Source: a phage | Direction: 5' to 3' (one strand) | Length of the DNA stretch: 64,000 nucleotides | Sequence record: PZ445550.1 | In this document: positions 1 to 64,000 of the stretch, piece after piece | How the letters are laid out: each line of letters opens with the position of its first letter | Position numbering within the stretch: position 1 is the first letter of the stretch | Made by a program: the position numbers and the translations under genes | The notes under the pieces: model-generated | Databases searched by the model: none | Told to the model about the DNA's origin: nothing | The model's input: the letters and a program-made list of their open reading frames with translations, nothing else

Positions 1-1317
1 ATGGAAGTTTCAAGACCCTATGTTAATACTGTAGATGTTATTGACTTTGGTATAGATAAACGTTTCTTTCGTCTGCCAGTTTCCGGGATACTAGCTCAAG
101 AGGGTATTACACCTAATGGTCCTCAAATAGCAATAATTAATGCTTTAGAAGATCCTAGACATCGTTTCGTAACGGCGTGTGTATCACGCCGTGTGGGTAA
201 GTCCTTTATAGCGTATACACTTGGGTTCTTAAAGCTACTGGAACCTAATGTAAAAGTACTGGTAGTTGCACCTAACTACTCGCTAGCAAATATCGGCTGG
301 TCTCAGATTCGTGGGCTTATTAAAAAATATGGACTACAAACCGAACGTGAGAATGCTAAAGATAAGGAGATTGAGCTGGCAAACGGCTCGCTCTTCAAAC
401 TAGCTTCTGCAGCTCAGGCTGACTCCGCTGTTGGTCGTTCATACGACTTCATCATTTTTGACGAAGCAGCAATTTCCGATGTTGGGGGTGATGCCTTCCG
501 AGTTCAGTTACGCCCTACTCTAGATAAACCTAATTCTAAAGCTCTATTTATTTCTACTCCTCGTGGTGGTAACTGGTTTAAAGAGTTCTACGCGTATGGG
601 TTTGATGATACTTTACCTAACTGGGTATCTATACATGGTACATATCGTGACAACCCACGTGCTGACCTTAACGATATCGAAGAAGCTCGTCGTACTGTTA
701 GTAAAAACTACTTCCGCCAAGAATATGAGGCTGACTTCTCCGTATTCGAAGGACAGATCTTTGACACCTTCAATGCTATCGAGCATGTTAAAGATCTTAA
801 AGGTATGCGTCACTTCTTTAAAGACGATGAAGCATTTGAAACCCTACTTGGTATTGACGTTGGTTATCGAGATCCTACAGCAGTTCTCACTATTAAGTAC
901 CATTACGATACCGATACATACTTTGTTCTAGAAGAGTACCAGCAAGCTGAGAAGACTACAGCCCAACATGCAGCGTATATTCAACATTGTATAGATCGTT
1001 ATAATGTTGATCGTATCTTTGTTGACTCTGCAGCAGCTCAGTTCCGACAGGATTTAGCGTATGAGCATGAAATTGCATCTGCTCCAGCTAAAAAGTCTGT
1101 CCTAGATGGTTTGGCATGTTTGCAAGCTTTATTCCAGCAAGGAAAAATCATTGTAGATGCGTCTTGCTCCTCATTAATTCATGCACTGCAGAACTACAAG
1201 TGGGACTTCCAAGAAGGCGAAGAGAAATTATCACGTGAAAAACCACGTCATGATGCTAACTCTCACCTTTGTGATGCTCTGCGCTATGGAATTTACTCAA
1301 TTTCCCGTGGTAAATAA
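1..1317 (+). CDS. terL: Terminase large subunit (ATPase/nuclease)
   Basis: 438-aa ORF, same length as T5 large terminase; Walker B-like FIIFDEAA; sits directly upstream of the portal gene. Confidence 0.85.
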   Translation: MEVSRPYVNTVDVIDFGIDKRFFRLPVSGILAQEGITPNGPQIAIINALEDPRHRFVTACVSRRVGKSFIAYTLGFLKLLEPNVKVLVVAPNYSLANIGWSQIRGLIKKYGLQTERENAKDKEIELANGSLFKLASAAQADSAVGRSYDFIIFDEAAISDVGGDAFRVQLRPTLDKPNSKALFISTPRGGNWFKEFYAYGFDDTLPNWVSIHGTYRDNPRADLNDIEEARRTVSKNYFRQEYEADFSVFEGQIFDTFNAIEHVKDLKGMRHFFKDDEAFETLLGIDVGYRDPTAVLTIKYHYDTDTYFVLEEYQQAEKTTAQHAAYIQHCIDRYNVDRIFVDSAAAQFRQDLAYEHEIASAPAKKSVLDGLACLQALFQQGKIIVDASCSSLIHALQNYKWDFQEGEEKLSREKPRHDANSHLCDALRYGIYSISRGK

Positions 1318-1431
1318 GTAAGTATAGGATGGGATACTACTCAGTTGGTATCCCATTCCTGTATTTTAAAATCCCCTTTACAAATTCGATACGATTATGT
1401 ATACTATATTCATACAGTTGAGGAGAACACT

Positions 1432-1866
1432 ATGGCAAGCAATATAAAATATAAACGCGATGCTATATCTCTTATGAGAGACGGAATAAAAAGTCAATAT
1501 AAAAAAGACTCTCACTGCGCTATCTGCGGTTGTGAAGAAGAATTAGAGCTTCATCACTACCATACGGTGTCTCTACTAGTTAAAAAATTTGCTAAAGAAC
1601 TCCAATTGGATTTCACTGATGAAGAAACAGTCCTCTCAAATAGGACGGCATTCTATGATCGATATAGGCATGAGCTAGTAGAAGACACTGTTACCCTTTG
1701 TGTACACCATCACCAACTATTACATAAGGTTTACACAAAAGAACCTCCATTATTTTCTGCTGAAAAGCAAAAAATGTGGGTTCAAAAGCAGAAAGAAAAG
1801 CTAGAGAATCCTCAAGAAAAGACACAAGTCAAGACTGAAAAATCAGGATTCGCAAGGTTCTTATAA
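1432..1866 (+). CDS. HNH endonuclease (zinc-finger type)
   Basis: Cys/His motifs CAICGC...HHYH...CVHHHQLLH; start placed at ATG 1432 behind GAGGAG; stop overlaps portal ATG (TAATG). Confidence 0.7.
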   Translation: MASNIKYKRDAISLMRDGIKSQYKKDSHCAICGCEEELELHHYHTVSLLVKKFAKELQLDFTDEETVLSNRTAFYDRYRHELVEDTVTLCVHHHQLLHKVYTKEPPLFSAEKQKMWVQKQKEKLENPQEKTQVKTEKSGFARFL

Positions 1867-3083
1867 TGGGTTTTAAAAGCTGGATTACTGAAAAGCTAAA
1901 TCCGGGTCAACGTATTATAAGAGACATGGAACCAGTTAGTCATCGCACTAACCGTAAGCCTTTTACCACTGGACAAGCCTACAGTAAAATTGAGATTCTC
2001 AATCGAACTGCTAATATGGTTATAGATAGTGCGGCGGAGTGTTCTTATACTGTCGGAGATAAATATAATATTGTTACGTACGCTAATGGCGTCAAAACAA
2101 AGACTCTAGACACTCTCTTAAATGTACGACCTAATCCATTCATGGATATAAGCACATTCCGTAGACTTGTAGTCACTGACCTACTATTTGAAGGTTGTGC
2201 ATATATCTATTGGGATGGCACAGCACTTTATCATGTCCCCGCGGCATTAATGCAAGTGGAGGCAGATGCCAATAAGTTTATCAAAAAATTCATATTTAAT
2301 AACCAGATAGACTATCGCGTAGATGAGATTATCTTCATTAAAGATAACAGTTACGTGTGTGGCACAAATTCTCAAATTTCTGGACAATCTCGTGTTGCTA
2401 CAGTTATAGACTCTCTTGAGAAGCGTTCTAAAATGCTTAACTTTAAAGAGAAATTCTTAGACAATGGCACTGTGATTGGTCTTATTCTTGAGACGGATGA
2501 AATCCTGAACAAGAAATTGCGTGAGCGTAAACAAGAAGAATTACAATTAGATTATAATCCTAGTACTGGACAATCAACAGTCCTGATTCTAGATGGTGGT
2601 ATGAAAGCAAAACCGTACTCCCAAATATCCTCATTCAAAGACCTAGACTTTAAAGATGATATTGAACGTTTTGATAAAAGCGTTTGTCTAGCCTTTGGTG
2701 TTCCTCAGGTACTTATTGATGGTGGTAATAATGCGAATATTCGACCTAATATCGAATTATTCTATTATATGACTATTATACCTATGTTGAACAAATTGAC
2801 TAGTGCTCTTACTTTCTTCTTTGGTTATAAAATTACTCCAGACACTAAGGAAGTAGTCGCATTAACACCTGACAAAGAATCTGAGGCTAAGCATTTAACC
2901 TCATTGGTTAATAATGGTATTATAACGGGTAATGAAGCTCGTGCAGAGTTAAACCTTGAACCTTTAGATGATGAGCAGATGAATAAGATTCGTATTCCTG
3001 CTAACGTTGCTGGTTCTGCTACAGGTGTATCTGGTCAAGAAGGTGGTAGACCGCAAGGCTCCACCGAAGGAGATAAAGAATGA
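1866..3083 (+). CDS. Portal protein
   Basis: 405-aa ORF between terminase/HNH and prohead protease; size and position match T5-type portal. Confidence 0.8.
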   Translation: MGFKSWITEKLNPGQRIIRDMEPVSHRTNRKPFTTGQAYSKIEILNRTANMVIDSAAECSYTVGDKYNIVTYANGVKTKTLDTLLNVRPNPFMDISTFRRLVVTDLLFEGCAYIYWDGTALYHVPAALMQVEADANKFIKKFIFNNQIDYRVDEIIFIKDNSYVCGTNSQISGQSRVATVIDSLEKRSKMLNFKEKFLDNGTVIGLILETDEILNKKLRERKQEELQLDYNPSTGQSTVLILDGGMKAKPYSQISSFKDLDFKDDIERFDKSVCLAFGVPQVLIDGGNNANIRPNIELFYYMTIIPMLNKLTSALTFFFGYKITPDTKEVVALTPDKESEAKHLTSLVNNGIITGNEARAELNLEPLDDEQMNKIRIPANVAGSATGVSGQEGGRPQGSTEGDKE

Positions 3084-3568
3084 TTGATTATAATGGTCTA
3101 AAGACCATTTTTGGTGAGAAGTTACCAGAATCTCATATCTTCTTTGCTACGGTTGCTGCTCATAAATATGTTCCTAGTTATGCTTTTTTGCGTAAAGAAC
3201 TAGGACTTTCATCTGCGCATACTAATCGTAAAGTATGGAAGAAATTTAAAGAAGCTTATGCTTCTGCTGGTCCTGTTGATGTAGTTCCTGGTGCCCCTAC
3301 TTTGCAGGTAACTCCGGGTGAAAATTCAGTAACTTATACAATTACTGATGGTACTAATACTGGTTCACCAATCACTCAGTATAAAGTATACTATACTGAT
3401 GGAACTACTGCGAAAACCCATAACTCAGGTTCTTCAAAAACTGGTACTATCTCAAGTCTAGAAGCAAAAGAATATACCTTCCAGGCAGTAGCTGTTAATG
3501 GGGCTGGAGAATCTCCTAAATCTACAGCAGTAAAAGCTACCCCGACTGCACCTGGTGTTGGAGGCTAA
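3080..3568 (+). CDS. Capsid decoration protein with C-terminal Ig/FN3-like domain (pb10-like)
   Basis: 162 aa; Thr/Gly-rich beta-sandwich-like C-terminus (VTPGENSVTYTITDGTNTGSPITQYKVYYTDG...); sits between portal and protease. Confidence 0.55.
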   Translation: MIDYNGLKTIFGEKLPESHIFFATVAAHKYVPSYAFLRKELGLSSAHTNRKVWKKFKEAYASAGPVDVVPGAPTLQVTPGENSVTYTITDGTNTGSPITQYKVYYTDGTTAKTHNSGSSKTGTISSLEAKEYTFQAVAVNGAGESPKSTAVKATPTAPGVGG

Positions 3569-3571
3569 TAA

Positions 3572-4204
3572 ATGACAAATGCTGCTATTGACTATAATAA
3601 GTTAAAATCAGCACCCGTTCATTTAGACGCTTATGTTAAGTCTATTGATAGTGAATCCAAAGAAGGGGTTATAAAAATCCGTGGATTCGCTAATACAATT
3701 AGCAAAGATCGCGCTGGTGATGTAATCCCTGCTTCTGCTTGGAAAACATCTAACGCACTTTCCAATTATATGAAGAATCCTATTATTCTTTTCGGACACG
3801 ACCATCGTCGTCCTATTGGTAAGTGCATTGATCTCAACCCTACAGAAATGGGTCTTGAGATTGAGTGTGAGATTTATGAAGGCTCAGATCCTGCGATCTT
3901 TTCTCTAATTAAAAACGGTGTACTGAAAACTTTTAGTATTGGATTCCGCTGTCTAGATGCAGAATGGGATGAAGCTACTGATATATTTATTATTAAAGAT
4001 TTAGAACTATACGAAGTTTCGGTAGTTTCTGTACCTTGTAATCAGGATTCAACTTTTAGTGTAGCTAAAGGTATGAATGGAGCTGAATTTACTGAATGGA
4101 AAAAATCTTTTACTGCAACAAGTTCTAAAGCTGTCCCAGCTCAAGAACGTAATCTTTCTGAACTAGAAAAACTTGCGATAGCTTTAGGCTACGTTAAAGA
4201 ATAA
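3572..4204 (+). CDS. Prohead maturation protease
   Basis: 210 aa, same length as T5 pb11; motif GHDHRRPIGK; immediately upstream of major capsid gene. Confidence 0.8.
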   Translation: MTNAAIDYNKLKSAPVHLDAYVKSIDSESKEGVIKIRGFANTISKDRAGDVIPASAWKTSNALSNYMKNPIILFGHDHRRPIGKCIDLNPTEMGLEIECEIYEGSDPAIFSLIKNGVLKTFSIGFRCLDAEWDEATDIFIIKDLELYEVSVVSVPCNQDSTFSVAKGMNGAEFTEWKKSFTATSSKAVPAQERNLSELEKLAIALGYVKE

Positions 4205-4221
4205 CGGAGAATTATTTAAAA

Positions 4222-5598
4222 ATGACTATTGATATTAATAAGCTGAAAGAAGAACTTGGTCTGGGTGATCTGGCTAAATCTCTGGAAGGTCTTACCGCTG
4301 CTCAGAAAGCTGCAGAAGCTAAGCGCCTACGTGAAGAGCAGGAAGAAAAAGAACTGGCTCGTATGAATGACCTGGTTTCCAAAGCTGTTGGTGAAGATCG
4401 TAAAAAACTGGAAGAAGCTCTGGACTTGGTTAAGTCTCTGGATGAAAAATCTAAGAAGAGCGCAGAACTGTTTGCACAGACGGTAGAAAAACAACAGGAA
4501 ACCATCGTTGGTCTTCAGGATGAAATTAAATCTCTGTTGGCAGCTCGTGAAGGTCGTTCCTTCGTTGGTGACAGTGTAGCTAAAGCACTGTATGGTACTC
4601 AGGAAGCTTTTGAAGATGAAGTTGAAAAACTTGTACTGTTAGCTTATGTAACAGAGAAGGGCGTATTTGAAACTGAACACGGTAAAAACCACCTTAAAGC
4701 AGTAAATAACTCTTCTTCAGTAGAAGTTTCTAGCGAATCTTACGAAACTATTTTCTCCCAGCGTATCATTCGTGACCTTCAGAAGGAACTGGTAGTTGGT
4801 GCACTGTTTGAAGAACTGCCAATGTCCAGCAAGCTGCTGACTATGCTAGTAGAGCCAGAAGCTGGTAAAGCTACTTGGGTAGATGCTTCTACTTATGGTA
4901 CTGATGCTACTACTGGTAATGAAGTTAAAGGTGCTCTGACTGAGATTCAGTTTAAGACCTACAAACTAGCTGCTAAATCCTTCATTACTGATGAAACTGA
5001 AGAAGATGCAATCTTCTCCCTGCTGCCACTGTTACGCAAGCGTCTGATTGAAGCACATGCTGTTTCTATCGAAGAAGCCTTCATGACTGGTGATGGTTCT
5101 GGTAAGCCGAAAGGTTTGCTGACTCTTGCTAGTGAAGATAGTGCTAAAGTTACTACTGAAGCTAAAGCTGATGGTTCTGTTCTGGTAACTGCTAAAACTA
5201 TTTCTAAGCTACGTCGTAAACTGGGTCGTCATGGTCTGAAACTGAGCAAACTGGTACTGATCGTATCTATGGATGCTTACTACGATCTGCTGGAAGATGA
5301 AGAATGGCAGGATGTTGCCCAGGTTGGTAATGATGCTGTTAAACTGCAGGGTCAGGTTGGTCGTATTTACGGTCTGCCGGTTGTAGTTTCTGAATACTTC
5401 CCAGCTAAAGCTAATTCTGCAGAGTTCGCAGTTATTGTCTATAAAGATAATTTCGTAATGCCGCGTCAGCGTGCTGTTACTGTTGAACGTGAGCGCCAAG
5501 CTGGTAAACAGCGTGATGCATACTATGTTACTCAGCGTGTTAACCTGCAACGTTACTTTGCAAATGGCGTTGTATCTGGTGCCTACGCTGCATCTTAA
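4222..5598 (+). CDS. Major capsid protein precursor
   Basis: 458 aa, same length as T5 pb8; coiled-coil scaffold-like N-terminus; E. coli-optimal codon usage; followed by a strong terminator. Confidence 0.85.
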   Translation: MTIDINKLKEELGLGDLAKSLEGLTAAQKAAEAKRLREEQEEKELARMNDLVSKAVGEDRKKLEEALDLVKSLDEKSKKSAELFAQTVEKQQETIVGLQDEIKSLLAAREGRSFVGDSVAKALYGTQEAFEDEVEKLVLLAYVTEKGVFETEHGKNHLKAVNNSSSVEVSSESYETIFSQRIIRDLQKELVVGALFEELPMSSKLLTMLVEPEAGKATWVDASTYGTDATTGNEVKGALTEIQFKTYKLAAKSFITDETEEDAIFSLLPLLRKRLIEAHAVSIEEAFMTGDGSGKPKGLLTLASEDSAKVTTEAKADGSVLVTAKTISKLRRKLGRHGLKLSKLVLIVSMDAYYDLLEDEEWQDVAQVGNDAVKLQGQVGRIYGLPVVVSEYFPAKANSAEFAVIVYKDNFVMPRQRAVTVERERQAGKQRDAYYVTQRVNLQRYFANGVVSGAYAAS

Positions 5599-5617
5599 TA
5601 CAGGCTTTTCAGCCGAT

Positions 5618-5647
5618 AAGGAGAGCTTCGGCTCTCCTTTTTTATTG
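5618..5647 (+). terminator. Rho-independent terminator after capsid gene
   Basis: Hairpin AAGGAGAGC-TTCG-GCTCTCCTT followed by a T-run. Confidence 0.7.
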
Positions 5648-5657
5648 GGAAAAATAA

Positions 5658-6170
5658 ATGCAAATCATCACAGCTGAAGATTATAGATTATATGGTGGTT
5701 TAAAACGACCTGAGTTAGAATCTGGTGTAGAAATGATGATTACTGCTGCCAATGCATTAATTACTAGCCTTCTAGGCATGGATGATGCTGATGCTGTAGA
5801 CCAATTAATCAATACAAAACCTACACGTAGAAAATATTTTTTAAGTTCACCCTCCGCTACTTCTATTACAAAGATTACTATTAATGATAAGGAAATAGAG
5901 TCAGAGCAGTATAAATTATACTCTGATGGTGTTATACTTCTTAAATTTAATCCTCCAGAAGGTTATATGGACGTAGCGTATACACAAGGTGGATTTAATC
6001 CAATGCCTGAAGACCTTAAATTAGCAGCATGTATGCTAGTAGACCATTGGCATAAGCAGGATTATCGTCAAGCTAAAACAATTGGCGGTGAAACAATAAC
6101 TTTCAATAACACTAAGTCTGGTATACCAGAACATATTCGTACCATTATTGAAGTGTATAGGAGAGTATAA
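5658..6170 (+). CDS. Head completion / head-tail connector protein (putative)
   Basis: 170-aa ORF directly after capsid gene in conserved late order. Confidence 0.45.
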   Translation: MQIITAEDYRLYGGLKRPELESGVEMMITAANALITSLLGMDDADAVDQLINTKPTRRKYFLSSPSATSITKITINDKEIESEQYKLYSDGVILLKFNPPEGYMDVAYTQGGFNPMPEDLKLAACMLVDHWHKQDYRQAKTIGGETITFNNTKSGIPEHIRTIIEVYRRV

Positions 6171-6938
6171 ATGTCTCTTTCAGATTTAGCCAGGCAAATT
6201 ATTAAGGAACAGTTAGATTCTGCCGGACGTTCTGAAAATAATAAGAATACAGTGGTATACTCCGTGGAAACAGGATTGAAAGATCCTACTAGAGATGGTA
6301 CTATTGCTCAAGTATCATTTAAATTCTCTAAACCAGTATCCCAAGATTTACTTAATATTAGAACAGCTTCTATACTAAAAGCAGTATCTTCTAATTTAGA
6401 TCTTTCTGGAGACTTAGGTGCTTTAGAGAGCCTAATACAGGCAACCGCTGGTAAAAAATCCTCTGTAGGTAAAAAACGTTCTACAGGTAGAGTACAGGTA
6501 AACTTTGGTGATCCTAGCGATGTTGAAGATGGTTATTCAGGCGCAGTAACAGGAGCTTCTGGACGCTTTGTCTCTAATAGTAACATGAAAGTTATTCTTG
6601 AACTAGTTGCTAAGGAATATCTAATTAAGGATATGAAGAAAGCAGGGGCTCCACTAAAATTTAGAACGGGTAGATTTGCTAACTCTTTAAAAATTAAAGA
6701 TGTCATGCTTAGGGATGCCGAAACTAGTAAAGGTTCCCCAGAATTAAGTGTAACATATAACTATATGACTCGTCCTTATTCAGTATTTAATCCTGCAGTA
6801 TCTACATACAGAAGGTTATCTCTAAGACCATACCCCGGTGCTAGAAATCCTCAAAAATTAATTGGGGAGGCAATAGCAAAAGCAGCACGAGACCTGATTC
6901 ATTCCAGATATAAAATTAAGGTCAATCAAGGAACCTAG
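6171..6938 (+). CDS. Head-tail joining / tail completion protein (putative)
   Basis: 255-aa ORF, abuts the upstream gene, between capsid and tail tube genes. Confidence 0.4.
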   Translation: MSLSDLARQIIKEQLDSAGRSENNKNTVVYSVETGLKDPTRDGTIAQVSFKFSKPVSQDLLNIRTASILKAVSSNLDLSGDLGALESLIQATAGKKSSVGKKRSTGRVQVNFGDPSDVEDGYSGAVTGASGRFVSNSNMKVILELVAKEYLIKDMKKAGAPLKFRTGRFANSLKIKDVMLRDAETSKGSPELSVTYNYMTRPYSVFNPAVSTYRRLSLRPYPGARNPQKLIGEAIAKAARDLIHSRYKIKVNQGT

Positions 6939-6941
6939 TAA

Positions 6942-7427
6942 ATGGATCATAGAACAAGTATTGCACAAGCCCTGGTGGACCGAATCTCTAAACAAATGGA
7001 TGGTTCTCAACCAGATGAATATTTTAATAACCTCTATGGAAATGTTTCTCGTCAAACTTATAAATTTGAAGAGATACGAGAGTTTCCTTATGTAGCAGTT
7101 CATATAGGAACTGAAACTGGTCAATATCTTCCATCAGGTCAACAGTGGATGTTTTTAGAACTTCCAATACTGGTGTACGATAAAGAAAAAACAGATATCC
7201 AAGAGCAACTTGAAAAACTCGTAGCGGATATAAAAACCGTTATTGACACAGGTGGAAATTTAGAATATACTGTTAGTAAACCTAATGGATCGACCTTCCC
7301 ATGTGAAGCAACTGATATGGTAATTACATCAGTTAGTACAGATGAGGGTCTACTGGCCCCATACGGTTTAGCGGAAATAAATGTAACAGTGCGCTATATG
7401 CCCCCTAAACGTGCATTACGCAGATAA
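6942..7427 (+). CDS. Tail terminator protein (putative)
   Basis: 161-aa ORF immediately upstream of the tail tube gene. Confidence 0.4.
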   Translation: MDHRTSIAQALVDRISKQMDGSQPDEYFNNLYGNVSRQTYKFEEIREFPYVAVHIGTETGQYLPSGQQWMFLELPILVYDKEKTDIQEQLEKLVADIKTVIDTGGNLEYTVSKPNGSTFPCEATDMVITSVSTDEGLLAPYGLAEINVTVRYMPPKRALRR

Positions 7428-7453
7428 GTTACAGATTAGGAGAATATAAATAA

Positions 7454-8863
7454 ATGTCTTTACAACTATTACGTAATACTCGAATCTTCGTGTCTACTGT
7501 TAAGACTGGTCATACCAAAGAAAACACGCAAGAGATTCTAGTTCAGGATGATATTTCTTGGGGTCAGGACAGTAATTCCACAGATATTACTGTTAACGAA
7601 GCAGGTCCACGACCAACTCGTGGTTCAAAACGTTTCAATGACTCCTTAAATGCTGCTGAATGGAGTTTCTCAACATATATCCTCCCATATAAGGATAAAA
7701 CCACTAATAAGCAAATAGTTCCTGACTATATGTTATGGCATGCTCTTTCTAGTGGTAAAGCTCTAAACTTAGATGGTGACACTGGGGCACATAATAACGA
7801 AACTAACTTCATGGTTAACTTTAAAGATAATTCTTATCATGAGTTAGCTATGTTGCATATTTACATCCTTACTGATAAAGCATGGAGTTATATTGACTCT
7901 TGCCAGATTAATCAGGCAGAAGTAAACGTTGATATCGAGGATATTGGTCGTGTAACTTGGTCTGGTAATGGTAATCAGCTAATTCCACTGGATACTCAGC
8001 CCTTTGATCCAGATGTGGTAGGTATTGATGATGAAACTTATATGACTATTCAGAGTTCTTATATTAAGAATAAGTTAACTATCCTAAAAATTAAGGATAT
8101 GGATTCTGATAAGGCATATGACATTCCTATTACTGGCGGTACTTTTACCATTAATAACAATATCACGTACCTAACTCCAAATATTATGTCTCGTGTAAAT
8201 ATTCCAATTGGTTCATTTACGGGTGCATTTGAATTAACTGGCTCTCTAACGGCGTATCTTAATGATAAAGCTCTCGGATCTATGGATTTATATAAAGATC
8301 TGATTAAAACCCTTAAGGTAGTTAACAAGTTTGAGATTGCACTCATTCTTGGTGGTGAATATGATGATGAGCGTCCAGCAGCTGTACTAGTTGCTAAACA
8401 AGCCCACGTTAACATTCCTACTATTGAGACTGATGATGTACTTGGTACTTCAGTAGAGTTTAAGGCTATCCCTACAGATTTGGATACTGGTGATGAAGGT
8501 TATCTTGGATTTTCTAACAAGTATACAAAAACTACTGTAGCTAATCTGATTGCTACAGGAGATGGTGCTAAAACCCCACCAAAACTGGTGGAGTCAATCA
8601 CAGTTAAATCTGCTAGTGATGCTACTTCTGTAGAAAATAGTAATACTCTACAGATGTCTGTCGAAGTAACTCCATCGGATGCCACTAATAGCGCAGTAAC
8701 TTGGTCTATTTCTAGTGGTAACGCAGCTACAATTGATGCAGAATCTGGACTATTAACTGCTGATGCCTCTAAAACAGGCGCTGTTACTGTAAAAGCTGTA
8801 GCTAAAGACGGTTCTGGTGTAGAAGGTACTAAGAGCATTACAGTTACTACTTCTGGTGGCTAA
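7454..8863 (+). CDS. Major tail tube protein (pb6-like) with C-terminal Ig-like domain
   Basis: 469 aa (T5 pb6 is 464); C-terminal Big2-like segment (TVKSASDATSVENSNTLQMSVEVTPSDATNSAVTWSISSG...). Confidence 0.75.
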   Translation: MSLQLLRNTRIFVSTVKTGHTKENTQEILVQDDISWGQDSNSTDITVNEAGPRPTRGSKRFNDSLNAAEWSFSTYILPYKDKTTNKQIVPDYMLWHALSSGKALNLDGDTGAHNNETNFMVNFKDNSYHELAMLHIYILTDKAWSYIDSCQINQAEVNVDIEDIGRVTWSGNGNQLIPLDTQPFDPDVVGIDDETYMTIQSSYIKNKLTILKIKDMDSDKAYDIPITGGTFTINNNITYLTPNIMSRVNIPIGSFTGAFELTGSLTAYLNDKALGSMDLYKDLIKTLKVVNKFEIALILGGEYDDERPAAVLVAKQAHVNIPTIETDDVLGTSVEFKAIPTDLDTGDEGYLGFSNKYTKTTVANLIATGDGAKTPPKLVESITVKSASDATSVENSNTLQMSVEVTPSDATNSAVTWSISSGNAATIDAESGLLTADASKTGAVTVKAVAKDGSGVEGTKSITVTTSGG

Positions 8864-8867
8864 TTAA

Positions 8868-9770
8868 ATGTACTACTCTCTAATGCGAGAGTCAAAAGTT
8901 ATAGTTGAGTATGATGGTAGGGCATTTCATTTTGATGCCCTATCAAACTATGATATACAGACTTCCTACGAGGAATTCAAGACTCTTCGTAGGACTGTAC
9001 ATCGTAGAACTAACTATGCAGACTCTATTATAAATGCCCAAACTCCTTCCTCTATTTCACTAGCAGTAAATTTTAGTAATACTCTTACTGAAGCTAACTT
9101 TTTTGAGTGGTTAGGATTTGATAGGAAGGGCAATACTTTTTTATTACCATTATATAGTATTAATATTGAGCCTATTATGTTCAATATTTATATAGTGAAT
9201 AAAGATAACAACTGCGTATACTTTGAAAACTGCTATGTATCTACGATAGATTTTTCTTTAGACAAAAATATACCAATTCTTAATATTGGTATTGAATCGG
9301 GGAAATTCTCTGAAGTATCCACATTCACAGAGGCAGCTTCTATTATACAAGGTGAAGTAATGTCTTATAGCCCAGTAATAGCATATACCAATGGCAGTAC
9401 ATTACCTGGTCTTATTTCTGCTTCTCTATCTTTCCAGCAGCAATGTTCCTGGAGAGAAGATAAGAGTGTTTTCGACATAAATAAAATTTATAATAATAAA
9501 AGAGCCTATGTAAACGAAATGAATGCTTCGGCAACCATTTCCCTATACTACTTAAAACGTTTTGCGGGAGATATGGTTTACAATATTGAACCGGAAACAG
9601 ACGTACCTTTAACTATAAGAAATAATAATATTTCTATAGATTTTCCTTCAGCACGTATTACAAAACGCCTAGATTTCTCAGATGTGTATAGAGTTGAGTG
9701 GGATATTATACCTACTGCTTCTTCGGACCCAGTGAGAATAGATTTCTTTGGAGAAACTAAAAATGATTAA
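8868..9770 (+). CDS. Hypothetical tail-associated protein
   Basis: 300-aa ORF between tail tube and chaperone genes. Confidence 0.4.
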   Translation: MYYSLMRESKVIVEYDGRAFHFDALSNYDIQTSYEEFKTLRRTVHRRTNYADSIINAQTPSSISLAVNFSNTLTEANFFEWLGFDRKGNTFLLPLYSINIEPIMFNIYIVNKDNNCVYFENCYVSTIDFSLDKNIPILNIGIESGKFSEVSTFTEAASIIQGEVMSYSPVIAYTNGSTLPGLISASLSFQQQCSWREDKSVFDINKIYNNKRAYVNEMNASATISLYYLKRFAGDMVYNIEPETDVPLTIRNNNISIDFPSARITKRLDFSDVYRVEWDIIPTASSDPVRIDFFGETKND

Positions 9771-10167
9771 TTTAAAAGATATTACTCTTGATACCCGTAC
9801 TATTACTCTTTCTTACCCAGGTATGCCTAACTTTAAATTAGAACTCAATTATATGTCTCGTGCTACCTCTAAACGTGTTATTTCTTCTGCTAAACGCGAT
9901 GAATGGGTTAATGGTACACTGATGCAAGTACAAGATGATGACAAGTTCATTGAAGCATTTGTTGATGCAGCTATTAAAGGCTGGACTGGCCTAACAGTAG
10001 GTGATGTTGAAAAACTAATGTTAATTGAAACTGATGCTGACCCTGCTACTGAAGTTCCTTTTACCCGCGATAATGCTGTAATGCTTATGCAGAACTCTGC
10101 TGCGTTTGATTCTTGGATCAACCAGACAGTGTTCCACTTAGACACTTTTCGTAGCTCAAAAGCGTAA
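9763..10167 (+). CDS. Tail assembly chaperone (putative)
   Basis: ORF just upstream of tape measure; start taken at ATG 9763, overlapping the upstream stop. Confidence 0.45.
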   Translation: MINLKDITLDTRTITLSYPGMPNFKLELNYMSRATSKRVISSAKRDEWVNGTLMQVQDDDKFIEAFVDAAIKGWTGLTVGDVEKLMLIETDADPATEVPFTRDNAVMLMQNSAAFDSWINQTVFHLDTFRSSKA

Positions 10168-10228
10168 AGAACTCCTAGATGCTGTTGCTGATTTTGCAGA
10201 TAAATGTATTAAAAGCTCAGCATCTAAA

Positions 10229-10597
10229 ATGACTAAACAACAATATTTAATACTTTGTGAGTCGATGGGTATTGAGCCTGATCCTAAAGCTATGCCTGTC
10301 GAACTTGAAGATTTTCCTCCTATTGTAGCTATTAGCATGAATATTTATAATAGTCTAGTTGACTGCTTCATACCAGGTGACTTTCCTATTTTTATAGGTA
10401 AAGACAAAGCTGCTTTAGGTGTTTTATTTGATATTTATGGGATCACTGACCCTATAGAAAAAGAATTCGTTCTACACATTATCAATATATTTGATGCTAA
10501 AGCTGTAGATGCTGCACGTAAACGCGCCGAGAAGCATAAACCGCAAAACGGAAGAATACCTAACGTTAAGCCACATGCTAGATCTCGAGCACGGTAA
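10229..10597 (+). CDS. Tail assembly chaperone, second ORF (possible frameshift partner)
   Basis: Reading frame is open from 10142, overlapping the end of the preceding chaperone ORF with no in-frame ATG; position before tape measure. Confidence 0.4.
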   Translation: MTKQQYLILCESMGIEPDPKAMPVELEDFPPIVAISMNIYNSLVDCFIPGDFPIFIGKDKAALGVLFDIYGITDPIEKEFVLHIINIFDAKAVDAARKRAEKHKPQNGRIPNVKPHARSRAR

Positions 10598-10632
10598 AAG
10601 TTTCCTCCAATGGGCGTTCCACGATGAGGCTT

Positions 10633-10665
10633 GGCTCTGGGTGATTTGCCCAGAGCCTTTTTTAT
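10633..10665 (+). terminator. Rho-independent terminator before tape measure gene
   Basis: Hairpin GGCTCTGGG-TGATTTG-CCCAGAGCC followed by TTTTTT. Confidence 0.65.
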
Positions 10666-10680
10666 TGGGAAAAATAAAAT

Positions 10681-13600
10681 ATGACTGATAAGCTAATACG
10701 AGAATTATTAATAGACGTTAAACAGAAGGGGGCAACTCGTACTGCAAAGTCTATTGAAAACGTAGCTGATGCATTAGAGAACGCTGCTGCTGCTTCTGAA
10801 CTAACAAATGAACAGTTAGGTAAAATGCCCAAAACTCTATACTCCATTGAGAGGGCAGCAGATAGAGCAGCAAAAAGTCTTACTAAAATGCAAGCTAGTA
10901 GAGGTATGGCTGGTATCACTAAATCCATTGATGGTATTGGTGATAAGCTAGATTACCTGGCTATCCAACTTATTGAAGTAACAGATAAACTAGAAATTGG
11001 ATTCGACGGAGTTTCTAGATCTGTTAAAGCAATGGGTAATGATGTTGCAGCTGCAACAGAGAAAGTTCAAGATAGATTGTATGATACCAATAGAGTTTTA
11101 GGGGGTACAACTAGAGGTTTTAATGATACTGCGGGTGCTGCTGGTAGAGCCTCTAGAGCTATTGGTAATACTTCTGGTTCAGCACGTGGTGCTACTCGTG
11201 ACTTTGCGGCAATGGCTAAAGTTGGCGGTGGCTTACCATTATTATATGCTGCTATAGCTTCTAACATCTTCGTTCTGCAATCTGCATTTGAACAACTTAA
11301 ACTAGGTGATCAGTTAAATCGTCTAGAAAAATTTGGTGTTATAGTTGGTACTCAGACTGGTACTCCAGTACAAACTCTAGCTAGATCCTTACAAGAAGCT
11401 GCTGGATATGCAATATCCTTTGAAGAAGCAATGAGACAGGCGTCCTCTGCTTCCGCTTATGGGTTTGATGCAGAACAACTTAATAAATTTGGTCTAGTAG
11501 CTCGCCGTGCTGCTGCTGTTCTTGGTGTTGATATGACTGATGCACTTAATCGTGTAATCAAAGGTGTATCTAAACAAGAAATTGAACTTCTGGATGAACT
11601 TGGCGTTACTATCCGTCTTAATGATGCTTATGCCGATTATGTTAAACAATTAAATGCGGCAAATACTGGTATAACATATAATGTTAATAGCCTTACTACT
11701 TTCCAGAAACAGCAAGCGTACGCCAACGCTGTTATAGCGGAGTCTACCAAACGCTTTGGATATCTAGATCAAGTATTGCGTGCTACCCCATGGGAACAGT
11801 TTGCTGCTAATGCTGATGCTGCATTAAGAACTATACAACAAGCTGCTGCTAAATATTTGGGTCCAGTCATTGATGCTATTAATACAGTGTTCTATACTTC
11901 ACAAGCCTCTGTATCAGCAGAAGCTGCTAGGGCACAGGAAAAAACCAATAGGCAGATAGATCCTACTAATGTGGGTGCTGTTGCTTTAAGTTTGGCTGCT
12001 TCTGAGGAAGGGTATAACAAAGCCTTAGATATGTATAAGGAATCGCTTGATAAGCGTAATAAACTTAAATCAGAATTTGACAAACGAATGGAGCAGGCAG
12101 ATTTTTACACAAAACTAGCAATACGACAAGTGGGAGAAGGTATTCCTATTGGTATTGCTGCTGCTGGTGCCTCTGAGGCTAATAAAAAATTCGTAGAAGA
12201 AACTGCCGCTATGGGTCTGCAAGTAACCAGATTAGGCAAAGAAGTAGAAGATTCTACCGAAAACCTTAATGCCTGGAAATCAGCCTATCAAGCTGCTGGA
12301 GCTGCTGCTGCAAAAGCTAATCCAGAGTTCCAAAAACAGATTAATCTACAAAAAGATACTACAGATCCAGATGCTGTATATGACTTTAACTCTACAGTAT
12401 TAAAAGGATTAACTGAACAACAGAAGGCATACAATCAAACTAAGAAAACTGCTAGTGATTTAGCTAATGATATACAGAACGTTGCACAGAATACAGATAC
12501 TGCCGCAAAAACTAGTGCTACTTTAGCAGATGCTATAAAAAATATAGAATCCTTGTCTCAGGGTACTGGAAAGAGTGCCGATGAGTACGTTAAGAATCTT
12601 AACTTAGGTTATAACACACTGTCTGAAATGAAAACTGCTTCTCAAGCCCTGTCTGAATATGTTAAATTAACAGGTAATGAGACTAAAAACCAACTAGCGG
12701 TCCAACAAAAGATAGCAGATGTATATAACCAGACTAAGGACAAGGAAAAAGCCCAAGAAGCTGGTAGACGTTTAGAGCTACAACAGTTAGAAGAACAAGA
12801 GGCTGCCCTACGTCGTGTTCTTCAAACAAACCAGGGAAATAAAGCTATTGAAGGTGAAATAGCTAAGTTACAGTTAGAAAAGCTCAAACTTACTAATCAG
12901 GGTATGGAAGCCCAGAAGAAGGTTAAAGACTATACAGATAAGATTCTAGGGGTAGATCGTGAAATAGCACTATTAAACGATCGTACTATGACTACTACAC
13001 AATATAGATTAGCCCAACTAAAACTGGAACTAACTATAGAGAAAGAGAAGTATGAATGGTATTCAAAACAAGCTGATAAGCAGAAGGAAGCTGAACAGTC
13101 TAGACGTGCTCAAGCGCAAATAAGTAGAGAACTATGGGAAGCAGAAAAGCAGGCTACTGCCACTCACGTATCTGCTCTTATGGAAGCTCTAGAGGTTAGC
13201 CAGACATCACGAAATGTTACTGGTCAGGCTCAGATTCTCACTGAAAGATTATCTGTTCTGCAAGAACAATTAGAGTTATCCAAGGGTAATACTGAGGAGG
13301 AAATTAAATATCGTAATGAGATCTATAAAACTTCAGCTGCTTTAGAACAACTTAGAAAACAAAGAGATAGCCAGATGCAGCAACAGGTAGGATCTTCAGT
13401 AGGTGCTGTATACACTCCTACAACTGGACTATCTGGAGAAGATAAAGATTTTGCCGATATGCAAAATAGACTGGCCTCTTATGATCAAGCAATCTCTAAA
13501 CTATCTGAGTTAAACTCTGAAGCAACTGCCGTAGCTCAAAGCATGGGTAATCTCACTAATGCTATGATCCAGTTCTCTCAGGGATCTCTAGATACTACTT

Positions 13601-14361
13601 CTCTAATTGCTTCTGGTATGCAGACTGTATCTTCTATGATTCAGTTCAGTACTAGTCAACAAGTTAGTGCTATTGATGCAGCTATTGCAGCAGAACAAAA
13701 ACGAGATGGTAAATCAGAAGCATCTAAAGCTAAATTGAAGAAGTTAGAAGCGGAAAAGCTGAAAATCCAGCAAGATGCGGCTAAGAAGCAGATTATCATC
13801 CAAACTGCAGTAGCAGTTATGCAGGCAGCCACAGCCGTTCCGTATCCGTTCTCTATTCCGTTAATGGTGGCGGCTGGATTAGCAGGTGCGTTGGCACTAG
13901 CACAAGCATCTTCTGCTTCTGGCATGTCAAGTATTGCTGATTCTGGAGCTGATACAACTAGTTACTTAACCCTGGGAGAGCGACAGAAAAACATAGATGT
14001 ATCTATGTCTGCTAATGCTGGAGAGTTATCCTATATTCGAGGTGATCAGGGTATAGGAGGTGCTAACTCTTTTGTACCTCGTGCCGAGGGCGGTAATATG
14101 TATCCAGGAGTTAGTTATCAGATGGGTGAACATGGTACGGAAGTAATTACCCCTATGGTTCCTATGAAAGCTACACCTAACGATGAGCTTAAAAACTCGT
14201 CTAGCTCAACTTCAGGAAGACCTATCGTCCTGAATATTAGTGCTATGGATGCTGCAAGTTTTAGGGAGTTTGCCTCTAGTAATAGCGGTGCTCTGAGAGA
14301 CGCAGTAGAATTAGCTTTAAATGAAAATGGTGCTAGTCTTAAAACATTAGGAAATTCTTAA
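10681..14361 (+). CDS. Tail tape measure protein (pb2-like)
   Basis: 1226 aa (T5 pb2 is 1219); long coiled-coil-rich ORF with hydrophobic segment near the C-terminus. Confidence 0.9.
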   Translation: MTDKLIRELLIDVKQKGATRTAKSIENVADALENAAAASELTNEQLGKMPKTLYSIERAADRAAKSLTKMQASRGMAGITKSIDGIGDKLDYLAIQLIEVTDKLEIGFDGVSRSVKAMGNDVAAATEKVQDRLYDTNRVLGGTTRGFNDTAGAAGRASRAIGNTSGSARGATRDFAAMAKVGGGLPLLYAAIASNIFVLQSAFEQLKLGDQLNRLEKFGVIVGTQTGTPVQTLARSLQEAAGYAISFEEAMRQASSASAYGFDAEQLNKFGLVARRAAAVLGVDMTDALNRVIKGVSKQEIELLDELGVTIRLNDAYADYVKQLNAANTGITYNVNSLTTFQKQQAYANAVIAESTKRFGYLDQVLRATPWEQFAANADAALRTIQQAAAKYLGPVIDAINTVFYTSQASVSAEAARAQEKTNRQIDPTNVGAVALSLAASEEGYNKALDMYKESLDKRNKLKSEFDKRMEQADFYTKLAIRQVGEGIPIGIAAAGASEANKKFVEETAAMGLQVTRLGKEVEDSTENLNAWKSAYQAAGAAAAKANPEFQKQINLQKDTTDPDAVYDFNSTVLKGLTEQQKAYNQTKKTASDLANDIQNVAQNTDTAAKTSATLADAIKNIESLSQGTGKSADEYVKNLNLGYNTLSEMKTASQALSEYVKLTGNETKNQLAVQQKIADVYNQTKDKEKAQEAGRRLELQQLEEQEAALRRVLQTNQGNKAIEGEIAKLQLEKLKLTNQGMEAQKKVKDYTDKILGVDREIALLNDRTMTTTQYRLAQLKLELTIEKEKYEWYSKQADKQKEAEQSRRAQAQISRELWEAEKQATATHVSALMEALEVSQTSRNVTGQAQILTERLSVLQEQLELSKGNTEEEIKYRNEIYKTSAALEQLRKQRDSQMQQQVGSSVGAVYTPTTGLSGEDKDFADMQNRLASYDQAISKLSELNSEATAVAQSMGNLTNAMIQFSQGSLDTTSLIASGMQTVSSMIQFSTSQQVSAIDAAIAAEQKRDGKSEASKAKLKKLEAEKLKIQQDAAKKQIIIQTAVAVMQAATAVPYPFSIPLMVAAGLAGALALAQASSASGMSSIADSGADTTSYLTLGERQKNIDVSMSANAGELSYIRGDQGIGGANSFVPRAEGGNMYPGVSYQMGEHGTEVITPMVPMKATPNDELKNSSSSTSGRPIVLNISAMDAASFREFASSNSGALRDAVELALNENGASLKTLGNS

Positions 14362-14364
14362 AAC

Positions 14365-14396
14365 TGGAGGAGGACTTTGAGTCCTCCTTTTCTTTA
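14365..14396 (+). terminator. Rho-independent terminator after tape measure gene
   Basis: Hairpin AGGAGGACT-TTG-AGTCCTCCT followed by a T-run. Confidence 0.65.
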
Positions 14397-14414
14397 TGGA
14401 AAAATAAAAATTTC

Positions 14415-14443
14415 TTGATAAAATTTTCTAATACTATTATAAT
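14415..14443 (+). promoter_or_regulatory. Sigma70-like promoter upstream of distal tail protein gene
   Basis: TTGATA, 17-bp spacer, TATAAT; then AGGAG ribosome-binding site and ATG at 14471. Confidence 0.45.
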
Positions 14444-14470
14444 AATCATATCTAAGAGGAGAAATTAACT

Positions 14471-15085
14471 ATGAGATTACCAGACCCATACACGAATCCA
14501 GAACTTTCAGGCTTAGGATTCGAAAGTGTTAACCTGATTGATAATGACCCCGTAATTCGTGATGAGTTACCAAATGGTAAAGTTAACGAAGTTAAGGTAT
14601 CCGCTCAATACTGGGGTATAAATATTTCTTATCCAGAATTATTTCCAGATGAATATAGTGTTCTAGATGCTTTTATTCTAGAATACAAAAGGACTGGTAG
14701 TTATATAGATGTTATACTACCACAATATGAGGCCTTTAGAGTTAGAGGTAATACTAGTCTAGTAAATATACCTGCTGGGCAGAAGGGTTCTAATATAACT
14801 ATGGATACTAAAGGGATCCTCACAGGTACTCCAAAACCTGGAGACCTATTTAAGCTGTCCAACCACCCAAAAGTGTATAAAATAACATCATTTAACAAAT
14901 CAGGTAACACATGGTCTATAAATTTATACCCTGATTTATTTGTAACTACTACTGGAGCTGAGAAGCCAGTATTTAATGGAATACTCTTTAGAACAAAACT
15001 CATGAATGGTGATGCTTTCGGATCTACATTAAATAATAACGGGACATATTCCGGCATCTCATTAAACTTACGGGAAAGTCTATGA
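14471..15085 (+). CDS. Distal tail protein (pb9-like)
   Basis: 204 aa, same length as T5 pb9; directly follows tape measure. Confidence 0.75.
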   Translation: MRLPDPYTNPELSGLGFESVNLIDNDPVIRDELPNGKVNEVKVSAQYWGINISYPELFPDEYSVLDAFILEYKRTGSYIDVILPQYEAFRVRGNTSLVNIPAGQKGSNITMDTKGILTGTPKPGDLFKLSNHPKVYKITSFNKSGNTWSINLYPDLFVTTTGAEKPVFNGILFRTKLMNGDAFGSTLNNNGTYSGISLNLRESL

Positions 15086-17931
15086 AAAAAATACTAGATA
15101 GTGCTAGAAACTACTTAAAAAATAATAGTAGAATAAAAACTGCTAGTCTAATTTCTCTAGAGTTGCCTGGCTCTACTGGTACTAGTACTGCTTTTATTTA
15201 TTTAACTGATTATTTTAGAGATGTATTATATAACGGTATTCTATATCAGGCTGGTAAGGTTAAGTCTATTAGCTCTCATAAACAAAATAGAGATTTATCT
15301 ATTGGTAGTCTATCTTTTACTATTACTGGTACAGCACAGGATGAGGTACTAAAACTAGTACAGAATGGCGTATCCTTCTTAGATAGAACAGTATCAATTC
15401 ACCAAGCAATTATTACCGAGGATGGTTCTATTTTACCAGTAGATCCAGATACAAATGGCCCTTTACTATATTTTAGAGGGAAAATTACTGGTGGAGGTAT
15501 TAAGGACAACGTTAGTACCTCTGGAGTCGGAACCTCTACAATTACTTGGAATTGTTCTAACCAGTTCTATGACTTCGATAGAGTTAATGGTAGATATACT
15601 GATGATGCTTCCCATAGAGGACTTGAAGTTGTAGCAGGACAATTAGTTCCGTCTAACGGTGCTAAAAGACCTGAGTACCAAGAAGACTATGGGTTCTTTC
15701 ATGCCAATAAAAGTATATCTATACTAGCAAAGTATCAGGTACAGGAAGAAAGATATAAGCTAAAGTCTAAGAAAAAACTATTTGGTTTATCTAGAAGCTA
15801 TAGTCTTAAAAAATACTATGAGACTGTTACTAAAGAAGTAGATATAGATTTTAACCTTGCTGCTAAATATATACCAGTAGTTTATGGTGTACAGAAAATA
15901 CCTGGAATACCTGTTTTTGCTGATACAGAACTACACAATCCTAATATAGTTTACGTAGTGTATGCCTTTGCTGAGGGGGAAATAGACGGTTTTCTTGACT
16001 TTTCCTTTGGCGATAATCCTATGATTTGTATGGATGCTAATGATAGCTCTGCCAGAACCTGCTTTGGAGTTAAAAAAGTAGCCGGAGATACCATGCAAAG
16101 AATAGCATCCGGAACATCTTCTAGTAGTCCTTCCGTACATGGACAAGAGTATAAATACAACGATGGTAATGGTGATATAAGAATTTGGACTTATCATGGA
16201 AAATCTAATCAAACGGCTTCTGAAGTATTAGTAAACATAGCGAAAGAACGTGGGTTCTACCTTCAAAACATGAATGGCAATGGACCTGAATACTGGGATG
16301 CTAGGTATAAGCTACTAGATACTGCATACGCGGTAGTGCGCTTTACTATTAATGAAAATAGAACTGAGATTCCAGAAGTTAGTGCTGAGATTCAGGGTAA
16401 GAAGATAAAAATCTATCATTCTGATGGTAGAGTAACTGCTAATAGTACTAGTTTAAATGGTATCTGGCAAACACTTGATTACTTAACTTCAGATAGATAC
16501 GGCGCTAACATTACTATTGATCAGTTCCCACTTCAGCAATTGATACAAGAAGCAGCTATCTTAGATATTATAGATGAATCCTACCAAGTATCTTGGCAGC
16601 CATACTGGAGATACGTTGGGTGGACTGATCCATTAGCAGAAAATAGACAAATAGTACAAATGAATACTATTCTAGATACATCTGAATCAGTATTTAAAAA
16701 TGTGCAAGGTTTGTTAGAGTCCTATGGTGGGGCTATTAACAACTTATCTGGCCAGTATAGGGTTACTGTAGAAAAATACTCTAATACTCCATTAGAGATT
16801 AATTTTCTGGATACTTACGGTGATTTGGAGCTATCAGATACTACTGGTAGAAATAAATTCAACTCAGTTCAAGCATCTATCGTAGATCCTGCCCTTAGCT
16901 GGAAAACTAATGCTATTACTTTTTACAACTCTAAATATAAAGAGCAAGATAAAAATCTAGACAAAAAATTACAGTTATCTTTTGCAAATATAACTAACTA
17001 CTACACCGCTAGAAGTTTTGCAGATAGAGAGCTTAAAAAATCTAGATATTCTAGAACCCTCTCATTTTCTTTACCATATCAATTCATTGGTATTGAGCCT
17101 AACGATGCTATTGCATTTACGTATGACCGTTACGGATGGAATAAGAAGTACTTTCTAGTAGATGAAGTTGAAAATTCTAGAGAAGGAAAGATAAACGTTA
17201 CCCTACAGGAGTATGGAGAAGATGTATTTATCAACTCCGATCAAGTAGATAACAGTGGTAATGATATACCAGATATTAGTAATAACGTTCTTCCTCCTAG
17301 AGACTTTAAATATACTCCTACTCCTGGCGGCTTAGTTGGGTCTATAGGGAAAAATGGTGAACTATCTTGGCTTCCAAGTTTAACCAATAATGTAGTTTAC
17401 TATTCCATAGTACATTCTGGCCATGCTGAGCCTTATATAGTACAACAACTAGAAACCAACCCTAATGAGAGGATGATTCAAGAGATAATTGGTGAACCTG
17501 CTGGCTTAGCAATATTTGAGATAAGAGCTGTAGATATTAATGGTAGAAGAAGCTCTCCTGTAACATTATCTATAGAACTTAACTCTGCTAAAAACCTAAG
17601 TGTGGTATCTAATTTTAGGGTAACTAATACGGCTTCTGGGGACGTGACTGAATTTGTTGGTCCAGATGTAAAACTAGCTTGGGATAGGATACCAGAAGAA
17701 GATATAATAGAAAGTATATTCTATACTCTGGAAATCTATGATTCTCAAAATAGAATGTTAAGAAGTGTACGTATTGAAAACCAGTATACTTATGACTATT
17801 TATTAATATATAATAAGGCAGATTTCGCTCTCCATAATAGTGGTGCTCTAGGAATTAACAGGAAACTATACTTCCGTATTAGAGCAGAAGGAGATGATGG
17901 AGAACAGTCTGTTAGTTGGGCTACTATTTAA
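15082..17931 (+). CDS. Baseplate hub protein (pb3-like)
   Basis: 949 aa, same length as T5 pb3; conserved position. Confidence 0.8.
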   Translation: MKKILDSARNYLKNNSRIKTASLISLELPGSTGTSTAFIYLTDYFRDVLYNGILYQAGKVKSISSHKQNRDLSIGSLSFTITGTAQDEVLKLVQNGVSFLDRTVSIHQAIITEDGSILPVDPDTNGPLLYFRGKITGGGIKDNVSTSGVGTSTITWNCSNQFYDFDRVNGRYTDDASHRGLEVVAGQLVPSNGAKRPEYQEDYGFFHANKSISILAKYQVQEERYKLKSKKKLFGLSRSYSLKKYYETVTKEVDIDFNLAAKYIPVVYGVQKIPGIPVFADTELHNPNIVYVVYAFAEGEIDGFLDFSFGDNPMICMDANDSSARTCFGVKKVAGDTMQRIASGTSSSSPSVHGQEYKYNDGNGDIRIWTYHGKSNQTASEVLVNIAKERGFYLQNMNGNGPEYWDARYKLLDTAYAVVRFTINENRTEIPEVSAEIQGKKIKIYHSDGRVTANSTSLNGIWQTLDYLTSDRYGANITIDQFPLQQLIQEAAILDIIDESYQVSWQPYWRYVGWTDPLAENRQIVQMNTILDTSESVFKNVQGLLESYGGAINNLSGQYRVTVEKYSNTPLEINFLDTYGDLELSDTTGRNKFNSVQASIVDPALSWKTNAITFYNSKYKEQDKNLDKKLQLSFANITNYYTARSFADRELKKSRYSRTLSFSLPYQFIGIEPNDAIAFTYDRYGWNKKYFLVDEVENSREGKINVTLQEYGEDVFINSDQVDNSGNDIPDISNNVLPPRDFKYTPTPGGLVGSIGKNGELSWLPSLTNNVVYYSIVHSGHAEPYIVQQLETNPNERMIQEIIGEPAGLAIFEIRAVDINGRRSSPVTLSIELNSAKNLSVVSNFRVTNTASGDVTEFVGPDVKLAWDRIPEEDIIESIFYTLEIYDSQNRMLRSVRIENQYTYDYLLIYNKADFALHNSGALGINRKLYFRIRAEGDDGEQSVSWATI

Positions 17932-19989
17932 ATGATTTCAAATAATGCACCAGCTAAAATGGTTCTAAATAGCGTCTTAACTGGATATACGATGGCGTAT
18001 ATCCAGCATTCTATTTACTCAGATTATGACGTTATAGGTAGATCTTTTTGGCTAAAAGAAGGCAGTAATATTACTCGTAGAGACTTCGCGGGAATTGATA
18101 CCTTTTCTGTAACTATTAATAATCTAAAACCTACAACAACCTATGAAGTTCAGGGTGCATTTTATGACTCGATAATAGACTCTGAACTACTTAATGCCCA
18201 GATAGGTATTAATCTATCTGATAAGCAAACCTTTAAAATGAAATCTGCACCTAGAATTACCAGTGCTAGGTGTGAATCTGAACCTGTAGATGTAGGTGTT
18301 GGTGCCCCAATAGTTTATATTGATACTACAGGTGAAGCTGATTACTGCACTGTAGAATTAAAAGATAACTCTAGTGCTAATAATCCTTGGGTTAAATATT
18401 ACGTTGGTGCATTAATGCCAACTATCATGTTTGGTGGTGTGCCAATTGGATTCTATAAAGTCAGAATTTCGGGGCAGGTAAGTCTACCAGATGGTGTTAC
18501 TATAGATTCCTCTGGCTATTATGAATATCCTACTGTTTTTGAGGTTAAATATAATTTTGTACCACCTACTGCTCCCACCAATATTGTTTTTAAGGCTGCA
18601 AGAATTGCGGATGGTAAAGAAAGGTATGATTTACGAGTTCAATGGGATTGGAATAGAGGTGCTGGAGCTAATGTTCGTGAGTTTGTTCTTTCCTATATAA
18701 ATTCTGCTGAATATGCAAAAAGCGGATGGACTAAGGCTCAAAAAATAAACGTTGGGGCTGCCCAGGCTGCAACTATTATTTCCTTTCCGTGGAAAGTAGA
18801 ACATAAGTTTAAGGTATCTTCTATAGCTTGGGGGCCAGATGCCCAAGACGTTACTGATTCAGCTGTACAAACTTTTGTACTAAATGAAGATACTCCTTTA
18901 GATAATAGTTTTGTAAATGAAACCGGAATAGAAGTAAACTACGCATATATTAAGGGTAAGATCAAAGATGGTTCAACTTGGAAACAAACGTTCTTAATCG
19001 ATGCTGCTACCGGTGCAATTAATATTGGGCTCTTAGATTCTGAGGGAAAATCACCCATCTCTTTTGACCCCATTAAAAAGATAGTTAACGTTGATGGTAG
19101 TGTAATAACTAAAACTATTAATGCTGCTAATTTCGTTATGACCAATTTAACTGGTCAAGATAATCCGGCTATTTACACTCAAGGTAAAACTTGGGGAGAT
19201 ACAAAATCTGGTATCTGGATGGGGATGGATAATGTAACTGCTAAACCTAAGTTAGATATTGGTAATGCTACGCAGTATATTCGCTATGATGGTACTACCC
19301 TACGTATTTCCAGTGGAGTAGTTATAGGTACTCCTAATGGTGATGTTGATCTTGGTACTGGTATGCAAGGTAAGCAAACAGTATTTATCTATAAACTTGG
19401 TAAAAGCCTACCTGCTAAACCATTAGAGCAGGATTATCCTCCTCCTGGCTGGTCTAAAACACCACCTAATCGTTCTGATATGACTCAGAATATCTATGCT
19501 ACTACTGGTACTCTAGATCCTGTTACAAATAAGTTATTGGAAGGTACTAGTTGGGCGGATGTTGTTCAGTGGAGTGGTACTGAAGGTACTATTGGTGCAG
19601 ATGGACAGCGAGGTCCTGGCATGTATTCTCTTGGAGTAGCAGGACTAGGTGGTTGGGACGACAGCCGTGCTAACTCCTTTTTCCAAAGTAACTTTGGCTC
19701 TCCGCCAGTTAAATATGATGTATTAACTCAATTTAATAGCAATTCTCCTCAAACGGCATTTACTAGACAATGGAATGGTTCATCGTGGGTTAGTCCTGCT
19801 ATGGTTTTACACGGTGATATGATAGTTAACGGTACAGTAACTGCAAGTAAAATTGTTGCCAGTAACGCTTTCTTATCACAAATTGGTGTAAATATTATAT
19901 ATGATCGTGCAGCAGCACTATCCTCTAACCCGGAGGGATCTTACAAAATGAAGATAGACCTGCAAAACGGGTATATCCATATAAGGTAA
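17932..19989 (+). CDS. Central straight-fibre / tail tip protein (pb4-like)
   Basis: 685 aa (T5 pb4 is 688); follows the hub gene. Confidence 0.7.
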   Translation: MISNNAPAKMVLNSVLTGYTMAYIQHSIYSDYDVIGRSFWLKEGSNITRRDFAGIDTFSVTINNLKPTTTYEVQGAFYDSIIDSELLNAQIGINLSDKQTFKMKSAPRITSARCESEPVDVGVGAPIVYIDTTGEADYCTVELKDNSSANNPWVKYYVGALMPTIMFGGVPIGFYKVRISGQVSLPDGVTIDSSGYYEYPTVFEVKYNFVPPTAPTNIVFKAARIADGKERYDLRVQWDWNRGAGANVREFVLSYINSAEYAKSGWTKAQKINVGAAQAATIISFPWKVEHKFKVSSIAWGPDAQDVTDSAVQTFVLNEDTPLDNSFVNETGIEVNYAYIKGKIKDGSTWKQTFLIDAATGAINIGLLDSEGKSPISFDPIKKIVNVDGSVITKTINAANFVMTNLTGQDNPAIYTQGKTWGDTKSGIWMGMDNVTAKPKLDIGNATQYIRYDGTTLRISSGVVIGTPNGDVDLGTGMQGKQTVFIYKLGKSLPAKPLEQDYPPPGWSKTPPNRSDMTQNIYATTGTLDPVTNKLLEGTSWADVVQWSGTEGTIGADGQRGPGMYSLGVAGLGGWDDSRANSFFQSNFGSPPVKYDVLTQFNSNSPQTAFTRQWNGSSWVSPAMVLHGDMIVNGTVTASKIVASNAFLSQIGVNIIYDRAAALSSNPEGSYKMKIDLQNGYIHIR

Positions 19990-19996
19990 TTAAATA

Positions 19997-20419
19997 ATGA
20001 GTACTGAAAATAGAGTTATAGATCTAGTAATAGATGAAAAAGTACCTTATGGTTTAATGATGCAATTCCTAGACGTTGATGATAGTACTTATCCACCAAC
20101 TAATACTCCAGTTAATCTAACTGGATACTCTCTAAGGGGGACTATAAAAAGTAGCTTAGATGAGAATGCGGAAACCTTAGCATCATTCACTACTAAAATT
20201 ATTGATGCTGCTCAAGGGGCTGTGGCTATAAGTTTACCTGTAGAATCCGTGGAAAATATAGGAGCTAAAGCATCTAAAGATAGGGATAAATATAACCCTC
20301 GTCAGCGATTCGCAGGATACTATGATATAATTATGACTAGAGATGTTATAGGATCTGCAATTAGCTCCTTTCGTATAATGGAGGGTAAAGTATTTATCAG
20401 TGATGGGGTAACTAAATAA
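19997..20419 (+). CDS. Collar protein (p132-like)
   Basis: 140 aa, same length as T5 p132; immediately upstream of tail fibre gene. Confidence 0.55.
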
Positions 20420-22773
20420 TGGCAGTAACTACTAAGATTATTGTACAACAGATATTAAATATTGATGATACTAAAGCTACTGCTAGTAAATTTCCTAGAT
20501 ACACTGTAACTCTAGGTAACTCTATTAGCTCTATTACTGCAAGTGAATTAGTATCCTCTATTGAGGCTGCGGCTAAATCAGCAGCAGCTGCAAAAGACTC
20601 TGAGATAGCTGCTAAGACTTCAGAGCTTAACGCTAAAGAGTCTGAGCAGGAAGCTGCTATTTCTGCTGGAGCTTCCGAAGCTTCTGCTACTCAGTCCGCT
20701 ACGTCTGCTACTCAGTCCGCTACGTCTGCTACTCAGTCCGCTACGTCTGCTACTAAATCTGCAGAATCAGCAGCCGCAGCAAAAACATCTGAGACTAATG
20801 CTAAGGCTAGTGAAACTAAGGCTAAAACTTCGGATACTAATGCTAAGACTAGTGAGACTAATACTAAGGCTAGTGAAACTAAGGCTAAAACTTCGGAGAC
20901 TAATGCTAAGACTAGTGAGACTAATGCTGCTGCCTCAGCTGCTGCTGCAAAAATTAGTGAAACTAAGGCCGCTGAATCTGCTGCCTCTGCTGCAGACTCT
21001 AAGGAGTTTAGAGATGAAGCAGAGACATTTGCTAGACAAGCTGCAGCATCTGCATCAGCTGCTAAGACTAGTGAGACTAATGCAAAAACGTCGGAAACTA
21101 GCGCAAAGTCTAGTGAGACAAAGGCTAAAGCTAGTGAAACTAATGCAGCTAGTTCTGCAACCTCAGCTAGCCAATCAGTAACCACTATTCAAGGTTTAAA
21201 ATCAGATGTTGAGAAACTAAAATCTGATACCCAAACCATCAAGAATAGTGCTGTGTCCGAAACAACCGCGTTAAAAGATCAAGCAGCTACTTCTGCAACT
21301 AATGCTGCAAACTCTGCTACTGAAGCTGGAAAACAAGCTACTAATGCTGCTATTAGTGCTAAAACTGCTAAGACCGAGGCTGATCGTTCGAAAACTGAAG
21401 CTGATAGATCAGAAGCTGCTGCCAATGCTACTCCTGATATTCAGCCTCTTCCAGATGTTTGGGCACCCCTTAATGACTCTCTAGATATGATTACTGGTTT
21501 TTCTCCTTCATATAAAAAGATAGTAATTGGAGATGATGAAATAACCATCCCTAGTGATAAAGCTATAAAATTTAAACGTGCTTCTGCTGCTACATACGTA
21601 GATAAATCTGGCATGTATAGTGTAGCAGAAACTGATGAACCTAGATTTGAGAAATTAGGTATGCTAATAGAGGGGCAACGAACTAACCTTCTAATTAATA
21701 GTACTAACCCAAGTAAATGGAATAAATCCTCAAACCTTGAACTATCAGCATCTGGTAACGATACTTATGGCTTTCCTTTCGGTAAGTTTACAGTAAAACC
21801 TGCTTTAATAGGACAAACATCAGCTATTAATATAGTAACAGTATCTGGAAGTAAGGGTTTTGATGTTACTGGAAGTGAAAAGTATGTAACTATATCCTGT
21901 AGGGTACAAAGTGGTACTGCAAATTTAAGATGCAGACTTAGATTTGAAAACTATGACGGGTCTGTTTATACTTTTTTAGGTGATGCATACCTGAACCTAT
22001 CTACTCTCGAGATTGAATACACTGGGACTAGGGCTAGCGATATAACAGCTAGTGCAGTAAAGGATTATGGTAGTAAGTGGATATACTACCAGGCTACAAT
22101 TAAATCCCAAGATACTGATAGTATGATTGGTGCTATGGTTCAGTATGCACCTGCTAAGGGTCTTGGTACATTAGAAGGTGATTATATTTACGTATCTACT
22201 CCCCAAGTAGAAGGAGGTCTACGTGCGTCGTCTTTTATTATAACAGAAACTGTACCTGTTACAAGAGCTAGTGATATAGTTACTTTTCCTATTAAAAATA
22301 ATTGGTGTTCACCAGCATTAAGTGCTTTAGTAGAGGTTAATACTAATTGGGATGGTGGAGATATGCCAAATAGAACTGGTGCAGCAAGAATATTAAATGT
22401 ATCAACCGTCGGAGACGCTACAAATATAACAGATGAAAGTTATATGTACTTGGGCTTTGTTTCCTACGGTAATAAAGCAATTATTACAAATGGTAAAGGT
22501 ACAGCTCCAGAGATCAAAAGTGACTTAGCAAGATCTGGTAGGCATAATATCATTGGGTTTATATTTAAAGATAATAGAGAATTACAGGTTGTAGTTGATG
22601 GTGCTCTAGGCCCGGTGGCTACATCTCCCTATTATAGACAAAAATATAGTGATGGATTAATAAATATAGGCGGACAAACCACAGCAGGTACACGTCATAT
22701 GTTTGGACATATAAGAAACCTTCGTATTTGGCACAGGGCTCTTACTGCTAAACAGGTAAAGGAGTATATATGA
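20419..22773 (+). CDS. ltfA: L-shaped tail fibre protein A (no C-terminal chaperone domain)
   Basis: N-terminus resembles T5 pb1 (ITASKFPRYTV...SSITASE...); long Ala/Thr/Ser repeat block (SATQSAT..., AKTSETNAK...); 784 aa versus about 1396 for T5 pb1. Confidence 0.75.
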   Translation: MAVTTKIIVQQILNIDDTKATASKFPRYTVTLGNSISSITASELVSSIEAAAKSAAAAKDSEIAAKTSELNAKESEQEAAISAGASEASATQSATSATQSATSATQSATSATKSAESAAAAKTSETNAKASETKAKTSDTNAKTSETNTKASETKAKTSETNAKTSETNAAASAAAAKISETKAAESAASAADSKEFRDEAETFARQAAASASAAKTSETNAKTSETSAKSSETKAKASETNAASSATSASQSVTTIQGLKSDVEKLKSDTQTIKNSAVSETTALKDQAATSATNAANSATEAGKQATNAAISAKTAKTEADRSKTEADRSEAAANATPDIQPLPDVWAPLNDSLDMITGFSPSYKKIVIGDDEITIPSDKAIKFKRASAATYVDKSGMYSVAETDEPRFEKLGMLIEGQRTNLLINSTNPSKWNKSSNLELSASGNDTYGFPFGKFTVKPALIGQTSAINIVTVSGSKGFDVTGSEKYVTISCRVQSGTANLRCRLRFENYDGSVYTFLGDAYLNLSTLEIEYTGTRASDITASAVKDYGSKWIYYQATIKSQDTDSMIGAMVQYAPAKGLGTLEGDYIYVSTPQVEGGLRASSFIITETVPVTRASDIVTFPIKNNWCSPALSALVEVNTNWDGGDMPNRTGAARILNVSTVGDATNITDESYMYLGFVSYGNKAIITNGKGTAPEIKSDLARSGRHNIIGFIFKDNRELQVVVDGALGPVATSPYYRQKYSDGLINIGGQTTAGTRHMFGHIRNLRIWHRALTAKQVKEYI
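20693..20765 (+). repeat. 21-bp direct tandem repeat (3 copies plus partial) inside ltfA
   Basis: TCTGCTACTCAGTCCGCTACG repeated head-to-tail; encodes SATQSAT heptads. Confidence 0.85.
20806..20931 (+). repeat. 63-bp direct tandem repeat (2 copies) inside ltfA
   Basis: GCTAGTGAAACTAAGGCTAAAACTTCGGA(T/G)ACTAATGCTAAGACTAGTGAGACTAAT... duplicated with a few mismatches. Confidence 0.8.
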
Positions 22774-23048
22774 AAGATATTACTTTAAGATTTAAGGATA
22801 AGGCAACGTACAAAAATTTCCTTATCCAAATAGAGTGGGATACTAATGAAAATCTTCAAAACTATATAATGCTAGATGAGATTGGCTACACGTATACTGA
22901 AACTTCCCAGCCAGGTGACGAGGAGCCGACATATATTCGTAATGAAGGATATTATGTTAATGTAAGGATTCTTGATGAATCCTTTACTTACTCATACTTT
23001 GAGCCTTTTATAGTTCAATTAGATCAGCCACTTCGTGAGTGGGCATAA
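22770..23048 (+). CDS. Hypothetical small protein between the two tail fibre genes
   Basis: 92-aa ORF overlapping the ltfA stop. Confidence 0.4.
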   Translation: MKDITLRFKDKATYKNFLIQIEWDTNENLQNYIMLDEIGYTYTETSQPGDEEPTYIRNEGYYVNVRILDESFTYSYFEPFIVQLDQPLREWA

Positions 23049-23057
23049 GGAGGTATT

Positions 23058-24806
23058 ATGGCCACAATAACTAATATACCAGCTGATATAACCAATCTTA
23101 AGGCTAATCAGTTAAATAAAAATAATAACTTAAGCGACTTAGCAGATAGGGCTGCTGCATGGTTAAACGTCCGGCCCATCGGATCTACTCCACTTGCCGG
23201 AGACCCTGTTGCCGATTATGATGCTGCGACTAAGCGTTGGGTCGAGAACTTAGTAAATATAGGTACTGTTGGCCCAACTATGAATGGTGTTATGAACTAT
23301 GGAGTTGGTGATTTCCACTTACGAGATAGTCGAGCATATAAGCAGCCGTATGAAGTTTTTTCGGACGGTCAATTACTCAACCGTGCAGACTGGCCTGAGC
23401 TTTGGGCTTACGCGCAGATGCTATCGCCTATTGCCGATGCCGACTGGCTTGCGGACCCTTTAAAACGTGGGAAGTATTCGCTTGGTAATGGAACCACAAC
23501 ATTTCGTGTACCAGACCGTAACGGTGTTCAGACAGGAAGTGTTCGTGCACTATTTGCGCGTGGTGATGGCGGGAATTCTTCAATCAACGGCACTATAATG
23601 GAGTCATTCGCGCCTAACATCATTGGCGCAATTGGATTTCACGGAAGTCAATCAGATGGAAGTGGTGCGACTGTTCTGGCATCAGCATCAGGCAGTGCAT
23701 ATGTGGATAGCACGCAAAACAAGTATGTTAACGCTGCAACGCTGTATAACCCTGCGGCAAAATCTTATGGTTCAGTAAGAATTGATGCATCAAGATCAAG
23801 TCCTGCATATGGTCGCAACAATCTTAATACTGACGAGATATTGCCGCGCAACTTCACTGGTGTGTGGGTAATTCGCGCATCCGGTGGATTTGTGGCCGCA
23901 AATACATCTTGGTCTGTTATTGATTCAGATAGCGTAAGACCAAGCTCGTCTACTAGAGTCAGTTCTGGTAAAGTTTTAGCACAGTACAAAATAGGGCAAA
24001 GTCTTGAAGCACAAGCAGAGTTCCGTTCAGATGCTTATATAGATGGCATGTATTACGCCATTATATCTACATATAATAAAACAAAAGGTGTAACAAAAGA
24101 ACTAGCATTTGATGATTCGGGGTTATTAAATTCTGACAGATATAGGGCTCGCTACGGGACTATGATGGCTTGGAGTGAAACAGGTCGTGTTAAAGGTACA
24201 TTTAGTATTGAAGACCAGGCTATTGGCGCGAACTACGCTTTTAACAGCCTTCTTAGTGGTGCTCAATCCAGTCAAGGAGGCTATAAAACTTCGTGTCATT
24301 GGGGGATGATTCACCATAATGCGACATCTTTTGCGCAATCTGTATGGCATATTAGTGGAGATGCTGATAATGCTTATGGTGTTCGTGTTGGTATCCAACC
24401 ATTGAATTCTGATATTTATTTTCACAAATGGCAGCCCGGATCTGAAGAAACATATACTTTACAAAAGAATGCAACTTCAGATAAACGCCTTAAACATTCT
24501 ATAGAAAATACAACTGTTGAAAAAGCTTTAGAAAACATCAAAAATCTAAACTTTGTAACATTTATATATAATAACGACAGTCTACAACGTGTAAGAAGAG
24601 GTGTTATTGCTCAGGAAACAGAAGTCATAGAACCTCTTTATGTTAAAACCAGAAAATTTTATGATAACAGTGGGATAGAACAGGAACAAAAAGAACTTGA
24701 TACAACTCCAATGTTGCTTGATACCATACATGTCGTACAAGCACTTATAGAAAGGATTGAAGATTTAGAGGAAGAACTCAAACAATTAAAAGTACAACTA
24801 GTATAG
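23058..24806 (+). CDS. ltfB: Tail fibre protein B with C-terminal intramolecular chaperone (S74-like) domain
   Basis: N-terminus ATITNIPADITNLKANQLNKNNNLSDLADRAAAWLNVRP; C-terminus has SDKRLKH motif and coiled coil typical of self-cleaving chaperone domains. Confidence 0.7.
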   Translation: MATITNIPADITNLKANQLNKNNNLSDLADRAAAWLNVRPIGSTPLAGDPVADYDAATKRWVENLVNIGTVGPTMNGVMNYGVGDFHLRDSRAYKQPYEVFSDGQLLNRADWPELWAYAQMLSPIADADWLADPLKRGKYSLGNGTTTFRVPDRNGVQTGSVRALFARGDGGNSSINGTIMESFAPNIIGAIGFHGSQSDGSGATVLASASGSAYVDSTQNKYVNAATLYNPAAKSYGSVRIDASRSSPAYGRNNLNTDEILPRNFTGVWVIRASGGFVAANTSWSVIDSDSVRPSSSTRVSSGKVLAQYKIGQSLEAQAEFRSDAYIDGMYYAIISTYNKTKGVTKELAFDDSGLLNSDRYRARYGTMMAWSETGRVKGTFSIEDQAIGANYAFNSLLSGAQSSQGGYKTSCHWGMIHHNATSFAQSVWHISGDADNAYGVRVGIQPLNSDIYFHKWQPGSEETYTLQKNATSDKRLKHSIENTTVEKALENIKNLNFVTFIYNNDSLQRVRRGVIAQETEVIEPLYVKTRKFYDNSGIEQEQKELDTTPMLLDTIHVVQALIERIEDLEEELKQLKVQLV

Positions 24807-24815
24807 TAATAAAAG

Positions 24816-24848
24816 AAAACCCCAGTGAATAATTCACTGGGGTTTATT
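24816..24848. terminator. Bidirectional rho-independent terminator between convergent late and early modules
   Basis: Perfect palindrome AACCCCAGTGAAT/AATTCACTGGGGTT with A-run upstream and T-run downstream. Confidence 0.75.
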
Positions 24849-24850
24849 GT

Positions 24851-25114
24851 TTATCCCTTACAACTTTCTATAATACCAAGATTATAAATGGCTAATAGTA
24901 GTTTTAAATGCTCATTGTTGCTATTAGTACAAAGCTCTATAAAACCTTCGGCATCCCAAAAAATAACATTACCTTCTTTATCTGTTTTTAACACAATCTT
25001 TTCAGGTTCAATAGTTTTAATCGTATAATAGCTTGGCTTAATAGTATCAATGCCTACCATACTAGGATCAGTAAGATTATTTGCTTCCTGAACTTCCAAA
25101 CCCGCCTTCCCCAC
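24851..25114 (-). CDS. Hypothetical protein
   Basis: 87-aa ORF; alternative start at 25060 with AGGAAG ribosome-binding site avoids overlap with dut. Confidence 0.35.
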   Translation of the reverse strand: MGKAGLEVQEANNLTDPSMVGIDTIKPSYYTIKTIEPEKIVLKTDKEGNVIFWDAEGFIELCTNSNNEHLKLLLAIYNLGIIESCKG

Positions 25115-25523
25115 GATAGGTCTCCTCTAGCTTATCAACTATTTCAAAATTATGAGTTGAGTAGTGTGGTACTACTACTAATTGACAAAGTCTTTCGAAA
25201 TTCTCTAAAGTTTGAATTTCAGAACCGTAATTGAACAGATTCATCTTAATAGTTCCACGGTAGTCTGAGTCGATCACTCCTGCGGTATTTGCAATCATCA
25301 AATGACGTTTACCTAAAGAACTACGAGGAACTACTAAACCGAACCAGCCTCGCGGAATTTCTACCGCGACACCGGTGTCAATCATTAGGGATTTGCCTGG
25401 AGCAATAGCACGTAAATCTGCTGCTGGATTAGTACCAAAAAATGCTCGTAAATCCATACCTGCTGCATCATCAGAACCAATTTTAGGCATACAATCTGGA
25501 TGGGTTAGTTTAATTTTAATCAT
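25077..25523 (-). CDS. dut: dUTP pyrophosphatase
   Basis: 148 aa; dUTPase motifs AGMDLRA, IANTAGVIDSDYRG, RGEGGFGSSG. Confidence 0.9.
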   Translation of the reverse strand: MIKIKLTHPDCMPKIGSDDAAGMDLRAFFGTNPAADLRAIAPGKSLMIDTGVAVEIPRGWFGLVVPRSSLGKRHLMIANTAGVIDSDYRGTIKMNLFNYGSEIQTLENFERLCQLVVVPHYSTHNFEIVDKLEETYRGEGGFGSSGSK

Positions 25524-26395
25524 TGTCCTGCAATCTCCAAAATATCTTTTGTAAATTTATCTAATACATCTTGTCCTACAGCAGCAATAGCATCTACACA
25601 GTAGGTTGGTAAATCAACTAAAATCAAGTTTCGGAATAGTAGTTCTTCCGATGCATTTAGATTTTGAATATATTTCTGTTTCCCAGGGAGTGGAAGTTGG
25701 TCTATAATATCTAATACATTACCAAACTCACGTATAATATTATATCCACGTTTTGCACCTATACCTTCTACTCCGCGAATATTATCTCCAAGATCTCCCA
25801 TAATTGCTTTTAAGGAAATGAACTGCTCAACATCATCAACATTATGATGTTCATACATATCACGTAAGTGATACTCACGACGAGTGGTAAAGGAGAAACG
25901 AGAAACTTTATCTGTTAATAATGTATCCCAGTCACCATCAGTAGAGATTAACCAAACATGATCATATAGATGACCTATGAGCTTAACAATATAAGCAGCC
26001 ATATCATCTGCTTCTACACCACGAATAGTAAAAGTTGGGAATGTAGTTTCACACAGCTCAAAAGCATCTCGTAGATACTCGAAGAATTGTTCATCTAGTG
26101 CTTTCTCTTCTTCGGTGCGCTGTGCATATTTTTCATCACGATTTCCTTTATACTCTGGCAGATGTTCTAGGCGAAATACAGATTTACCCTTATCACCAAG
26201 AACAATAGTAGTTCTAGCAGAATAAGACTTCGCTAGAGATTGGATAGTTGAAACGTAACTAGAAGCAAACGGTTTCTTACTATTATTATGCTTAAAACGG
26301 AAACCTAAGTTAGTTCCATCAACAATCATGAGATTACGACGAGAGGCCATTTCAGCCTCCTCTTCTTCAATAAATTTTCCCCAGGATTTGCTCAT
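25520..26395 (-). CDS. Flap endonuclease / 5'-3' exonuclease (T5 D15-like)
   Basis: 291 aa, same length as T5 D15; motifs MIVDGTNLGFR, GDKGKSVFR, helix-hairpin-helix GIGAKRG. Confidence 0.9.
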   Translation of the reverse strand: MSKSWGKFIEEEEAEMASRRNLMIVDGTNLGFRFKHNNSKKPFASSYVSTIQSLAKSYSARTTIVLGDKGKSVFRLEHLPEYKGNRDEKYAQRTEEEKALDEQFFEYLRDAFELCETTFPTFTIRGVEADDMAAYIVKLIGHLYDHVWLISTDGDWDTLLTDKVSRFSFTTRREYHLRDMYEHHNVDDVEQFISLKAIMGDLGDNIRGVEGIGAKRGYNIIREFGNVLDIIDQLPLPGKQKYIQNLNASEELLFRNLILVDLPTYCVDAIAAVGQDVLDKFTKDILEIAGQ

Positions 26396-26877
26396 TATTT
26401 AATTAAGTCCTCAACAGATGCATGATGTAGCCACGGCTCAAATAAACCAATTACGATTTCCATGTCCTTCTTATTTAACACCATATGGGTACGACTCATT
26501 AAGTTGTCTACCATCGGGTCAGAACTATCTAAAGCAATTAACCACTGCCCTCTGTCTTTTTTAAATATTAATGCAGGTTTGGAGTTCATCTGCTCACCTT
26601 CACGCGAGCATTGCTGCCACCACTTCTCAAGAGTGGATTCCCCAACATTAAATAAATTACTTGATATATTATCATCTTTATACCACTTAACTTCGAAGCA
26701 GTATTTACTAATGTGTCCGCTTTGTGGTGGAAGGTAGATATCACCCTTCAGTCCATGGCTCTGGCCAAAAGCACCAGAGCCAGGAACACGTTCCCACTCA
26801 AGACCTGTACGTTCGCGTAAAATATCTCTTACTTGATATTCTCCACGTTTACCTTTCTCTCTACTGTCTACAGCCAT
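26395..26877 (-). CDS. D14-like protein, putative PD-(D/E)xK nuclease
   Basis: 160 aa; D...EVK arrangement (GDIY...CFEVKWYKD) compatible with a restriction-endonuclease-like fold. Confidence 0.45.
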   Translation of the reverse strand: MAVDSREKGKRGEYQVRDILRERTGLEWERVPGSGAFGQSHGLKGDIYLPPQSGHISKYCFEVKWYKDDNISSNLFNVGESTLEKWWQQCSREGEQMNSKPALIFKKDRGQWLIALDSSDPMVDNLMSRTHMVLNKKDMEIVIGLFEPWLHHASVEDLIK

Positions 26878-26880
26878 ATT

Positions 26881-28719
26881 TTATTCTAAGTAGGAAAATC
26901 CTTCTGCATCTTTTTTGACAGTAATCTTATGAGCTAATGGATGCGTATGCCCATGAGAAACAATGATAGAGTTTAGACTTTCTTCTTCGTTTAGCAACTC
27001 AACAAGGGTATCGAGTCCTTTTGTATCAATAAAGCTAATTACTTCGTCAAGGAACAGAAGATTAATATTAACTTTACTAATAGATGTTAACAACATTCTA
27101 ATAGCTAACAGAGTTGCTAGATTGATTCTACTTTGCTGACCAGTAGAGCAGTTCTCCATGCTGGTACGGTTTCCATCATTGAAGATTACTACTTGTAATT
27201 TCGTTTCATCAAGTTCAAATCCAAGTGCGAACTTACCACCAGTCATAATAGAAAGATATTTATTAATTAATTCCTCAAATACTTTCACACTATGCTCTAG
27301 TTTATATCCTACCAAATTTTTCAGTGCAGCAATTAAAACATCAAGATCAGCAACAGCTTCTGATACTTCATTCAATTTGGAAGTAATCTCAGACATTTCT
27401 GCTTCAGCTTTCTCAATTTGTTCTAATCTTGCTTTATACTTTGCATTGGCTAACTCGACATTTGCATTATGCTCTTTAGCAATTGCAACCCTAGAACGTC
27501 CATCTGCTATTTCTTTTTCTAATTGTCGGATTTGCACCAGTAGGTTCTGCACATTGAGTTCTTCAAAAGAAACATCACTCATTGAATTTTTAAACTCATC
27601 TCTAGCCGCTACTGCTCTATCTAAGGAATCCTTAGCCCTATTATATGCAGTATACTCAAGTTGCTCTTTCTTCAACTGCTCGAGTTTAGCTTCAAGAGAT
27701 TGTTTCTCTTTGAACAGAGGATCATATTCTGTTCTAGCCATATCCATTGCTTTTTGAGCAGCAGTTGTATCTAGATGAGTACCACAAGTAGGACATTCAG
27801 TATTTGAAGCCTCTTGTTTAAATTTCTGATAACGTTTCTTGACTTCTCCCGCACGTGAGGTCACAATCGTTAGGTCACGCGTAACACTCGAGATTTCTTC
27901 GTTTTGGTCGGTGGGCGCAAGTAAATTTTTGAAGGGTTCGAAAGATTGTTCGGCAACTTGTACAGCTTTGTCCAAATTACGCAATTTAGTAATATTAGCC
28001 TCTTGTGCTTTGGCTAATGCCGCCTTAATTTTCGATTCAGTAAGCTCTTGTGCTAACGGTTCTTCATCAAACTCTGGAACTTCAACAGGCTCCTGTAAAC
28101 TTCCTAGACTATTTTTATTACTAAGGATTTTCGTAATTACAGCCATTTGGCCTTGCAAGTTATTTAAAGTATTTGCTACTTCTTTACGATCGGCCTTAAT
28201 AGTTTCCGACATTTCTTTGTACTGTTCTTGATTGAACAGATTAACAAGAAAAGCCTTACGCGTTGCATCTGTTGCTTTTAAGAAGTCTAGGTTTGAACCC
28301 ACGGATTGATAAATTAGTTTGGTGAATGTTTGGAAATCACCGCCCATAATCTCTTCAATCATCTTGTATGTTTGGGTTGCCGTGTGCCCACTAATATCTT
28401 CCCCGTTCTTAATAAGAGTGACTTTAGCGGTTGATTTAACTACTTTATGCAGTTCATACTCATCTTCATCCTTAGAAAAGTAAGCATGCATATCGTACTC
28501 TTTCTTAGGAGAAGACCAAGAAAATAAAGCGTCCTTCTTAATACCACGAGAGTTTTTATTATAAAATAACTCTTCAATAACAGTGGCAATAGTAGACTTT
28601 CCTAGTCCATTTCCGCCAATTAATTGAGTAACTGGATTTTTATCGAAATGAATTACGATGTCCTTACCGTAAGACATAACATTACTAAATTTTAGTGTCT
28701 TAATTGTAATCTTTGACAT
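26881..28719 (-). CDS. sbcC: SbcC/Rad50-like ATPase (T5 D13-like)
   Basis: Walker A GGNGLGKST, long central coiled coil with CxxC hook (CPTCG), D-loop LLFLDEVISFID; start at internal ATG 28719. Confidence 0.8.
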   Translation of the reverse strand: MSKITIKTLKFSNVMSYGKDIVIHFDKNPVTQLIGGNGLGKSTIATVIEELFYNKNSRGIKKDALFSWSSPKKEYDMHAYFSKDEDEYELHKVVKSTAKVTLIKNGEDISGHTATQTYKMIEEIMGGDFQTFTKLIYQSVGSNLDFLKATDATRKAFLVNLFNQEQYKEMSETIKADRKEVANTLNNLQGQMAVITKILSNKNSLGSLQEPVEVPEFDEEPLAQELTESKIKAALAKAQEANITKLRNLDKAVQVAEQSFEPFKNLLAPTDQNEEISSVTRDLTIVTSRAGEVKKRYQKFKQEASNTECPTCGTHLDTTAAQKAMDMARTEYDPLFKEKQSLEAKLEQLKKEQLEYTAYNRAKDSLDRAVAARDEFKNSMSDVSFEELNVQNLLVQIRQLEKEIADGRSRVAIAKEHNANVELANAKYKARLEQIEKAEAEMSEITSKLNEVSEAVADLDVLIAALKNLVGYKLEHSVKVFEELINKYLSIMTGGKFALGFELDETKLQVVIFNDGNRTSMENCSTGQQSRINLATLLAIRMLLTSISKVNINLLFLDEVISFIDTKGLDTLVELLNEEESLNSIIVSHGHTHPLAHKITVKKDAEGFSYLE

Positions 28720-29677
28720 ATTTCGCAGCTCTAGCCAAGATTCGATCAATGTCGTCCTGAGATAGCTTCTCGACCTCACGGAAGTAAAGTTCAAGTTCGC
28801 CCAACATATCAAGATCAACAAGATTTAACTTAGCGTCTTTAGTAACTCGATGATTAATCTTCTTATCTAATAAATCAGAGTCTTTGATAGACTTTAATTG
28901 AACAACATCACCAGTAACTTCATAGATTACGCGATCATAATCACTAGGTTCCATTTCTTCACCAACCCCGATTGTTTTACGAATCAGTTGTGGCAAATCA
29001 CCAAGTTCAATCCATTCTACTTTTAACGTATCAGTATCAATGATAAAGCAACCATTTGTACCTTTTGTGCGTTCTCTGTGGAACGATGTAGTTAATGGGG
29101 AGCCTGGGTAAAGAAGTCTAGTAGATCCTATAGTCTGGCTATTAGTATAAGAATGTAAATCGCCAGCAATTACAGTATCATAACAGTTGTACTTAGTTAG
29201 ATCGATTTCTGGTTTTACATGTGGAGGGATTTCACCACGAACATGCGTGAAACATAGTTTTGATTTAGATGGTTTCCATTTAGATTTATGGACTTCATCA
29301 TAGGGAACAATATCAAATTCAGGAGAGCGATAGGGTTTGGTAATTACTTCCCATTTTCCACTAGTTACTTTATTAATAACTCCCGCATAATGATATAGAC
29401 ATGAAATAGTTTTAGTTAACATTTCATGGTTTCCCGTGAAGATTTTACCTGGATGATCAAGTCTTGACATGAACTGTTCTAACAGTTCTATTTCTTCCGA
29501 CGATGGGTCGGCAACATCAAGTATATCACCACCAGCAATATGAAGATCACAGTTATGATTATGGAATATATCATTTAACCGTTCTCCTAGCATCAAGAAG
29601 CGACGCTTCTGCCATTCTTTAGGTATCTTATCTTGGCCCAGCTTAATATGATGATCAGCACTAAATAGTATTTTCAC
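28700..29677 (-). CDS. sbcD: SbcD/Mre11-like nuclease (T5 D12-like)
   Basis: Calcineurin-like phosphoesterase motifs SADHH, GGDILD, GNHE; immediately upstream of the SbcC-like gene. Confidence 0.85.
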   Translation of the reverse strand: MKILFSADHHIKLGQDKIPKEWQKRRFLMLGERLNDIFHNHNCDLHIAGGDILDVADPSSEEIELLEQFMSRLDHPGKIFTGNHEMLTKTISCLYHYAGVINKVTSGKWEVITKPYRSPEFDIVPYDEVHKSKWKPSKSKLCFTHVRGEIPPHVKPEIDLTKYNCYDTVIAGDLHSYTNSQTIGSTRLLYPGSPLTTSFHRERTKGTNGCFIIDTDTLKVEWIELGDLPQLIRKTIGVGEEMEPSDYDRVIYEVTGDVVQLKSIKDSDLLDKKINHRVTKDAKLNLVDLDMLGELELYFREVEKLSQDDIDRILARAAKYVKDYN

Positions 29678-30137
29678 TTAATAGACTATCATATACTGCA
29701 TTTGCTACAGTCTCTGCTTCATGTATGGAATCTGTGTACCCATAATGCTTACCTTTAATTTGAACAAAATATCTACCAGTTGAATGTTTTAAGAAAACAC
29801 CTTTTGGTAATTCTTTATTACTATTCTTGTTTCTATTCAACTGATTGCGTGACTTAGAAGAGTCTAGTAAATTATCTATGGCATTATTTAATGGATTCCT
29901 ATCCTTGTGGTCAATTTCTTCTGGAATATATCCATACACATATAAGAAAGCTAGCTGATGTGCTTTGTACCTTTTACCATCAATTCGGATTTCCAATCTG
30001 ATATAGTTATCAGATACCCATACTTCCGTCCCTGCTATGGAGCCTTTTGATACTCTTCCCCTTGAGACTTTCCATCTAAATATACCAGTTGGAGGGTCAT
30101 AGTCCAATAACTCTTTAAGTCTATCTTGTGTAATCAT
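29661..30137 (-). CDS. HNH homing endonuclease (NUMOD4-like N-terminus plus HNH_3)
   Basis: LDYDPPTGIFRWK and IDHKDRNPLNNAIDNL motifs; inserted between D11-like and sbcD; preceded by a terminator. Confidence 0.75.
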   Translation of the reverse strand: MITQDRLKELLDYDPPTGIFRWKVSRGRVSKGSIAGTEVWVSDNYIRLEIRIDGKRYKAHQLAFLYVYGYIPEEIDHKDRNPLNNAIDNLLDSSKSRNQLNRNKNSNKELPKGVFLKHSTGRYFVQIKGKHYGYTDSIHEAETVANAVYDSLLSENTI

Positions 30138-30140
30138 AAA

Positions 30141-30168
30141 GATATAAGAAAAGGGGCCGAAGCCCCTC
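30141..30168 (-). terminator. Rho-independent terminator after D11-like gene
   Basis: Minus-strand hairpin AGGGGC-TTCG-GCCCCT followed by a T-run. Confidence 0.6.
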
Positions 30169-30174
30169 TATTTA

Positions 30175-30948
30175 TTAATCATCCAGATCGCTTGCAGCTT
30201 CTGGGTCAATACCTTTCTGGGCTCCAGCATTGCTATTACCAGACTTAGCATCATCATCTTTATTCTCACGACCTTCCATGAATGCTTGAATTGCTTCTTT
30301 CTGCTCTTCATAGGTAGGAACCGGATAAGTATTTTCCAGAGAAGGAACTTTTTCGAACTTGATGATGTCACCATCTTCATCACACATAGCTTCACCAATC
30401 AGGTCAGTATCTACAACATACTGCTTAGCTTCAGCACTGTTAGGATCTTGAAGTTTCATCTGGAACTGCATAGCGGCAATCTGCTGTACATCATATTCAG
30501 TATCAAAGCCTTTACCTTTTTTCTCGATAGAAATATCAATATCGAACGGAGTTGCCAGACTCAACTGCTTCATAATAGACTGGATGCCTTTCAGAATAGT
30601 AGCCTTAACTTCCATTACTTTCAGTTTGTTATCAGAACGGTCAATAACAAAAGCGATATAGTTTTTCTTCGGTTTCAGCGGAACACGATTACCGTCTTTA
30701 TCCAGTTCTTTTTCAAAGAAACCCATGTCATGGACCGGATCAGCTTTACCACGAACAAAACTCTCTTTGTCACGGTTAAAACGTAGACACTCGAACGGAG
30801 CTACTCCACCATCTTTATTAGTCAGCCAATAGACATAACGCGGAAGAACACCAGAAACGATACGAACACGAGTGATGCCGTTGTTGAACTTCAGGAATTC
30901 GATTTTATCGTTAGAACCGCCAGTAGTTTCGCCCCAAGACTTAGCCAT
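30175..30948 (-). CDS. D11-like early protein
   Basis: 257-aa ORF in conserved position between sbcD and the D10-like helicase; E. coli-optimal codons. Confidence 0.5.
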   Translation of the reverse strand: MAKSWGETTGGSNDKIEFLKFNNGITRVRIVSGVLPRYVYWLTNKDGGVAPFECLRFNRDKESFVRGKADPVHDMGFFEKELDKDGNRVPLKPKKNYIAFVIDRSDNKLKVMEVKATILKGIQSIMKQLSLATPFDIDISIEKKGKGFDTEYDVQQIAAMQFQMKLQDPNSAEAKQYVVDTDLIGEAMCDEDGDIIKFEKVPSLENTYPVPTYEEQKEAIQAFMEGRENKDDDAKSGNSNAGAQKGIDPEAASDLDD

Positions 30949-31225
30949 ATTTTATTTCCTCTTTAAAGATTAATTTCGATTTATTAATTGCGATTAGTGG
31001 GTTAGTGTCGATTACTAAACGTGGTATCCATACTGGAACATACTGTATGTCCAAACTAGGATCGTTTGTAAACTTGTATTCGGCATAATTTCGTAGACTT
31101 AAAATCCCTAGATATTCTGCCAGTTGTCTATTAGACAATTTATTTGGATTATCAACAATCGTTGATTTATTCAAAATGAATGAGGGGCCGACTAATAATT
31201 GGTGAGCATCAGGCTCTGTAAGCAT
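30941..31225 (-). CDS. Hypothetical protein
   Basis: 94-aa ORF; no obvious Shine-Dalgarno sequence. Confidence 0.3.
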   Translation of the reverse strand: MLTEPDAHQLLVGPSFILNKSTIVDNPNKLSNRQLAEYLGILSLRNYAEYKFTNDPSLDIQYVPVWIPRLVIDTNPLIAINKSKLIFKEEIKYG

Positions 31226-31332
31226 TCTTTTAAAGAGCTTAATAATTAAGTCGGAATTTCCCCTAGCTAGTAAGTATAGCCTTTCATAATCGAAGAATTT
31301 AATTTTTGTTTTCTCCTCGAATTTATGTATAT

Positions 31333-31362
31333 ATTATACTAGATTTCGAGAGAATTTAGCAA
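31333..31362 (-). promoter_or_regulatory. Early promoter (proximal copy of a tandem pair)
   Basis: Minus strand reads TTGCTA, 18-bp spacer, TATAAT, followed by a P_N25-like leader. Confidence 0.5.
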
Positions 31363-31433
31363 CTAAAATTTTTATTTTTCTGCTTCGGACTTTCTTATCA
31401 ATCCGAAACTTTCTCTCTCAAATTTATGTATAT

Positions 31434-31462
31434 ATTATACATCATTTATGGGCTGTTGCCAA
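31434..31462 (-). promoter_or_regulatory. Early promoter (distal copy of a tandem pair)
   Basis: Minus strand reads TTGGCA, 17-bp spacer, TATAAT; the -35 lies in the 3' end of the helicase gene. Confidence 0.5.
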
Positions 31463-32798
31463 ATGCAACTTTAGCTAATTGAACTGCTTTCTCAGGTGTC
31501 ATAGCAATAGTTTTCCACCCATTGTTACGATATACTGCCATACGCCCAGAAGCCTGTCTTAATCCAGTGCCTCCTTTCATAATTAGATCTACAACAATAG
31601 GATCTAGTTTACCATCAACAATACGTTGAACGCGACCTGCAAGCTGCTCAATAAGAGATTCATTATTAATGAGGCTTCCCATTATTAAGCAAGATAGTTC
31701 ATTAAGGGAGATACCTTCAGAGAAAATACTCTGAGCAGCCGCGAGTACACAGGGGTCTCCTTTTGCTATATCTTCCTGGATTTTTAATCGTTCATCTAAT
31801 GGAGTTGCTCCTATAATTTCATATGTTGTAACCCCTCGTTGCGCTAGTGCTTCCAGTACTATTTGGATTAACTCTGTCCTGTCACTCACAATGAGTACTT
31901 TGTGTCCCATACTTACATACAAATGTGCTAGATTTATAATAGTCTCTCGGTATTCAGGATGGTTATACACATCATTAGCACGCAACGCCCACGGTACATT
32001 CTGGTTTCCTGATAATTCAACAGGAACTGAATACCTATGGATTGTAGGTGCAACAGTATTATTAACTGGAGGACTAAAGATCTTATATCCAAAGAAATCT
32101 TTGAACATAACTTGTAGACCATCTTTACGTTTTAGCGTACCAGATAGGCCAATCTTGTATCGAGCACACGATATTTCTAGGAAATTAGTGAAAGTTGTAG
32201 CCACACAATGGTGGACTTCATCAACTATAACAGTACCGAATACTTTAGAAAGATTATTCGCATGTTTATTCACTGTTTGAATATTACTAACCACAATTGG
32301 TGGGTCAATATTATATTTCCCGGAGCCTATAATACCTGGCTCAAACCCAAACCATTTACGAACTTCTGCCGCCCACATTTCACGGATGGATGTATTCGTA
32401 CAGATTACCAAAGTTTTCTGGCCAAATTTATACGCAAGTGCAAGAGCTAGGATAGTTTTACCAAATCCAGGCTTACCATTAATAATACAGGTATCATCAC
32501 ATTCCTCGTATATTGGAAGCTGATCTTCTTTACGTAGCTTGAACTTAGGTTTTGGTATATCTACTGGAGCTAACGTGCGTTTGTCAACTAACTCATACTT
32601 TACTCCCTTAGCATCTAATAAGTCTAGACGCGTAATAGGAATCCACTTGATCTCTTTAGCAACAACACCACTATTCTTATACATAATAGGGTATTTACTG
32701 GTCATTGTCTCTATGTGATAAGTGGTTTGTTTACTACAGTAGTCCCAGAGTTCTTCATCGGGCTTGAAATAGGCTTTGTTAGATATAACAACCTTCAT
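31446..32798 (-). CDS. SF2 DNA helicase (T5 D10-like)
   Basis: Walker A GKPGFGKT, DExH box VIVDEVHH, helicase C-terminal motifs. Confidence 0.8.
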   Translation of the reverse strand: MKVVISNKAYFKPDEELWDYCSKQTTYHIETMTSKYPIMYKNSGVVAKEIKWIPITRLDLLDAKGVKYELVDKRTLAPVDIPKPKFKLRKEDQLPIYEECDDTCIINGKPGFGKTILALALAYKFGQKTLVICTNTSIREMWAAEVRKWFGFEPGIIGSGKYNIDPPIVVSNIQTVNKHANNLSKVFGTVIVDEVHHCVATTFTNFLEISCARYKIGLSGTLKRKDGLQVMFKDFFGYKIFSPPVNNTVAPTIHRYSVPVELSGNQNVPWALRANDVYNHPEYRETIINLAHLYVSMGHKVLIVSDRTELIQIVLEALAQRGVTTYEIIGATPLDERLKIQEDIAKGDPCVLAAAQSIFSEGISLNELSCLIMGSLINNESLIEQLAGRVQRIVDGKLDPIVVDLIMKGGTGLRQASGRMAVYRNNGWKTIAMTPEKAVQLAKVAFGNSP

Positions 32799-33292
32799 AA
32801 TTTTATTCTAAGTCTAGGAATTTCAGGCTCCTCTTGATGGACTTGGTAAATAACAGGGCTATTATTTACCAGAATATAACTTATATAGGCGGGAACATAT
32901 GGTAATACAAATGGGTACGGTACTTTAGCCACGTAACATTGATATTTTCCATTATAAATTCTAGCTGAATGTAGAACTTTAGAGGTGACAATATCATAGA
33001 ACGTAGTTTTCTTCCAATTAATAAGATTTCCATCAGAATCTATAAACTGGCTACGTTTTGACCCAACTAATTGAGACAACATTGATATTCTGCCACGAAT
33101 GGGATAGAGCTTGTAGGGTAATTCTTTCCGCTTCTCAAATAGAATAAGTCTACGTTGAGAAAATGTGCCAGGCAACTTCCTGTTATCTAGCACATATTTA
33201 TTATATCTTGTTGTAATTATGGAATAATCCCCTTCTTGCTCAATTGATACAAACGCCCGTAAAGCATATACGGGCAGTTTGAAATCAAGCAC
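32795..33292 (-). CDS. Hypothetical protein
   Basis: 165-aa ORF between DNA polymerase and helicase, with overlapping start/stop codons. Confidence 0.4.
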   Translation of the reverse strand: MLDFKLPVYALRAFVSIEQEGDYSIITTRYNKYVLDNRKLPGTFSQRRLILFEKRKELPYKLYPIRGRISMLSQLVGSKRSQFIDSDGNLINWKKTTFYDIVTSKVLHSARIYNGKYQCYVAKVPYPFVLPYVPAYISYILVNNSPVIYQVHQEEPEIPRLRIKL

Positions 33293-35852
33293 CTAAAATC
33301 CTCTTCACATTATCCAGATCTTTACATACAGCAATAAATTTATCATCCTTGTATTTATTGTGCTCTGGATGCTCTTTATCCATTGCAGCTAATTTCTTAT
33401 ACTCAAAATCTGCATCAAGTAGTACACCCTTGACATAACGAGTATATTCATCATCGTCAATACAAGCGATTGACGGGTGTTGTTTCTTCATCTTACCACA
33501 AGAGTAATCACGAGAACCACCTTTTTCAGAGTCAGAATCAATACCAATCGGGCAGCCAGGGATGCTAATACCACGATCTTTCTGAATATTACGAATCAGA
33601 ATTTCGTTGTACTGGTCAATTAAATCTTCACGAACAATAGCAACCACGGAGTCATGGACTAGCATAACAATCTTCATCTCTTGCTCTAACCCAAGAGAAA
33701 TGATCTCATTATCCGCGTCCACAGCACCTAAAAGGAGGCTATCAGAAGAGGCAGACTGAATGATTGCGTTAAATCCAGAACGGATTTCTTCACCCTGAAC
33801 TCCACGGTCTTCAGAATGGATGTTGTGCAAACGACGTTTACGACCAAAATGACTATAGATAAATCCAAAGTTCTTGATTTGGTCATGGCACTTATCAATC
33901 CAGCGCTTAAGCTGAGGGAACTGACCGAAGTAAGTTTCGATGTAGTCCTTCGCATCTGCAACGGTACATTCAACAAACGGTTCACCAGTTTTAGCAGCCT
34001 GTTCTAGAAGAGCTTCGTTAACAGAATGAGCTACCTTAGCTGGACCAGAACCGTACAAAATACCAAAGGTAATTGCTTTAGCTGCTTGACGTAGAGCTGG
34101 GAATAGCTTTTTAACATCACGCGGTTCACATTGCAGTTTAAATACCATATGTGCGATGTTAGAGTGGAAGTCAGGGTATTTATCAGGTTCATTTCTCATA
34201 TTGATAAATACTTGCTGCATATTTCTATCTCCAGATAGAACAGCAGCATAATAAACTTCCGCAGTTGTTAAGTCCCATGCAATTACACGGTATCCTTTGG
34301 GAGCTACTACACAACCTTTGATAATTGATTCATCACGAGGTAGCTGTTGCAGGTTTAGTTTACCGGAAGAACTCAGACGACCTGAAGTAGTCATATGTTC
34401 ATGGAAACCTGTACGAATGCAACCATCTGCATCAATACTCAGTAGAATCTTCTCTACATAAGTTGAGATTAGCTTAGTCAATTTACGAATCTCTAGCAGA
34501 GTCTTAGCTATTGGATGTTGCGTAGCTAATTCATTCAGAGCTTCTGCATCAGTGGAATCCGCTCCAGTATCCGTAAGTTTACCTGTTGGGGTTAAACCAA
34601 CATAATCAAACAGAAGAACACGTAGTTGTTTAACAGAGTTAGGATTAAATGCTTCATTCTGGTCTTTCTCTAGCTGAACTACTTCTGGATAAGTATACAG
34701 TTTCTCACGAGCTTTATTCAGATTATGGGTTAACTGATACTGAGCTTCTTTTAGACGATCAACAGAAATTGGTACTCCACGGTCTTCAACACGTTGTAGG
34801 AATACACAACCAGGCATTAGAACGTCGTAATACAGACTGCAAAGTTTTTCATTCTTCTCAATTTTCGGTAAGAAGAAGTTATGCAAACGTATAGTAGCAT
34901 CCGTATCTTTTGCAGCATACGGCCACATAATATCAAATGGAATTAAATCATAGGTGAAATCTTCTTTCTTGATTTTATGCGCTTTGCAGTAATCATCTTT
35001 AAACTTATCTAGTTCAAAATCATAATCACCCATATCGGTGTACTTCATTGCTAGTGATTTCAAGCCATGAGTACCACGACGTTCATCTAGAACATAGTGC
35101 TGTAACATGGTATCGTGAAGTCTACGTTCTTTATGCGCTTTATCAAAAGTAAGTCCCAGATGATACTTATAAAAGTGCATATCAAACTTCAAGTTATGAA
35201 AAACAATAGTGTGTTTTTCACTGTCCAGAATTTTCTGGAGATAGTACACTGCAACTTCCGTAAGGCAATCAGAATCGATATAAACACCTTGATACTCTTG
35301 GTGAGACATAGAAACACCAAGCAGATAACCATCACGACAGTATAATGCTGAGGTTTCGGAGTCGAATGCTACAGGTCCGATAACCATGTTGTATACCATT
35401 TTGATATATTCTTCAGCTTCGTCTGGATCTGTAATAGGACGATAATCACCAGCTTTTGCAATCTTCTCACGACCATTGATAATATCGTGGATGTTTTCTA
35501 CTGTTGCATCGAAAACTGGTTTCATTTCAGGTTTAAAGTGTAACTGGGCTGGACTAATACTTGCAATCCAGTTAGCATATCCGTTATATTCTACACGTTT
35601 ACCAGTATAATCACCAATGCCTTTTTTGCCTGCAAAGTACAGAAAAGGTTCAGCACCTACTAGTATAACAAAATCATAATCGTTCGGATTAAATGGGTTT
35701 TCTGGTGTTCCGATAGTAATGTGCTTTTTCAGCAAACGTCCAGATAACTTCTCGTTACACATATGAAATACATCAACTTCTTCACCATAAAGCTGGAAGT
35801 GCTTGTCATAACGAGTATTATTTAGTGCTTTGTCAACTACTGCGATTTTCAA
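33285..35852 (-). CDS. DNA polymerase (family A, T5 D9-like)
   Basis: 855 aa, same length as T5 polymerase; 3'-5' exonuclease motif VAFDSET, polymerase motifs DLTTAEVYY and MLVHDS. Confidence 0.9.
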   Translation of the reverse strand: MKIAVVDKALNNTRYDKHFQLYGEEVDVFHMCNEKLSGRLLKKHITIGTPENPFNPNDYDFVILVGAEPFLYFAGKKGIGDYTGKRVEYNGYANWIASISPAQLHFKPEMKPVFDATVENIHDIINGREKIAKAGDYRPITDPDEAEEYIKMVYNMVIGPVAFDSETSALYCRDGYLLGVSMSHQEYQGVYIDSDCLTEVAVYYLQKILDSEKHTIVFHNLKFDMHFYKYHLGLTFDKAHKERRLHDTMLQHYVLDERRGTHGLKSLAMKYTDMGDYDFELDKFKDDYCKAHKIKKEDFTYDLIPFDIMWPYAAKDTDATIRLHNFFLPKIEKNEKLCSLYYDVLMPGCVFLQRVEDRGVPISVDRLKEAQYQLTHNLNKAREKLYTYPEVVQLEKDQNEAFNPNSVKQLRVLLFDYVGLTPTGKLTDTGADSTDAEALNELATQHPIAKTLLEIRKLTKLISTYVEKILLSIDADGCIRTGFHEHMTTSGRLSSSGKLNLQQLPRDESIIKGCVVAPKGYRVIAWDLTTAEVYYAAVLSGDRNMQQVFINMRNEPDKYPDFHSNIAHMVFKLQCEPRDVKKLFPALRQAAKAITFGILYGSGPAKVAHSVNEALLEQAAKTGEPFVECTVADAKDYIETYFGQFPQLKRWIDKCHDQIKNFGFIYSHFGRKRRLHNIHSEDRGVQGEEIRSGFNAIIQSASSDSLLLGAVDADNEIISLGLEQEMKIVMLVHDSVVAIVREDLIDQYNEILIRNIQKDRGISIPGCPIGIDSDSEKGGSRDYSCGKMKKQHPSIACIDDDEYTRYVKGVLLDADFEYKKLAAMDKEHPEHNKYKDDKFIAVCKDLDNVKRILGA

Positions 35853-35913
35853 ATTTAATCTCCTCTTGGTAAGTAAGTATAACTTCAGTGTTTCTTCTCT
35901 AACTTACCAATAT

Positions 35914-35943
35914 ATTATACCAAATCTTTAAGCGATTCAGCAA
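35914..35943 (-). promoter_or_regulatory. Early promoter upstream of DNA polymerase
   Basis: Minus strand reads TTGCTG, 18-bp spacer, TATAAT; overlaps the primase stop codon. Confidence 0.5.
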
Positions 35944-36805
35944 CTAAAATTTCAATACGTTTTGCTAACATATCAATTTCTTCTTTGTTTAAATCACCGG
36001 GGTCTTTACCTTCAGGCAGAAGAAAGTTAGCAACTACAGGCGTTAAACGTGTTTTTGTACGAATTAGCTTAGCCAATGCTTGTGCAGCTTTATTACCAGA
36101 AGTATCATTATCTAGTAAGATAACAACAACTTTAACGCCAGAAATAATATAAGGACTGAACTTATCTGCAATGTTATCAGAAGTAAACTGATGTGTACCA
36201 AAGCAACAAGAAGCATAGTCTATACCATTATCTTCTAGATTCAGCATATCAAAGATACCTTCAACTAGAACAAGAACTGGTGTATTATATCGTATAGGAA
36301 AAATCGGTGGTGAAACTTGTTTTGGTTTTACTAAGTATTTAGGAGGGGCAGAACTGTTTATAGAACGTCCCAGGAATAGGATATTGCGTCCAACAGCATC
36401 TGTTATTGGGAATACAATTCTGCCCTCCCAATCTGCTTGATGTTGGAAAGCAAAATATTTCTTCAAGGTCTTAGAGCTTATACCTCGGAAATCACCTTCG
36501 AAAAGGTAAGCAGATTCAGGAATTGCAAGATTCATAGAACCATTCCTAATCTCAGAAATCTTTTTACGTACTTGAGACAATCTTGGAGATTGTCTATATT
36601 GAGTTTCATTAAAATAGTGATAAATGCTCGGTATACCTTTACCAAAGCCACAACTCAAGCAGTGCATAATACCTGTTTCAGGGTCAATACGCAAACTTGG
36701 ATGTTTATCATCATGATCTGGATTGAGACAACAGATGAGGATGTCCCCACCTGTGTCCTTATATTCAATGCCTTTCAGATCAAGTAGTTCTGTTATTCTA
36801 CTCAT
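35915..36805 (-). CDS. DNA primase (zinc-binding plus TOPRIM-like)
   Basis: Cys/His cluster CCLNPDHDDKHPS...CLSCGFGKG near the N-terminus; acidic TOPRIM-like VLVEGIFD and LLDND. Confidence 0.75.
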   Translation of the reverse strand: MSRITELLDLKGIEYKDTGGDILICCLNPDHDDKHPSLRIDPETGIMHCLSCGFGKGIPSIYHYFNETQYRQSPRLSQVRKKISEIRNGSMNLAIPESAYLFEGDFRGISSKTLKKYFAFQHQADWEGRIVFPITDAVGRNILFLGRSINSSAPPKYLVKPKQVSPPIFPIRYNTPVLVLVEGIFDMLNLEDNGIDYASCCFGTHQFTSDNIADKFSPYIISGVKVVVILLDNDTSGNKAAQALAKLIRTKTRLTPVVANFLLPEGKDPGDLNKEEIDMLAKRIEILVAESLKDLV

Positions 36806-38325
36806 ATATCACTGGCCTGTTCACCTGTTGAATTTTCTGGTTTCTCTTTCTTAGCACGTTTTGGTTGAGCTGGCTTATCCTTTTCTATCGGGATAACGAA
36901 TTCTGCTTCCATTTGAGATATATCTTCCATTGCTAAGTTGGTAGTATTATCCATTCGCAGAGTCTCCCAATTCATTTTAGGCATAAACTTCACGCCATCA
37001 GAAGAACGAGTCTTAACAAAGTCAAACATAATTGCTCCTTGACCATTGTCAGCTTTAGCAGCATTAAGATTAGCAGCCATATCTGCGGAATCAAGAATCC
37101 CTTTTGACATACGTGTTCTACCGTCTTGGTCAATCTGATAAGGAGCTACACCAGCCACATTATGCTTCTGGCAGATAGATTTGAAAGATGAGCTAACAAC
37201 CATCTGTTCTTTCCAATCATACATATCGATGGTTTTGGAATCTGGAAGTCGAGTTTGGTTGATATAGTCTAGTAAAGCTACGGTAACTTTATCTCCATAT
37301 CTAGCAACTAATTTATTTAGCTCTACATCAACTGTTGTGATGGATAATTCTGGATCGTACACTATAATCATAGGAGTATGAAGTTCATACCCTTCAATGA
37401 GCTTACTTTCCATATCATAGAAATCGCTCATTTTTGCCATAGTATACTGTTTGACAAAATTATCAAAAAGTTCCTCACCACCGTTAAACATTCTGGCTCT
37501 GGTTCTAGCTAATCTTAGAAGAGCTGCCCCTTCTAATGTATTATTACGCATTGCTAGAGCAGATACCCCAGCTAACATAGCTAAATTACGTCTAAATACT
37601 TCGTGCTCTTTCATCTCAATTGAGAAATATGGAGCAATATCTCCATTTAAATACTGCTGAACCTGTATGTTTGAACAGATAATGGATTTACCAGTACCAC
37701 GCCAACCACCAAGTAGTAACGTTTCTGTACGAGCTAAGCCTATTTGAGCATCAAACTCATTACAAATACCAAGAGCGATTAAATTTAGTTTGGTATCTTC
37801 TTCTCTCTGGAAAATACGCATATTGTCTGCGTTGAATACCTTTCCAGTATTCGTTACTTTCTCTTCTAATTTTAAGTGAAGGGAGGCAACTCGATTGAGA
37901 ATTTCTCCCTGATCCAGCATTGTTAAATCTTGAAGCACATCTGTTTCCAGAAGCTTCAGGAATAAATCCTGTGTATATTCGGCTTCTAGGACTTCAAGTG
38001 CCTGTTCCATGCTCACTTCTGGGATTTGAGTGTTAGCTAAGACGACTAGAGCTTGAGAAAGGCGGGCGTTCCTATTGGCCTCAAGCATAAGTGCGTCAAT
38101 GGACGGCATTGCGTTATATTTTTTATAATAATTCTGGACGGCTTGGTAAATTGAGGAGAAAGCGTCATTAAAATGATCTTTATGCAGTTTTGAGAATGTT
38201 TCCAATGCTATTTGTTTCTGTTCAGAAGCCAGAAGCATCTTCAACACTACAGCTTGCACGTTAAACAAGGTCATTCTCCTTTGCACGCTTTCGTGCCTTC
38301 TAAATGCAAAAAGGGGAAGGAGCAT
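36802..38325 (-). CDS. DnaB-like replicative helicase
   Basis: Walker A LGGWRGTGKS; RecA-like core; longest ORF starts inside the upstream terminator hairpin, so the true start may be near 38274. Confidence 0.75.
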   Translation of the reverse strand: MLLPLFAFRRHESVQRRMTLFNVQAVVLKMLLASEQKQIALETFSKLHKDHFNDAFSSIYQAVQNYYKKYNAMPSIDALMLEANRNARLSQALVVLANTQIPEVSMEQALEVLEAEYTQDLFLKLLETDVLQDLTMLDQGEILNRVASLHLKLEEKVTNTGKVFNADNMRIFQREEDTKLNLIALGICNEFDAQIGLARTETLLLGGWRGTGKSIICSNIQVQQYLNGDIAPYFSIEMKEHEVFRRNLAMLAGVSALAMRNNTLEGAALLRLARTRARMFNGGEELFDNFVKQYTMAKMSDFYDMESKLIEGYELHTPMIIVYDPELSITTVDVELNKLVARYGDKVTVALLDYINQTRLPDSKTIDMYDWKEQMVVSSSFKSICQKHNVAGVAPYQIDQDGRTRMSKGILDSADMAANLNAAKADNGQGAIMFDFVKTRSSDGVKFMPKMNWETLRMDNTTNLAMEDISQMEAEFVIPIEKDKPAQPKRAKKEKPENSTGEQASDI

Positions 38326-38342
38326 AGCCCCCTCCCCTTAGG
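38305..38342 (-). terminator. Rho-independent terminator after D5-like gene
   Basis: Minus-strand hairpin AAGGGGAGGG-loop-CCTTCCCCTT followed by TTTTTGC. Confidence 0.55.
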
Positions 38343-38356
38343 TTTAATTTACCAGA

Positions 38357-39124
38357 TTATTCAGTAGCCGCAGCTTTTGCATCCAGTTTAGCACGCTTAG
38401 CGGCACCATCATAGTCTTTAGCAACCAGACCACGACGAGACAGCATAGATTTAGCACCGCGCTCAGATTTACCAGTTTTCTCAGCGATTTCAGCAACAGT
38501 CATGTTAGCTAGATCCAAACCTTCTAGCAGATCTTCACGAGTTTTAGCACTTGAAGTTTCCTGTACCGGCATAGCAGCGATACGGCCTTCACGCAGCAGG
38601 CTAAGAGCTTTACCACGAATCTGCTTAATATTACGACCGAAATGTTCGGCAATAGCTTCAATAGTAGCACCAGCAACAACCTGATTTACAAAGTCGGTTT
38701 CTTCATCAGGAGTGAAGGAGCGAACAGCGGCAGCTTTTTCAGTCGGCTTAACAGATGCAGTCATTTCCAGACTCAGAATTTTACCCTGTACCTGCTTAGC
38801 ACCAAATTGACCACCAGCTACAGCAGCAGCAATTTCAGCGTAAGTATACTGACCAGCATGAGCGTTCAGGAAATCAACCAGTTCAGCTTCCTGCTCAGGA
38901 GTCCACGGGGATTTCTGTACTTCGTTAGCTTTCTGTACTTCAAAACCTTCTTTACGCAGTTTGGAGCCAACAGAGCGTGCAGTAACATCTTTACCCGTTT
39001 CAGCAGCCAGTTCAGCAGCGATAGCAGCTACTTGTTCTTGAGAGATTACAGTAACACCCAGAGCAGTGGCTTTTGCTTTCAGAGACTCGGTTACACCTTC
39101 TACGTTCCAGTTCAGTTTAGACAT
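38357..39124 (-). CDS. Putative DNA-binding protein with three internal repeats (T5 D5-like)
   Basis: 255 aa, Ala/Lys-rich; three repeats of a ...AEIA...G...K...GK.LSL... module; strongly biased codon usage. Confidence 0.45.
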   Translation of the reverse strand: MSKLNWNVEGVTESLKAKATALGVTVISQEQVAAIAAELAAETGKDVTARSVGSKLRKEGFEVQKANEVQKSPWTPEQEAELVDFLNAHAGQYTYAEIAAAVAGGQFGAKQVQGKILSLEMTASVKPTEKAAAVRSFTPDEETDFVNQVVAGATIEAIAEHFGRNIKQIRGKALSLLREGRIAAMPVQETSSAKTREDLLEGLDLANMTVAEIAEKTGKSERGAKSMLSRRGLVAKDYDGAAKRAKLDAKAAATE

Positions 39125-39899
39125 TATTATTTTTCTCCAATAGTTCTTTAATCGACAGGATTTCTATCCCATTCGTTTCGGCTTTCTTATAAGATGAGGA
39201 GGAACGCTTCGATTCATCCTCACAGATTAGGTATTTGACGTCTTTGGTAACAGATTTCTTAACCGTATACCCTAGACTTTCTAAATAGTTTGTTGCATCC
39301 GTTCTGTTTGCAAAATCTTGCAAAGATCCGGTAATACATACTGTGATTCCATTTGGTTGGGCTACTAGACCATCAGTAATAATGGTCTCAGCTTTAGTGC
39401 CTCTAATACCAGTTGAGAATTTCCACGGTAATTCGATTACATCCTTGCCTTGTGGGGAATTTAGCCAGGCTTTGTAGTTTTCTCCAGCTTTGCCATCAGC
39501 TCTCACATCTTGAAAGCTAGTGCAATTTTGGGATAATTTCTTTGCTGCAACCTCTCCAATTAGAGGAATTCCTAAAGAACCGAGAACTGAACCAAAGTCA
39601 ATGTCTCCGCGAACTTTAGTATTTAATTCGCTAATTAACTTAGCGGCAACCTTGCTACCCACTGCTCTAACCAAATCTTCTTCGGTTAGGTAAAATAGTT
39701 CTGAAATCTTCGTCAGCTCCAGCTTCTCAATAGTTTTTGGGCCAAAGCCCTTTAACTTCATTTTTGTACAGAAGTTCTCAATTAACTTACTTGATTGCGC
39801 TGGACAGTTGGACTTATTCCTACAGAATAATTGTCCATTGACAAGATCTAGTTTAGAACCACAAGAGGGACATTGTGTTGGAATTTCGATTTTCATCAA
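39117..39899 (-). CDS. ligB: NAD-dependent DNA ligase, C-terminal subunit (Zn finger, HhH, BRCT)
   Basis: CPSCGSKL...CRNKSNCPAQ zinc finger, helix-hairpin-helix region, BRCT-like ITVCITGSL...YLICED. Confidence 0.85.
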   Translation of the reverse strand: MMKIEIPTQCPSCGSKLDLVNGQLFCRNKSNCPAQSSKLIENFCTKMKLKGFGPKTIEKLELTKISELFYLTEEDLVRAVGSKVAAKLISELNTKVRGDIDFGSVLGSLGIPLIGEVAAKKLSQNCTSFQDVRADGKAGENYKAWLNSPQGKDVIELPWKFSTGIRGTKAETIITDGLVAQPNGITVCITGSLQDFANRTDATNYLESLGYTVKKSVTKDVKYLICEDESKRSSSSYKKAETNGIEILSIKELLEKNNNV

Positions 39900-39926
39900 A
39901 TTTCTTCCTTATCAATTTATATAAAT

Positions 39927-39955
39927 ATTATAGCAAGTATTTAAGCATTTAGCAA
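39927..39955 (-). promoter_or_regulatory. Early promoter in the ligA-ligB spacer
   Basis: Minus strand reads TTGCTA, 17-bp spacer, TATAAT. Confidence 0.55.
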
Positions 39956-40098
39956 CTACAATTTTAACTAACTTTGCTTACCCTCGCCATAACTTTCTAT
40001 CCCTCAACTGAATGATAATAGTATATACCTAAGCGGCGAAAATGTCAATAACCACTTTATAATTCCGATATGGTAGATGGGTAGCAAAGGGTTGTGAA

Positions 40099-41070
40099 TT
40101 AATCGTATACTCGCTCTACTATACATGGGATTACACCACCAGCACGAATCACTCTAATCTGGCAACCAATCTCTAAATCAAGAGAGTTAATATAATCAAC
40201 GTTATTAAGAGTTGCTTTAATAATTGTAGCATCATCAATAATTACTGGTTCGAAATAACCAACTGGAGTTACTTTACCAGAAGCCCCTACTTGCCATTCA
40301 ACTTTAGTAAGAGTTGTAATCTCACCTTCTTCGTCCTCTTTAATAGCAAATGCTCCGCGTGGGAATTTATTAGTCCATCCCTCACGGAAGAATTTATTAT
40401 TATCATTAATACGAACAACTTTACCGTCTGTTGGAATCCATTTAAAAAAGGACCGCACATTAACAACTGTTAAAAAGTTTTCATTTTCTAGCCAAAGCAT
40501 ATCTTTTAAATATGCTTCTGTAATACCTACAGATTCGGAAGAGCACTGAATACCGTAAGCAACAAAAATTAAACCACCTTCCCCTATACGTTGTACGAAA
40601 TCATCACTATCTTTAAGATTAATAGCACCAGAGGCAAAGTTACGTTTATTTTCTACTTCTTTTGTAATTAGAACTTCACCAGTGATTTGGGTTGGTACTT
40701 TTTGAGAAATCTTTTTAGGTATGTTCAGCAATCTTACGTTGCTTGTGACATCATTTCCTAAAATACCGTTACCACGGGTTAGTGCTTGAACAAACTCACC
40801 ATCAATATATAGTAGAGAAATTGCACACCCATCCAGTTTATCTGTTTCTACTTGTCCTAGTGGATTGAATGGTGGTTTGTCTCCACGATTATAGTAAACT
40901 TTCTGCAAAGAATACATACGATATAGATGTGGAATATCACCCTTAGGACCAATCTCTTCTTCCAATGGGAAGCGTTTTACTAGGCAATCATACTCTTCAT
41001 CCGAGATGAGAGACATACCCTGATAATATGCTTCTTGACAACGTTTGATAAATTCTCTTATATTAGTCAT
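40099..41070 (-). CDS. ligA: NAD-dependent DNA ligase, N-terminal subunit (adenylation plus OB fold)
   Basis: KxDG adenylation motif (ETDKLDGCAISLLY); ORF ends where full-length LigA would continue into the zinc finger. Confidence 0.85.
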   Translation of the reverse strand: MTNIREFIKRCQEAYYQGMSLISDEEYDCLVKRFPLEEEIGPKGDIPHLYRMYSLQKVYYNRGDKPPFNPLGQVETDKLDGCAISLLYIDGEFVQALTRGNGILGNDVTSNVRLLNIPKKISQKVPTQITGEVLITKEVENKRNFASGAINLKDSDDFVQRIGEGGLIFVAYGIQCSSESVGITEAYLKDMLWLENENFLTVVNVRSFFKWIPTDGKVVRINDNNKFFREGWTNKFPRGAFAIKEDEEGEITTLTKVEWQVGASGKVTPVGYFEPVIIDDATIIKATLNNVDYINSLDLEIGCQIRVIRAGGVIPCIVERVYD

Positions 41071-41343
41071 TTATTTCACCTCGTAATACATAGGTTGTCT
41101 AGTGGACCCGTGCCATGTATAATTCTTGCACAGATGTAGGTATGTAGTTTTTACTAGCCTATCTGATAGAGGAGAGTATATCTCGGCTATTAGAGTACCT
41201 TTTTCATAGAAGATAGAAACAAACCTATATCCACACCTGGTTTTGGTATATTTCTCTCCGTTAACCTTTTCCTCCCACATAAGAATAAGAGGTTGCCCTA
41301 TGTATGGAAAAGGTTTAAGTGTGCTTATTTTTATCTTTTTCAC
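41071..41343 (-). CDS. Hypothetical early protein
   Basis: 90-aa ORF with GTG start behind GAGAGGG; own promoter upstream. Confidence 0.4.
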   Translation of the reverse strand: MKKIKISTLKPFPYIGQPLILMWEEKVNGEKYTKTRCGYRFVSIFYEKGTLIAEIYSPLSDRLVKTTYLHLCKNYTWHGSTRQPMYYEVK

Positions 41344-41373
41344 TTTACAACCCTCTCATTAATTTATATAAAT

Positions 41374-41402
41374 ATTATATAATAAAATTGGGATGAAAGC
41401 AA
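41374..41402 (-). promoter_or_regulatory. Early promoter
   Basis: Minus strand reads TTGCTT, 17-bp spacer, TATAAT. Confidence 0.55.
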
Positions 41403-41410
41403 GAACATTT

Positions 41411-41446
41411 ATAAAGAAAAAGCCAAGAACTAGGCATTCTTGGCTT
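41411..41446 (-). terminator. Rho-independent terminator
   Basis: Minus-strand hairpin GCCAAGAA-loop-TTCTTGGC followed by TTTTTCTTT. Confidence 0.55.
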
Positions 41447-41738
41447 TGAGTTCTTCAGCTCGTTTCTGTACTTCTTGTAGAACCTCAGATTCACTAAGGA
41501 TCTGTGTAAATGCATAGAAAAGCTGTGATGTTGTTTCTAGGGTGTAAGGGAAAGAGAAACCAGATTTCGTTGGAAACCATTCATCATTAATATCAAGAAG
41601 CCAGTAACGAATACCCATGTATAGATTCCCACGAAATTCAGATACTGTTAATCTTACTTGTTCTCCCTCCTTTTCCCAAAGTATGATAGACTGGTCATCA
41701 ACATGTCCATCGTAGTTTTGATTTACCTGTTCGCTCAT
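41430..41738 (-). CDS. Hypothetical early protein
   Basis: 102-aa ORF. Confidence 0.4.
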   Translation of the reverse strand: MSEQVNQNYDGHVDDQSIILWEKEGEQVRLTVSEFRGNLYMGIRYWLLDINDEWFPTKSGFSFPYTLETTSQLFYAFTQILSESEVLQEVQKRAEELKAKNA

Positions 41739-41788
41739 TTACATATCCCAAATACACAAAAAGCCCCATATAGGGGCTAATTGGTTTC

Positions 41789-42085
41789 TTATCGGCCTAC
41801 TGGAGAAGCACGATCTAACTCTGACTGGAGACTAGTCACACGGCGGACTTTCTCAACAGGAATAAAACGGAAGCTATCATTAGTACGAGAGAAGACAAGA
41901 ATTTCATTATCTTTCGCCTTACGAATACGTTCACGTTTAATACGCTCAGCCAAATATTTATCTTGGGCTGGATCAAATTCCATCGTACCCTGAAGGTACG
42001 TGGTTCCTTTCTGACGAAGTTTTTCGTAATGAAGATAAAACTCACCAAATTTTTCGCACTGTGCAATAATTTCAGCTTTGGTCAT
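41789..42085 (-). CDS. Hypothetical early protein
   Basis: 98-aa ORF, basic and coiled-coil-like. Confidence 0.4.
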   Translation of the reverse strand: MTKAEIIAQCEKFGEFYLHYEKLRQKGTTYLQGTMEFDPAQDKYLAERIKRERIRKAKDNEILVFSRTNDSFRFIPVEKVRRVTSLQSELDRASPVGR

Positions 42086-42122
42086 AACTGTAGTTCCTTT
42101 TGTTGGTGGATTTATCTAGAAA

Positions 42123-42533
42123 TTACTTAGTGATAGCTCGGATTGCTTCTGCTAGGTGAGCAGCCGCTTTACCAGTCAATTTATCAATAATTGCATCATC
42201 CAAGAAGTCAGATGCTAGACCTGCATCAGAGAATGCAGCACGAAGATCTGAGTGGGCCTGGGCTTTAGAAGTACGGGAACCGCCAGAAGATTTTTCTCCA
42301 GTAGATGCACTTGATTTAGCCGTAGAACCAGCAGCTTTCTTAATATACAGACCTGCTTTGGTTAACTTCATACGGAATCCGTTCGGAGTTACACCATTTT
42401 CCTGGGCAATTTCGCTAACAATTTCCATGCTAACACCAGGACGTTCATCCTCTGGGAATTGTTCCATACGAGCAACATATTCGGAAGACATTTTTTCAAA
42501 CAGTTCATCAGTCCACTGAGTTGGGGTAGTCAT
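42123..42533 (-). CDS. Hypothetical early protein (Ala/Ser-rich)
   Basis: 136-aa ORF with E. coli-optimal codons; ATG sits about 55 nt downstream of a promoter. Confidence 0.45.
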   Translation of the reverse strand: MTTPTQWTDELFEKMSSEYVARMEQFPEDERPGVSMEIVSEIAQENGVTPNGFRMKLTKAGLYIKKAAGSTAKSSASTGEKSSGGSRTSKAQAHSDLRAAFSDAGLASDFLDDAIIDKLTGKAAAHLAEAIRAITK

Positions 42534-42590
42534 ATTTTATATTTCCTTAATTAAGAATTAAACAGAATAGTTCTTTCAAACTATGAGAAT

Positions 42591-42619
42591 ATTATATCAA
42601 GAATTATAGGATTAAGCAA
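42591..42619 (-). promoter_or_regulatory. Early promoter
   Basis: Minus strand reads TTGCTT, 17-bp spacer, TATAAT. Confidence 0.55.
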
Positions 42620-42636
42620 CTGAAATTTTTCAGTAA

Positions 42637-42888
42637 TTACTCCACTAGGCCTACAGCGAGCATATCATCAATGCTGGCAATCTCCCAATCATCAGCAATA
42701 GCTTCACATACTGTTATATTAACAACCTCACTGTACGGATAATTACCCGCTACCCAAATATGTTGAGTAGCTACATCTAAATCAGCATCTAAAGTTAGCA
42801 GCACTAAGCCATAGTTATCATTATTCCAGCTTTTTCTGTATAGTGTTTTTGTTTCACCATCCTTTAACAGCTCTGTTAATTTACTCAC
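42637..42888 (-). CDS. Hypothetical early protein
   Basis: ORF with probable GTG start at 42888 overlapping the upstream stop codon. Confidence 0.35.
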   Translation of the reverse strand: MSKLTELLKDGETKTLYRKSWNNDNYGLVLLTLDADLDVATQHIWVAGNYPYSEVVNITVCEAIADDWEIASIDDMLAVGLVE

Positions 42889-43585
42889 GGCGTTTTCCTT
42901 TCTCTTTATCAAGTTTCAGAGCAGCTTTGACAGCTTCATTAATCAACGTGATTACTTCTTCTCGAGTCCATTTATATCCTAAGGATTTTACATCAACCCC
43001 TAGCTTTTCCAGATGCTTTACAGAAGCTAATTCATAATTCATATAATGAACGTTCTGCTGTTTACCTTCCGATAGTAGCCAAACTCGATAACAACCAACA
43101 GGATTATCCATTGCTTTTTTGATTTCACCGATACATTGATAGCCAGGAACCCAAACTAGTTCTCCGACTTCAAATTCTTCAGCTACTGCATCATCAGGGA
43201 TGATTGGCGGATTTAATGGGTCTACAATATCGTTAAGACGAAGCAGAGCACCATAGCGTTCCAAAACTGATTTAACCATTGCTACCGAACGATAATTACG
43301 ATCTGCAATCTCTTCAAAAGAATCACCAGATAGATACTGTTCAATAACGTTGGCTAACTCGATGCCTTCAATGAGTGTACCACGTTTCTTTTTCTTCATC
43401 TCGGCAACTTGAATCTGACGGTCTTGCCATTCTTCAATCATCCTTTCCATAGTCGGATTAGAAGAAACACCGAGCATTTCACACGCTGCTTTCTTAGTAC
43501 CACCGTTCTCCAGATGCTCTATAACCTTTTTAAAGACTTCATCCGGGATTTCATGGATATGTTTCTTTCTGCGAGAACCAGCCAT
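42881..43585 (-). CDS. Putative HTH DNA-binding early protein
   Basis: 234 aa; predicted helix-turn-helix (GGTKKAACEMLGVSSNPTMERMI); first gene behind a P_N25-like promoter. Confidence 0.45.
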   Translation of the reverse strand: MAGSRRKKHIHEIPDEVFKKVIEHLENGGTKKAACEMLGVSSNPTMERMIEEWQDRQIQVAEMKKKKRGTLIEGIELANVIEQYLSGDSFEEIADRNYRSVAMVKSVLERYGALLRLNDIVDPLNPPIIPDDAVAEEFEVGELVWVPGYQCIGEIKKAMDNPVGCYRVWLLSEGKQQNVHYMNYELASVKHLEKLGVDVKSLGYKWTREEVITLINEAVKAALKLDKEKGKRRE

Positions 43586-43626
43586 ATTTAAACTCCTCTC
43601 TCAAATTTATGAATCTATTATACAGA

Positions 43627-43655
43627 AATTTTTTGCATTATGCAAATAAATTTTT
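43627..43655 (-). promoter_or_regulatory. Strong early promoter, T5 P_N25-like
   Basis: Minus strand: TTGCAT, 17-bp spacer, TATAAT, then AGATTCATAAATTTGAGAGAGGAG leader, which matches the T5 P_N25 promoter as recalled. Confidence 0.65.
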
Positions 43656-43896
43656 ACGATTCCTTGAGCAAAGAAGCAAGTTCAGCATAGACTTTATCTA
43701 ACTCAAAGCCGATGCGAAGAGACACGTTAGTTTTCCGTTGTTTAAGTAACCACTCGGATATGTTAGGGATACCAGCTAATCTATGTGGTACCACCCTACA
43801 TAGCTTTTCCGAAGTATCGTAAACAGGAACTTTACGCTCTTTTACTGGAAACTTCCTTGTTTCCCATTTTTTATTCTTCGCTGTCATTCCTAGCAC
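43654..43896 (-). CDS. Hypothetical early protein
   Basis: 80-aa ORF overlapping the 3' end of the large helicase gene. Confidence 0.35.
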   Translation of the reverse strand: MLGMTAKNKKWETRKFPVKERKVPVYDTSEKLCRVVPHRLAGIPNISEWLLKQRKTNVSLRIGFELDKVYAELASLLKES

Positions 43897-46738
43897 CTAA
43901 CTCTGCCATTGCTTCATCATGCATATGTTTCTCCTCATCGGTCATAAACTTATAAGGAATTGGCATACACTCGATTTTACAATAGGTTCTGTACCAGTCT
44001 ATAATATTCTCCGTGTTCATATCCTTACCAATACCCATCATACCAAGATACATTCTCGCATATTTTGGGTTAGCACTCTGACCTGTTTTAAGAAAGAAAT
44101 CTTTTTTCTTACCTTTCAGAGCTTCTATGAAGGGTTTGATAGTGACATTTGAACACTTCTTAATATCTTCCCAAAACATCTCGTGCATTTTATGAAAGAA
44201 TGCAGCTCGATCATTTGGTTTATCTTTGATATACTGCTCAACATGCTCTACTGTTACGTCTTTAATAGACTCAAGATGGTAGTAGCGAACAAGGAGTAGT
44301 TTAGCTTCATATGCATCCGCATGGCGTGGAGCACAGTAATCAGGGGTTGAGTGCAGGATAGCTTTAATTCGCTCTTCTGTATATTCTTTACCCGCACCTT
44401 CAATAGTTCCCCAGCTTTCACTGAAAATATCAATAGTTGCTCCCTGATCTAGCAGATAATAACGTAAAGTACTGGTATAATTCCTAGATTCAAGCTCCCT
44501 ACGACGTGCGTATAATTGTTGGGCTAATTCTAACCAACCTTCATCAATATTATACTGTTCAGAACCTGCTGAGAATCCACTAGTGGATTTATCTATAAAA
44601 TAATAGATATTCTGAGCACCACGGTCGCGCCTAATTGCTTGAAAACGCATGTTTGGTGCTTGGTTACTAGTTCTAGTAATAACGAATACGTTATCAAAAT
44701 AATTAAAGTCAACCCCACTCGTTACTGATGGACTACATAATAAACAATCAATCTGTTGATCAATTAGCTCATTAGTTGTGTAATCCAGAATACGTCTAAT
44801 ATCCACATCAGACGTAGAGTTTGAGTGGATTTCCTTAACTAACGCACCAGTATTACGACGCAGTGCCATACCTTTTTCGTTAAGTTCATCAGGCCCACAA
44901 TCAGATACTAGAATTGATTTCTCACCCATCTCTAAAGATGTTTGAAGTGCAACCCAAATACTGGATTCATCGGGAAACTCATACGCATGAGCCTTTGATA
45001 GCATTTTACGGTGATGGTTATAAAATGCTACTGGTTTATCAAAATCAATAAGAGAACCATAAGCTTCAATCGTCTCAGCACTAATATCGCCATCCGATAA
45101 TATTACAGTTTTAGCTGTCATGAGAATATCACGAAGAACCTGAATACACTCACGGCGTTGTTTAACAACTGGAGCGAACAGCAGATCATTCATTACAGCG
45201 TCGCATTCATCAATAAAAATGGTGTCTATTTGACCAATGAAACTCTTAAATTTGTGCAAAGAATGGATAGTTGTAGACATACGATCAATAGCGCCGCGCT
45301 TAAAATTAAGCATATCAACTGATTTATCATACTGTCCCGCACTAAACTTTTTGGCATTTGAGGATACAAGTGCTCTAGTATTTGTAACTGCCAAAAAATT
45401 TCCTGGAAGAACGCCAGCATCAAGCCATTTAGTTACTGCCGTAGTTTTACCCGTACCAAGACTTGCCTTAACAAATGTTATATGATTTTTTGGAGGCACA
45501 ATGTTAATCTTCAGATATGGGACTTCTGGGGGAGAATCAGTATCTAGACGTTTTAATGGTACACCTTTTAGATTTGGTGGAATCTCACGTTTGGAATTGT
45601 TCACAAACGCTTTAAGAGCTTGCTTACGACCATTATTAAAATAATCTTGAATATTACGACTGTTATCTTTTGTTGCAATATATTCGGATAAAGCAGGTTT
45701 AATCTCACGTTCTAACCATGCAAAATCAACACCATCCTCTAGTGCTCTGTGATAAAGCTTTGGTATAATACGTAGATACACCCCATCCTCAGCTTCTTCT
45801 AATTCGCTGATGGTTTCTTCTACTTTATCAGATGCGATCTTTTTACCTTTAATTTGGTCAAGTAAAGAATAGAACTCTTCCTTAAACTCCCCTCTAGTTG
45901 TTTCATAGTCAACTAGATTATTAGGCAGATTTATTTTCGAACCTTTAACATACACTAGACGTGGTTTATTCTCCGCTTTAAACGGATCAACTATACCATC
46001 ATTAAATAAAGGATCAGCAAAATAGTGAAGCTGTACAGAAGAGTAATAAGCTAAGTCGGCAATATCAAAGCCATACTTTTGTTTACTACTGTCATTGATA
46101 GATGTAAATAAGAACTTTAATTGCCCTTGTGTTACCTTAACATTAGATTCTAGTATTAAGTGCATTCGGATACCTGGTTTTAGTCCAGCCGAAGACGATG
46201 CATGAGCAATAAACCCTGCATCAAGAGGAAACATATCCTCACTAATACTATTCAACATCTTAATAATATGCCGCGCCATACCAACAAGATTAAACTTGTC
46301 ATAGCCACCAGTATCTATAATACCATCCACATCCATAGCGACTATATGGCTAGGGTTGGAAACATTAAAGTTACCTCGGATACGACGAACATTATCTTTT
46401 GGAGCTAAACATTTACCACGAATAGCTACAATATGCGGATCCCTTGTGAGACGACGCATAATAGGCAACATTTCAGCAAGATTCTGTGGGTCAAGTTCTT
46501 CAAGTACATCAAATTTGAAGGGCATGGAAGCTGGTTTACCTTCTGGATGCTCTTTAGAGAATCTCTTTGCAAAGGTATAATCTTCCGCTTTGATCTCTTT
46601 CCAGATACCTGTGGCTTTATCTCTGGAAAATCCTGCATGACCTTGTAGGATTGAGAACACAACAGTACTCCTATGTTGGTTATTCGGATATTTTTCTCTA
46701 GGACTATTCAGAAAGAATAGAACAACTATTACTACCAT
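43871..46738 (-). CDS. Large SF2-type ATPase/helicase, putative replication origin-binding protein
   Basis: Walker A SLGTGKTT, Walker B IFIDECD, helicase C motifs; N-terminal start uncertain. Confidence 0.6.
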   Translation of the reverse strand: MVVIVVLFFLNSPREKYPNNQHRSTVVFSILQGHAGFSRDKATGIWKEIKAEDYTFAKRFSKEHPEGKPASMPFKFDVLEELDPQNLAEMLPIMRRLTRDPHIVAIRGKCLAPKDNVRRIRGNFNVSNPSHIVAMDVDGIIDTGGYDKFNLVGMARHIIKMLNSISEDMFPLDAGFIAHASSSAGLKPGIRMHLILESNVKVTQGQLKFLFTSINDSSKQKYGFDIADLAYYSSVQLHYFADPLFNDGIVDPFKAENKPRLVYVKGSKINLPNNLVDYETTRGEFKEEFYSLLDQIKGKKIASDKVEETISELEEAEDGVYLRIIPKLYHRALEDGVDFAWLEREIKPALSEYIATKDNSRNIQDYFNNGRKQALKAFVNNSKREIPPNLKGVPLKRLDTDSPPEVPYLKINIVPPKNHITFVKASLGTGKTTAVTKWLDAGVLPGNFLAVTNTRALVSSNAKKFSAGQYDKSVDMLNFKRGAIDRMSTTIHSLHKFKSFIGQIDTIFIDECDAVMNDLLFAPVVKQRRECIQVLRDILMTAKTVILSDGDISAETIEAYGSLIDFDKPVAFYNHHRKMLSKAHAYEFPDESSIWVALQTSLEMGEKSILVSDCGPDELNEKGMALRRNTGALVKEIHSNSTSDVDIRRILDYTTNELIDQQIDCLLCSPSVTSGVDFNYFDNVFVITRTSNQAPNMRFQAIRRDRGAQNIYYFIDKSTSGFSAGSEQYNIDEGWLELAQQLYARRRELESRNYTSTLRYYLLDQGATIDIFSESWGTIEGAGKEYTEERIKAILHSTPDYCAPRHADAYEAKLLLVRYYHLESIKDVTVEHVEQYIKDKPNDRAAFFHKMHEMFWEDIKKCSNVTIKPFIEALKGKKKDFFLKTGQSANPKYARMYLGMMGIGKDMNTENIIDWYRTYCKIECMPIPYKFMTDEEKHMHDEAMAELGARNDSEE

Positions 46739-47158
46739 CTATACAAAACATTAATTATCATCAAGCAGTATGAATAAGTTATCATACCTCAGTGCTACAC
46801 TCTCTTAACTCTTATCCAGACCAGAACCTAGGTCATTGGCCGCTAAGCCGATTCTGATTGCCCTCACTATCCTATTGGTAGGTGGCTACTGGACGTGTCA
46901 CCATTCGCTGCTCTTTTCGTTCGCACCCCCATATAAAGCTCTGCCTATATAACGAGCTAAATATGCACGGTTTGGATTTACCTTTCCGAATTCAGGGTAT
47001 GCAGATCACTTAATTGATAATTAACTAATGTAGTATAAACACTAGTAATAGTTAAAACAACCCTTAATGGGGCAGCCTAACTGTTCCGTATCGCGGATTG
47101 TAAACAAGAAAAATTAGCAAAATCAATTTTTACTAATGTCTCTCACTTCAATATAAAT

Positions 47159-47187
47159 ATTATATCAAGATTTTGAGCATCGTGCAA
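47159..47187 (-). promoter_or_regulatory. Early promoter with about 400-nt leader
   Basis: Minus strand reads TTGCAC, 17-bp spacer, TATAAT. Confidence 0.5.
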
Positions 47188-47227
47188 CAAAAATTTTAAA
47201 GATGGTGCTATCAGTGTCTTTGAGCAC

Positions 47228-47256
47228 AGTGAAAACCGAGTCATTTTGACTCGGTA
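47228..47256 (-). terminator. Rho-independent terminator ending the Sir2 operon
   Basis: Minus-strand hairpin ACCGAGTCA-AAA-TGACTCGGT followed by TTTTCAC. Confidence 0.6.
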
Positions 47257-47278
47257 ATCAGTATTGGGCTAAGGAAAA

Positions 47279-47677
47279 TCAATTATCATTCAGACCTGGG
47301 ATGTAAATCCCAATGCGATTTAATTGATCTTTAGCTTCTTCAAGAATATCTTCGGTGTATTCCCAAATATCATCTTCTACTTGCAAAAGATAATGGGATT
47401 CTCCAGTTTCTGGGTCACGCGTAATAGCTAAACCACGTGGATGGAATACAGAGAAATTAAGGGCAACAATCAACCCCATACCTGATAATTCATTCCAGTC
47501 GGCTTCCCACCCATCCATCTCATCTTCATCTACAAAGATTCCAGTACTGGAATCTGTTATATCCATAAAGGGAAATACTACACTAACTTTCTCAGCTCCA
47601 AGCCAGCGTGCGAGCAATCCTTCAGCACGCTCCACTAAACTAGGATCGATCTGACGCCAATATACTTGTTCCATCAT
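47279..47677 (-). CDS. Hypothetical protein, paralog A
   Basis: 132 aa; shares GMGL(I/V)(V/F)ALN and C-terminal G(I/Y)(Y/Q)IPGL motifs with the adjacent ORF. Confidence 0.5.
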   Translation of the reverse strand: MMEQVYWRQIDPSLVERAEGLLARWLGAEKVSVVFPFMDITDSSTGIFVDEDEMDGWEADWNELSGMGLIVALNFSVFHPRGLAITRDPETGESHYLLQVEDDIWEYTEDILEEAKDQLNRIGIYIPGLNDN

Positions 47678-47683
47678 GCCTCC

Positions 47684-48112
47684 TTAGGCAGTTAAACCCG
47701 GAATTTGATAACCAAAACGGCGAAGTTTTTGGATACCCTCATTTACTTCTTCTGGTGAATAAGACCAACCATACTGTTCATTAACCTGAAAACCAGGAGA
47801 TTCACTAGTCTTATAGTTAATTACAATTCGATGCTTAACAGGCATAAATAGTTTATAGTTTAATGCAAAGACTAACCCCATTTCATCTAACTCTTTCCAG
47901 CCAATAATCTCCTCCACACCATCCTCTAGTTGTACTACTAGTCCCATGCATGAAGTTTCTTCTATATCATCCTTAAATGCAAAAGAAATATCATTATTTT
48001 CACACCAAACCTTTAAGGAGTTAATAGCTTCATTATACAAGTTATTAGGAAGAGTTCGCCAAAAATTGACCAGTACCGGATTAGTTTCCTTAAAAAATAC
48101 ATTATTAAACAT
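47684..48112 (-). CDS. Hypothetical protein, paralog B
   Basis: 142 aa; tandem paralog of 47279-47677. Confidence 0.5.
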   Translation of the reverse strand: MFNNVFFKETNPVLVNFWRTLPNNLYNEAINSLKVWCENNDISFAFKDDIEETSCMGLVVQLEDGVEEIIGWKELDEMGLVFALNYKLFMPVKHRIVINYKTSESPGFQVNEQYGWSYSPEEVNEGIQKLRRFGYQIPGLTA

Positions 48113-48114
48113 AC

Positions 48115-48621
48115 TTATACCTTAAATTGTTGTAATGATTTACACATCTCAAGCTCTGGACTAAACTCCAGCATATAGCGAGCAGCCATTAGATCTTGAA
48201 GATTTATACCAGTCTTACCATTGACTATAACTGTAGGATACTGATACATCATAGCGCCAGCGTCATCCAATACACACCAGTGCTTAAGTTTGTGTTTTTC
48301 TACAAACCTAAGTACAGAATTACCCCTAGATAATCCACCACCAGTAAAATCCGTTGTACCTAAAAAACGATCGATAAGACCTAATCCGGTCATAATCCGA
48401 ACGTTCTCCATCTCATTTTTAACAGAAAACCATGAAGATACCCCAACAATCATTATTGAAGAGGGACGAATAAAATCCTGAAAAGCCTTGAGAAGCGGTT
48501 TAAAAACCCAATCACCCCCGAAGAAGATCTTTTCATCGTCAGGTGCATGGTGGTGAGAGATGCTAGAATTGAGCACCCCATCAATGTCTAGAAAAATAAT
48601 CGGAGTATTACTTATTTCCAT
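48115..48621 (-). CDS. HAD-like hydrolase/phosphatase (putative)
   Basis: N-terminal IIFLDIDGVLNS matches HAD motif I (DxDG[TV]). Confidence 0.5.
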   Translation of the reverse strand: MEISNTPIIFLDIDGVLNSSISHHHAPDDEKIFFGGDWVFKPLLKAFQDFIRPSSIMIVGVSSWFSVKNEMENVRIMTGLGLIDRFLGTTDFTGGGLSRGNSVLRFVEKHKLKHWCVLDDAGAMMYQYPTVIVNGKTGINLQDLMAARYMLEFSPELEMCKSLQQFKV

Positions 48622-48823
48622 TTTTGTTCCTTTCTAAGAACTTATCATACTCAACCGTATCAGTATATATGACACCATAGTCATCAGATTTATAATCCAT
48701 TTCCCATAGTTCACAGCGATAACACCAACTACCATCCGCCCATACAAATATATCATCAGGGTGTGTATACACAGATTTAACTATGGACATATTTGTTTTC
48801 CCCCCTCTCCGGAGGATAACCAT
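48608..48823 (-). CDS. Hypothetical small protein (WCYR motif)
   Basis: Shares DIF...G.WCYR motif with 48781-48966. Confidence 0.35.
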   Translation of the reverse strand: MVILRRGGKTNMSIVKSVYTHPDDIFVWADGSWCYRCELWEMDYKSDDYGVIYTDTVEYDKFLERNKNGNK

Positions 48824-48966
48824 ATATCCTCCGTAGTATAGATAATTTTATATGTATTGCCCAATCTTTCTTTTACACTAGCAAATCTATAGGCAAACCT
48901 ATAACACCAAATACCAGATTCGGTTATAAAAATATCCCATTCATTATTTATTGCTTCCTGGCACAT
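48781..48966 (-). CDS. Hypothetical small protein (WCYR motif)
   Basis: 61-aa ORF, paralogous motif to 48608-48823. Confidence 0.35.
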   Translation of the reverse strand: MCQEAINNEWDIFITESGIWCYRFAYRFASVKERLGNTYKIIYTTEDIWLSSGEGGKQICP

Positions 48967-49762
48967 AAGGTCTATCCTCTAAATGAGCTTCCACACGAGC
49001 AATAAAATCAGGGTCACTGAAAGCATCCACCGCACCTTTACTCCAGTAAGGGACACCACGTTCTTCCAACTGGTACATCTCACTACGAGTCATACCTTGA
49101 TAGCCTGGCTCTGCCGCTAGGGCACTATCATAGTAGTTAACTACCATTAATTTGGCAGCAGTCAAATTAAGAACAGGAAATAATTCCCAATAGAAGTTAA
49201 TTACTTGGTTAGAGCAACCAACCACAATGATCATATCTTGATTGGTAATACCATCAAAAACATTGTACATTTCTGCATATGCTGGAGCATGCTCCCCAAA
49301 GAAGATTACATTAGGTTTAACCCATTTATAATCATCTGGGTCAATAGAATTGTACCCTACATTAATAATCCGTTTATTGCTACTATTGTAGCTATCAGCT
49401 ACAACAACCTCTTTTAAATATCCATGAATGTGCAGAATGTCACTATGTGGAACGCCAGCACGCTCAATAAGGTCATCAACGTTGGTAGTAAGGTTTACTA
49501 CTTGATTTGGATACCGTTTATACCACTCACCAATACGAAGGTGGGCAAGATTAGGTTCAACAGTTTCTAGTTCTTCACGGCGTTTATTATAGAACTCATG
49601 AGTTTTGTGGTAGCAATCTCCTAAAAAGGTATGAATATTGCATACTTCTTCAATATTAAACTCGTCCCACATCGCTTTACCAGTACTGGAGTCAGTACGA
49701 AATGCGCGTACGCCGCTTTCAACACTTAAACCTGCACCACTAATAATAATTAGCCTACGCAT
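48944..49762 (-). CDS. Sir2-family protein (NAD-dependent deacylase / ADP-ribosyltransferase-like)
   Basis: GAGLSVESGVRAFR (Sir2 GAGIS...SGIP.FR), TTNVDDL (TQNID-like), HIHG catalytic His; no CxxC zinc ribbon. Confidence 0.6.
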   Translation of the reverse strand: MRRLIIISGAGLSVESGVRAFRTDSSTGKAMWDEFNIEEVCNIHTFLGDCYHKTHEFYNKRREELETVEPNLAHLRIGEWYKRYPNQVVNLTTNVDDLIERAGVPHSDILHIHGYLKEVVVADSYNSSNKRIINVGYNSIDPDDYKWVKPNVIFFGEHAPAYAEMYNVFDGITNQDMIIVVGCSNQVINFYWELFPVLNLTAAKLMVVNYYDSALAAEPGYQGMTRSEMYQLEERGVPYWSKGAVDAFSDPDFIARVEAHLEDRPYVPGSNK

Positions 49763-49956
49763 TATACTACCCCCCGCTTAAATCCCTCGATAATATCTCG
49801 GAGTAAAATTGCTTCTTCAGGACGTACCCTTTCTTGTTTAATAAGCATGTCTAATCCAGCAATACAAGCAGATACTCCAGCATTATATCCAGAGTTCCAT
49901 TGCTCTATAAGCATATTTTCTAGATTACTTTTTAGATTCTGATTCAAGAAGTCCAT
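49762..49956 (-). CDS. Hypothetical small protein
   Basis: 64-aa ORF translationally coupled to neighbours. Confidence 0.35.
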   Translation of the reverse strand: MDFLNQNLKSNLENMLIEQWNSGYNAGVSACIAGLDMLIKQERVRPEEAILLRDIIEGFKRGVV

Positions 49957-50149
49957 ACAGCTTATCCTCTAATTCCATAATACGATTTTCATAAGAAGCA
50001 CGCAACTTTTCAATTGCTAACGCGCGAATAGTAACTTCATTAGCATTAATAGCTAGCTGGGCCAGGTCTTCCGTTTCCATACGTCCATTGTAAATTAAGC
50101 GATATTTAAGATGTTTTACATTTTTAGCCATTATTAAACTCCACTGCAA
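49925..50149 (-). CDS. Hypothetical small protein
   Basis: 74-aa ORF. Confidence 0.35.
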   Translation of the reverse strand: MQWSLIMAKNVKHLKYRLIYNGRMETEDLAQLAINANEVTIRALAIEKLRASYENRIMELEDKLYGLLESESKK

Positions 50150-50504
50150 CTGTTTCTAGATCTTCGTCAAACAAATTAGAATATATATCTTTAAGATATT
50201 GTTTAATATCTTTAGTAATATCTTCGTATCCCTCGGGACTACGTTGGTATACTTTTAGTACTCTATTATAGACAAATTCAAGAGTATATTCTACCTCATC
50301 TTCATCCTCGTCAAACAAGCAATTTGAGCTATATGGTGATACATCTAGATTTGTTTCTACCCAATCACCAATAATGGTGGAGTATGCAACACCCTCTATT
50401 TGAGAGTAATCCCCTGTAGCCGCAAAAATAGCTTCCTGAATGTTTTCAACGCCAAGATGAAAACCGCCACATGTAGACTCAATTATATATGGTTTTAATT
50501 TCAT
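50124..50504 (-). CDS. Hypothetical acidic protein
   Basis: 126 aa, strongly acidic (FDEDEDEVEY, SNLFDEDLE). Confidence 0.4.
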   Translation of the reverse strand: MKLKPYIIESTCGGFHLGVENIQEAIFAATGDYSQIEGVAYSTIIGDWVETNLDVSPYSSNCLFDEDEDEVEYTLEFVYNRVLKVYQRSPEGYEDITKDIKQYLKDIYSNLFDEDLETVAVEFNNG

Positions 50505-50740
50505 TCCTTAACCCTATAGATTGTTTCTGTAGAAATACTACCAGCTTTCTCGATATAGTTAATTATTACACAGCCAAACTTCTTACGAGTATAACGAATT
50601 CTAAAATGTTTAGCCTTACCTTTCATGACCGAACGTAGTACTCTACGTTCATCAAAGTATCCGAGCCAGTCGAGAGCCTTACGTTCTTCACTAGGCTCTC
50701 CAAGATGAGAAACATCTACCTTCGGAAGTAATTCGCTCAT
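50501..50740 (-). CDS. Hypothetical small protein (first gene of operon)
   Basis: 79-aa ORF just downstream of a P_N25-like promoter and leader. Confidence 0.4.
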   Translation of the reverse strand: MSELLPKVDVSHLGEPSEERKALDWLGYFDERRVLRSVMKGKAKHFRIRYTRKKFGCVIINYIEKAGSISTETIYRVKE

Positions 50741-50768
50741 ATCTTTCTCCTCTCAAATTTATAGATCT

Positions 50769-50797
50769 ATTATACATAAATTTTTGGCTGAAAGCAA
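50769..50797 (-). promoter_or_regulatory. Strong early promoter, T5 P_N25-like, driving the Sir2 operon
   Basis: Minus strand: TTTATTTGCTTTCAG...TATAATAGATCTATAAATTTGAGAGGAG; TTGCTT, 17-bp spacer, TATAAT. Confidence 0.65.
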
Positions 50798-50833
50798 ATA
50801 AAATAAAAGCCGGGTTGCTAGTCGACCCGGCTG
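50797..50833 (-). terminator. Rho-independent terminator after nrdD
   Basis: Minus-strand hairpin AGCCGGGT-loop-ACCCGGCT followed by TTTTATTTTATTT. Confidence 0.6.
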
Positions 50834-50839
50834 ATTAAC

Positions 50840-52714
50840 TTATTTAGCTCGAATATCCTGATGTTTCACCCTACCCATAACCTCATGCTGTTTACCTGGG
50901 TTAAATGGACGAGCACCTGGATTTCCAAGGTATCCACAAACTCGGCGAGTTACTTCAAGAGTTTCAGGATCATGATTGCCACAAATCGGACACTTAAATC
51001 CATCTTCAGAAGCTATTGTCTCGCCTAAGAATCCACATTTACCGCAAGAATCCACAGGGGTATTAATACCAAAATAGTGAACTTTACTTGCAGCATAATT
51101 AATAACCCATTCTAAGGCATCAGGAAATCGTTTCATGTCTGGTAATTCCACGTAGGAAATACACCCACCAGATGCAATTGGAGTAAAATTAGACTCATAG
51201 TCAAACTTCACATTAGGAGCAACTTTACGCTCTACATCAAGATGATGAGAGTTAGTATAATATCCTTTGGCTAAAATATCTTCATGCTCCGGGAAATATT
51301 GACGATCTAGACGACAGAAACGGTCACACAAAGATTCAGATGGTGTAGCATACAGACTATAACCTAACTGGGTTTCTTCTTTCCTCTGATCAACCCTATC
51401 CCGCATATACTGCAATACACGTTGGACAAACTTGATACATGTTTCAGACATCGTATCAACATCTTTACCAAACATGAACTGTAACATTTCATGACAGCCA
51501 ATATACCCTAGAGATACAGAAGCACGATTGTAGAAATGATCGAATACATATTCATCAGGCTCTAAACGTAATCCGAAGGCTCCTGACATATAGAGAATAG
51601 GCGCGGCTTTGGCTTGAATGTATTTTAAGCGATCAACTCTCCACTCCAATGCTTTTAATGCAGTATCCACACGCAGCTCAAGTAGATCAAAGAATAGGTC
51701 GATATTTCCTTCAGCTTCGATAGCAATTCTAGGTAAGTTTACAGAAACAACACCTAAGTTATTACGACCGGCAGTTTCACCATCTTCTGTAGCAGCTAGG
51801 AATGAGCGACATCCCATAGAAACTTTGTAGTCTCCAGTAACCTCTACAACTTTATCATAGCTAATATAATCAGGGTACATACGTTCAGCAGTACACTTCA
51901 TAGCTAACTTCTTGATGTCATAATTAACATCTCCAGGTTTCATATTAACACCGTCTCTAAGTACAAATACTAGCTTAGGAAATATTGCAGTACGTTTATT
52001 AATACCCAAGCCATCCATACGTACTTTCAGTATTGCTTTCTGTACTAAACGTGCTTCCCAAGAAGTTCCCAGACCAAAACCAAAAGTAATAAATGGACTC
52101 TGACCATTAGAGTTAAACATCGTATTGATTTCATACTCTAGACCCTGACAAGCATCATAGACTTCTTTTTCAGTCATTTCAGTAGCCATTACAGATGCTT
52201 TGGCTTCATCCTTAGTCCAACGCTTTGCAAACGCATGGTTTTTGTCATAGGATTTACGTACATAAGGAGCAAGAACTTCATCAAGACGATCTACAGAAGT
52301 ACCACCGTACTGATAGGAACTAACCTGAGTAATAATCTGGGCTGTAATAGCTGCTGCAGTAGTAATAGAGTTTGGTGTACTAATTTCAGCATTACCAACT
52401 TTCATACCATTCTTTAGCATATCTTCCAGAGCTACTAGACAACAGTTAGTCATACCTAAAGCAGCGTAATCAGCATCATGAAAGTGAATATCACCAATCA
52501 TATGAGCATTTCGAATCTGAATTGGCATTTCTTCTAAAATCAGATATTTACTCAATTCCCCTGCAAGCATATCCCTTTGTGTAGGGAAACGCTCAGAGGG
52601 TTTATTCGCATTATTAAAGAGAAGCTCTTCGTCAGCAGAACCCTCAATAATTTCTTTGCAGTTTCTAATCAAGGACTGCATTTCCTTGTATTTTAGTTCA
52701 TCATTGCGATTCAT
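50840..52714 (-). CDS. nrdD: Anaerobic ribonucleoside-triphosphate reductase (class III)
   Basis: Glycyl-radical motif TRRVCGYLG near the C-terminus; Cys cluster CGKCG...CPICG. Confidence 0.9.
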   Translation of the reverse strand: MNRNDELKYKEMQSLIRNCKEIIEGSADEELLFNNANKPSERFPTQRDMLAGELSKYLILEEMPIQIRNAHMIGDIHFHDADYAALGMTNCCLVALEDMLKNGMKVGNAEISTPNSITTAAAITAQIITQVSSYQYGGTSVDRLDEVLAPYVRKSYDKNHAFAKRWTKDEAKASVMATEMTEKEVYDACQGLEYEINTMFNSNGQSPFITFGFGLGTSWEARLVQKAILKVRMDGLGINKRTAIFPKLVFVLRDGVNMKPGDVNYDIKKLAMKCTAERMYPDYISYDKVVEVTGDYKVSMGCRSFLAATEDGETAGRNNLGVVSVNLPRIAIEAEGNIDLFFDLLELRVDTALKALEWRVDRLKYIQAKAAPILYMSGAFGLRLEPDEYVFDHFYNRASVSLGYIGCHEMLQFMFGKDVDTMSETCIKFVQRVLQYMRDRVDQRKEETQLGYSLYATPSESLCDRFCRLDRQYFPEHEDILAKGYYTNSHHLDVERKVAPNVKFDYESNFTPIASGGCISYVELPDMKRFPDALEWVINYAASKVHYFGINTPVDSCGKCGFLGETIASEDGFKCPICGNHDPETLEVTRRVCGYLGNPGARPFNPGKQHEVMGRVKHQDIRAK

Positions 52715-52743
52715 TATACCCTCCTTTTCTAACTAAGACTACT

Positions 52744-52772
52744 ATTATAACGTATTCAAGGGCAAATGTCAA
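52744..52772 (-). promoter_or_regulatory. Promoter for nrdD
   Basis: Minus strand reads TTGACA, 17-bp spacer, TATAAT, then GGAGG and ATG. Confidence 0.6.
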
Positions 52773-52841
52773 TATAATTTTTCTCTTAGATATTGTATTT
52801 TGACCTGTGCTAAAAGGTTAGCAAATTGTTAAAAAATTTAT

Positions 52842-52870
52842 TTGCTACTTTGTACTTAAAATAGTATAAT
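52842..52870 (+). promoter_or_regulatory. Early promoter (divergent region)
   Basis: TTGCTA, 17-bp spacer, TATAAT. Confidence 0.5.
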
Positions 52871-52981
52871 CACGCGCCTATGTACGCGGTATAAAATGAT
52901 TATCTAATACCACACATTTCCCATTAAAAGCAAGCAAATTTTTTATTTAAATGCAATATCATAGGCTTATTTAAAATTGTA

Positions 52982-53010
52982 GTTGCTTTTTACTGTATAT
53001 ATTGGTATAA
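52982..53010 (+). promoter_or_regulatory. Early promoter upstream of phoH
   Basis: TTGCTT, 17-bp spacer, TATAAT. Confidence 0.55.
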
Positions 53011-53084
53011 TATATTTGTAAGTTGATAAACAAGATCTTTTTGTTGATCCTCTGTTAGCGAAGTACACTATAGGAGTGTTATTT

Positions 53085-53837
53085 ATGGGAAAAGCACGTC
53101 AAAAAAGAGAGAACCGCAATGGTTCAAGAAAGCGTGGCAACAAATATGAGAATAACGTAATTCAGGCTGATTTTTCTAATGATTACGCTAATCCAGTTGC
53201 TAAATCCCTAGTAGGTAAAAATCGAGAGCAAAAATCATATATCAATATGATCAAGAACAATACAGTGACAGTGGGTATTGGAGAGCCCGGTACTGGTAAA
53301 ACTTTCATCCCCTCTGTTCTTGCAGCTCAGGAACTAGTTGACTTACACTCAGATATTGAGCAAGTTATTCTAGTACGTCCTAATGAACCTCTAGGTAAGT
53401 CTCTTGGTATGCTTCCTGGTGATCTAGCAGAAAAGCTAGAGCCTTGGTTGGAACCAATAGCTGATGGTATGAAATGGGCCATTGGTGATCATGCCTATAA
53501 GGGATATGTTGAGCGTCAGAAAATTAAATTCCTGGCTATCGAACATGCTCGTGGCAGAACTTTCAACAACTCCTATGTAATTGTCGATGAAGCTCAGAAT
53601 ATCTCCGTTGAAGCAATGATTTGTCTCCTAACCCGTGTAGGACAAGACTGCCGTTTAATTATCTGTGGAGATATAGCTCAGAAAGACATTAAGGGTGACT
53701 CAGGTCTAGCACTTCTTATGGAAGTCTATGAGAAATACGAAAACGCTCCATTCTCAATGATCGAATTGATTGATAACGTTCGTTCTGTTGAATCCAAAGC
53801 ATTTTACGATATTTTTAAAGACATGGGGAAGGTGTAA
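53085..53837 (+). CDS. phoH: PhoH-like ATPase
   Basis: Walker A GEPGTGKTF, Walker B VIVDEAQN; start at ATG 53085 behind AGGAG. Confidence 0.8.
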   Translation: MGKARQKRENRNGSRKRGNKYENNVIQADFSNDYANPVAKSLVGKNREQKSYINMIKNNTVTVGIGEPGTGKTFIPSVLAAQELVDLHSDIEQVILVRPNEPLGKSLGMLPGDLAEKLEPWLEPIADGMKWAIGDHAYKGYVERQKIKFLAIEHARGRTFNNSYVIVDEAQNISVEAMICLLTRVGQDCRLIICGDIAQKDIKGDSGLALLMEVYEKYENAPFSMIELIDNVRSVESKAFYDIFKDMGKV

Positions 53838-53838
53838 T

Positions 53839-54081
53839 ATGGGAAACGTCGTTCATTTACACCGCAAAACTAAAATACATCGTACTTCACTGAGTGCTGC
53901 TAATATGATTACACGTAAGGAAGGGGAAGAGAGTCCTAAGACTACCCTAGCGTGGAAAATTGTAACCTCAAATCCAAATAAACCATTTAATTATAGTGAG
54001 TTAAGCACTTCCATAGATATTCTATTAAAAGAAGTAGCTAAAGCTAAAGTAATTGAACAAGCTAAAAAGCTAGACTGGTAA
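53839..54081 (+). CDS. Hypothetical small protein
   Basis: ATG 53839 behind GGGGAAGG; followed by a terminator. Confidence 0.4.
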   Translation: MGNVVHLHRKTKIHRTSLSAANMITRKEGEESPKTTLAWKIVTSNPNKPFNYSELSTSIDILLKEVAKAKVIEQAKKLDW

Positions 54082-54086
54082 TAAAT

Positions 54087-54121
54087 AAGGCCTGGGTATG
54101 AAAATACTCGGGCCTTTTCTA
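54087..54121 (+). terminator. Rho-independent terminator
   Basis: Hairpin AGGCCTGGGTA-loop-TACTCGGGCCT followed by TTTTCT. Confidence 0.55.
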
Positions 54122-54202
54122 TCAGAAAATTTTATTTGCCTAATGACTAATAATAAAGTAGAATATTCCTTAAATCCTGATAACTATAAAAAGGAAAGCC
54201 AA

Positions 54203-56533
54203 ATGAGCCATCGCATAGAAAAAGTAATTAAACGTGACGGTACAGTAGAAGACTTTGCTCCTGAAAAACTCAATGGTTGGGCAGAGTATGGTTGCAAAAC
54301 AGTCGATGTAAGCTGGTCAGCCATTACTATGGCTGCTCAAAAAACTCTGCCTAAAGGGGTTGTAGATTCCGATACCCTGATGGATGCGTTAATTAAAGCT
54401 GCTGAAAGTCTTATCAAAGATAATCCAGCTTATGATGTACCAGCGAAGGAATTACGTCTTGCGCAGATGCGTAAACGACTTTATGATTCTTTCGAACCAC
54501 CTTCTCTACGCTTTTTCCATGACCATATGGTTAGTGTAGGAGCATGGGAAGATATGAGTGCATGGATTACCGATGAACAATTTGAAGCTCTGAACCAAGT
54601 TATCGACCATGATCGTGATCGTCTTTTCACTAGTGGTGGATTGAAGCAGTTCTTCGATAAGTATTCTCGTCGTAACATTGCAACTGGCGAAATTTACGAA
54701 ACTCCGCAATTTACCTACATGGGCATGGCAATGGCGATGTTATCACAACCTAACTGGACAATTCTAGATGCAATCGACCTCTATAACGCAATGTCACTCC
54801 ATAAAATCAACGTTCCTACGCCGCCACTGGTTGGTTTGCGCTCTAGTGATCGTGGATTTGCTAGTTGCTGCCTCGTGGATTCCACTGACACATTGGATTC
54901 TATCGACACAGCCGAACACATTGTCTTCAAAATGGTCGCAGCAAGAGCGGGAATCGGGTATCATCTTGAAAGTAGATCAATTGCTGATCCGGTGCGAAAT
55001 GGGGCATTCCCGCATTCCGGAAAACTGCCATATTATCGACACATTGACAGGTCAGTAAAAGCTAATACTCAGCAAACCCGTGGTGGTTCTGCTACAGTTT
55101 CATATCCATACTTCGACCCTGAAATCATTCAATTGATGCAGGTTAAACAGCAACGTGCTACAGACGAGAATAAAATCGATAAGATGGATTATTCTCTGAG
55201 CTTCAACAATCTTTTATTAAAACGTTATCTGAAAAACGAAGATATTACGCTAATGTCATACTTCTATGCTCCAGAAGTTCATGAAGCGTTTTATAGTGAT
55301 GACGAGGCCAAATTTGAAGAAATCTATGTGGCAGCGGAGAAACGTGTGGCGTCTCTTACAAAGATCGACCACGAAGGAAAAACAGTTCCAGCAGCTCCTA
55401 AAGTCTCTGCAAAAGAAATCCTAGATACCTGGCTACGTATCCGCATGGAAACAGGACGTATGTATGCACACCACATTGCAGAATCTAATCGTCATGGTAA
55501 CTTCCTTGACCCGATTCGTATGACTAACCTTTGTGTTGAAATTACTCAACCTACGCGCCCATTCCATCACATCACAGAACTGTATAAGACAAAAGAGCAG
55601 CTTGACCAAATGAAGCCAGAGGACATTGGAGAAGTATCTCTATGTAACTTAGGCGGAGTTGTACTTGGACGTATGGAATCTCTAGCTGAATGGGAGAAAA
55701 CTTGTTATATCCTTCTGAAATTCGTTGATACAATCATTGAGATTCAGGACTATCCATTCCCGACTATGGAGTACACAGCGAAGAAACGTCGCAACGTGGG
55801 TATTGGTCTGATGAACGCAGCTGGTGCAATGGCAGCAGAAGGTTTGGCTTATGAAGGTGTTGAAGCCCGTAATTGGATTCACCGTGAGGCTGAAAAACTG
55901 TCTTACTTCCTGCATAAAGCCTCCGTACGTCTGGCCAAAGAGCAAGGTGCATGCGAGTGGTTTGATCGTACTAAACCTTCACAAGGAACTCTAGTAATTG
56001 ACACATATAAGAAAACTGTTGACGAGCTAGTAACTGTAGGCCTAGAAATGGATTGGGAATCTTTGCGTGCAGATATTCTAAAATATGGTATGCGTAATTC
56101 CGTTTTGACAGCGCAGATGCCGGGAGAAAGTTCCTCTGTTCTGTTAGGTGTTACCAACTCTATCGAACCACCTCGTAAGATTGTGTCTATCAAGGGCAGT
56201 GCAGTGAATAAAGTAATTGCAATTGCTCCAGGTGCAACTGATTGGGAAACATTAATGAGTTATAAGCTGGCTTATGATGTAGATCGTATCGAGTGGATTA
56301 AATGGGTAGCAACCATGCAGAAGTTCTTCAGCCAGTCTATTAGTACGAATATGTATTATGACTACACCAAGTTTGAGAATGAAATCATTCCTGGCCCAAT
56401 AGTAGTTCGTGATTTCATGACTGCTGTTAAGTATGGGTGGAAAACCTTCTACTATGCTAACTTCAATACCGCAAATGGTGGCGGAGCTGGAGAAGAAGCA
56501 GCGGGTTGCGCTTCTGGTGGCTGTACTATCTAA
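54203..56533 (+). CDS. nrdA: Ribonucleoside-diphosphate reductase large subunit (class I)
   Basis: ATP-cone N-terminus (IKRDGTVEDF), catalytic NLCVEI and SLCNLG motifs; start at ATG 54203 behind AAGGAAAG. Confidence 0.9.
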   Translation: MSHRIEKVIKRDGTVEDFAPEKLNGWAEYGCKTVDVSWSAITMAAQKTLPKGVVDSDTLMDALIKAAESLIKDNPAYDVPAKELRLAQMRKRLYDSFEPPSLRFFHDHMVSVGAWEDMSAWITDEQFEALNQVIDHDRDRLFTSGGLKQFFDKYSRRNIATGEIYETPQFTYMGMAMAMLSQPNWTILDAIDLYNAMSLHKINVPTPPLVGLRSSDRGFASCCLVDSTDTLDSIDTAEHIVFKMVAARAGIGYHLESRSIADPVRNGAFPHSGKLPYYRHIDRSVKANTQQTRGGSATVSYPYFDPEIIQLMQVKQQRATDENKIDKMDYSLSFNNLLLKRYLKNEDITLMSYFYAPEVHEAFYSDDEAKFEEIYVAAEKRVASLTKIDHEGKTVPAAPKVSAKEILDTWLRIRMETGRMYAHHIAESNRHGNFLDPIRMTNLCVEITQPTRPFHHITELYKTKEQLDQMKPEDIGEVSLCNLGGVVLGRMESLAEWEKTCYILLKFVDTIIEIQDYPFPTMEYTAKKRRNVGIGLMNAAGAMAAEGLAYEGVEARNWIHREAEKLSYFLHKASVRLAKEQGACEWFDRTKPSQGTLVIDTYKKTVDELVTVGLEMDWESLRADILKYGMRNSVLTAQMPGESSSVLLGVTNSIEPPRKIVSIKGSAVNKVIAIAPGATDWETLMSYKLAYDVDRIEWIKWVATMQKFFSQSISTNMYYDYTKFENEIIPGPIVVRDFMTAVKYGWKTFYYANFNTANGGGAGEEAAGCASGGCTI

Positions 56534-56540
56534 TGAAAAT

Positions 56541-56568
56541 AAGGAGATCTTTAGGTCTCCTTTTTCTT
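56541..56568 (+). terminator. Rho-independent terminator after nrdA
   Basis: Hairpin AAGGAGA-loop-TCTCCTT followed by TTTTCTTT. Confidence 0.6.
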
Positions 56569-56579
56569 TGAAATTTTAC

Positions 56580-56608
56580 TTGCTAATCGCCACCTGATTT
56601 GCTATAAT
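56580..56608 (+). promoter_or_regulatory. Promoter upstream of nrdB
   Basis: TTGCTA, 17-bp spacer, TATAAT. Confidence 0.55.
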
Positions 56609-56640
56609 ATTCCTGAAATAGTGAGAAAGAGGAAAAATTA

Positions 56641-57786
56641 ATGACTACTTTACTAAATCTGAATTGGGATCATACTAATGCCGACCTTTTCCTGGGAGAC
56701 TCTCTTGGTATCGCAGATTACGTGCGTGTAGCCCATCCAGAATTGGAACGTTTAGCGCTATTACAGCGTTCGCAATTTTGGACGGAGACAGAAATCAGTC
56801 TAGAAGCTGATAAGAAACAATGGCCTAATCTCCCACGTGAGATTCAGGAAATTACACTTCTGAACTTAGCATGGCAGACCCAAACAGATTCTTTTATCAG
56901 TCGTGCTCCTGAAGCAGCTATTATGCCTCTTGTAAGTCGTCCAGAACTAGAAGGTATGCTCAAGCAGTGGAGCTATTTTGAAGACCTGCATAGTCGTGCT
57001 TATAGCAACATAATTCGTAATGTGCTGACTGACCCAGCAGAATTTATTGATTCTGTAACTAAAAACCAAGAAGCATTCGCACGTATCGCAGATTCCATTG
57101 AACTATTTGATGAATTGTACCAGTTAGGTCAGTATTTCATCGCGGTTCGCGATAACAGAGGTAATAATGTTTATCCAGAAACCGAGTTCCCAGAAGTTAA
57201 ACGTGAGACTCAGGCTAAACTGTTAGATGCTTACTTTGCAATCTATGGTTTGGAAGCAATGCAGTTCTACGCATCTTTTGCGTGTACCTTTGCTCTAGCA
57301 GAAAATGATATTCTGCAAGGTATTGCTAAAAACCTGCAATTGATTGCTAAAGATGAAGCCCTACATACTCAGATGTCTAAAGCAATCATCCAGATTATGT
57401 TCCAGCAGTTTGACAAAGACCTGGTAGATGAGGCCTTAGCTAAAGCACCAGCACAACTCCTGAAAACTCTAAAAACTGAGATTGAATGGGGACATTTTAT
57501 TTTCAAAGGTCGCAGTCTGATTGGTCTGAATGCAGAACTTCTAGAAGAATACCTATATTTTGTAGGACGCAACGCATTTATGCACATTGGTGTAGAATGG
57601 CCAAGTAATCTGCCTGTAATTACTAAGAACCCGATTCCGTGGATTATGAACTGGCTAGACACAACATCCCTGCAACCAGCCCCACAAGAAATCCAAATTG
57701 GTGCAGCCTATCGTGTAGGTCAAGTTACTGAAACTTCTACTGATACCCTGAAAGATTTAGGTGATGAATTTGGAGACTTTTTATGA
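56641..57786 (+). CDS. nrdB: Ribonucleoside-diphosphate reductase small subunit (class I)
   Basis: 381 aa; di-iron ligand region (EDLHSRAYS, EALHT); immediately follows nrdA. Confidence 0.85.
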   Translation: MTTLLNLNWDHTNADLFLGDSLGIADYVRVAHPELERLALLQRSQFWTETEISLEADKKQWPNLPREIQEITLLNLAWQTQTDSFISRAPEAAIMPLVSRPELEGMLKQWSYFEDLHSRAYSNIIRNVLTDPAEFIDSVTKNQEAFARIADSIELFDELYQLGQYFIAVRDNRGNNVYPETEFPEVKRETQAKLLDAYFAIYGLEAMQFYASFACTFALAENDILQGIAKNLQLIAKDEALHTQMSKAIIQIMFQQFDKDLVDEALAKAPAQLLKTLKTEIEWGHFIFKGRSLIGLNAELLEEYLYFVGRNAFMHIGVEWPSNLPVITKNPIPWIMNWLDTTSLQPAPQEIQIGAAYRVGQVTETSTDTLKDLGDEFGDFL

Positions 57787-58316
57787 TCACAGCTATGTAT
57801 GCAGTTGGGCCGAATGGGGAGTTCGGCCTCCATGGTAAACTTCCCTGGGGTTCTTTTAAGGAAGAACTAGATGCCTTTTATTCACAATTAGACGTACTAA
57901 ATCCAGATAATATTATTATTGGTGCAGGTACTTATTTAGCATTACCACAAGCAGTACGTGTACGAATGCTTGGAGATGCAGAAGTGTTTATCCATGCTAA
58001 CCGACCTCTGCCAGATGGTGAAGAACATGAAGTATATACTCCTATCTCAAATATAGGGTATGCTTTACCATCTTTCTTAAAAGATGATCAGACCGTAGTA
58101 CTAGGTGGTGCTAATCTATTACAGGAAATGTACCAATACGGACATATTGAGAATGCTTTTGTCTCTAAAATATTTAGCACTCAAACCCTAGAGGCAGATG
58201 TATTTTTAGCTCCAGATATTCTAGACTATAACAGTCAATCCACCCGTTTAGTATACGCAACTGGAAATAACTCAGATAGTAGCCTGCGATTTGTGCAGGA
58301 ATTCATTATTTACTAA
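57783..58316 (+). CDS. Dihydrofolate reductase
   Basis: N-terminal MITAMYAVGPNGEFGLHGKLPW; adjacent to thyA. Confidence 0.8.
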   Translation: MITAMYAVGPNGEFGLHGKLPWGSFKEELDAFYSQLDVLNPDNIIIGAGTYLALPQAVRVRMLGDAEVFIHANRPLPDGEEHEVYTPISNIGYALPSFLKDDQTVVLGGANLLQEMYQYGHIENAFVSKIFSTQTLEADVFLAPDILDYNSQSTRLVYATGNNSDSSLRFVQEFIIY

Positions 58317-59155
58317 TGCAACAATATTTAAAAATTCTAACAGATGTAATTTTACTAGGTGAACCACGTAACGATCGTACAGGAACAGGCACAGTTTCAA
58401 TTTTTGATTCCTATGCTAAGTTCGATCTACGTGAGGGATTTCCTGCCGTAACCACTAAACGTCTAGCTTGGAAATCGGTAGTTGGAGAACTCTTATGGTT
58501 CTTGTCCGGATCTACAAATCTCCATGATCTGCGTGTATTCACATTTGGGCGTGACGAAGGACAGTGGACTATTTGGACTCCAAACTATGAAGACCAAGCT
58601 TTAAGTATGGGATACGATAATGGTAATCTAGGGCCAGTATATGGTAAACAATGGCGTAATTTTGGCGGACGAGATCAGATTCTAGAACTCATTGAGGGGC
58701 TTAAGAACGACCCACATGGTCGTAGACATCTAGTATCCGCATGGAACGTTGCTGAACTGGATAAGATGGCGTTACCGCCTTGTCATTATGGTTTCCAGTG
58801 TTATGTAAGTAATGATGGATACTTAGACCTTAAATGGACACAACGTTCTGTAGATTGTTTCCTAGGCCTACCGTTCAATATTGCTAGTTATGCTTTGTTA
58901 ACTCATATATTAGCAAAACTAACTGGATTAAAGCCACGCTATCTCATCTTTAGTGGTGGTGATACTCATATCTATAATGACCATATGGAACAGGTAGAAG
59001 AACAGGTAAAACGTATACCTCGCTGTTTACCAACTCTAGTAATGCCAGAGTTTGTAGACCTTTATGACTTATTAGAAAACAATACAGCAGCTTGGTCATT
59101 CCATTTAGAAGGATATGACCCTCACCCAGCTCTTAAAGCTAAAATGTCTTCTTAA
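58316..59155 (+). CDS. thyA: Thymidylate synthase
   Basis: Active-site motif LPPCHYGFQCYV, plus DLRVFTFG and GDTHIY. Confidence 0.9.
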   Translation: MQQYLKILTDVILLGEPRNDRTGTGTVSIFDSYAKFDLREGFPAVTTKRLAWKSVVGELLWFLSGSTNLHDLRVFTFGRDEGQWTIWTPNYEDQALSMGYDNGNLGPVYGKQWRNFGGRDQILELIEGLKNDPHGRRHLVSAWNVAELDKMALPPCHYGFQCYVSNDGYLDLKWTQRSVDCFLGLPFNIASYALLTHILAKLTGLKPRYLIFSGGDTHIYNDHMEQVEEQVKRIPRCLPTLVMPEFVDLYDLLENNTAAWSFHLEGYDPHPALKAKMSS

Positions 59156-59160
59156 TTCAG

Positions 59161-59185
59161 ATAGCCCTTCGGGGCTATTATATTT
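59161..59185 (+). terminator. Hairpin terminator after thyA
   Basis: ATAGCCC-TTCG-GGGCTAT followed by an AT-rich tract. Confidence 0.45.
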
Positions 59186-59194
59186 AAATTTTAT

Positions 59195-59223
59195 TTGCTT
59201 ATTTAATAAAATTTAAATATAAT
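59195..59223 (+). promoter_or_regulatory. Early promoter
   Basis: TTGCTT, 17-bp spacer, TATAAT, then GGAGG and ATG 59249. Confidence 0.55.
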
Positions 59224-59248
59224 ATATCTTATAAATTGGAGGTATATA

Positions 59249-59530
59249 ATGATTTCAGCCAAAGAAGCCCAAGAACTTGCAGGATTAACAGAAGTACCTG
59301 CATTTCTAAAATTTATAGAAGAAAAGATTGTAGCAGCCGCGAAATCTGGAAATACAGAAGTAATTATCCGTGATAATCCTTATGCTATGTGGTTATATAA
59401 TCCTCGGGAGATGTCAGGAGCAGCTAAATCGGTAATAAAAACTCTAGCCGATAAGGGTTATAACCTATCTCAATATTACCGAGAAGCTGCCTTTGTAGAT
59501 ATGGGTCTTAAAATTAATTGGGAGGTATAA
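59249..59530 (+). CDS. Hypothetical protein
   Basis: 93-aa ORF with good ribosome-binding site. Confidence 0.45.
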   Translation: MISAKEAQELAGLTEVPAFLKFIEEKIVAAAKSGNTEVIIRDNPYAMWLYNPREMSGAAKSVIKTLADKGYNLSQYYREAAFVDMGLKINWEV

Positions 59531-59799
59531 TGTCTATTCTTTTATCTGCAAATGAAGCAAGAAATGCTACTATTGATACTTTAACTCAAGAACTGGCTAT
59601 GCTAGAAGCAAAAGTAGCTGTAGAAATTGATAAGTGTATTAAGAGAAGAGATTTTAAATGTACAATATCTAACATTGGTAGTTTTTCAGAAGCAGCTCGT
59701 ACTAATCTAATTGATAAACTACGAAAACTAGGATATTCAGCCGAAGTTGACTATAATCAGCGCGAAGGTTATTGGGTAACTATTGATTGGAGCAAATAA
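59518..59799 (+). CDS. Hypothetical protein
   Basis: 93-aa ORF; stop overlaps the RNase H start (TAATG). Confidence 0.4.
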   Translation: MGGIMSILLSANEARNATIDTLTQELAMLEAKVAVEIDKCIKRRDFKCTISNIGSFSEAARTNLIDKLRKLGYSAEVDYNQREGYWVTIDWSK

Positions 59800-60275
59800 T
59801 GTCGGTTTTCCACGTATATACAGATGGCGCTTGTAAATCTAATCCTGGCCCAGGAGCTTGGGGATTTATCGTCTATGACGATAATGATGATCGTCTAGGA
59901 TCTAAATCTGGCTATAATCCTAAAACCACTAATAACGAGATGGAACTAACTGCTATAGTAGAGGCTCTTCGCTGGTCAGTTAAAAAGAATAATCGCCCTC
60001 TGTCTATTTATACAGACTCTGCTTATTGTAAAAACGGCATGGAAAGCTGGATGTTTGCCTGGCAGAAGAAAGGTTGGAAGAAAGCAGATGGTGAAGTTCC
60101 TCTTAATCTGGAGCTTTGGCAAGAAGCATTTAAATTAACTCAACAATATATTAACTTTCATAATACTAACCCTACCTTTATAAAAGTTAAGGGGCATTCA
60201 GGAATTAGTGGTAATGAAGCTGTAGATGCTCTATGTAATACAGTTATTACTGAAGCTGAGATGGCTGAGATGTAA
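59799..60275 (+). CDS. rnhA: Ribonuclease H
   Basis: RNase H fold motifs VYTDGAC, ELTAIVEAL, IYTDSAY, KGHSGISGNEAVDAL. Confidence 0.8.
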   Translation: MSVFHVYTDGACKSNPGPGAWGFIVYDDNDDRLGSKSGYNPKTTNNEMELTAIVEALRWSVKKNNRPLSIYTDSAYCKNGMESWMFAWQKKGWKKADGEVPLNLELWQEAFKLTQQYINFHNTNPTFIKVKGHSGISGNEAVDALCNTVITEAEMAEM

Positions 60276-60295
60276 TAAATAAATTAAAAATTCTC

Positions 60296-60324
60296 TTGCT
60301 TAAAGCCCTCTAATTTAGTATAAT
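60296..60324 (+). promoter_or_regulatory. Early promoter
   Basis: TTGCTT, 17-bp spacer, TATAAT; flanked by a 9-bp inverted repeat AAAGCCCTC / GAGGGCTTT. Confidence 0.5.
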
Positions 60325-60351
60325 ATTCATATTGAAAGTGAGGAGGGCTTT

Positions 60352-60630
60352 ATGCGAACTTATAACTCAAATTCATTAGGATTTAAACCATTGAGAAAAC
60401 GTGCACAATCACCTCGCCAAATAAGAAAGGCTAATATTGGTGAACCAGAAACACGTCTTCCACCTCCTCCAGAACAACGTTTAGTTTATCTGGATGAAGA
60501 ATTAGCTGAACGAGAAAGAAAAGCCCAGGAAGAGATTGAGCGTAAGAAAATGTGTACTGCTCCAGCGTACAATAAAGGAGCATACCAATACGTTTCCAAC
60601 ACCGAACAAGCTAAGATGGTTGGTAGATAA
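60352..60630 (+). CDS. Hypothetical protein
   Basis: 92-aa ORF behind GAGGAGGG. Confidence 0.4.
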   Translation: MRTYNSNSLGFKPLRKRAQSPRQIRKANIGEPETRLPPPPEQRLVYLDEELAERERKAQEEIERKKMCTAPAYNKGAYQYVSNTEQAKMVGR

Positions 60631-60646
60631 TTTTTAAAAAATTCAT

Positions 60647-60675
60647 TTGCTAAACGCTTCAAATTCTAGTAAAAT
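60647..60675 (+). promoter_or_regulatory. Early promoter
   Basis: TTGCTA, 17-bp spacer, TAAAAT. Confidence 0.45.
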
Positions 60676-60713
60676 ATATTTTATAAATTGATAAACAAAA
60701 AGGAAAACAAATA

Positions 60714-61229
60714 ATGGCTAAGCAGAAAAACGCAAAAACTCAAGCAGCTACTACAGTTAAAACTTTCCCTCAGACTGAAGCTAATCGTAAAGCTCGTTTG
60801 GAACGTCACCTGCGTAAGCATCCTACTGATACGCAGGCTGCACAAGCACTGAATAATCCGGCTCCAATTCGACAGAAGCCGAAGACTAAAAATGCTACCC
60901 GCCAATTCTACAAAATGGTTATGTTTGTAGAAAACTATGGCCACAAAGCTGTCCCAGTAACACTTAGTTTCAACGCTGGTGCTGAGTTGTTTGCTCGCAA
61001 TGGAATGTCCATGAAAGACTACGAGAAAGCAGTTAACCAGAAGCGTAAACCAACGGCAGATGTACTACGTGATACTCGTGGGCAGTTTGGTTCTGTTAAG
61101 CCAAATATCTTCGGTGTAGAGTATAGCAAGGATAATGTTCGTGCTTTATGTTATGGCGTAGGTATTAAATTCACGGGTGATTCCGCTCGAAAATCTACCA
61201 AACCAGCTCGTAAGCGTAAAGGGAAGTAA
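60714..61229 (+). CDS. Hypothetical basic protein
   Basis: 171 aa, Lys/Arg-rich termini, E. coli-optimal codons. Confidence 0.45.
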   Translation: MAKQKNAKTQAATTVKTFPQTEANRKARLERHLRKHPTDTQAAQALNNPAPIRQKPKTKNATRQFYKMVMFVENYGHKAVPVTLSFNAGAELFARNGMSMKDYEKAVNQKRKPTADVLRDTRGQFGSVKPNIFGVEYSKDNVRALCYGVGIKFTGDSARKSTKPARKRKGK

Positions 61230-61232
61230 TAG

Positions 61233-61252
61233 ATAGGGGCGAAAGCCCCTAC
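61233..61252 (+). other. GNRA-tetraloop hairpin (GGGGC-GAAA-GCCCC)
   Basis: Perfect 6-bp GC stem with GAAA loop, no T-run; same element recurs at 61513-61530. Confidence 0.5.
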
Positions 61253-61288
61253 AATCAACTAATTCTCTAACTAATCAAGGATATTTTT

Positions 61289-61504
61289 ATGTTCTCTAAG
61301 AAACCACGTTCCGTTACTGAAATCGTTGCTTCCTTTACTACTATCACTGATGAACTTCAGGCCCGTATTGAGGCTGATCAGAAAATCGCCGCTGATATTC
61401 AGAAACAGCAGGAAGAACTTGCTCTGAAGTTGGCCGAAACTAATAAGAGTGAAAAATCTGCTCAAACCATTAAGGAAAATATCCTTAAACTGTTGGGCAA
61501 GTAA
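61289..61504 (+). CDS. Hypothetical small coiled-coil protein
   Basis: 71-aa ORF. Confidence 0.4.
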   Translation: MFSKKPRSVTEIVASFTTITDELQARIEADQKIAADIQKQQEELALKLAETNKSEKSAQTIKENILKLLGK

Positions 61505-61512
61505 TTTAAATT

Positions 61513-61537
61513 AGGGGGCGAAAGCCCCTCTTATTTG
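61513..61537 (+). terminator. Hairpin terminator (GGGGC-GAAA-GCCCC plus T-rich tail)
   Basis: GC stem with GAAA loop followed by TCTTATTT. Confidence 0.45.
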
Positions 61538-61545
61538 GAGAAACT

Positions 61546-61782
61546 ATGCGTAATTTTGTTGCAAAAAATGATTTTAACCGTGCTAGCACTCATAAGTCAG
61601 CTAGAGACTACACACGGCTTTCTAGCCATGAGGTAATGGATACTTGTTATGAAGAGCTAGAGGATAGCTGGGATGAATGGCCAGATTTCTTTATGGAAGA
61701 AAACTGGGATGTTAGTGAGGATATGCTTCCTGGTTTTAAAGACCCCAAGAAGTGGGAGTCTATTAAAGAGACAGCTTTTTAA
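61546..61782 (+). CDS. Hypothetical acidic protein
   Basis: 78-aa ORF. Confidence 0.4.
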   Translation: MRNFVAKNDFNRASTHKSARDYTRLSSHEVMDTCYEELEDSWDEWPDFFMEENWDVSEDMLPGFKDPKKWESIKETAF

Positions 61783-61810
61783 TAGATTTCTATACAATAA
61801 AGGATAAGTT

Positions 61811-62512
61811 ATGAAAGTAAAACCATTTGGTATGTTAGATATTGAATCCCTAGGAACTCCAGGAGATTGTGGTACTACTCATATCGCAATGCCTTCTTTC
61901 GCTTTTGTGGCTATGCACGGAATTGATAAAGATCCAGGGCTGGTATTTGTTACTTTAGATGTGCAAGATCAGCTTAATTCTGGAGCTAAAGTTACAGCAT
62001 CTACTCTAGCATTCTGGATGGATCAGGCTAAGAATAGCCCATCTGCTCTCCACATTATGGAAGCTATGAAGGGATGTAACCCAACTCTAACCGCTTTCCA
62101 AGATGGTAAACATCATTGCACTAATAAACTTGGCTCTAACTATGCTGCCTACTCTATGGTTCAAAACATCATGGAGTTAGCATTAGGAGAGAATGCTCTA
62201 TATTATGGTAATGGCCCAGAGTTTGATATGACTATCTACTCTGCAAATACATTCCATGCTGGAACCAATGAAGAAATAGTTCCGTGGAAATTCTGGAACT
62301 TAGGTAATGTTCGATCACTTCGTAATCTTTGGATGCAAGCTGGCTATAGTTATAAAGATTTAGAGTCTGAAGGTATTAGCTGGGCAAAAGCTAAAATGGA
62401 GAAGATGGACACTATTCGTTATGGAATCTATCCGGTTAAGCACGACCCGGCATTCGATGCCTTAGTTGAAAGTTATTGTGTTGCAGCTATGATCGAAAAA
62501 ATCAAAATTTGA
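61811..62512 (+). CDS. Putative DEDDh-type 3'-5' exonuclease (DnaQ-like fold)
   Basis: Motif I GMLDIESLG (D-x-E), motif II region YGNGPEFD, motif III HDPAFDAL (H-x-A-x-x-D). Confidence 0.45.
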   Translation: MKVKPFGMLDIESLGTPGDCGTTHIAMPSFAFVAMHGIDKDPGLVFVTLDVQDQLNSGAKVTASTLAFWMDQAKNSPSALHIMEAMKGCNPTLTAFQDGKHHCTNKLGSNYAAYSMVQNIMELALGENALYYGNGPEFDMTIYSANTFHAGTNEEIVPWKFWNLGNVRSLRNLWMQAGYSYKDLESEGISWAKAKMEKMDTIRYGIYPVKHDPAFDALVESYCVAAMIEKIKI

Positions 62513-62513
62513 T

Positions 62514-62542
62514 TTGCTATTAGCCCCAAAATTCTGTATAAT
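62514..62542 (+). promoter_or_regulatory. Early promoter
   Basis: TTGCTA, 17-bp spacer, TATAAT, followed by P_N25-like leader ATATTCATAAATTTGAGA. Confidence 0.55.
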
Positions 62543-62581
62543 ATATTCATAAATTTGAGAAAACAACAAAAGGAAAACAAT

Positions 62582-62764
62582 ATGCCAGTATCTAAAAATG
62601 TTCGTAAAAATGGTAAGAAAGCTACTCGTAATCTGGGTATTCGTCGTATGGTTGAACGTCAATCAGGTGTCCAGAAAATCTTTGATCTGCTAAATCGTGC
62701 TAATCCTAAAATTGATAACAGTAAAGATACTGTTCTGCGTACCTTACTGGCAATTGGTCTGTAA
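62582..62764 (+). CDS. Hypothetical small basic protein
   Basis: ATG 62582 behind AAAAGGAAAACAAT, the same leader as at 60700. Confidence 0.4.
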   Translation: MPVSKNVRKNGKKATRNLGIRRMVERQSGVQKIFDLLNRANPKIDNSKDTVLRTLLAIGL

Positions 62765-62816
62765 TAGACCAACTTTAAATAAATTCAAATCTTAAACTTC
62801 ATATAAGGAAGAAACA

Positions 62817-63455
62817 ATGACTACTCGTATTTCTAAAACTCGTGCTCTGGCAACCATCAAATCCCTGGAAGCTAAAATCCGCAAAGCTACCGAACAGCAT
62901 CTACTGATTGCTGTTGGTGAGGGTAAGGATAAAAATAAGGTTGTAGTTGGCGCTGCAATCGAAGTAGATGCTCTGTCTACTCGTATTAAGACAGATTTCC
63001 AGTCTCTGCTGGATATGATGTCCCAGCGTGATCGTATCAAAGCTGCCCTGATTAAGAGCAACGCGGAAACAATCGTTGAGATTGGTTCTCGTAAAATGAC
63101 TGTTGCGGAAGCAATTGAAGCTAAACGTTCTATGGAGCTTAAAGCTCAGTTGCTGGCTAATATGCGTAAGCAGTTCCATGCTGCTACTGTTAAATTTAAC
63201 ACGCAAAAAGCACAGTTTGATGCTAAATACGAGCGTTTGCAGGATAGCATGGCTACCCGTGATAAGAAAACTTCCGAAGATGAAGTTAAAATGCAGCTCA
63301 ACCTGTTGGAACTTAAGAATACCCCATTCTTGATTGACCCGCTGGAGCTGGAAAAGCTGATCAAGCAGCATGACGAGGAATACCAGGACTTTGCAACAAA
63401 TGTTGATTTTGTTCTGTCTGAGTCTAATGCTTCTACTTTTATCGAAGTAGAGTAA
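62817..63455 (+). CDS. Hypothetical protein
   Basis: 212-aa ORF, E. coli-optimal codons, AGGAAG ribosome-binding site. Confidence 0.5.
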   Translation: MTTRISKTRALATIKSLEAKIRKATEQHLLIAVGEGKDKNKVVVGAAIEVDALSTRIKTDFQSLLDMMSQRDRIKAALIKSNAETIVEIGSRKMTVAEAIEAKRSMELKAQLLANMRKQFHAATVKFNTQKAQFDAKYERLQDSMATRDKKTSEDEVKMQLNLLELKNTPFLIDPLELEKLIKQHDEEYQDFATNVDFVLSESNASTFIEVE

Positions 63456-63838
63456 TAATTTAAAAGCTAGTAAATCGGTAGACGAAAGCCCAAGCATCTT
63501 ACCTCGCAGCAGCGGTTGAAATACGAGGTTAAATAAGACCGCTGACCATACTATAAAGTATAATCTATTGGAGATTATGTTTATTACATCAGACATTTAA
63601 TCTGACACGTAAAAACAAAGCGTGGTTGGTAGTACCAACACAACTTCAAAGATCAACATTTAAGTATGAAAGCTGAAAAGTTTAAAGAACTCAAACTTCT
63701 AAACTTCTAAAGCTAAAAGATGCAAAGTATTCGTTGATGATTCAAACCCTAGATCAAAGGTACATGGCTCATAAGATATGGCCTGTGGCGCCTCTAGGCT
63801 GTTTATCGGTTTACTAGTTTCATAATTTAAAAATGTAT

Positions 63839-63867
63839 TTGCTAATTTACTAAGTTATCTGTATAAT
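63839..63867 (+). promoter_or_regulatory. Early promoter
   Basis: TTGCTA, 17-bp spacer, TATAAT, then GAGG and ATG 63898. Confidence 0.55.
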
Positions 63868-63897
63868 ATATTTTTAAATTGATGAAACGAGGCTATT

Positions 63898-64000
63898 ATG
63901 ACTTTTCATATTTTGATTGATGATGTACGTAACCTTCACGGAATGGACATTATCATTCGAACCCCCGAAGCCGCTGTCGAGTTTCTGAATAAAACTGATA
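63898..64000 (+). CDS. Hypothetical protein, 5' fragment (runs off window)
   Basis: ATG with promoter and ribosome-binding site upstream; truncated by window end. Confidence 0.35.
   Translation, partial: MTFHILIDDVRNLHGMDIIIRTPEAAVEFLNKTD

Follow-up and report, generated by a model that had tools for sequence, protein, structure and literature searches.

Homing endonucleases that combine an N-terminal HNH domain with a C-terminal AP2 DNA-binding domain have been reported from phages, cyanobacteria and protists (Magnani et al. 2004, as cited in PMC10448857), and interchangeable endonuclease genes at one site have been described in other phages by Barth et al. 2023 (PMC10448857). MobE of phage T4 is a free-standing HNH endonuclease encoded by a promoterless gene; its expression needs transcription from upstream, and a terminator limits its transcript level (PMC2790892). 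MobE nicks the 5′ end of the downstream gene, the carrier genome is protected by polymorphisms, and the flanking sequences are co-converted with the gene (PMC2790892). I-HmuI, an HNH nicking homing endonuclease of the Bacillus phage SPO1 (PDB 1U3E), is intron-encoded. In the T5-like phages, homing endonuclease genes are reported to be the chief difference among genomes (PMC10644984; PMC8594841), and the H-N-H genes named 'heg' or F-Tfl are found at loci such as the tRNA region and the dnaB-primase junction. A search of the literature found no paper on the SSB(D11)-sbcD(D12) junction.

Here, we analysed a window of 64,000 nucleotides (the whole stretch of phage DNA under study; sequence record PZ445550.1), in which an HNH gene lies at this junction. 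Based on sequence comparisons, we consider it highly probable that this ORF is a free-standing HNH-AP2 homing endonuclease gene that colonised the SSB(D11)-sbcD(D12) junction of a T5-like phage. As in the case of T4 MobE, a close experimental precedent, the gene lies between two conserved genes, lacks its own promoter and has a terminator nearby. However, its C-terminal domain is unrelated to that of MobE, the terminator precedes the gene instead of lying inside it, and, unlike mobE, the ORF overlaps the start codon of the downstream gene. It also differs from the intron-encoded I-HmuI gene in being free-standing. The T5 'heg'/F-Tfl genes belong to the same phage group and include paralogues with 42-53% identity, e.g., Bf23 hegE and mar003J3 hegJ_2 ('P-TflX'), but they occupy other loci.

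Organization of the SSB-sbcD locus

Positions 28700-30948 of the window are 100% identical to the corresponding region of Escherichia phage KookSpook (PP925842), a T5-like phage whose closest relatives in our search are classified as Tequintavirus. On the minus strand, the gene order is DNA polymerase, D10-type helicase, a 94-aa ORF, SSB/D11, the endonuclease ORF, sbcD/D12 and sbcC/D13, followed by RusA-like resolvase and exonuclease genes, as labelled in the KookSpook record. The elements of the junction are as follows:

30175..30948, minus strand: SSB/D11, upstream neighbour, 257 aa (PHROG 1607 'single strand DNA binding protein', E=3e-103, and record annotations)
30169..30150, minus strand: intrinsic terminator hairpin of the SSB gene (hairpin scan, fold and locus alignment)
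30138..30149, minus strand: leader between the terminator and the endonuclease ATG (junction alignment)
29661..30137, minus strand: putative free-standing HNH-AP2 homing endonuclease gene of lineage A, 158 aa, ATG start (ORF list, Pfam, PHROG and orthologues)
29661..29677, minus strand: 17-nt overlap of the last codons and stop of the endonuclease with the first codons of sbcD (ORF coordinates and alignments)
28700..29677, minus strand: sbcD/D12, Mre11-like nuclease subunit, downstream neighbour (Pfam Metallophos and PHROG 100)

These coordinates bear out the placement of the ORF between sbcD and a D11-like gene proposed in the earlier note, which was made from the sequence alone; the range 29661-30168 given there corresponds to the ORF plus the hairpin. 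The family of the 'D11-like' neighbour is labelled as single-strand DNA-binding protein by PHROGs and by several records.

The ORF product matches Pfam HNH_3 (PF13392) at residues 57-99 with E=3.4e-13 and 49.4 bits (cut-off of 24.8), which confirms the HNH_3 motif noticed earlier, and it matches PHROG 99 'HNH endonuclease' with E=5.6e-51. Given these matches, the ORF is not due to chance. The identical ORF in PP925842 already carries the label 'HNH endonuclease', and the phB7 orthologue is labelled 'putative homing endonuclease'; the element is thus of a known kind and already annotated, and its identification is correct. No second copy of the gene was found in the window by tblastn at E≤1.

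The terminator hairpin, AGAGGGGCTTCGGCCCCTTT, is followed by a T-rich tail and lies directly 3′ of the SSB/D11 stop codon; the 51 nt around it, folded as RNA, give -16 kcal/mol. The hairpin is identical in 12 of the 12 aligned loci, empty ones included, and carries a terminator annotation in VAH1, HdH2 and Lindwurm. The terminator is therefore part of the conserved backbone and forms the upstream edge of the insert, outside the insert itself. The endonuclease ATG is located 12 nt past the hairpin, so the ORF does lie directly behind it, as had been proposed. The intervening leader corresponds to the one that precedes sbcD in empty alleles but has a sequence specific to carriers and an additional 1 nt; fixed differences from empty alleles occur at 30142, 30145, 30148 and 30149. 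A Shine-Dalgarno-like run is absent from this leader. At the other end, the stop codon TAG (29661-29663) lies beyond the GTG start codon of sbcD (29675-29677), which gives the overlap with the sbcD start region its length of 17 nt. The sbcD start codon is GTG here vs ATG in empty alleles, and the N-terminus MKILFSADHH is conserved among relatives.

Sporadic presence and the empty site

A megablast search with positions 28700-30948 as the query returned 448 phage records that matched the flanks, only 9 of which, representing seven phages, covered the middle part. These carriers of the gene, which we refer to as lineage A, are KookSpook, slur09, phB7, HK6, MET_P1_179_112, JLBYU40 and the divergent VAH1; a tblastn search agreed with this set. 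The other relatives among the matches listed aligned in two pieces spanning 1788 vs 2249 bases, their site being either cleanly empty or taken by another HNH gene. An apparent insert at the junction of SUT_E420 was discarded as an assembly artefact, consisting of a run of N and a duplicated terminator. The gene is thus absent in approximately 98% of close relatives, T5-type phages included. This comparison of the junction among T5-like relatives, which had been suggested along with the earlier reading, reveals the sporadic distribution expected of a free-standing homing endonuclease gene, far from the presence in all relatives that would have argued against it.

The empty junction is conserved, with CTCAT on one side and TGGTTAAAAAG on the other. 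Empty alleles read AATATTCTCAT followed by TGGTTAAAAAGAAAGGGGCCGAAGCCCC, and their sbcD ATG is a few bases from the same hairpin. In VAH1, the insert is exactly 460 nt, i.e., the 477-nt ORF minus the 17 nt common with sbcD, the leader is unchanged, and the endonuclease ATG occupies the position of the sbcD ATG of empty alleles. KookSpook and its group have a divergent leader with 1 nt more, and sbcD now starts with GTG. The inserted DNA is essentially the ORF alone, with its ATG placed exactly on the sbcD ATG of the empty allele, and the ORF continues into sbcD up to an out-of-frame TAG.

Architecture of the predicted protein

Based on family profiles and an AlphaFold2 model (mean pLDDT of 88.7), we divided the protein into three parts:

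29970..30137, minus strand: N-terminal beta-strand region, residues 1-56, I-HmuI-like in the model and presumed to contact DNA (predicted fold)
29841..29969, minus strand: HNH_3 catalytic domain of the beta-beta-alpha-metal type, residues 57-99 (Pfam, family alignment and I-HmuI profile match)
29673..29807, minus strand: predicted AP2/ERF-like DNA-binding domain of three strands and a helix, residues 111-155, shortened with respect to homologues (profile and fold)

From the N- to the C-terminus, the model consists of a beta region, a beta-beta-alpha unit (strands 74-77 and 90-93, helix 95-101), three strands and a long helix; the predicted structure thus contains the beta-beta-alpha-metal fold. 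A search of PDB sequences with the single sequence gave only spurious leucine-rich-repeat matches, and a family profile was required. The profile of 57 homologues matched I-HmuI (1U3E) in the HNH region, VVDHKDGNKDNNLSTNLRWVTQKINVEN, with E=1.3e-8. Residues D76, H77, N89 and N98, which correspond to D74, H75, N87 and N96 of I-HmuI, are all kept, and their columns are at least 90% conserved among the 57 homologues. The arginine that follows the 'NL' of the HNH_3 motif (R89 in I-HmuI) is also present in at least 90% of the 57 homologues, but the protein has a leucine at this position (91), and VAH1 has an isoleucine. The substitution of this near-invariant arginine by leucine might reduce or alter catalysis.

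The earlier note had described the N-terminus as NUMOD4-like. We dropped this label as a sequence-level description, since NUMOD4 (PF07463) gave no Pfam match in the ORF product at E≤1, whereas I-HmuI, used as a positive control and possessing a true NUMOD4 N-terminus, matched at 5.4e-17. The likeness of the N-terminal region to I-HmuI is in the predicted fold only.

The C-terminal third, which was missing from the earlier account, is AP2-like, in contrast to the different DNA-binding region found at the C-terminus of I-HmuI. The 57-homologue profile of this third matched plant AP2/ERF domains (WRI1 with 2.2e-10 and TEM1 with 9.7e-6). Pfam AP2 was not detected in the ORF product itself because the AP2-like module lacks approximately five residues of its hairpin; nevertheless, both Pfam domains, HNH and AP2, were found in 17 of 88 homologues. 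By profile and predicted fold, the protein probably belongs to the HNH-plus-AP2 class of homing endonucleases, from whose described members it differs in the shortened AP2 module that Pfam misses. It also differs from the 'IPA-HNH' subgroup of Barth et al. (PMC10448857) in that its HNH is a canonical HNH_3 match.

Gene history and the linked flank

The phage that carries 'Campylobacter phage C13' as its name (the record is marked UNVERIFIED, and it is in fact a Tequintavirus) has a different endonuclease at the same junction. Outside the cassette, KookSpook and C13 are 97.8-98.4% identical, vs 91-93% identity between the KookSpook backbone and every other locus examined. The KookSpook endonuclease, on the other hand, is 96.5-97.8% identical to the copies residing in those 91-93% backbones. 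The remaining lineage A carriers are interleaved with empty genomes by backbone similarity, with slur09 being closest to Kenya-K16. Judged from the identity matrices and the KookSpook/C13 contrast, the history of the gene is incongruent with that of the backbone. Copies in different phages are 2-3.5% apart, so that very recent transfer is not evident, the KookSpook/C13 contrast excepted.

Two tracts in the flanks could be related to this mobility:

29419..30149, minus strand: divergent tract between KookSpook and C13, interpreted as the footprint of a recent exchange of the endonuclease cassette (mismatch positions and sliding identity)
29618..29645, minus strand: sbcD 5′ haplotype, codons 11-20, a candidate co-conversion or immunity tract (in all KookSpook-type carriers, with fixed differences vs T5-type empty alleles)

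In the comparison of KookSpook with C13, mismatches are concentrated at 29419-29678 and 30140-30149, with few elsewhere, and the right-hand edge of the tract coincides with the terminator. In the 12-locus alignment, the alleles group by endonuclease type over the initial 78 nt of sbcD (29600-29677): the four empty alleles are identical to each other and the carriers are 95-100% identical, vs 84-86% between groups. At the protein level, two amino-acid changes, R2K and V18I (read by hand, not computed), separate the sbcD N-terminus of carriers from that of T5-type empty alleles. Most of the 29618-29645 haplotype was also found in approximately 17 records outside the nine carriers, and the two that were examined, SA001 and Gostya9, are both empty. 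These alleles weaken a strict linkage of the haplotype to the gene, and the tract is not strictly diagnostic. SA001/Gostya9-type empty alleles may represent the background of the first lineage A insertion or may be the result of precise losses. The changes exclusive to carriers are those at sbcD positions 29668, 29673 and 29677 (in KookSpook-type copies), together with the changes in the leader.

Other HNH lineages at the same junction

Two further HNH lineages occupy the junction. Lineage B (176 aa) was found in 29 records at ≥87% identity, including NR01, Shivani and rutana, and, at approximately 59% identity, in Klebsiella T5-like phages; the endonuclease of C13 belongs to this lineage. Lineage C (171 aa) was found in nine records, with PHB06, Stp1 and five other phages as its carriers. 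Identity among lineages A, B and C is 32-35%, and one of the two lineages B and C gives no Pfam AP2 match. In both lineages B and C, the stop codon overlaps the sbcD ATG as ATGA, and subtracting these 4 nt from the length of the ORF again gives that of the insert (531-4 = 527 in lineage B and 516-4 = 512 in lineage C). Based on these counts and a spread sample, approximately one in ten records is occupied by some lineage.

These arrangements invite a broader reading, which we put forward tentatively and regard as rather doubtful: at least three HNH lineages could be competing for the SSB-sbcD junction as a landing site and replacing each other there, each with its own recoded sbcD 5′ end and with its ATG on the sbcD translation start, so that the Mre11-like nuclease would be translated only downstream of a selfish ORF. 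If so, the insert could be hard to lose, and a recombination nuclease, perhaps one needed for homing, would be tied to the element.

Expression and proposed homing mechanism

No promoter-like site was found between the terminator and the ATG, where the 12-nt leader is too short for one. Within the ORF, a single match to a promoter (30106-30079, 9 of 12) was rejected, as it was no better than those in shuffled sequence; in the whole region, the number of promoter-like matches likewise did not exceed that in shuffled sequence. The best promoter-like sites (11/12 and 10/12) are located at 31462-31333, upstream of the 94-aa ORF and SSB. The gene would thus be transcribed from promoters located upstream of the orf94-SSB operon, by read-through of the terminator, which must also be the case for sbcD in empty alleles. 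At the level of translation, the endonuclease ORF would take over the sbcD translation start region, leaving sbcD to be translated by re-initiation or, probably, by coupling to the endonuclease ORF.

In a mixed infection with an empty-site relative, the protein would bind the empty allele through its N-terminal beta region and its AP2-like domain, and the HNH site (D76, H77, N89 and N98) would introduce a nick or a cut, either close to the junction or within the initial ~60 nt of sbcD. With the carrier genome as the template, recombination-dependent repair would then copy the gene along with a short 5′ stretch of sbcD. The carrier would be protected either by the insert, which splits the site, or by the linked substitutions. 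Recognition of the GC-rich terminator stem by the AP2 domain was considered and set aside as a general mechanism, since paralogues with 42-44% identity are flanked by genes that overlap, leaving no intergenic room for a hairpin; one such paralogue, found between dnaB and primase, overlaps its neighbour by 4 nt at either end.

Selection, decay and alternative explanations

An HNH gene at such a position might no longer act as an endonuclease. It could be a crippled or defunct enzyme, kept by linkage or by the dependence of sbcD translation on it and spread passively by ordinary recombination between phages. The near-invariant HNH_3 arginine is Leu or Ile throughout lineage A, the AP2-like domain has been shortened below Pfam detection, and the sbcD start, now GTG, is embedded in the ORF, so that a clean deletion must restore the start context. 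Decayed copies are also known: the JLBYU40 copy has a 1-nt frameshift that cuts the protein to 101 aa, and, for the lineage C copy in TrudiGerster, the match covers only 77% of the length. Additionally, ordinary homologous recombination between phages during co-infection could in principle yield the mosaic seen here even if the nuclease were inactive. Nevertheless, Nei-Gojobori dN/dS values among close copies are 0.03-0.18 over the whole ORF, and the comparison with VAH1 gives a dN of 0.16 with dS saturated, which indicates that the protein is maintained by purifying selection and that a function at the protein level is preserved. The four catalytic residues are intact, and the gene is more alike across divergent backbones than the backbones themselves are. 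We therefore regard a defunct, passively spread gene as unlikely.

The same purifying selection would be compatible with a domesticated function, instead of or besides the selfish one. The protein could act as a phage weapon that targets relatives during co-infection (marker exclusion) or as an AP2-like DNA-binding regulator of sbcCD expression. The location of the gene in an early replication/recombination operon and its presumed coupling to sbcD would suit such a role, and AP2 DNA-binding modules have been co-opted as regulators elsewhere (PMC10448857). However, a gene missing from nearly all close relatives is dispensable for the phage life cycle, and its site is interchangeable with two other HNH lineages, one of which has no recognizable Pfam AP2 domain. 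The exclusion of competitors, moreover, is mechanistically the same as homing and hardly constitutes a separate model. Domestication thus seems very improbable, even more so than loss of endonuclease function.

The reading as a free-standing homing endonuclease gene, already advanced in the earlier note, is supported by the occurrence in 9 of 448 records, the incongruence with the backbone, the partly linked sbcD 5′ polymorphisms, the purifying selection and the one frameshifted copy. Purifying selection together with decayed copies agrees with the usual cycle, in which invasion is followed by maintenance and then by decay.

Implications for the T5-like phages

The value of this analysis is mostly that of a clean confirmation, i.e., a textbook free-standing homing endonuclease in a phage group rich in them. 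The local details hold no surprise, neat as they are: three lineages share one junction, the inserts consist of ORF sequence alone and take over the start of sbcD, and KookSpook and C13 form a near-isogenic pair. They also explain what is likely a mis-annotated sbcD start in the public record. If the junction is indeed contested, KookSpook and C13, with 98% identical backbones that carry lineages A and B, respectively, would be a natural pair for the study of endonuclease competition. The locus would be convenient as a model of how homing endonucleases choose their target sites and compete with each other, and of how carriers are kept immune.

The start of sbcD and its annotation

In the public KookSpook record, sbcD is annotated from an internal ATG at window position 29593, giving a product of 297 aa, whereas the conserved start is a GTG at 29677, from which a 325-aa product is read. 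The 28 residues lost from the annotated protein include the metallophosphatase 'DHH' motif. The gene caller was probably misled by the ATG-to-GTG change at the sbcD start, which is linked to carriage of the KookSpook-type copy of the lineage A endonuclease.

29593-29677, sbcD 5' end, annotated versus conserved start

Upstream of orf94 and SSB, an intergenic region carries two strong sigma-70-like promoter matches on the minus strand:

31225-31446, intergenic region of 220 nt
31462-31434, minus strand, sigma-70-like promoter match, 11/12
31362-31333, minus strand, sigma-70-like promoter match, 10/12

These matches probably drive an orf94-SSB-endonuclease-sbcDC transcription unit.

Endonuclease copies and empty sites in relatives

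Decayed copies were found in JLBYU40 (locus L006, 2634-2939), where a frameshift reduces a lineage A gene to 101 aa, and in TrudiGerster (MZ501108, 31162-31554), where the match to lineage C spans only 77% of its length. In T5_ev219 (locus L018, 401-931), dnaB and primase tightly enclose an HNH paralogue of 42% identity, which overlaps the gene on either side by 4 nt. ORF-only inserts with overlapping start and stop codons are also seen at this second locus of the family.

T5-like sequences are also deposited as 'Campylobacter phage C13' (MG065692, locus L003) and 'Listeria phage LM 4-14-1' (OR848168), host labels that look doubtful. The C13 sequence shares ~98% identity with KookSpook in the backbone; its endonuclease belongs to lineage B. 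In SUT_E420 (OQ990039, locus L014, 687-787), the SSB-sbcD junction contains an N run, with the terminator and the 3' end of SSB duplicated around it; this is an assembly artefact rather than an insert.

Within the first 60 nt of sbcD, the empty-site phages SA001 (L016) and Gostya9 (L017) have the lineage-A-type haplotype at codons 11-20 and the empty type at the first four codons. These phages either retain the background ancestral to lineage A or have undergone precise losses of the gene.

Follow-up and report, generated by a model that had tools for sequence, protein, structure and literature searches.

The locus between D10 and D11

The window, by which we mean the whole 64-kb stretch of phage DNA that was analysed, matches Escherichia phage KookSpook (PP925842.1), a T5-like phage, at 100% identity. 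Every gene neighbouring the feature lies on the minus strand, as do the two promoters described here. The gene order is DNA polymerase (33285-35852), a 165-amino-acid ORF, helicase D10 (31446-32798), a small ORF homologous to T5.125 (phrog_4258; annotated as 94 amino acids at 30941-31225) and D11, the second gene of the operon, which encodes the single-strand DNA-binding protein (SSB; 30175-30948, phrog_1607). D11 is followed by an intrinsic terminator with an 8-bp GC-rich stem, a UUCG loop and a U-tract (30169-30150, minus strand), and the T5 record has a terminator annotated at the equivalent position. Past this terminator, KookSpook carries an inserted HNH endonuclease gene (29661-30137, minus strand) that is absent from T5 and Bf23. 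In the KookSpook GenBank record, D10 starts 93 nt later, and D12 (28700-29677) 84 nt later, than the longest ORF and the T5 and Bf23 annotations; both genes as annotated in KookSpook are probably too short.

The top two sigma70 sites in a 3-kb promoter scan lie ahead of the small ORF, both on the minus strand. The upstream promoter, P-A (31462..31427), reads TTGGCA-17-TATAAT and matches the consensus at 11 of 12 positions. Its -35 hexamer TTGGCA (31462-31457) falls within the last codons of D10 and is followed by the -10 hexamer TATAAT (31439-31434), the discriminator ATATAC (31433-31428) and a predicted +1 at an A (31427), placed by analogy with PN25. The downstream promoter, P-B (31362..31326), reads TTGCTA-18-TATAAT (10/12), with its -35 hexamer TTGCTA at 31362-31357, its -10 hexamer TATAAT at 31338-31333 and, by the same analogy, a predicted +1 at the A at 31326. 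Hexamers near consensus and a spacer of 17 ± 1 bp are found at both, and their common discriminator, ATATAC, matches the early-class sequence ATATT at four of five positions. Upstream of P-B the DNA is A/T-rich (AGAAAAATAAAAATTTTAG), with an A/T tract (GCAGAAAAATAAAAATTTTAG; 31363..31381, minus strand) that, judged by position and composition, may serve P-B as an UP-like element. No A-tract or A/T-rich UP element was found upstream of P-A, the upstream half of which is D10 coding sequence. No terminator-like site was found between the promoters (31427-31333), so transcripts from P-A should read through P-B into the operon.

The -10 boxes of P-A and P-B are 101 bp apart. A direct repeat of 31 nt (87% identity, offset 101 bp) spans the two promoters, and a 19-mer, TATAATATATACATAAATT, is identical at both. 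The initial annotation had described two promoter-leader cassettes about 100 bp apart and strong early-type promoters in tandem, and both descriptions are borne out. Its further proposal, a tandem duplication, is not: identity is 21/50 upstream and 32/63 downstream, values that fall within the range for unrelated pairs from the T5 early promoter family, so that beyond the core P-A and P-B resemble each other no more than other family members do. A recent local duplication of P-A into P-B is not supported.

The feature is already known as the tandem early promoters P31A and P31B of T5. The T5 RefSeq record (NC_005859) annotates 'promoter P31A' at 75467-75541 and 'promoter P31B' at 75568-75642, between D10 and T5.125/D11. 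A comparison with T5, as the initial annotation had proposed, placed P-A (P31A) and P-B (P31B) at the same locus with the same 101-bp spacing and no sequence difference, and KookSpook, T5, Bf23 and 13 other Tequintaviruses share one identical sequence over the 107 nt from the -10 box of P-A to that of P-B. Neither promoter is annotated in the KookSpook record, and only one of the two is annotated in Bf23 and in the T5 record AY692264. The T5 labels may themselves be predictions, and a literature search for P31A/P31B, T5.125 and T5 transcription start site (TSS) mapping found no TSS data on the locus.

The same RefSeq record also annotates P-N25, P-N26 and a second tandem pair, P-K28b/P-K28a, which are separated by 93 bp and lie ahead of ligB (Gentz & Bujard 1985, as cited in reference 38 of PMC7472727). 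This pair resembles P-A and P-B in consisting of strong co-directional promoters and in having an upstream leader that bears a Shine-Dalgarno (SD) sequence without a real gene. It differs in lying at another locus, in having no inter-promoter hairpin and in having TATACT as its upstream -10 box. The window has the PK28b/PK28a pair on its minus strand with the same 93-bp spacing (40025 and 39932; region 39932-40046), and behind the SD in the leader of the upstream promoter there is nothing but an 8-codon mini-ORF (MARVSKVS*). The combination of tandem promoters with an ORF-less upstream leader recurs in T5 and has been recorded before. Arrays of strong, co-directional promoters for the host polymerase, spaced by about 100-125 bp, are also known from T7 (A1-A2-A3) and from the E. 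coli rrn operons (P1-P2), where they feed one transcription unit with very high output; their sequences are unrelated to P-A and P-B. The T7 early region additionally has RNase III sites downstream, no counterpart of which is known at P-A/P-B.

Promoter leaders and the start of the small gene

The sequence immediately downstream of each -10 box places P-A and P-B in the T5 early promoter family. Allowing up to three mismatches, the motif TATAAT-N5-CATAAATTYGAG occurs at seven sites in the 64-kb window, compared with 0.36 expected, and none of 100 shuffles reached seven. Both P-A and P-B are exact matches to the conserved initial transcribed region CATAAATTYGAG. The PN25 homologue, at 43600, is among the seven sites, and its leader GAGAGAGGAG is followed by an ATG; at this site and at those at 50752 and 62537, a GAGAG(G)AG box has an ATG 7-10 nt downstream. 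Other family members in the window have the discriminators ATATTC or AGATTC. The discriminator ATATT is common to T5 early promoters, and primer extension on 19 T5 promoters gave products for only 11 (Klimuk et al. 2020, PMC7472727).

The leader of P-A (AUAAAUUUGAGAGAGAAAG; 31409..31427, minus strand) is an N25-like initial transcribed sequence (ITS) with a degenerate SD-like box, GAGAGAGAAAG (31419..31409, minus strand), and no start codon after it. From this GAGAG box to P-B there is no ATG or GTG, as the initial annotation had pointed out; the interval holds only a 9-codon frame starting with TTG and a 22-codon frame starting with ATT, and the Klebsiella phages conserve neither the start nor the frame of these micro-ORFs. 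Although the coordinates in the initial annotation (31226-31462) take in both promoters, the term 'orphan leader' fits P-A but does not extend to P-B, whose leader precedes a real ORF start. Positions +1 to +20 of P-A (AUAAAUUUGAGAGAGAAAGU) show three to four differences from the published N25 ITS (AUAAAUUUGAGAGAGGAGUU). At PN25, the GAGAGAGGAG box doubles as the SD of gene D2, whereas the P-A box is weakened and has no ORF after it. We infer that the orphan leader of P-A is a promoter part, that is, an N25-type ITS, rather than a gene relic. The ITS of PN25, the first 20 transcribed nucleotides, sets promoter escape, and the native N25 ITS gives approximately tenfold more productive synthesis than an anti-ITS (PMC12464699). 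Conservation of the ITS as a promoter part even without a gene would explain why P-A has an orphan leader.

The leader of P-B (AUAAAUUCGAGGAGAAAACAAAA; 31304..31326, minus strand) carries an SD box, GAGGAG (31318-31313), 9 nt upstream of an ATT (31303-31301). This ATT is the likely start of a 120-codon ORF (phrog_4258; 30941..31303, minus strand) that is annotated from the ATG at 31225. The 26 codons before the annotated ATG are open and in frame, and no SD was found before that ATG. In 905 of 907 phage records, the alignment over the 26-codon extension begins at residue 1, and the 120-position phrog_4258 profile covers the extended protein from 1 to 120. A manual codon count over the extension gave 10 synonymous and 3 conservative changes between Kook and Sepoy. 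In an AF2 model of the extended protein (overall pLDDT 93.6), residues 1-26 are folded, with a pLDDT of 95-97. ATT is invariant in 21 of 21 Tequintavirus sequences and is present in all 20 exact pattern matches from IMG/VR, a set made up for the most part of the contigs in the 21-sequence alignment. The orthologous start codon is ATG in Epseptimavirus and in Klebsiella, Pectobacterium and Vibrio phages, and TTG in phiR2-01 and KKP_3711. Sequence comparison therefore suggests that the T5.125 homologue most likely starts at AUU (31303) and is 120 rather than 94 amino acids long, although translation might begin instead at Met27, which is without an SD.

The genes infC and pcnB of E. coli are known to be initiated at AUU. 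Similar to these genes, the T5.125 homologue has a good SD followed by AUU where orthologues have AUG, which would lower translation. By contrast, IF3-type autoregulation is unsupported here, and the start of the T5.125 homologue was deduced by comparison.

The distance from the proximal promoter to the small-gene start varies among relatives. In phiR2-01, KKP_3711 and the metagenomic relatives L048 and L050, the -10 box of the proximal promoter lies 0-1 nt from the start codon (L006 1662-1671, L011 888-897, L048 1495-1503 and L050 1494-1503), so transcripts from this promoter cannot encode the full-length small protein. The gap between proximal promoter and start codon is 4 nt in the Klebsiella phages and 11 nt in VCPH and Pogseptimavirus. 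Layouts this close would tilt expression from the proximal transcript towards D11 and away from the small protein.

Promoter arrays in relatives and the lost-gene question

We counted variable sites in an alignment of 21 Tequintavirus sequences. In the 142-nt intergenic region, 5.6% of sites were variable, compared with 15-20% of third codon positions in the downstream ORF (Fisher p = 0.0009 for the intergenic region versus these positions) and 59% of third codon positions in the 3' half of D10. None of 25 positions varied in the P-A leader, 1 of 18 varied in the A/T tract before P-B and 1 of 30 in P-B. Across the surrounding region (30944-32040), diversity among the 21 genomes falls sharply at the boundary between D10 and the intergenic region, which suggests a recombination (mosaic) boundary or differing selective histories. 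A stretch of about 63 nt around P-B, reaching from the 3' arm of the hairpin described below to the -10 box, is 90% identical in T5 and the Klebsiella phages, compared with only about 65% for the flanking proteins.

The number of promoters differs between lineages. In Pectobacterium phage DU_PP_V and a My1-like contig, a single promoter, with its -35 hexamer in the D10 tail as for P-A, leads directly into the SD and start of the small gene. Two promoters are present in the T5-like phages, Epseptimavirus, phiR2-01, Enterobacter phage KKP_3711, Vibrio phages D232, D260 and VCPH, and the metagenomic contig L041. Three tandem TATAAT promoters lie between D10 and the small gene in Klebsiella phages (Sugarlandvirus-like; L007 1909-2107) and in Vibrio Pogseptimavirus (L115 573-790). 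The -10 to -10 spacings at the locus are 92, 94, 95, 98, 100, 100, 100, 101, 101, 101, 103 and 117 bp. An exactly conserved spacing of 100-101 bp was weakened as an idea by the further lineages (92-117 bp), and the values cluster near 100 bp inexactly. In Ceto-like Vibrio phages, an unrelated 134-amino-acid gene (CETO_52, phrog_25412) sits between two promoters: the P-A-type leader GAAAGAGAGAAG is the SD of CETO_52, after which come a P-B-type promoter and the 120-amino-acid gene. In Sw2-type Salmonella phages (L005 973-1503), an HNH gene related to that of KookSpook sits at the 3' end of D10. Their D10 has a new C terminus, RLAQEVFKA*, and its old 25-nt tail, containing the -35 hexamer of P-A, persists downstream of the HNH gene as non-coding DNA.

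These relatives bear on two alternative views of P-A. One is that P-A is an inactive look-alike, conserved only through its overlap with D10 coding sequence, and that P-B is the sole promoter used. The D10 codons do constrain the -35 hexamer of P-A and the sequence upstream of it, and P-A has no UP element. However, the non-coding part of P-A, comprising the -10 box, the discriminator and the 19-nt leader, is invariant in 21 genomes; the Sw2-type phages have kept the old D10 tail with the -35 hexamer before P-A despite the HNH insertion; and in DU_PP_V a P-A-type promoter is the only one available for the operon. We therefore attach very little credence to an inactive P-A. The other view, a lost small gene, had been put forward in the initial annotation: the interval from P-A to P-B would be a decayed gene once served by P-A, with the GAGAG box as its old ribosome-binding site and the hairpin as its old 3' end. 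The intact gene between P-A-type and P-B-type promoters in Ceto-like phages agrees with this, as does the resemblance of the P-A box to a weakened form of the family SD. An intact gene in relatives, as a sign of simple decay, had been named in advance as an observation that would refute the initial reading. This is borne out in part: such a gene does occur, but it is lineage-specific, being found at the locus only in Ceto-like Vibrio phages among those examined, and tblastn detected no CETO_52 homologue in the window. Moreover, the P-A leader and the UP-like element of P-B are only about 65 nt apart, no reading frame in the interval is shared by T5 and the Klebsiella phages, and the interval shows purifying selection, not decay. 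A lone P-A-type promoter feeds the 120-amino-acid gene directly in DU_PP_V and in L039, and the gene-free layout with two or three promoters is far commoner than the Ceto-like one, recurring in Klebsiella, Enterobacter and several Vibrio lineages. A decayed gene at this position is improbable on this evidence.

The hairpin and a model for the SSB operon

An RNA fold of the inter-promoter region pairs GUUUCGGAUU with AAGUCCGAAGC in a hairpin with a 10-bp stem and an 8-nt loop (31409..31382, minus strand). The initial annotation had recognized its core, TTCGGA-N12-TCCGAA (31384-31407), which is present and unique in the 64-kb window, where 0.01 occurrences are expected by chance. The 138-nt region from the +1 of P-A into the ORF has a minimum free energy of -30.3 kcal/mol (z = -4.1), and the first 95 nt of the P-A transcript fold with z = -4.4. 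Epseptimavirus, phiR2-01 and the Klebsiella phages all retain the 10-bp stem. In the last of these, a loop of 3 nt separates the half-sites, compared with 12 nt in T5, and the 5' arm occupies non-homologous alignment columns that correspond to the loop in T5, while the promoter spacing shifts by only 1 nt. This relocation of the 5' arm, together with the change in spacing from 12 to 3 nt, favours a stem over a dimer-binding operator, and the relocated arm is the one indirect support for the structure, which showed no covariation.

Beyond the arm relocation and the fold, the evidence that the hairpin is a selected structure is weak. Among 12 distinct sequences, none of the 10 pairs changed on both sides, and shuffles gave the same result as that observed. 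Within Tequintavirus, 4 of 28 hairpin sites were variable, which is no more conserved than synonymous sites (p = 0.79), and of the four singleton stem mutations three disrupt base pairing; a fifth change in the stem, from an Epseptimavirus, preserves pairing as U-G. No hairpin was found in KKP_3711, D232 or L041 despite the same promoter layout. A long-range helix, GAGAGAG/CUCUC, was predicted in T5 and the Klebsiella phages and was dropped as a candidate, being absent from Epseptimavirus and phiR2-01. An Rfam scan of 30800-31700 (E ≤ 10) returned only sub-threshold hits, the best scoring 18.6 bits against a gathering score of 40.5. Downstream of the hairpin is an A-tract, GCAGAAAAAUAAAAA, the UP-like element of P-B, and not a U-tract.

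The short non-coding transcript suggested in the initial annotation would be a discrete RNA of approximately 50-100 nt that starts at P-A, contains the hairpin and ends by termination or processing before P-B. P-A is strong, its transcript folds stably (z = -4.1 to -4.4) and the hairpin is retained across four phage groups, all of which are consistent with such an RNA. The features that would delimit or define it nevertheless did not appear: no terminator was found, the hairpin is followed by GCAGAAAAAUAAAAA, no Rfam match reached threshold and covariation was nil. In addition, Epseptimavirus and phiR2-01 do not conserve the outer helix, and the hairpin itself is missing from other lineages with the same promoter layout. 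A discrete RNA from P-A is accordingly very improbable in our judgement. TTCGGA-N12-TCCGAA might instead be a DNA operator for a dimeric regulator of the tandem promoters, perhaps the downstream small protein, which has a weak winged-helix-like fold. Half-sites 12 nt apart in T5 and 3 nt apart in the Klebsiella phages are incompatible with one dimeric binding mode, however, and the site is unique in the 64-kb window; we regard an operator as a very improbable explanation. The hairpin most likely belongs to the 5' untranslated region (UTR) of the P-A transcript as an RNA-level element, and it could act as a 5' UTR stabilizer, as a pause or processing site, or as a 3' protector of the D10 mRNA.

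In the model that we consider highly probable, P31A and P31B are tandem promoters for the small gene and D11, the leader at each is an ITS, transcription from P-A reads through P-B, the small gene starts at AUU and the hairpin is a 5' UTR element. P-A and P-B would both transcribe one operon, consisting of the 120-codon gene and then D11 and ending at the terminator at 30169-30150. Placed by analogy with PN25, their transcripts would start about 124 nt (P-A) and 23 nt (P-B) upstream of the first ORF, and those from P-A would pass through the hairpin and P-B, with no terminator between. The leader at both promoters, AUAAAUU[U/C]GAG..., would represent the ITS that is common to T5 early promoters and that governs escape in PN25. 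The tandem pair is likely to serve a high early output of the SSB operon. On the resulting mRNA, the P-B leader would be a working translation initiation region, with GAGGAG 9 nt upstream of AUU. A weak AUU on a very strong mRNA may keep the small protein scarce, and D11, with its own strong SD and AUG, would be made in bulk.

It is also conceivable, although we think it unlikely, that the promoter array is more than simple promoter stacking and forms a selected regulatory module that sets the ratio of the small protein to SSB. Such a module would rely on three devices: promoter interference or pausing, structure in the 5' UTR, and a weak or missing start on the proximal transcript. Several comparative observations relate to it. 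Across the T5 family, the SSB operon is preceded by two or three promoters spaced by about 100 bp, with upstream leaders that are N25-type and ORF-less; the hairpin between promoters is maintained in the T5, Salmonella and Klebsiella phage groups; and the small-gene start on the proximal transcript is AUU in T5-like phages, lies 0-1 nt from the -10 box in phiR2-01, KKP_3711 and some metagenomic relatives, and is on a near-leaderless transcript in several Vibrio phages.

The current understanding of T5 transcription is unchanged by these findings, and their main value lies in annotation. Neither promoter is annotated in KookSpook or most T5-like records, and in these records the first gene of the SSB operon has probably been shortened by 26 codons, its likely start codon being ATT. 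The likely AUU start of this gene, and with it the truncated annotation, is the useful new point. The comparative evidence further supports the view that multi-promoter arrays before the SSB gene are a family-wide design, and that the N25-type ITS is selected as a promoter part even where no gene follows.

Follow-up and report, generated by a model that had tools for sequence, protein, structure and literature searches.

NAD-dependent DNA ligases of the LigA type are, in bacteria, single polypeptides of ~670 aa in which a KxDG motif, an OB fold, a Cys4 zinc finger, a helix-hairpin-helix (HhH) region and a BRCT domain follow each other in this order (e.g., Escherichia coli, PDB 2owo; Thermus filiformis, PDB 1dgs/1v9p). 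In phage T5 this enzyme is encoded by two genes, ligA (T5.116, YP_006944/AAU05253) and ligB (T5.117, YP_006945/AAU05254), between which the RefSeq record places two promoters, the order being ligA, P-K28b, P-K28a, and ligB. The names of these promoters go back to mapping experiments done in vitro in the 1980s. Subunits A and B of the T5 ligase are named routinely in the literature (PMC3632103, PMC4319617), and both chains of a homologue with the same domain split, the ligase of Providencia phage PR1/PSTCR5, are deposited in the PDB (9hu3 and 9i5i). A literature search on the 9hu3/9i5i structure, on an assay of the T5 ligase and on the P-K28 promoters returned no paper from the collection searched. 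[quoted passage not shown]

Here we describe the ligase locus in a stretch of phage DNA of 64,000 nucleotides (sequence record PZ445550.1; hereafter the window), which shows 100% identity to the T5-like Escherichia phage KookSpook and ~92% identity to T5-like genomes in which ligA/ligB or ligase subunits A/B are annotated. We establish its domain content, its break point, its identity to the T5 genes and promoters, its conservation and the layout of its operon. The locus very probably represents the two-subunit NAD-dependent DNA ligase of T5-like phages (Demerecviridae), which would have arisen by an ancient fission and has two early promoters in the gap. Both the two-gene ligase and the two spacer promoters are already known, since they are annotated in the T5 reference genome.

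A Ligase Encoded by Two Adjacent Genes

The initial annotation of the window recognized an NAD-dependent ligase split into two minus-strand genes, with ORFs at 40099..41070 and 39117..39899, and this is borne out by Pfam and by alignments to LigA. The first gene, ligA (40099..41070, minus strand; 323 aa), is called "NAD-dependent DNA ligase" in KookSpook and ligA in T5. Its product contains the NAD-ligase adenylation domain (PF01653, E=3.4e-23) followed by the OB domain (PF03120, E=5e-22, residues 252–321), and it also matches bacterial LigA structures in phmmer, residues 214–320 aligning to residues 284–390 of E. coli LigA. The adenylation lysine of the KxDG motif is found in K78-L-D-G, which does not vary among five divergent homologues and is aligned with KVDG in the T. 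filiformis ligase. In the N-terminal segment AYYQGMSLISDEEYD the residues Y15, Y16, Y27, and D28 are invariant in the family, and the alignment to bacterial ligases is weak there (-0.8 bits, phmmer). These residues may correspond to the NMN-binding residues of domain Ia of E. coli LigA (Y22, H23, D32, Y35, and D36). In motif IV the T5-type ligA family has an arginine (R220) where bacterial LigA has a lysine.

The second gene, ligB (39117..39896, minus strand; 259 aa), encodes the DNA-binding subunit. Zinc finger cysteines (C9, C12, C25, and C31) occur at its N-terminus, the BRCT domain scores 35.7 bits against a Pfam cut-off of 21.3, and the HHH_2 domain, with 25.0 bits, remains slightly under its cut-off of 27. 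Residues 3–251 align to residues 400–653 of 1dgs (E=1.1e-10, phmmer), and ligB also aligns to residues 402–530 of 2owo. The ORF was annotated correctly at first, but its start was placed at a TTG at 39899, which is less likely than the ATG at 39896. A ribosome-binding site read from the sequence, AAGGAAG (39904..39910, minus strand), lies 7 nt before this ATG and is kept in the spacer alignments, and the start region is conserved as ATGAAAAT in distant relatives.

Alignment of both ORFs to bacterial LigA, which the initial annotation had proposed as a check, confirms the break point: residue 320 of ligA matches E. coli LigA residue 390 and residue 3 of ligB matches residue 402, so that the end of ligA maps to ~393 and the start of ligB to ~400. 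On this evidence the split separates the OB fold from the zinc finger; all domains are present, and neither split end has an extra tail in the alignments to LigA structures. The domains that the LigA family carries on one polypeptide are distributed here over two ORFs, separated by 202 nt in which every frame is closed by stops, and this is the defining feature of the T5-type ligase variant.

We propose that a LigA-type gene underwent fission long ago at the flexible linker that joins OB fold and zinc finger. Of the two products, ligA would be the catalytic module, comprising domain Ia, the nucleotidyltransferase domain in which K78 is the lysine that becomes adenylated, and the OB fold; ligB would be the DNA-clamping module, comprising the zinc finger, HhH and BRCT domains. 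The two proteins are expected to assemble non-covalently into the equivalent of the single-chain bacterial LigA, and the resulting two-chain enzyme would be an active ligase. Indirect evidence that subunits A and B would share one complex is provided by 9hu3 and 9i5i, which hold both PR1 chains; in phmmer, chain A of 9hu3 (339 aa) matches ligA (E=5.6e-104) and chain B (248 aa, "DNA ligase subunit B") matches ligB (E=4.1e-80).

A Conserved Spacer with Two Annotated Promoters

The non-coding spacer (39897..40098, minus strand) measures 202 nt from the ligA stop codon to the ligB ATG, or 199 nt if ligB starts at the TTG, and not 197 bp as first annotated. Two T5 promoter features of 75 nt, each 100% identical to its RefSeq counterpart, together cover ~150 nt of it. 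The ligA-proximal one, P-K28b (39994..40068, minus strand; "promoter P-K 28b," 66366-66440 in T5), consists of a -35 TTGACA (40048..40043), 17 nt, and a -10 TATACT (40025..40020), with a predicted start at ~40013; it matches the consensus at 11 of 12 positions and reads TATACTATT, with CTATT instead of ATATT. The ligB-proximal one, P-K28a (39901..39975, minus strand; "promoter P-K 28a," 66459-66533 in T5), has a -35 TTGCTA (39955..39950), 17 nt, and a TG-extended -10 TATAAT (39932..39927), with a predicted start at ~39920; it matches at 10 of 12 positions, with the TG before the -10 in addition, and reads TATAATATT, in which the ATATT element described for early promoters of T5 (PMC7472727) is present. 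It is the TTGCTA-17-TATAAT promoter (39955..39927) that the initial annotation had noticed while missing P-K28b. Because the spacer carries this predicted, T5-annotated site, ligB could be transcribed on its own, in line with the separate expression of the halves that had been suggested. A consensus scan found 11 promoter-like sites in 3.5 kb against 9.2 expected from shuffled sequence, which is not above chance, and the assignment of P-K28a and P-K28b, therefore, relies on conservation and on the T5 annotation.

This conservation is pronounced. Among 27 T5-type loci the spacer has a pi of 0.004–0.006 versus a regional median of 0.07, making it the most conserved stretch of the region, and a promoter block of 172 nt is at least 99% identical in 416 out of 439 phage records, against differences of 5–10% in the flanking genes. 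The variable part of the spacer alignment is limited to the first ~30 nt past the ligA stop. The P-K28b hexamers are kept in Sugarland, L035, PR1, and PM135, although the neighboring bases diverge. No ORF lies wholly inside the spacer. An ORF of 40 aa (40004..40126), annotated as a CDS in KookSpook, overlaps the end of ligA and P-K28b; it has no Pfam or PHROG match, and we treat it as spurious because a CGA-to-TGA change truncates it in three relatives (L007 and two loci of the L013 group). Judged from these comparisons, the present-day gap does not look like a decaying scar but like regulatory DNA.

The two ligase genes lie inside the early replication gene cluster, as in the T5-type layout. 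Upstream of ligA, a predicted early promoter for orf90 and ligA (TTGCTT-17-TATAAT; 41374..41402, minus strand) aligns to an unnamed promoter of the T5 record at this place and shares with P-K28a a string of 19 nt, TATAATATTTATATAAATT. Downstream of ligB follows D5 (38357..39124, minus strand), annotated as a D5-like transcriptional regulator and described in the T5 record as a DNA-binding protein needed for replication and late transcription. The ATG of D5 overlaps the stop codon of ligB (ATGTCTAA), and for this reason D5 is likely to be co-transcribed with ligB and probably translationally coupled to it. A strong predicted intrinsic terminator past D5 (38311..38339, minus strand; a stem of 13 bp, 8 of them G-C, followed by a T run) closes the ligB-D5 unit, and Sugarland has an annotated terminator at the equivalent place, 3' of its D5 homologue. 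In the region, no terminator was found after ligA, so that transcripts of ligB and D5 probably arise by read-through from ligA as well as from the two internal promoters. We propose that P-K28b and P-K28a, if active in this phage, act as tandem sigma-70 early promoters that start a ligB-D5 transcript ending at the terminator past D5, and that ligA would be served by its own upstream early promoter of the same type.

Distribution and Age of the Split

More than 430 deposited genomes of phages share this two-gene arrangement. Among LigA homologues, the 120 closest (98% to 46% identity) are 310–340 aa long and possess the adenylation and OB domains only, with the exception of one partial sequence of 240 aa. 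For a broader comparison we used loci from IMG/VR and GenBank with at least 41% identity and with both halves on the contig. All 67 of these have ligA 5' of ligB on the same strand and are broken at the same OB/zinc finger junction, and in a rough neighbor-joining tree they form one clade. The fission appears to be a single old event common to the whole T5-type clade, as far as this phylogeny indicates.

The content of the gap is far less uniform. Its length varies from 52 nt to 3.8 kb among the split relatives, and this wide variation suggests that the OB/zinc finger site accepts insertions. In a marine clade the gap is only 52–54 nt and holds just a promoter and a ribosome-binding site, the -35 of the promoter overlapping the ligA stop codon where the gap is 52 nt, whereas gaps of 3.8 kb are full of accessory genes. 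A sigma-70-type site (TTGnnn-17-TATAAT) ending 25–41 nt upstream of ligB is nevertheless present in 38 out of 39 representative split loci, while the corresponding junction of the 11 fused relatives shows in no case a promoter-like site that exceeds background. A member of a separately split clade (L082) also has a near-consensus site, TTGACA-17-TATATT.

Origin and Maintenance of the Split

Why the ligase has stayed in two pieces may, tentatively, be explained by the transcription of the locus. The linker between OB fold and zinc finger would then be kept as the fixed start of the ligB-D5 unit and as a tolerated landing site for accessory genes, and the split would be retained since there is no way to encode a strong AT-rich promoter within the reading frame. 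The accessory genes named for this landing site are NADAR, DprA-like and T5orf172.

How the split came about is a separate question. The initial annotation suggested that the spacer may be the scar of a lost mobile element, i.e., that a free-standing homing endonuclease or other mobile gene was inserted at the linker and later lost, with its remains now serving as promoters. As a description of the present spacer this finds no support, since the spacer contains no endonuclease or ORF remnant and is strongly constrained rather than decaying. As an account of the ancient fission it is a possible but, in our view, rather unlikely one. It gains some credit from the separately split clade, where the gap of one member (L080) is exactly filled by an ORF of 263 aa with a TnsA-like endonuclease domain (PF08722, E=1e-11), and from distant T5-type relatives with T5orf172 nuclease-like genes directly after ligA (L065 and L067) or directly before ligB (L066). 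The variable gap content, the HNH genes hegI and hegJ that T5 carries elsewhere in its replication cluster, and the precedent of mobE in Aeh1 nrdA (PMC3045599) point the same way. However, the search for an endonuclease in the gap of relatives, which had been put forward as a check, found no such gene in any of the 27 T5-type loci, nor in Sugarland, PR1, PM135, and the Vibrio phages. The small gap ORFs of PM135, Vibrio phages VF16 and 70E35-1 and the window yielded no match in Pfam, and PHROGs assigned them only to a DprA-like protein and to families of unknown function. The split ends also do not have novel tails like those that resulted from the Aeh1 insertion, and a gap of 52–54 nt, as in the marine clade, would equally be expected from a simple stop-and-restart fission.

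A different question is whether the extreme conservation of the spacer points to a further element besides the promoters, be it a leader RNA with a structured 5' part, an operator bound by a phage regulator or a recombination linker between the two modules; we regard this as improbable. In the window, the RNA between the predicted P-K28b start and ligB has an unusually low folding energy of -31.5 kcal/mol (z = -4.65 versus shuffles), but this fold is absent in Sugarland, L035, PR1, and PM135; the leader sequences of the T5-type loci themselves are too alike for covariation testing. Long inverted repeats over the -35 of the ligB-proximal promoter, P-K28a, occur in L035 and PM135 (10 bp each, p=0.0025), but in the other 13 of the 15 lineages the repeat does not reach significance, and these two account for the combined p of 0.025. 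The spacer also shows no sign of being a recombination junction, since pairwise distances of ligA and ligB correlate as well (rho 0.77) as those between the two halves of ligA (rho 0.75). Conservation does continue for ~55 nt inside ligB. However, the annotated promoter features already span 150 of the ~170 conserved bases, and a second promoter-bearing intergenic region, matching T5 P-N26 (the name given in the T5 record, rather than PD/E20, to the promoter upstream of D3), is equally conserved.

Two remaining possibilities can be practically dismissed. Rejoining of the halves into one mature chain, whether through a split intein, through splicing of the RNA or through ribosomal bypassing as in T4 gene 60, would have parallels, as split inteins and bypassing are known to repair fragmented phage genes (PMC2677866; bioRxiv 10.1101/2022.08.31.505936), but ligA ends with the OB fold and ligB begins at the zinc finger, leaving no extra residues and, therefore, no room for intein halves, the spacer has no match to an intron or any other RNA family in Rfam, ligB is equipped with a promoter, a ribosome-binding site and an ATG of its own, whole unrelated genes separate the halves in relatives, and the PDB entries list two chains. 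That the two adjacent partial ORFs merely reflect a sequencing error, a frameshift or a recent disruption of a single ligase gene is refuted by the comparative data, as the arrangement recurs in the independent genomes and in all sampled relatives mentioned above, both halves are conserved as proteins with chains deposited separately in the PDB, and no single frameshift or base error could fuse the ORFs because ligB is in another frame than ligA and the 202-nt gap has stops in all three frames.

Comparison with Known Systems

The two-subunit ligase that we favor is, thus, an ordinary one, because the T5 reference genome annotates the arrangement and the two-chain ligase of a related phage has a solved structure. 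Hundreds of T5-like genomes annotate both genes. If unpublished, there may be modest residual value in the single old fission, in the ligB-proximal promoter that accompanies the split almost everywhere, and in the second clade that is split at the same linker and has one member with an endonuclease-like gene in the gap. Together, these points make the ligase a small but serviceable illustration of the way in which fragmented phage genes originate and are maintained.

T5 is the closest described system, with the same genes, order, strand and break point, and it shares the downstream D5 gene and the promoter upstream of ligA with the window. Its spacer differs from that of the window by 2 bases, both outside the identical promoter features. 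DNA identity between the window and the T5-type loci compared is ~90% over ligA and ~95% over ligB. The window, like KookSpook, differs from T5 by an extra ORF of 90 aa between the upstream promoter and ligA and does not contain hegI and hegJ in the cluster around the ligase genes. PR1 has the same tandem promoter hexamers in a gap of 192 nt but infects a different host, and its proteins are more distant (~54% identity for LigA in tblastn, <60% for LigB). Relative to bacterial LigA the domain order is the same, although the enzyme consists of two chains of 323 and 259 aa, the region before the lysine in ligA is ~37 residues shorter, and ~6 linker residues are absent. Finally, nrdA of Aeh1 is likewise an essential enzyme of phage DNA metabolism in two pieces that assemble without splicing, but there the gap is still occupied by the endonuclease gene and assembly depends on new tails that its insertion created (PMC3045599), whereas the ligase of the window has neither.

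The ligase genes and the break between them

The NAD-dependent DNA ligase is encoded by two minus-strand genes, ligA (40099..41070; 323 aa) and ligB (39117..39899 if its TTG start is included). According to Pfam, the former comprises the adenylation domain (E=3.4e-23) and the OB fold (E=5e-22) and the latter a BRCT domain, plus HhH matches of lower strength. In alignments to bacterial LigA structures, ligA residues 214-320 are the counterpart of E. coli LigA 284-390, the KLDG motif (K78) lines up with the adenylation motif of Thermus filiformis, and ligB aligns with E. coli LigA from its residue 3 (= residue 402), with a Cys4 zinc finger (C9, C12, C25, C31) at its start. The break point therefore lies in the OB|Zn linker, which bears out the split proposed in the initial annotation: about six linker residues are missing, all domains are present and neither half carries an added tail. 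Motif IV of ligA reads DGKVVR (T. filiformis, DGVVVK); bacterial LigA has a lysine in place of its arginine, R220 (window ~40411..40413), which all five of the divergent T5-type ligA proteins compared share.

The ligB ORF does extend to 39899, where a restart had been placed, but the ATG at 39896 appears to be the better start, judging from the AAGGAAG that precedes it and from its retention, as ATGAAAAT, in distant relatives. The spacer is consequently 202 nt long (199 nt when counted to the TTG) and not 197 bp.

Promoters in the spacer

The TTGCTA-17-TATAAT promoter noted initially, with TG ahead of its -10 hexamer, is P-K28a of T5 (39975..39901, minus strand); a second, P-K28b (40068..39994, minus strand; TTGACA-17-TATACT), had been overlooked. 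Both 75-nt features are identical to those of T5, from which the spacer differs by two bases just past the ligA stop. P-K28a reads TATAATATT, which may be compared with the ATATT adjoining the -10 hexamer reported for T5 early promoters (PMC7472727).

A bare consensus scan did not exceed chance (11 sites versus 9.2 expected in shuffled sequence) and is insufficient by itself; it is their conservation that makes these promoters more than chance matches. Among the 27 T5-type loci, nucleotide diversity (pi) is 0.004-0.006 across 40050..39841, compared with 0.07 for the regional median, and spacer variation is confined to ~30 nt past the ligA stop. Of 439 phage records, 416 match the 172-nt promoter block at 99% identity or more; for comparison, one record matches the whole 2.4-kb region that closely, and 408 match it at 90-95%. 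In Sugarland, L035 (a related locus), PR1 and PM135, the proteins are just 54-72% identical and the bases between the promoter elements have diverged; TTGAC-N17-TATAnT and TTGC-N-TTGnTATAATAT are retained. Other near-zero-diversity islands (pi 0.000-0.018) among T5-type phages are 42510..42600, coinciding with T5 promoter P-N26 upstream of D3, 39090..39180, the overlap of ligB with the downstream gene D5, and 38131..38220, within the helicase gene.

A 40-aa hypothetical protein annotated in KookSpook (40004..40126, minus strand) overlaps the ligA 3' end and P-K28b. It has no family match and is truncated at codon 8 by a CGA-to-TGA change in L007 and two L013-group loci; it is probably not a gene. 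An RNA that started at P-K28b would be predicted to fold, at -31.5 kcal/mol (z = -4.65; 0/200 shuffles as good), into a long hairpin (39880..40013, minus strand) pairing with the -10 region of P-K28a. The fold is not retained in more distant relatives, and a conserved leader RNA was set aside, as was, after testing, an operator-like inverted repeat.

A promoter also accompanies the split more widely. Of 39 representative split loci, 38 have a TTGnnn-17-TATAAT site ending 25-41 nt ahead of the ligB ATG. These lineages are related, so that the counts are not independent; the remaining gap sequence, however, is not homologous between clades. The pattern extends to the 52-nt gaps, in which the ligA stop codon and the -35 overlap. 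A score as high as the observed one came up in 0-7% of random 110-nt windows drawn from the same loci, and at the junction of fused relatives none of 11 has a promoter-like site scoring above background.

Operon layout

The D5 start and the ligB stop share bases (ATGTCTAA), and a strong intrinsic terminator (38339..38311, minus strand) follows D5, at a position where one is annotated in Sugarland; no terminator was found after ligA. The ligA early promoter (41402..41374, minus strand) matches one annotated in T5 and has a 19-nt string, TATAATATTTATATAAATT, in common with P-K28a. Both ligase halves would thus be early genes, and we infer that ligB and D5 most likely have two sources of transcription, the promoters P-K28b and P-K28a on the one hand and read-through from ligA on the other.

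A 90-aa ORF (phrog_35018; 41071..41343, minus strand) separates ligA from its promoter, in a region where many T5-type loci show alignment gaps (gap fraction 0.4-0.85); in T5, which lacks the ORF, the same promoter and ribosome-binding site lead straight into ligA. The ATG (38325) of the 507-aa DnaB-like helicase ORF falls within the stem of the post-D5 terminator, and T5 D6 is annotated at 502 aa; the true dnaB/D6 start looks uncertain.

Spread and origin of the split

The 120 closest LigA homologues (98% to 46% identity) are 310-340 aa long and contain the adenylation and OB domains alone, a 240-aa partial protein being the sole exception. In a survey of 78 IMG/VR loci and GenBank loci, all 67 relatives with at least 41% identity and both halves on the contig are split at the same junction. 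The nearest fused genes (L072-L076; 34-36% identity) are sister to one split clade in a rough neighbour-joining tree; these proteins of ~575-580 aa have no CxxC cysteines at the zinc-finger position and may represent LigA variants without a zinc finger. A separate clade of split ligases, comprising L080 and L082, has its break at the OB|Zn junction too.

The gap itself varies greatly. It measures 52-54 nt in ~20 marine metagenome contigs (promoter and ribosome-binding site only), 71 nt in L045, 191-199 nt in L035, PR1 and Sugarland, and 202 nt, with two promoters, in all 27 T5-type loci. Small ORFs occupy it in Proteus phage PM135 (338 nt; 55-aa ORF), Vibrio phage 70E35-1 (443 nt) and L041 and L042 (683 nt). 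Longer gaps hold a NADAR gene in Proteus phage Stubb (795 nt), a DprA-like gene and small ORFs in Vibrio phages (922-1374 nt), and a T5orf172 nuclease-like gene in L066 (1107 nt) and, with other genes, in L065 and L067 (~3820 nt). The Stubb NADAR-domain protein (PF08719, E=1.8e-31; L037 6953..7609) is absent from its close relative PM135, where the DprA-like protein (phrog_768) is encoded upstream of ligA instead; relatives with accessory genes between the halves include L037, L005 (3885..4448), L039, L043, L044 and L069. Small T5orf172-domain proteins (phrog_681 'endonuclease') are encoded beside ligA or ligB in marine T5-type relatives (L065 6918..7289; L066 7584..7946).

The spacer had been suggested to be the scar of a lost mobile element. 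Today's spacer consists almost wholly of promoter sequence and is strongly constrained, and is therefore not a decaying remnant. A mobile element as the cause of the original fission is a separate matter, for which the plasticity of the gap, the T5orf172 genes in some gaps and the 777-nt gap of L080, filled exactly by a single ORF with a TnsA-like endonuclease domain (L080 7076..7867), may be cited, together with the precedent of Aeh1 nrdA/mobE (PMC3045599). However, no endonuclease gene was found in the gaps of any of the 27 T5-type loci, Sugarland, PR1, PM135 or the Vibrio phages, the split ends lack added tails, and the marine clade has a minimal gap of 52 nt; we consider such an origin unlikely. 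A frameshift, artefact or pseudogene was set aside, since the spacer has stop codons in all three frames and the ligA and ligB frames differ; rejoining by an intein or ribosomal bypass and a recombination junction between the genes were likewise dismissed after testing.

Comparison with known systems

The 2.4-kb ligase region matches Escherichia phage KookSpook at 100% identity and, at ~92%, many T5-like phages with ligase subunits A and B annotated in their records; KookSpook and T5_ev212 have the two genes annotated as in the window. T5 carries HNH endonuclease genes in its replication cluster (hegI, 62318-62836; hegJ, 69614-70147), whereas the KookSpook annotation of the matching stretch (window ~36000..44000) has none at these positions, and its helicase and primase genes directly abut. 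In the T5 reference (NC_005859) the order is ligA (T5.116), 'promoter P-K 28b', 'promoter P-K 28a', ligB (T5.117) and D5, and the T5 subunits have been named in passing (PMC3632103, PMC4319617). In PDB entries 9hu3 and 9i5i, a chain of 339 aa named 'DNA ligase (NAD(+))' and one of 248 aa named 'DNA ligase subunit B' match ligA (E=5.6e-104) and ligB (E=4.1e-80), respectively; the ligB region of Providencia phages PR1 and PSTCR5 matches chain B with 100% identity. The split ligase is confirmed and its main interpretation was right, but it was known and annotated beforehand, and the structure of a two-chain homologue has been solved.

What the first reader, a model, noticed from the sequence alone, without database searches (positions are those of the whole stretch)
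38357..39124. Internally triplicated Ala/Lys-rich protein with highly biased codon usage
The 255-aa protein contains three repeats of a roughly 60-aa module and uses almost exclusively E. coli-optimal codons, as does the major capsid gene. This fits a very abundant early DNA-binding protein of the T5 D5 type.
Basis: partly seen in the sequence, partly recalled or inferred. Interest (0 to 1): 0.4.

Follow-up and report, generated by a model that had tools for sequence, protein, structure and literature searches.

The report
Phage T5 D5 DNA-binding protein gene
This is the already-annotated gene for D5, the early double-stranded-DNA-binding protein of a T5-like coliphage; it is built from four (not three) tandem helix-turn-helix modules and written in host-preferred codons, so the finding is correct but ordinary.

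Summary
The ORF at 38357..39124 (-) is real and encodes 255 aa. It is 100% identical in DNA to the 'D5-like transcriptional regulator' of Escherichia phage KookSpook. The protein is 98% identical (250/255) to phage T5 D5, the classical early DNA-binding protein needed for replication and late transcription.

The codon-bias claim holds. CAI is 0.66, the highest of 62 ORFs in the window, against 0.32 ± 0.03 expected for phage-average codon choice. The major head gene is second at 0.60.

The repeat claim is partly right. Profile-profile comparison and an AlphaFold2 model (pLDDT 90, pTM 0.43) show four ~55-65-aa three-helix HTH modules like beads on a string, plus a conserved C-terminal helix. The protein is Ala-rich (17% vs 8% background) but not Lys-rich.

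The gene sits last in a ligB-D5 unit, behind two promoter-like sites and before a conserved terminator hairpin.

Most likely mechanism (inferred): a monomer with four weakly specific HTH modules coats duplex DNA. Already known; low interest.

The parts
38357..39124 (-). D5 coding sequence (255 aa plus TAA stop); 27.1 kDa, pI 6.3
   Evidence: ORF list. 100% DNA identity to the KookSpook 'D5-like transcriptional regulator' and 94.5% to T5 D5. 250/255 aa identical to T5 D5. PHROG 323 at E 2e-71. Mass and pI.
38921..39124 (-). HTH module M1 (aa 1-68). Helices at aa 11-22, 29-43 and 49-58; helix 3 is ARSVGSKLRK.
   Evidence: AF2 secondary structure (model numbering +1). hhalign against M2 gives E 4.9e-8 and against M3 1.9e-7. 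Weak Pfam HTH_33 / HTH_Tnp_Tc3_2 hits. R50, K55, L56 and R57 are invariant in 31 homologues.
38735..38920 (-). HTH module M2 (aa 69-130). Helices at aa 76-88, 95-101 and 109-118; helix 3 is AKQVQGKILS.
   Evidence: AF2. hhalign M2-M3 gives E 2.5e-13, probability 98%. Weak Myb hits. Q111, Q113, G114, K115 and L117 are invariant.
38555..38734 (-). HTH module M3 (aa 131-190). Helices at aa 139-150, 155-162 and 166-178; helix 3 is IKQIRGKALSLLR.
   Evidence: AF2. hhalign results. Weak Pfam EutK_C / HTH_23 / HTH_28 hits. G171, K172 and L176 are invariant.
38408..38554 (-). HTH module M4 (aa 191-239). Helices at aa 210-217 and 221-231; helix 3 is ERGAKSMLSRR.
   Evidence: AF2. Pfam Sigma70_r4_2 at 27.4 bits (cut-off 25.7), covering aa 204-230 only. 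hhalign M3-M4 gives E 5.6e-6 and M1-M4 2e-5.
38363..38407 (-). Conserved C-terminal basic helix (aa 240-254, GAAKRAKLDAKAAAT), preceded by the invariant D237..G240 motif. It lies outside the repeat.
   Evidence: AF2 helix at model residues 239-253. D237 and G240 are invariant; R244, K246 and D248 are nearly invariant. Net charge +3. Its role (self-association or partner binding) is inferred only.
39135..39138 (-). GGAG Shine-Dalgarno-like motif, 10 nt upstream of the D5 ATG. The D5 start overlaps the end of ligB by 8 nt (39117-39124).
   Evidence: Read directly from the sequence and ORF coordinates.
38301..38339 (-). Terminator-like hairpin (13-bp stem, 8 G-C pairs, 3-nt loop) followed by TTTTTGCATTT. 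It starts 18 nt after the D5 stop codon.
   Evidence: Pattern scan. RNA fold -25.6 kcal/mol, z -2.6. The sequence is identical in T5. A hairpin of different sequence plus T6 sits at the same place in marine relative L003.
39927..39955 (-). Promoter-like site TTGCTA-17-(TG)TATAAT upstream of ligB. It lies at about the position of T5 promoter P-K28a.
   Evidence: Scan. T5 annotation of promoters P-K 28a/28b just upstream of ligB.
40020..40048 (-). Promoter-like site TTGACA-17-TATACT (11/12 matches). It lies at about the position of T5 promoter P-K28b.
   Evidence: Scan. T5 annotation.
39117..39896 (-). ligB (NAD-dependent DNA ligase subunit B). It is the upstream gene, probably in the same transcription unit as D5.
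   Evidence: KookSpook and T5 annotation. No promoter-like site was found on the minus strand inside ligB.

Best explanation
The gene encodes the orthologue of bacteriophage T5 protein D5. D5 is the early double-stranded-DNA-binding protein required for phage DNA replication, the switch to late transcription, and shut-off of early genes.

Shown here:
- The polypeptide is a tandem array of four homologous ~55-65-aa tri-helical helix-turn-helix modules of the GcrA-DBD / Myb / homeodomain-like kind.
- The modules are joined by short linkers and have no fixed mutual orientation.
- A conserved basic C-terminal helix follows the array.
- In every module helices 1-2 are acidic, except M1 helix 1 (net +1). 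Helix 3 is basic and carries the most conserved residues ([RK]-x-h-x-G/S-K-h-L).
- The gene has the strongest host-adapted codon usage in the window.
- It is the last gene of a short ligB-D5 unit that lies between two promoter-like sites and a conserved terminator hairpin.

Inferred:
- Each module places helix 3 in a major groove, as the GcrA DNA-binding domain does.
- One monomer therefore contacts several successive grooves with low sequence specificity.
- At high concentration the protein coats phage duplex DNA.
- Coating changes the access of RNA polymerase and DNA polymerase. That would link replication, early shut-off and late gene expression.
- The C-terminal helix may mediate contacts between neighbours or with a partner protein.
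For: Identity:
- DNA and protein identity to T5 D5.
- PHROG 323 match.
- Conserved synteny PC4-ligA-ligB-D5-DnaB-primase-PolA, even in marine T5-like contigs of 62-108 kb.

Function:
- T5 GenBank note.
- A 2026 preprint shows purified T5 D5 is a 26-kDa monomer. It is toxic when expressed alone, and the authors infer (AlphaFold3 model, co-expression, mass photometry) that it binds retron-Kva2 msDNA.

Four modules:
- hhalign comparisons and reversed controls.
- A single alignment of 48 module sequences in one register.
- AF2 model with pLDDT 90.2 and pTM 0.43, showing repeated helix triplets.

Module fold:
- hhalign of the module profile against the GcrA N-terminal sequence gives E 1.1e-7, probability 94%. 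The reversed control gives E 0.35.
- The GcrA HTH (alpha2-alpha3) binds the major groove using W3, S20-S22, T32-N34, G38-K39 and R42 (PMC5887438). In the hhalign alignment GcrA G38-K39 fall on the module profile's conserved G-K in helix 3.

Charge pattern.

High expression:
- CAI rank 1 of 62, z 13.
- The bias persists despite 35 synonymous codon differences from T5.
- The homologue has the lowest Nc among 16 genes in marine relative L003.

Transcription unit.
Against: - No DNA-binding experiment can be done here. Coating, cooperativity and low specificity rest on the old T5 biochemistry, which I recall from memory and could not read (papers not held).
- The protein is slightly acidic overall (pI 6.3), which is unusual for a DNA-coating protein.
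- The M2-M4 profile similarity is weak on its own (E 0.0068). M4 is linked to the repeat family mainly through M3 and M1.
- Codon bias indicates, but does not measure, abundance.
- The retron preprint reports an escape phage carrying a W74* stop codon in D5. That is hard to square with an essential protein unless the stop is suppressed or the call is an artefact.
Confidence: 0.85

Rival explanations
1. D5 is chiefly a sequence-specific transcription factor: a late-gene activator or early-gene repressor. It would recognise defined sites with its HTH modules and contact RNA polymerase, in the manner of GcrA or a sigma region 4 mimic, rather than coat DNA.
For: - Database names include 'D5-like transcriptional regulator' and 'putative transcription factor'.
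- M4 passes the Pfam Sigma70_r4_2 cut-off (27.4 vs 25.7 bits).
- The best structural match is the DNA-binding domain of the transcription activator GcrA.
- The T5 note says D5 is required for late transcription.
- Some distant relatives fuse a sigma-like N-terminus to 4-5 D5-like modules (P0252, P0237).
Against: - Codon adaptation equal to or above the capsid gene fits a stoichiometric protein, not a low-copy regulator.
- D5 has no cysteine, so it has no GcrA-type CCCH sigma-interacting domain.
- There are no sigma regions 2 or 3, and the sigma hit covers only 27 residues.
- The conserved helix-3 residues are mostly Lys/Arg/Gly/Ser/Gln, which fit backbone contacts.
- The two readings are not exclusive: coating could itself be the regulatory mechanism.
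Confidence: 0.12
2. It is the phage single-stranded-DNA-binding protein, as annotated in Klebsiella phage vB_Kpn_3.
For: One GenBank record names the orthologue 'single stranded DNA-binding protein' (H3). It lies in the replication gene cluster.
Against: - The model is all-alpha HTH with no OB fold.
- A separate gene at 30175..30948 (-) matches the SSB family PHROG 1607 at E 3e-103.
- The retron preprint's AlphaFold3 model has D5 binding a DNA stem-loop through an HTH.
Confidence: 0.02
3. The apparent repeat is a compositional artefact of Ala-rich amphipathic helices, or the protein is a degenerate transposase HTH remnant, as some metagenome annotations say.
For: - The module profile hits designed coiled-coil peptides with EEIAQQ-like sequence at the top of a PDB search. 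This shows that composition can drive scores.
- JGI names some homologues 'transposase'.
- There are weak IS630/Tc3 HTH hits.
Against: - Reversed-profile controls with identical composition score 7-12, against 28-61 for five of the six true module pairs.
- The alignments are in register over whole modules, including the conserved aromatic residue at the start and the G-K in helix 3.
- AF2 gives the same helix triplet in three modules and helices 2-3 in M4.
- There is no transposase catalytic domain, and the length is fixed at about 240-255 aa.
Confidence: 0.02

Closest known systems
Bacteriophage T5 D5 protein (gene T5.118, AAS77164; PHROG 323)
   Same: 250/255 residues are identical and the length is the same. 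It has the same neighbours (ligB upstream, D6 helicase downstream), the same terminator hairpin and the same extreme codon bias.
   Different: Five substitutions (T25D, E160A, A206V, A224V, T254A, window residue first). This phage lacks the HNH endonuclease gene hegJ that T5 carries between D6 and the primase gene.
GcrA DNA-binding domain (Caulobacter crescentus; PDB 5yiu / 5z7i)
   Different: GcrA has one such domain plus a linker and a CCCH zinc-finger domain that binds sigma70 region 2. D5 has four copies, no cysteine and no such domain. There is no Pfam GcrA hit.
Tandem tri-helical HTH arrays: Myb R2R3 repeats, Tc3/paired bipartite domains, Timeless DNA-binding domain
   Different: Those proteins have two or three modules and bind specific sequences or structures. 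D5 has four, and relatives have five to about eleven. D5 is thought to bind duplex DNA broadly.
Phage phi29 protein p6 (viral histone-like protein)
   Same: This is a functional analogy. p6 is a highly abundant early phage protein that covers the viral duplex DNA. It is needed to start replication and takes part in the early-to-late transcription switch (PMC4974454).
   Different: p6 is not noted as a relative in that review, and I did not compare p6 with D5 by sequence or fold. p6 acts as multimers. D5 is a monomer in solution that carries its multivalency within one chain.

Membership tests
T5 D5 family (PHROG 323, 'transcriptional regulator, D5-like') | Full-length sequence similarity to T5 D5 | tested here: met
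   BLASTP gives 250/255 identical. PHROG 323 at E 2e-71 covers residues 1-253.
T5 D5 family (PHROG 323, 'transcriptional regulator, D5-like') | Position in the replication module between ligase subunit B and the DnaB-like helicase | tested here: met
   Window ORFs and the KookSpook and T5 annotations. The same order is seen in marine T5-like contigs.
T5 D5 family (PHROG 323, 'transcriptional regulator, D5-like') | Binds double-stranded DNA; required for replication and late transcription | not testable with these tools
   Known for T5 from its GenBank note and from classical papers that I could not read. Assumed for a 98%-identical orthologue.
GcrA cell-cycle regulator family | N-terminal tri-helical HTH DNA-binding domain | tested here: met
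GcrA cell-cycle regulator family | C-terminal CCCH zinc-finger sigma70-interacting domain | tested here: not met
   D5 contains no cysteine. The C-terminus is a single basic helix. No Pfam GcrA match.
Sigma-70 family | Region 4 HTH together with regions 2 (and 3) | tested here: not met
   Sigma70_r4_2 at 27.4 bits covers only aa 204-230, profile positions 23-49 of 54. Sigma70_r3 is sub-threshold at 16.6 bits, and there is no region 2. NCBIfam sigma70-ECF scores 13.4 bits against a cut-off of 42.9.
Phage single-stranded-DNA-binding proteins | OB fold or match to an SSB family | tested here: not met
   The model is all-alpha and there are no SSB hits. The SSB family match belongs to another gene, 30175..30948.
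   Repeats are supported, but there are four copies.

The most novel reading that the evidence does not exclude
D5 is the prototype of a class of phage 'chromatin' proteins made of a variable number of GcrA-type HTH modules on one chain. T5-like phages have four. Relatives have five (P0121, P0182) to about eleven (P0258).

On this reading, one monomer spans several successive major grooves. Copy number sets the footprint. The invariant C-terminal helix provides cooperativity.

This multivalent DNA-binding surface would also explain why an abundant early protein can be sensed by a DNA-based defence sensor (type IX retron msDNA).

I found no description of the four-fold GcrA-like repeat architecture in the literature I could search. 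The preprint speaks only of 'a helix-turn-helix motif'.
Probability: 0.35. Interest if true: 0.4.

Novelty: already known. Interest (0 to 1): 0.15.

Why it matters
As a genome-scan finding it matters little. The gene is annotated in hundreds of T5-like phage genomes, and its product has been studied since the 1970s.

Two points may be useful to specialists:
- D5 is not a protein with 'an HTH motif'. It is a four-fold tandem array of GcrA-type HTH domains plus a conserved C-terminal helix. This gives a concrete, testable model for how a monomer could bind long stretches of duplex DNA. It also shows which residues to mutate: the G-K pair of helix 3 in each module.
- Many database names for this family appear wrong or misleading. 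Examples are 'single stranded DNA-binding protein', 'transposase' and 'hypothetical protein'.

Because D5 was recently reported as the trigger of a type IX retron, knowing that it offers four similar DNA-binding surfaces could help interpret escape mutations. G53D lies in helix 3 of M1, and G232D lies just after helix 3 of M4.

Tried and rejected
- hhalign in self-comparison mode returned no hits. I replaced it with explicit module-against-module comparisons.
- A sequence search of the PDB with the whole protein found nothing.
- Foldseek against the PDB with the whole model gave no hit below E 0.001, because the model is four loosely connected domains.
- The afdb50 library was not available.
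- A PDB search with the module profile was topped by designed coiled-coil peptides. These are a compositional artefact (EEIAQQ-like helices) and I discarded them. GcrA appeared there only at E 0.7.
- Pfam scans of single modules gave only sub-threshold hits to many different HTH families and none to GcrA. NCBIfam gave nothing useful.
- The classical D5 papers and the Davison review are not in the held library. Statements about cooperativity and abundance from those papers are from memory and are marked as such.
- I checked two defence papers for a D5 link. The DRT4 trigger is T5 ORF55, not D5. The daunorubicin paper does not concern D5.
- No tRNA genes lie in the window, so phage tRNAs could not be related to the codon bias here.
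- I considered horizontal acquisition as the cause of the local GC rise and rejected it, because GC3 equals the phage average.

Full report
**1. What is at the coordinates**

The window holds an ATG-initiated ORF of 255 codons at 38357..39124 on the minus strand. A megablast against 50,697 phage records found 437 records with a match.
- The best match is 100% identical over all 768 bases. It is Escherichia phage KookSpook, where the gene is annotated 'D5-like transcriptional regulator'.
- Phage T5 itself is 94.5% identical in DNA, at gene D5 (T5.118).
- The protein is 250/255 identical to T5 D5. The 40 differing codons comprise 35 synonymous and 5 non-synonymous changes.
- PHROG 323 ('transcriptional regulator, D5-like') matches residues 1-253 at E 2e-71.
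- The neighbours follow the T5 order: ligA, ligB, D5, DnaB-like helicase D6, primase, DNA polymerase.

The window is therefore part of a T5-like phage (Demerecviridae), and the ORF is the D5 orthologue.

**2. Checking the observation: composition and codons**

Composition:
- Alanine is 17.3% of residues, against 7.8% in the other 61 ORFs I called in the window (z 5.6).
- Lysine is 8.6% against 7.1% (z 1.0), so it is not enriched.
- Glutamate is mildly enriched at 10.2%.
- Predicted mass is 27.1 kDa and pI is 6.3. 'Ala/Lys-rich' is only half right.

Codon usage:
- I used the Sharp & Li E. coli relative adaptiveness values, entered from memory.
- CAI is 0.656, the highest of 62 ORFs (median 0.25).
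- The next ORFs are: the 458-aa ORF at 4222..5598 (CAI 0.60), which matches major head protein PHROG 10; an SSB-family gene at 30175..30948 (0.55); and a D3-like DNA-binding protein gene at 42123..42533 (0.46).
- If the D5 amino-acid sequence were encoded with the phage's average synonymous choice, the expected CAI would be 0.316 +/- 0.026, with a maximum of 0.419 in 2000 simulations. The observed value lies 13 SD above that.
- Codon counts: 35 of 44 Ala are GCT, 15 of 19 Leu are CTG, 17 of 19 Gly are GGT, 14 of 17 Thr are ACT and 9 of 12 Arg are CGT.
- AGA, AGG, ATA, GGA, GGG and ACA are absent, although all are common in the four neighbouring genes.
- T5 D5 has CAI 0.695, so the bias is maintained despite the 35 synonymous differences.
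- GC3 (0.29) equals the phage average. The local GC rise seen reflects Ala and Gly codons, not foreign origin.

The codon claim, including the comparison with the capsid gene, is confirmed.

**3. Checking the observation: the repeat**

- The best off-diagonal Smith-Waterman self-alignment scores 77, against 38 +/- 7 in 200 shuffles. The best shuffle reached 75.
- Pfam gives only weak HTH hits, but they fall in four separate places: residues 32-68, 71-100, 144-188 and 204-230.
- I aligned 31 homologues (A1) and cut the alignment into M1 (1-68), M2 (69-130), M3 (131-190) and M4 (191-255). I compared the sub-profiles with hhalign. All six pairs aligned in the same register.
- With a deeper alignment of 167 full-length homologues the values were: M2-M3 E 2.5e-13 (98%); M1-M2 4.9e-8 (95%); M1-M3 1.9e-7 (94%); M3-M4 5.6e-6 (86%); M1-M4 2e-5 (77%); M2-M4 0.0068.
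- Controls with the target profile reversed, which keeps the composition identical, gave scores of 7-12 and E >= 0.05.
- Forty-eight module sequences from 12 homologues align together in one register (A2).
- The shared pattern is: an aromatic residue followed by T/S/N and an acidic helix 1; a helix 2 of the type x-E-I-A; then a basic helix 3 with [RK]-x-h-x-G/S-K-h-L.

An AlphaFold2 model built on A1 has mean pLDDT 90.2 but pTM 0.43. This means confident domains without a confident mutual arrangement.
- Its helices fall into triplets at residues 11-22/29-43/49-58, 76-88/95-101/109-118 and 139-150/155-162/166-178.
- In M4 the helices lie at 210-217/221-231, with a short first helix.
- A C-terminal helix at 240-254 follows (model numbering +1).

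The repeat is real, but there are four modules, not three.

**4. What kind of module**

- No solved structure resembles the whole protein.
- After it comes a long list of small HTH and winged-HTH domains: Tn3 resolvase, Lrp/AsnC, LuxR-type, Myb, Tc3 and Timeless.
- hhalign of the module profile against the GcrA N-terminal 49 residues gave probability 94% and E 1.1e-7 over 46 columns. The reversed sequence gave E 0.35.
- In the GcrA-DNA crystal structure the alpha2-alpha3 HTH sits in the major groove. Contacts come from W3, S20-S22, T32-N34, I37-K39 and H41-R42 (PMC5887438).
- In the hhalign alignment GcrA G38-K39 fall on the conserved G-K of helix 3. By position in the module, W3 and S20-S22 correspond to the conserved aromatic residue at the module start and to the Ser/Thr before helix 2.
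- D5 is nevertheless not a GcrA. GcrA's second defining domain is a CCCH zinc finger that binds sigma70. D5 has no cysteine at all.
- It is not a sigma factor either. The Sigma70_r4_2 hit (27.4 bits, cut-off 25.7) covers 27 residues of M4 only.
- In the viral structure library the only strong matches are other D5 proteins. The rest are multi-HTH viral proteins at low TM-score.

**5. Family and context**

- A profile search of 1.84 billion representative proteins found only 446 proteins at E <= 0.001 and 75 at E <= 1e-30. Most are 235-255 aa and match end to end.
- Variants show that the module number can change: P0121 (309 aa) has an extra M2-like copy; P0182 (283 aa) has five modules; P0258 (599 aa) is a run of about eleven; P0252 and P0237 join a sigma-like N-terminus to four or five modules.
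- In marine T5-like contigs (TARA, 62-108 kb) a 49%-identical homologue sits in the same gene order: PC4-like, ligA, ligB, D5, DnaB, primase, PolA.
- In the one such contig analysed (L003), the homologue has the lowest effective number of codons among 16 genes (38.5 against 43-61). It also has 13.5% Ala, where most neighbouring genes have 3-8%.
- High expression and Ala richness are therefore shared with a distant relative, which suggests they are traits of the family.

**6. Expression signals**

- The D5 start codon overlaps the last 8 bases of ligB. A GGAG lies 10 nt upstream.
- On the D5 strand the only promoter-like sites lie upstream of ligB, at 40048..40020 (TTGACA-17-TATACT) and 39955..39927 (TTGCTA-17-TATAAT with an upstream TG). 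They lie at about the positions where T5 annotates promoters P-K28b and P-K28a.
- From memory, these are among the strong early T5 promoters characterised by Bujard and colleagues.
- Eighteen nucleotides after the D5 stop there is a 13-bp G+C-rich hairpin followed by a T-run (38339..38311; -25.6 kcal/mol).
- The hairpin is identical in T5. In the marine relative a hairpin of different sequence plus T6 occupies the same place.
- D5 thus appears to be the last gene of a short unit. D5 and ligB would share a transcript yet differ threefold in CAI, so a higher yield of D5 would have to come from translation. This is inferred.

**7. How it most likely works**

Shown: the identity with D5, the four HTH modules, their basic helices 3 and acidic helices 1-2 (M1 helix 1 is the exception at net +1), the lack of a fixed inter-module geometry, the conserved C-terminal helix, and the signs of very high expression.

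From the literature:
- The preprint's authors infer from an AlphaFold3 model, co-expression and mass photometry that T5 D5 binds DNA through its HTH.
- D5 runs as a 26-kDa monomer and is toxic when expressed alone.
- It triggers the type IX retron Kva2; the authors propose that it does so by binding the msDNA stem-loop.
- An escape phage carried G53D, W74*, V149I and G232D in D5 (bioRxiv 10.64898/2026.07.11.737809).
- G53 lies in helix 3 of M1, and G232 follows helix 3 of M4.

From memory of the 1979-1983 papers of McCorquodale, Moyer, Fujimura and colleagues, which I could not read here:
- gpD5 is a ~29-kDa protein made in large amounts.
- It binds duplex DNA cooperatively.
- It inhibits transcription and some DNA polymerase reactions on duplex templates in vitro.

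Inferred:
- Each module docks helix 3 in a major groove, as GcrA does.
- The four modules of one chain occupy successive grooves.
- At high concentration the protein covers phage DNA.
- This cover gates the access of RNA polymerase and DNA polymerase. That would explain why one protein affects replication, early shut-off and late expression.
- The closest functional analogue is phi29 p6, an abundant histone-like early protein with the same three roles (PMC4974454). I did not compare p6 with D5 by sequence or fold.

**8. Rivals**

- A purely sequence-specific transcription factor is the main alternative. It is consistent with the database names, the GcrA and sigma-r4 resemblance, and the sigma-fused relatives.
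- It fits poorly with capsid-level codon adaptation and with the absence of any recognisable polymerase-binding domain.
- The two views can be reconciled if coating is the regulatory act.
- The SSB and transposase annotations, and a compositional artefact, are rejected on fold, on the presence of a separate SSB gene, and on the reversed-profile controls.

**9. Novelty and verdict**

The analysis adds three things:
- a corrected anatomy: four GcrA-type HTH modules plus a C-terminal helix;
- quantified codon bias;
- the layout of the transcription unit.

I found no description of the four-fold repeat in the literature I could search, but this is a refinement of a known protein, not a new kind of system. 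Interest is low.

Noticed in passing
window 38311-38339 and 38325 (minus strand): The ATG annotated as the start of the D6 DnaB-like helicase, in both KookSpook and T5, lies in the loop of the terminator hairpin that follows D5. In the marine relative the helicase gene starts about 100 nt after the D5 stop, beyond the hairpin. The true D6 start may be further downstream, near the AAGGAG at about 38276-38281.
   Followed up: partly
window 35915-38325, compared with L002 5305-5838: T5 carries an HNH homing endonuclease gene (hegJ, 534 nt) between D6 and the primase gene. This phage lacks it: the helicase and primase genes abut (36802/36805).
   Followed up: no
window 30175-30948 (-), 42123-42533 (-): Apart from the capsid gene, the next most codon-adapted ORFs are two other DNA-binding protein genes: the SSB family gene (PHROG 1607, CAI 0.55) and the D3-like gene (PHROG 1725, CAI 0.46). 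Stoichiometric DNA-binding proteins appear to be the most codon-adapted non-structural genes in the window.
   Followed up: partly
window 38642-39151 (+): A 169-aa ORF runs antisense to D5. It is probably a by-product of the strong codon bias of D5, which leaves few stop triplets on the opposite strand, and not a gene. The phage record annotates nothing there.
   Followed up: no
related proteins P0121, P0182, P0258, P0244, P0252, P0237: D5-type modules occur in other copy numbers. There are five in two D5-like proteins, about eleven in a 599-aa protein and eight matched stretches in a 692-aa protein. In two proteins they are fused behind a sigma-70-like N-terminal region. Their genomic contexts were not examined.
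   Followed up: partly
one search hits H2, H8, H26; P0020, P0040: Records named Campylobacter phage C13 and Listeria phage LM 4-11-1 / 4-14-1, and partial 'Enterococcus faecalis' proteins, carry this gene at 94-99% identity. These are most likely T5-like coliphage or Salmonella-phage sequences with mis-assigned hosts, or contamination.
   Followed up: no
literature: A retron-Kva2 escape mutant of T5 is reported with a premature stop (W74*) in D5 together with three missense changes. This is surprising for a gene classically defined by conditional-lethal mutants. It remains unexplained.
   Followed up: no
window 39900-40098 (between ligA and ligB): The NAD-dependent ligase is split into two genes. 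The ~200-nt gap holds both strong promoter-like sites and a 40-codon ORF (40004-40126) that KookSpook annotates as hypothetical. The ORF overlaps the promoter region and may not be a real gene.
   Followed up: no
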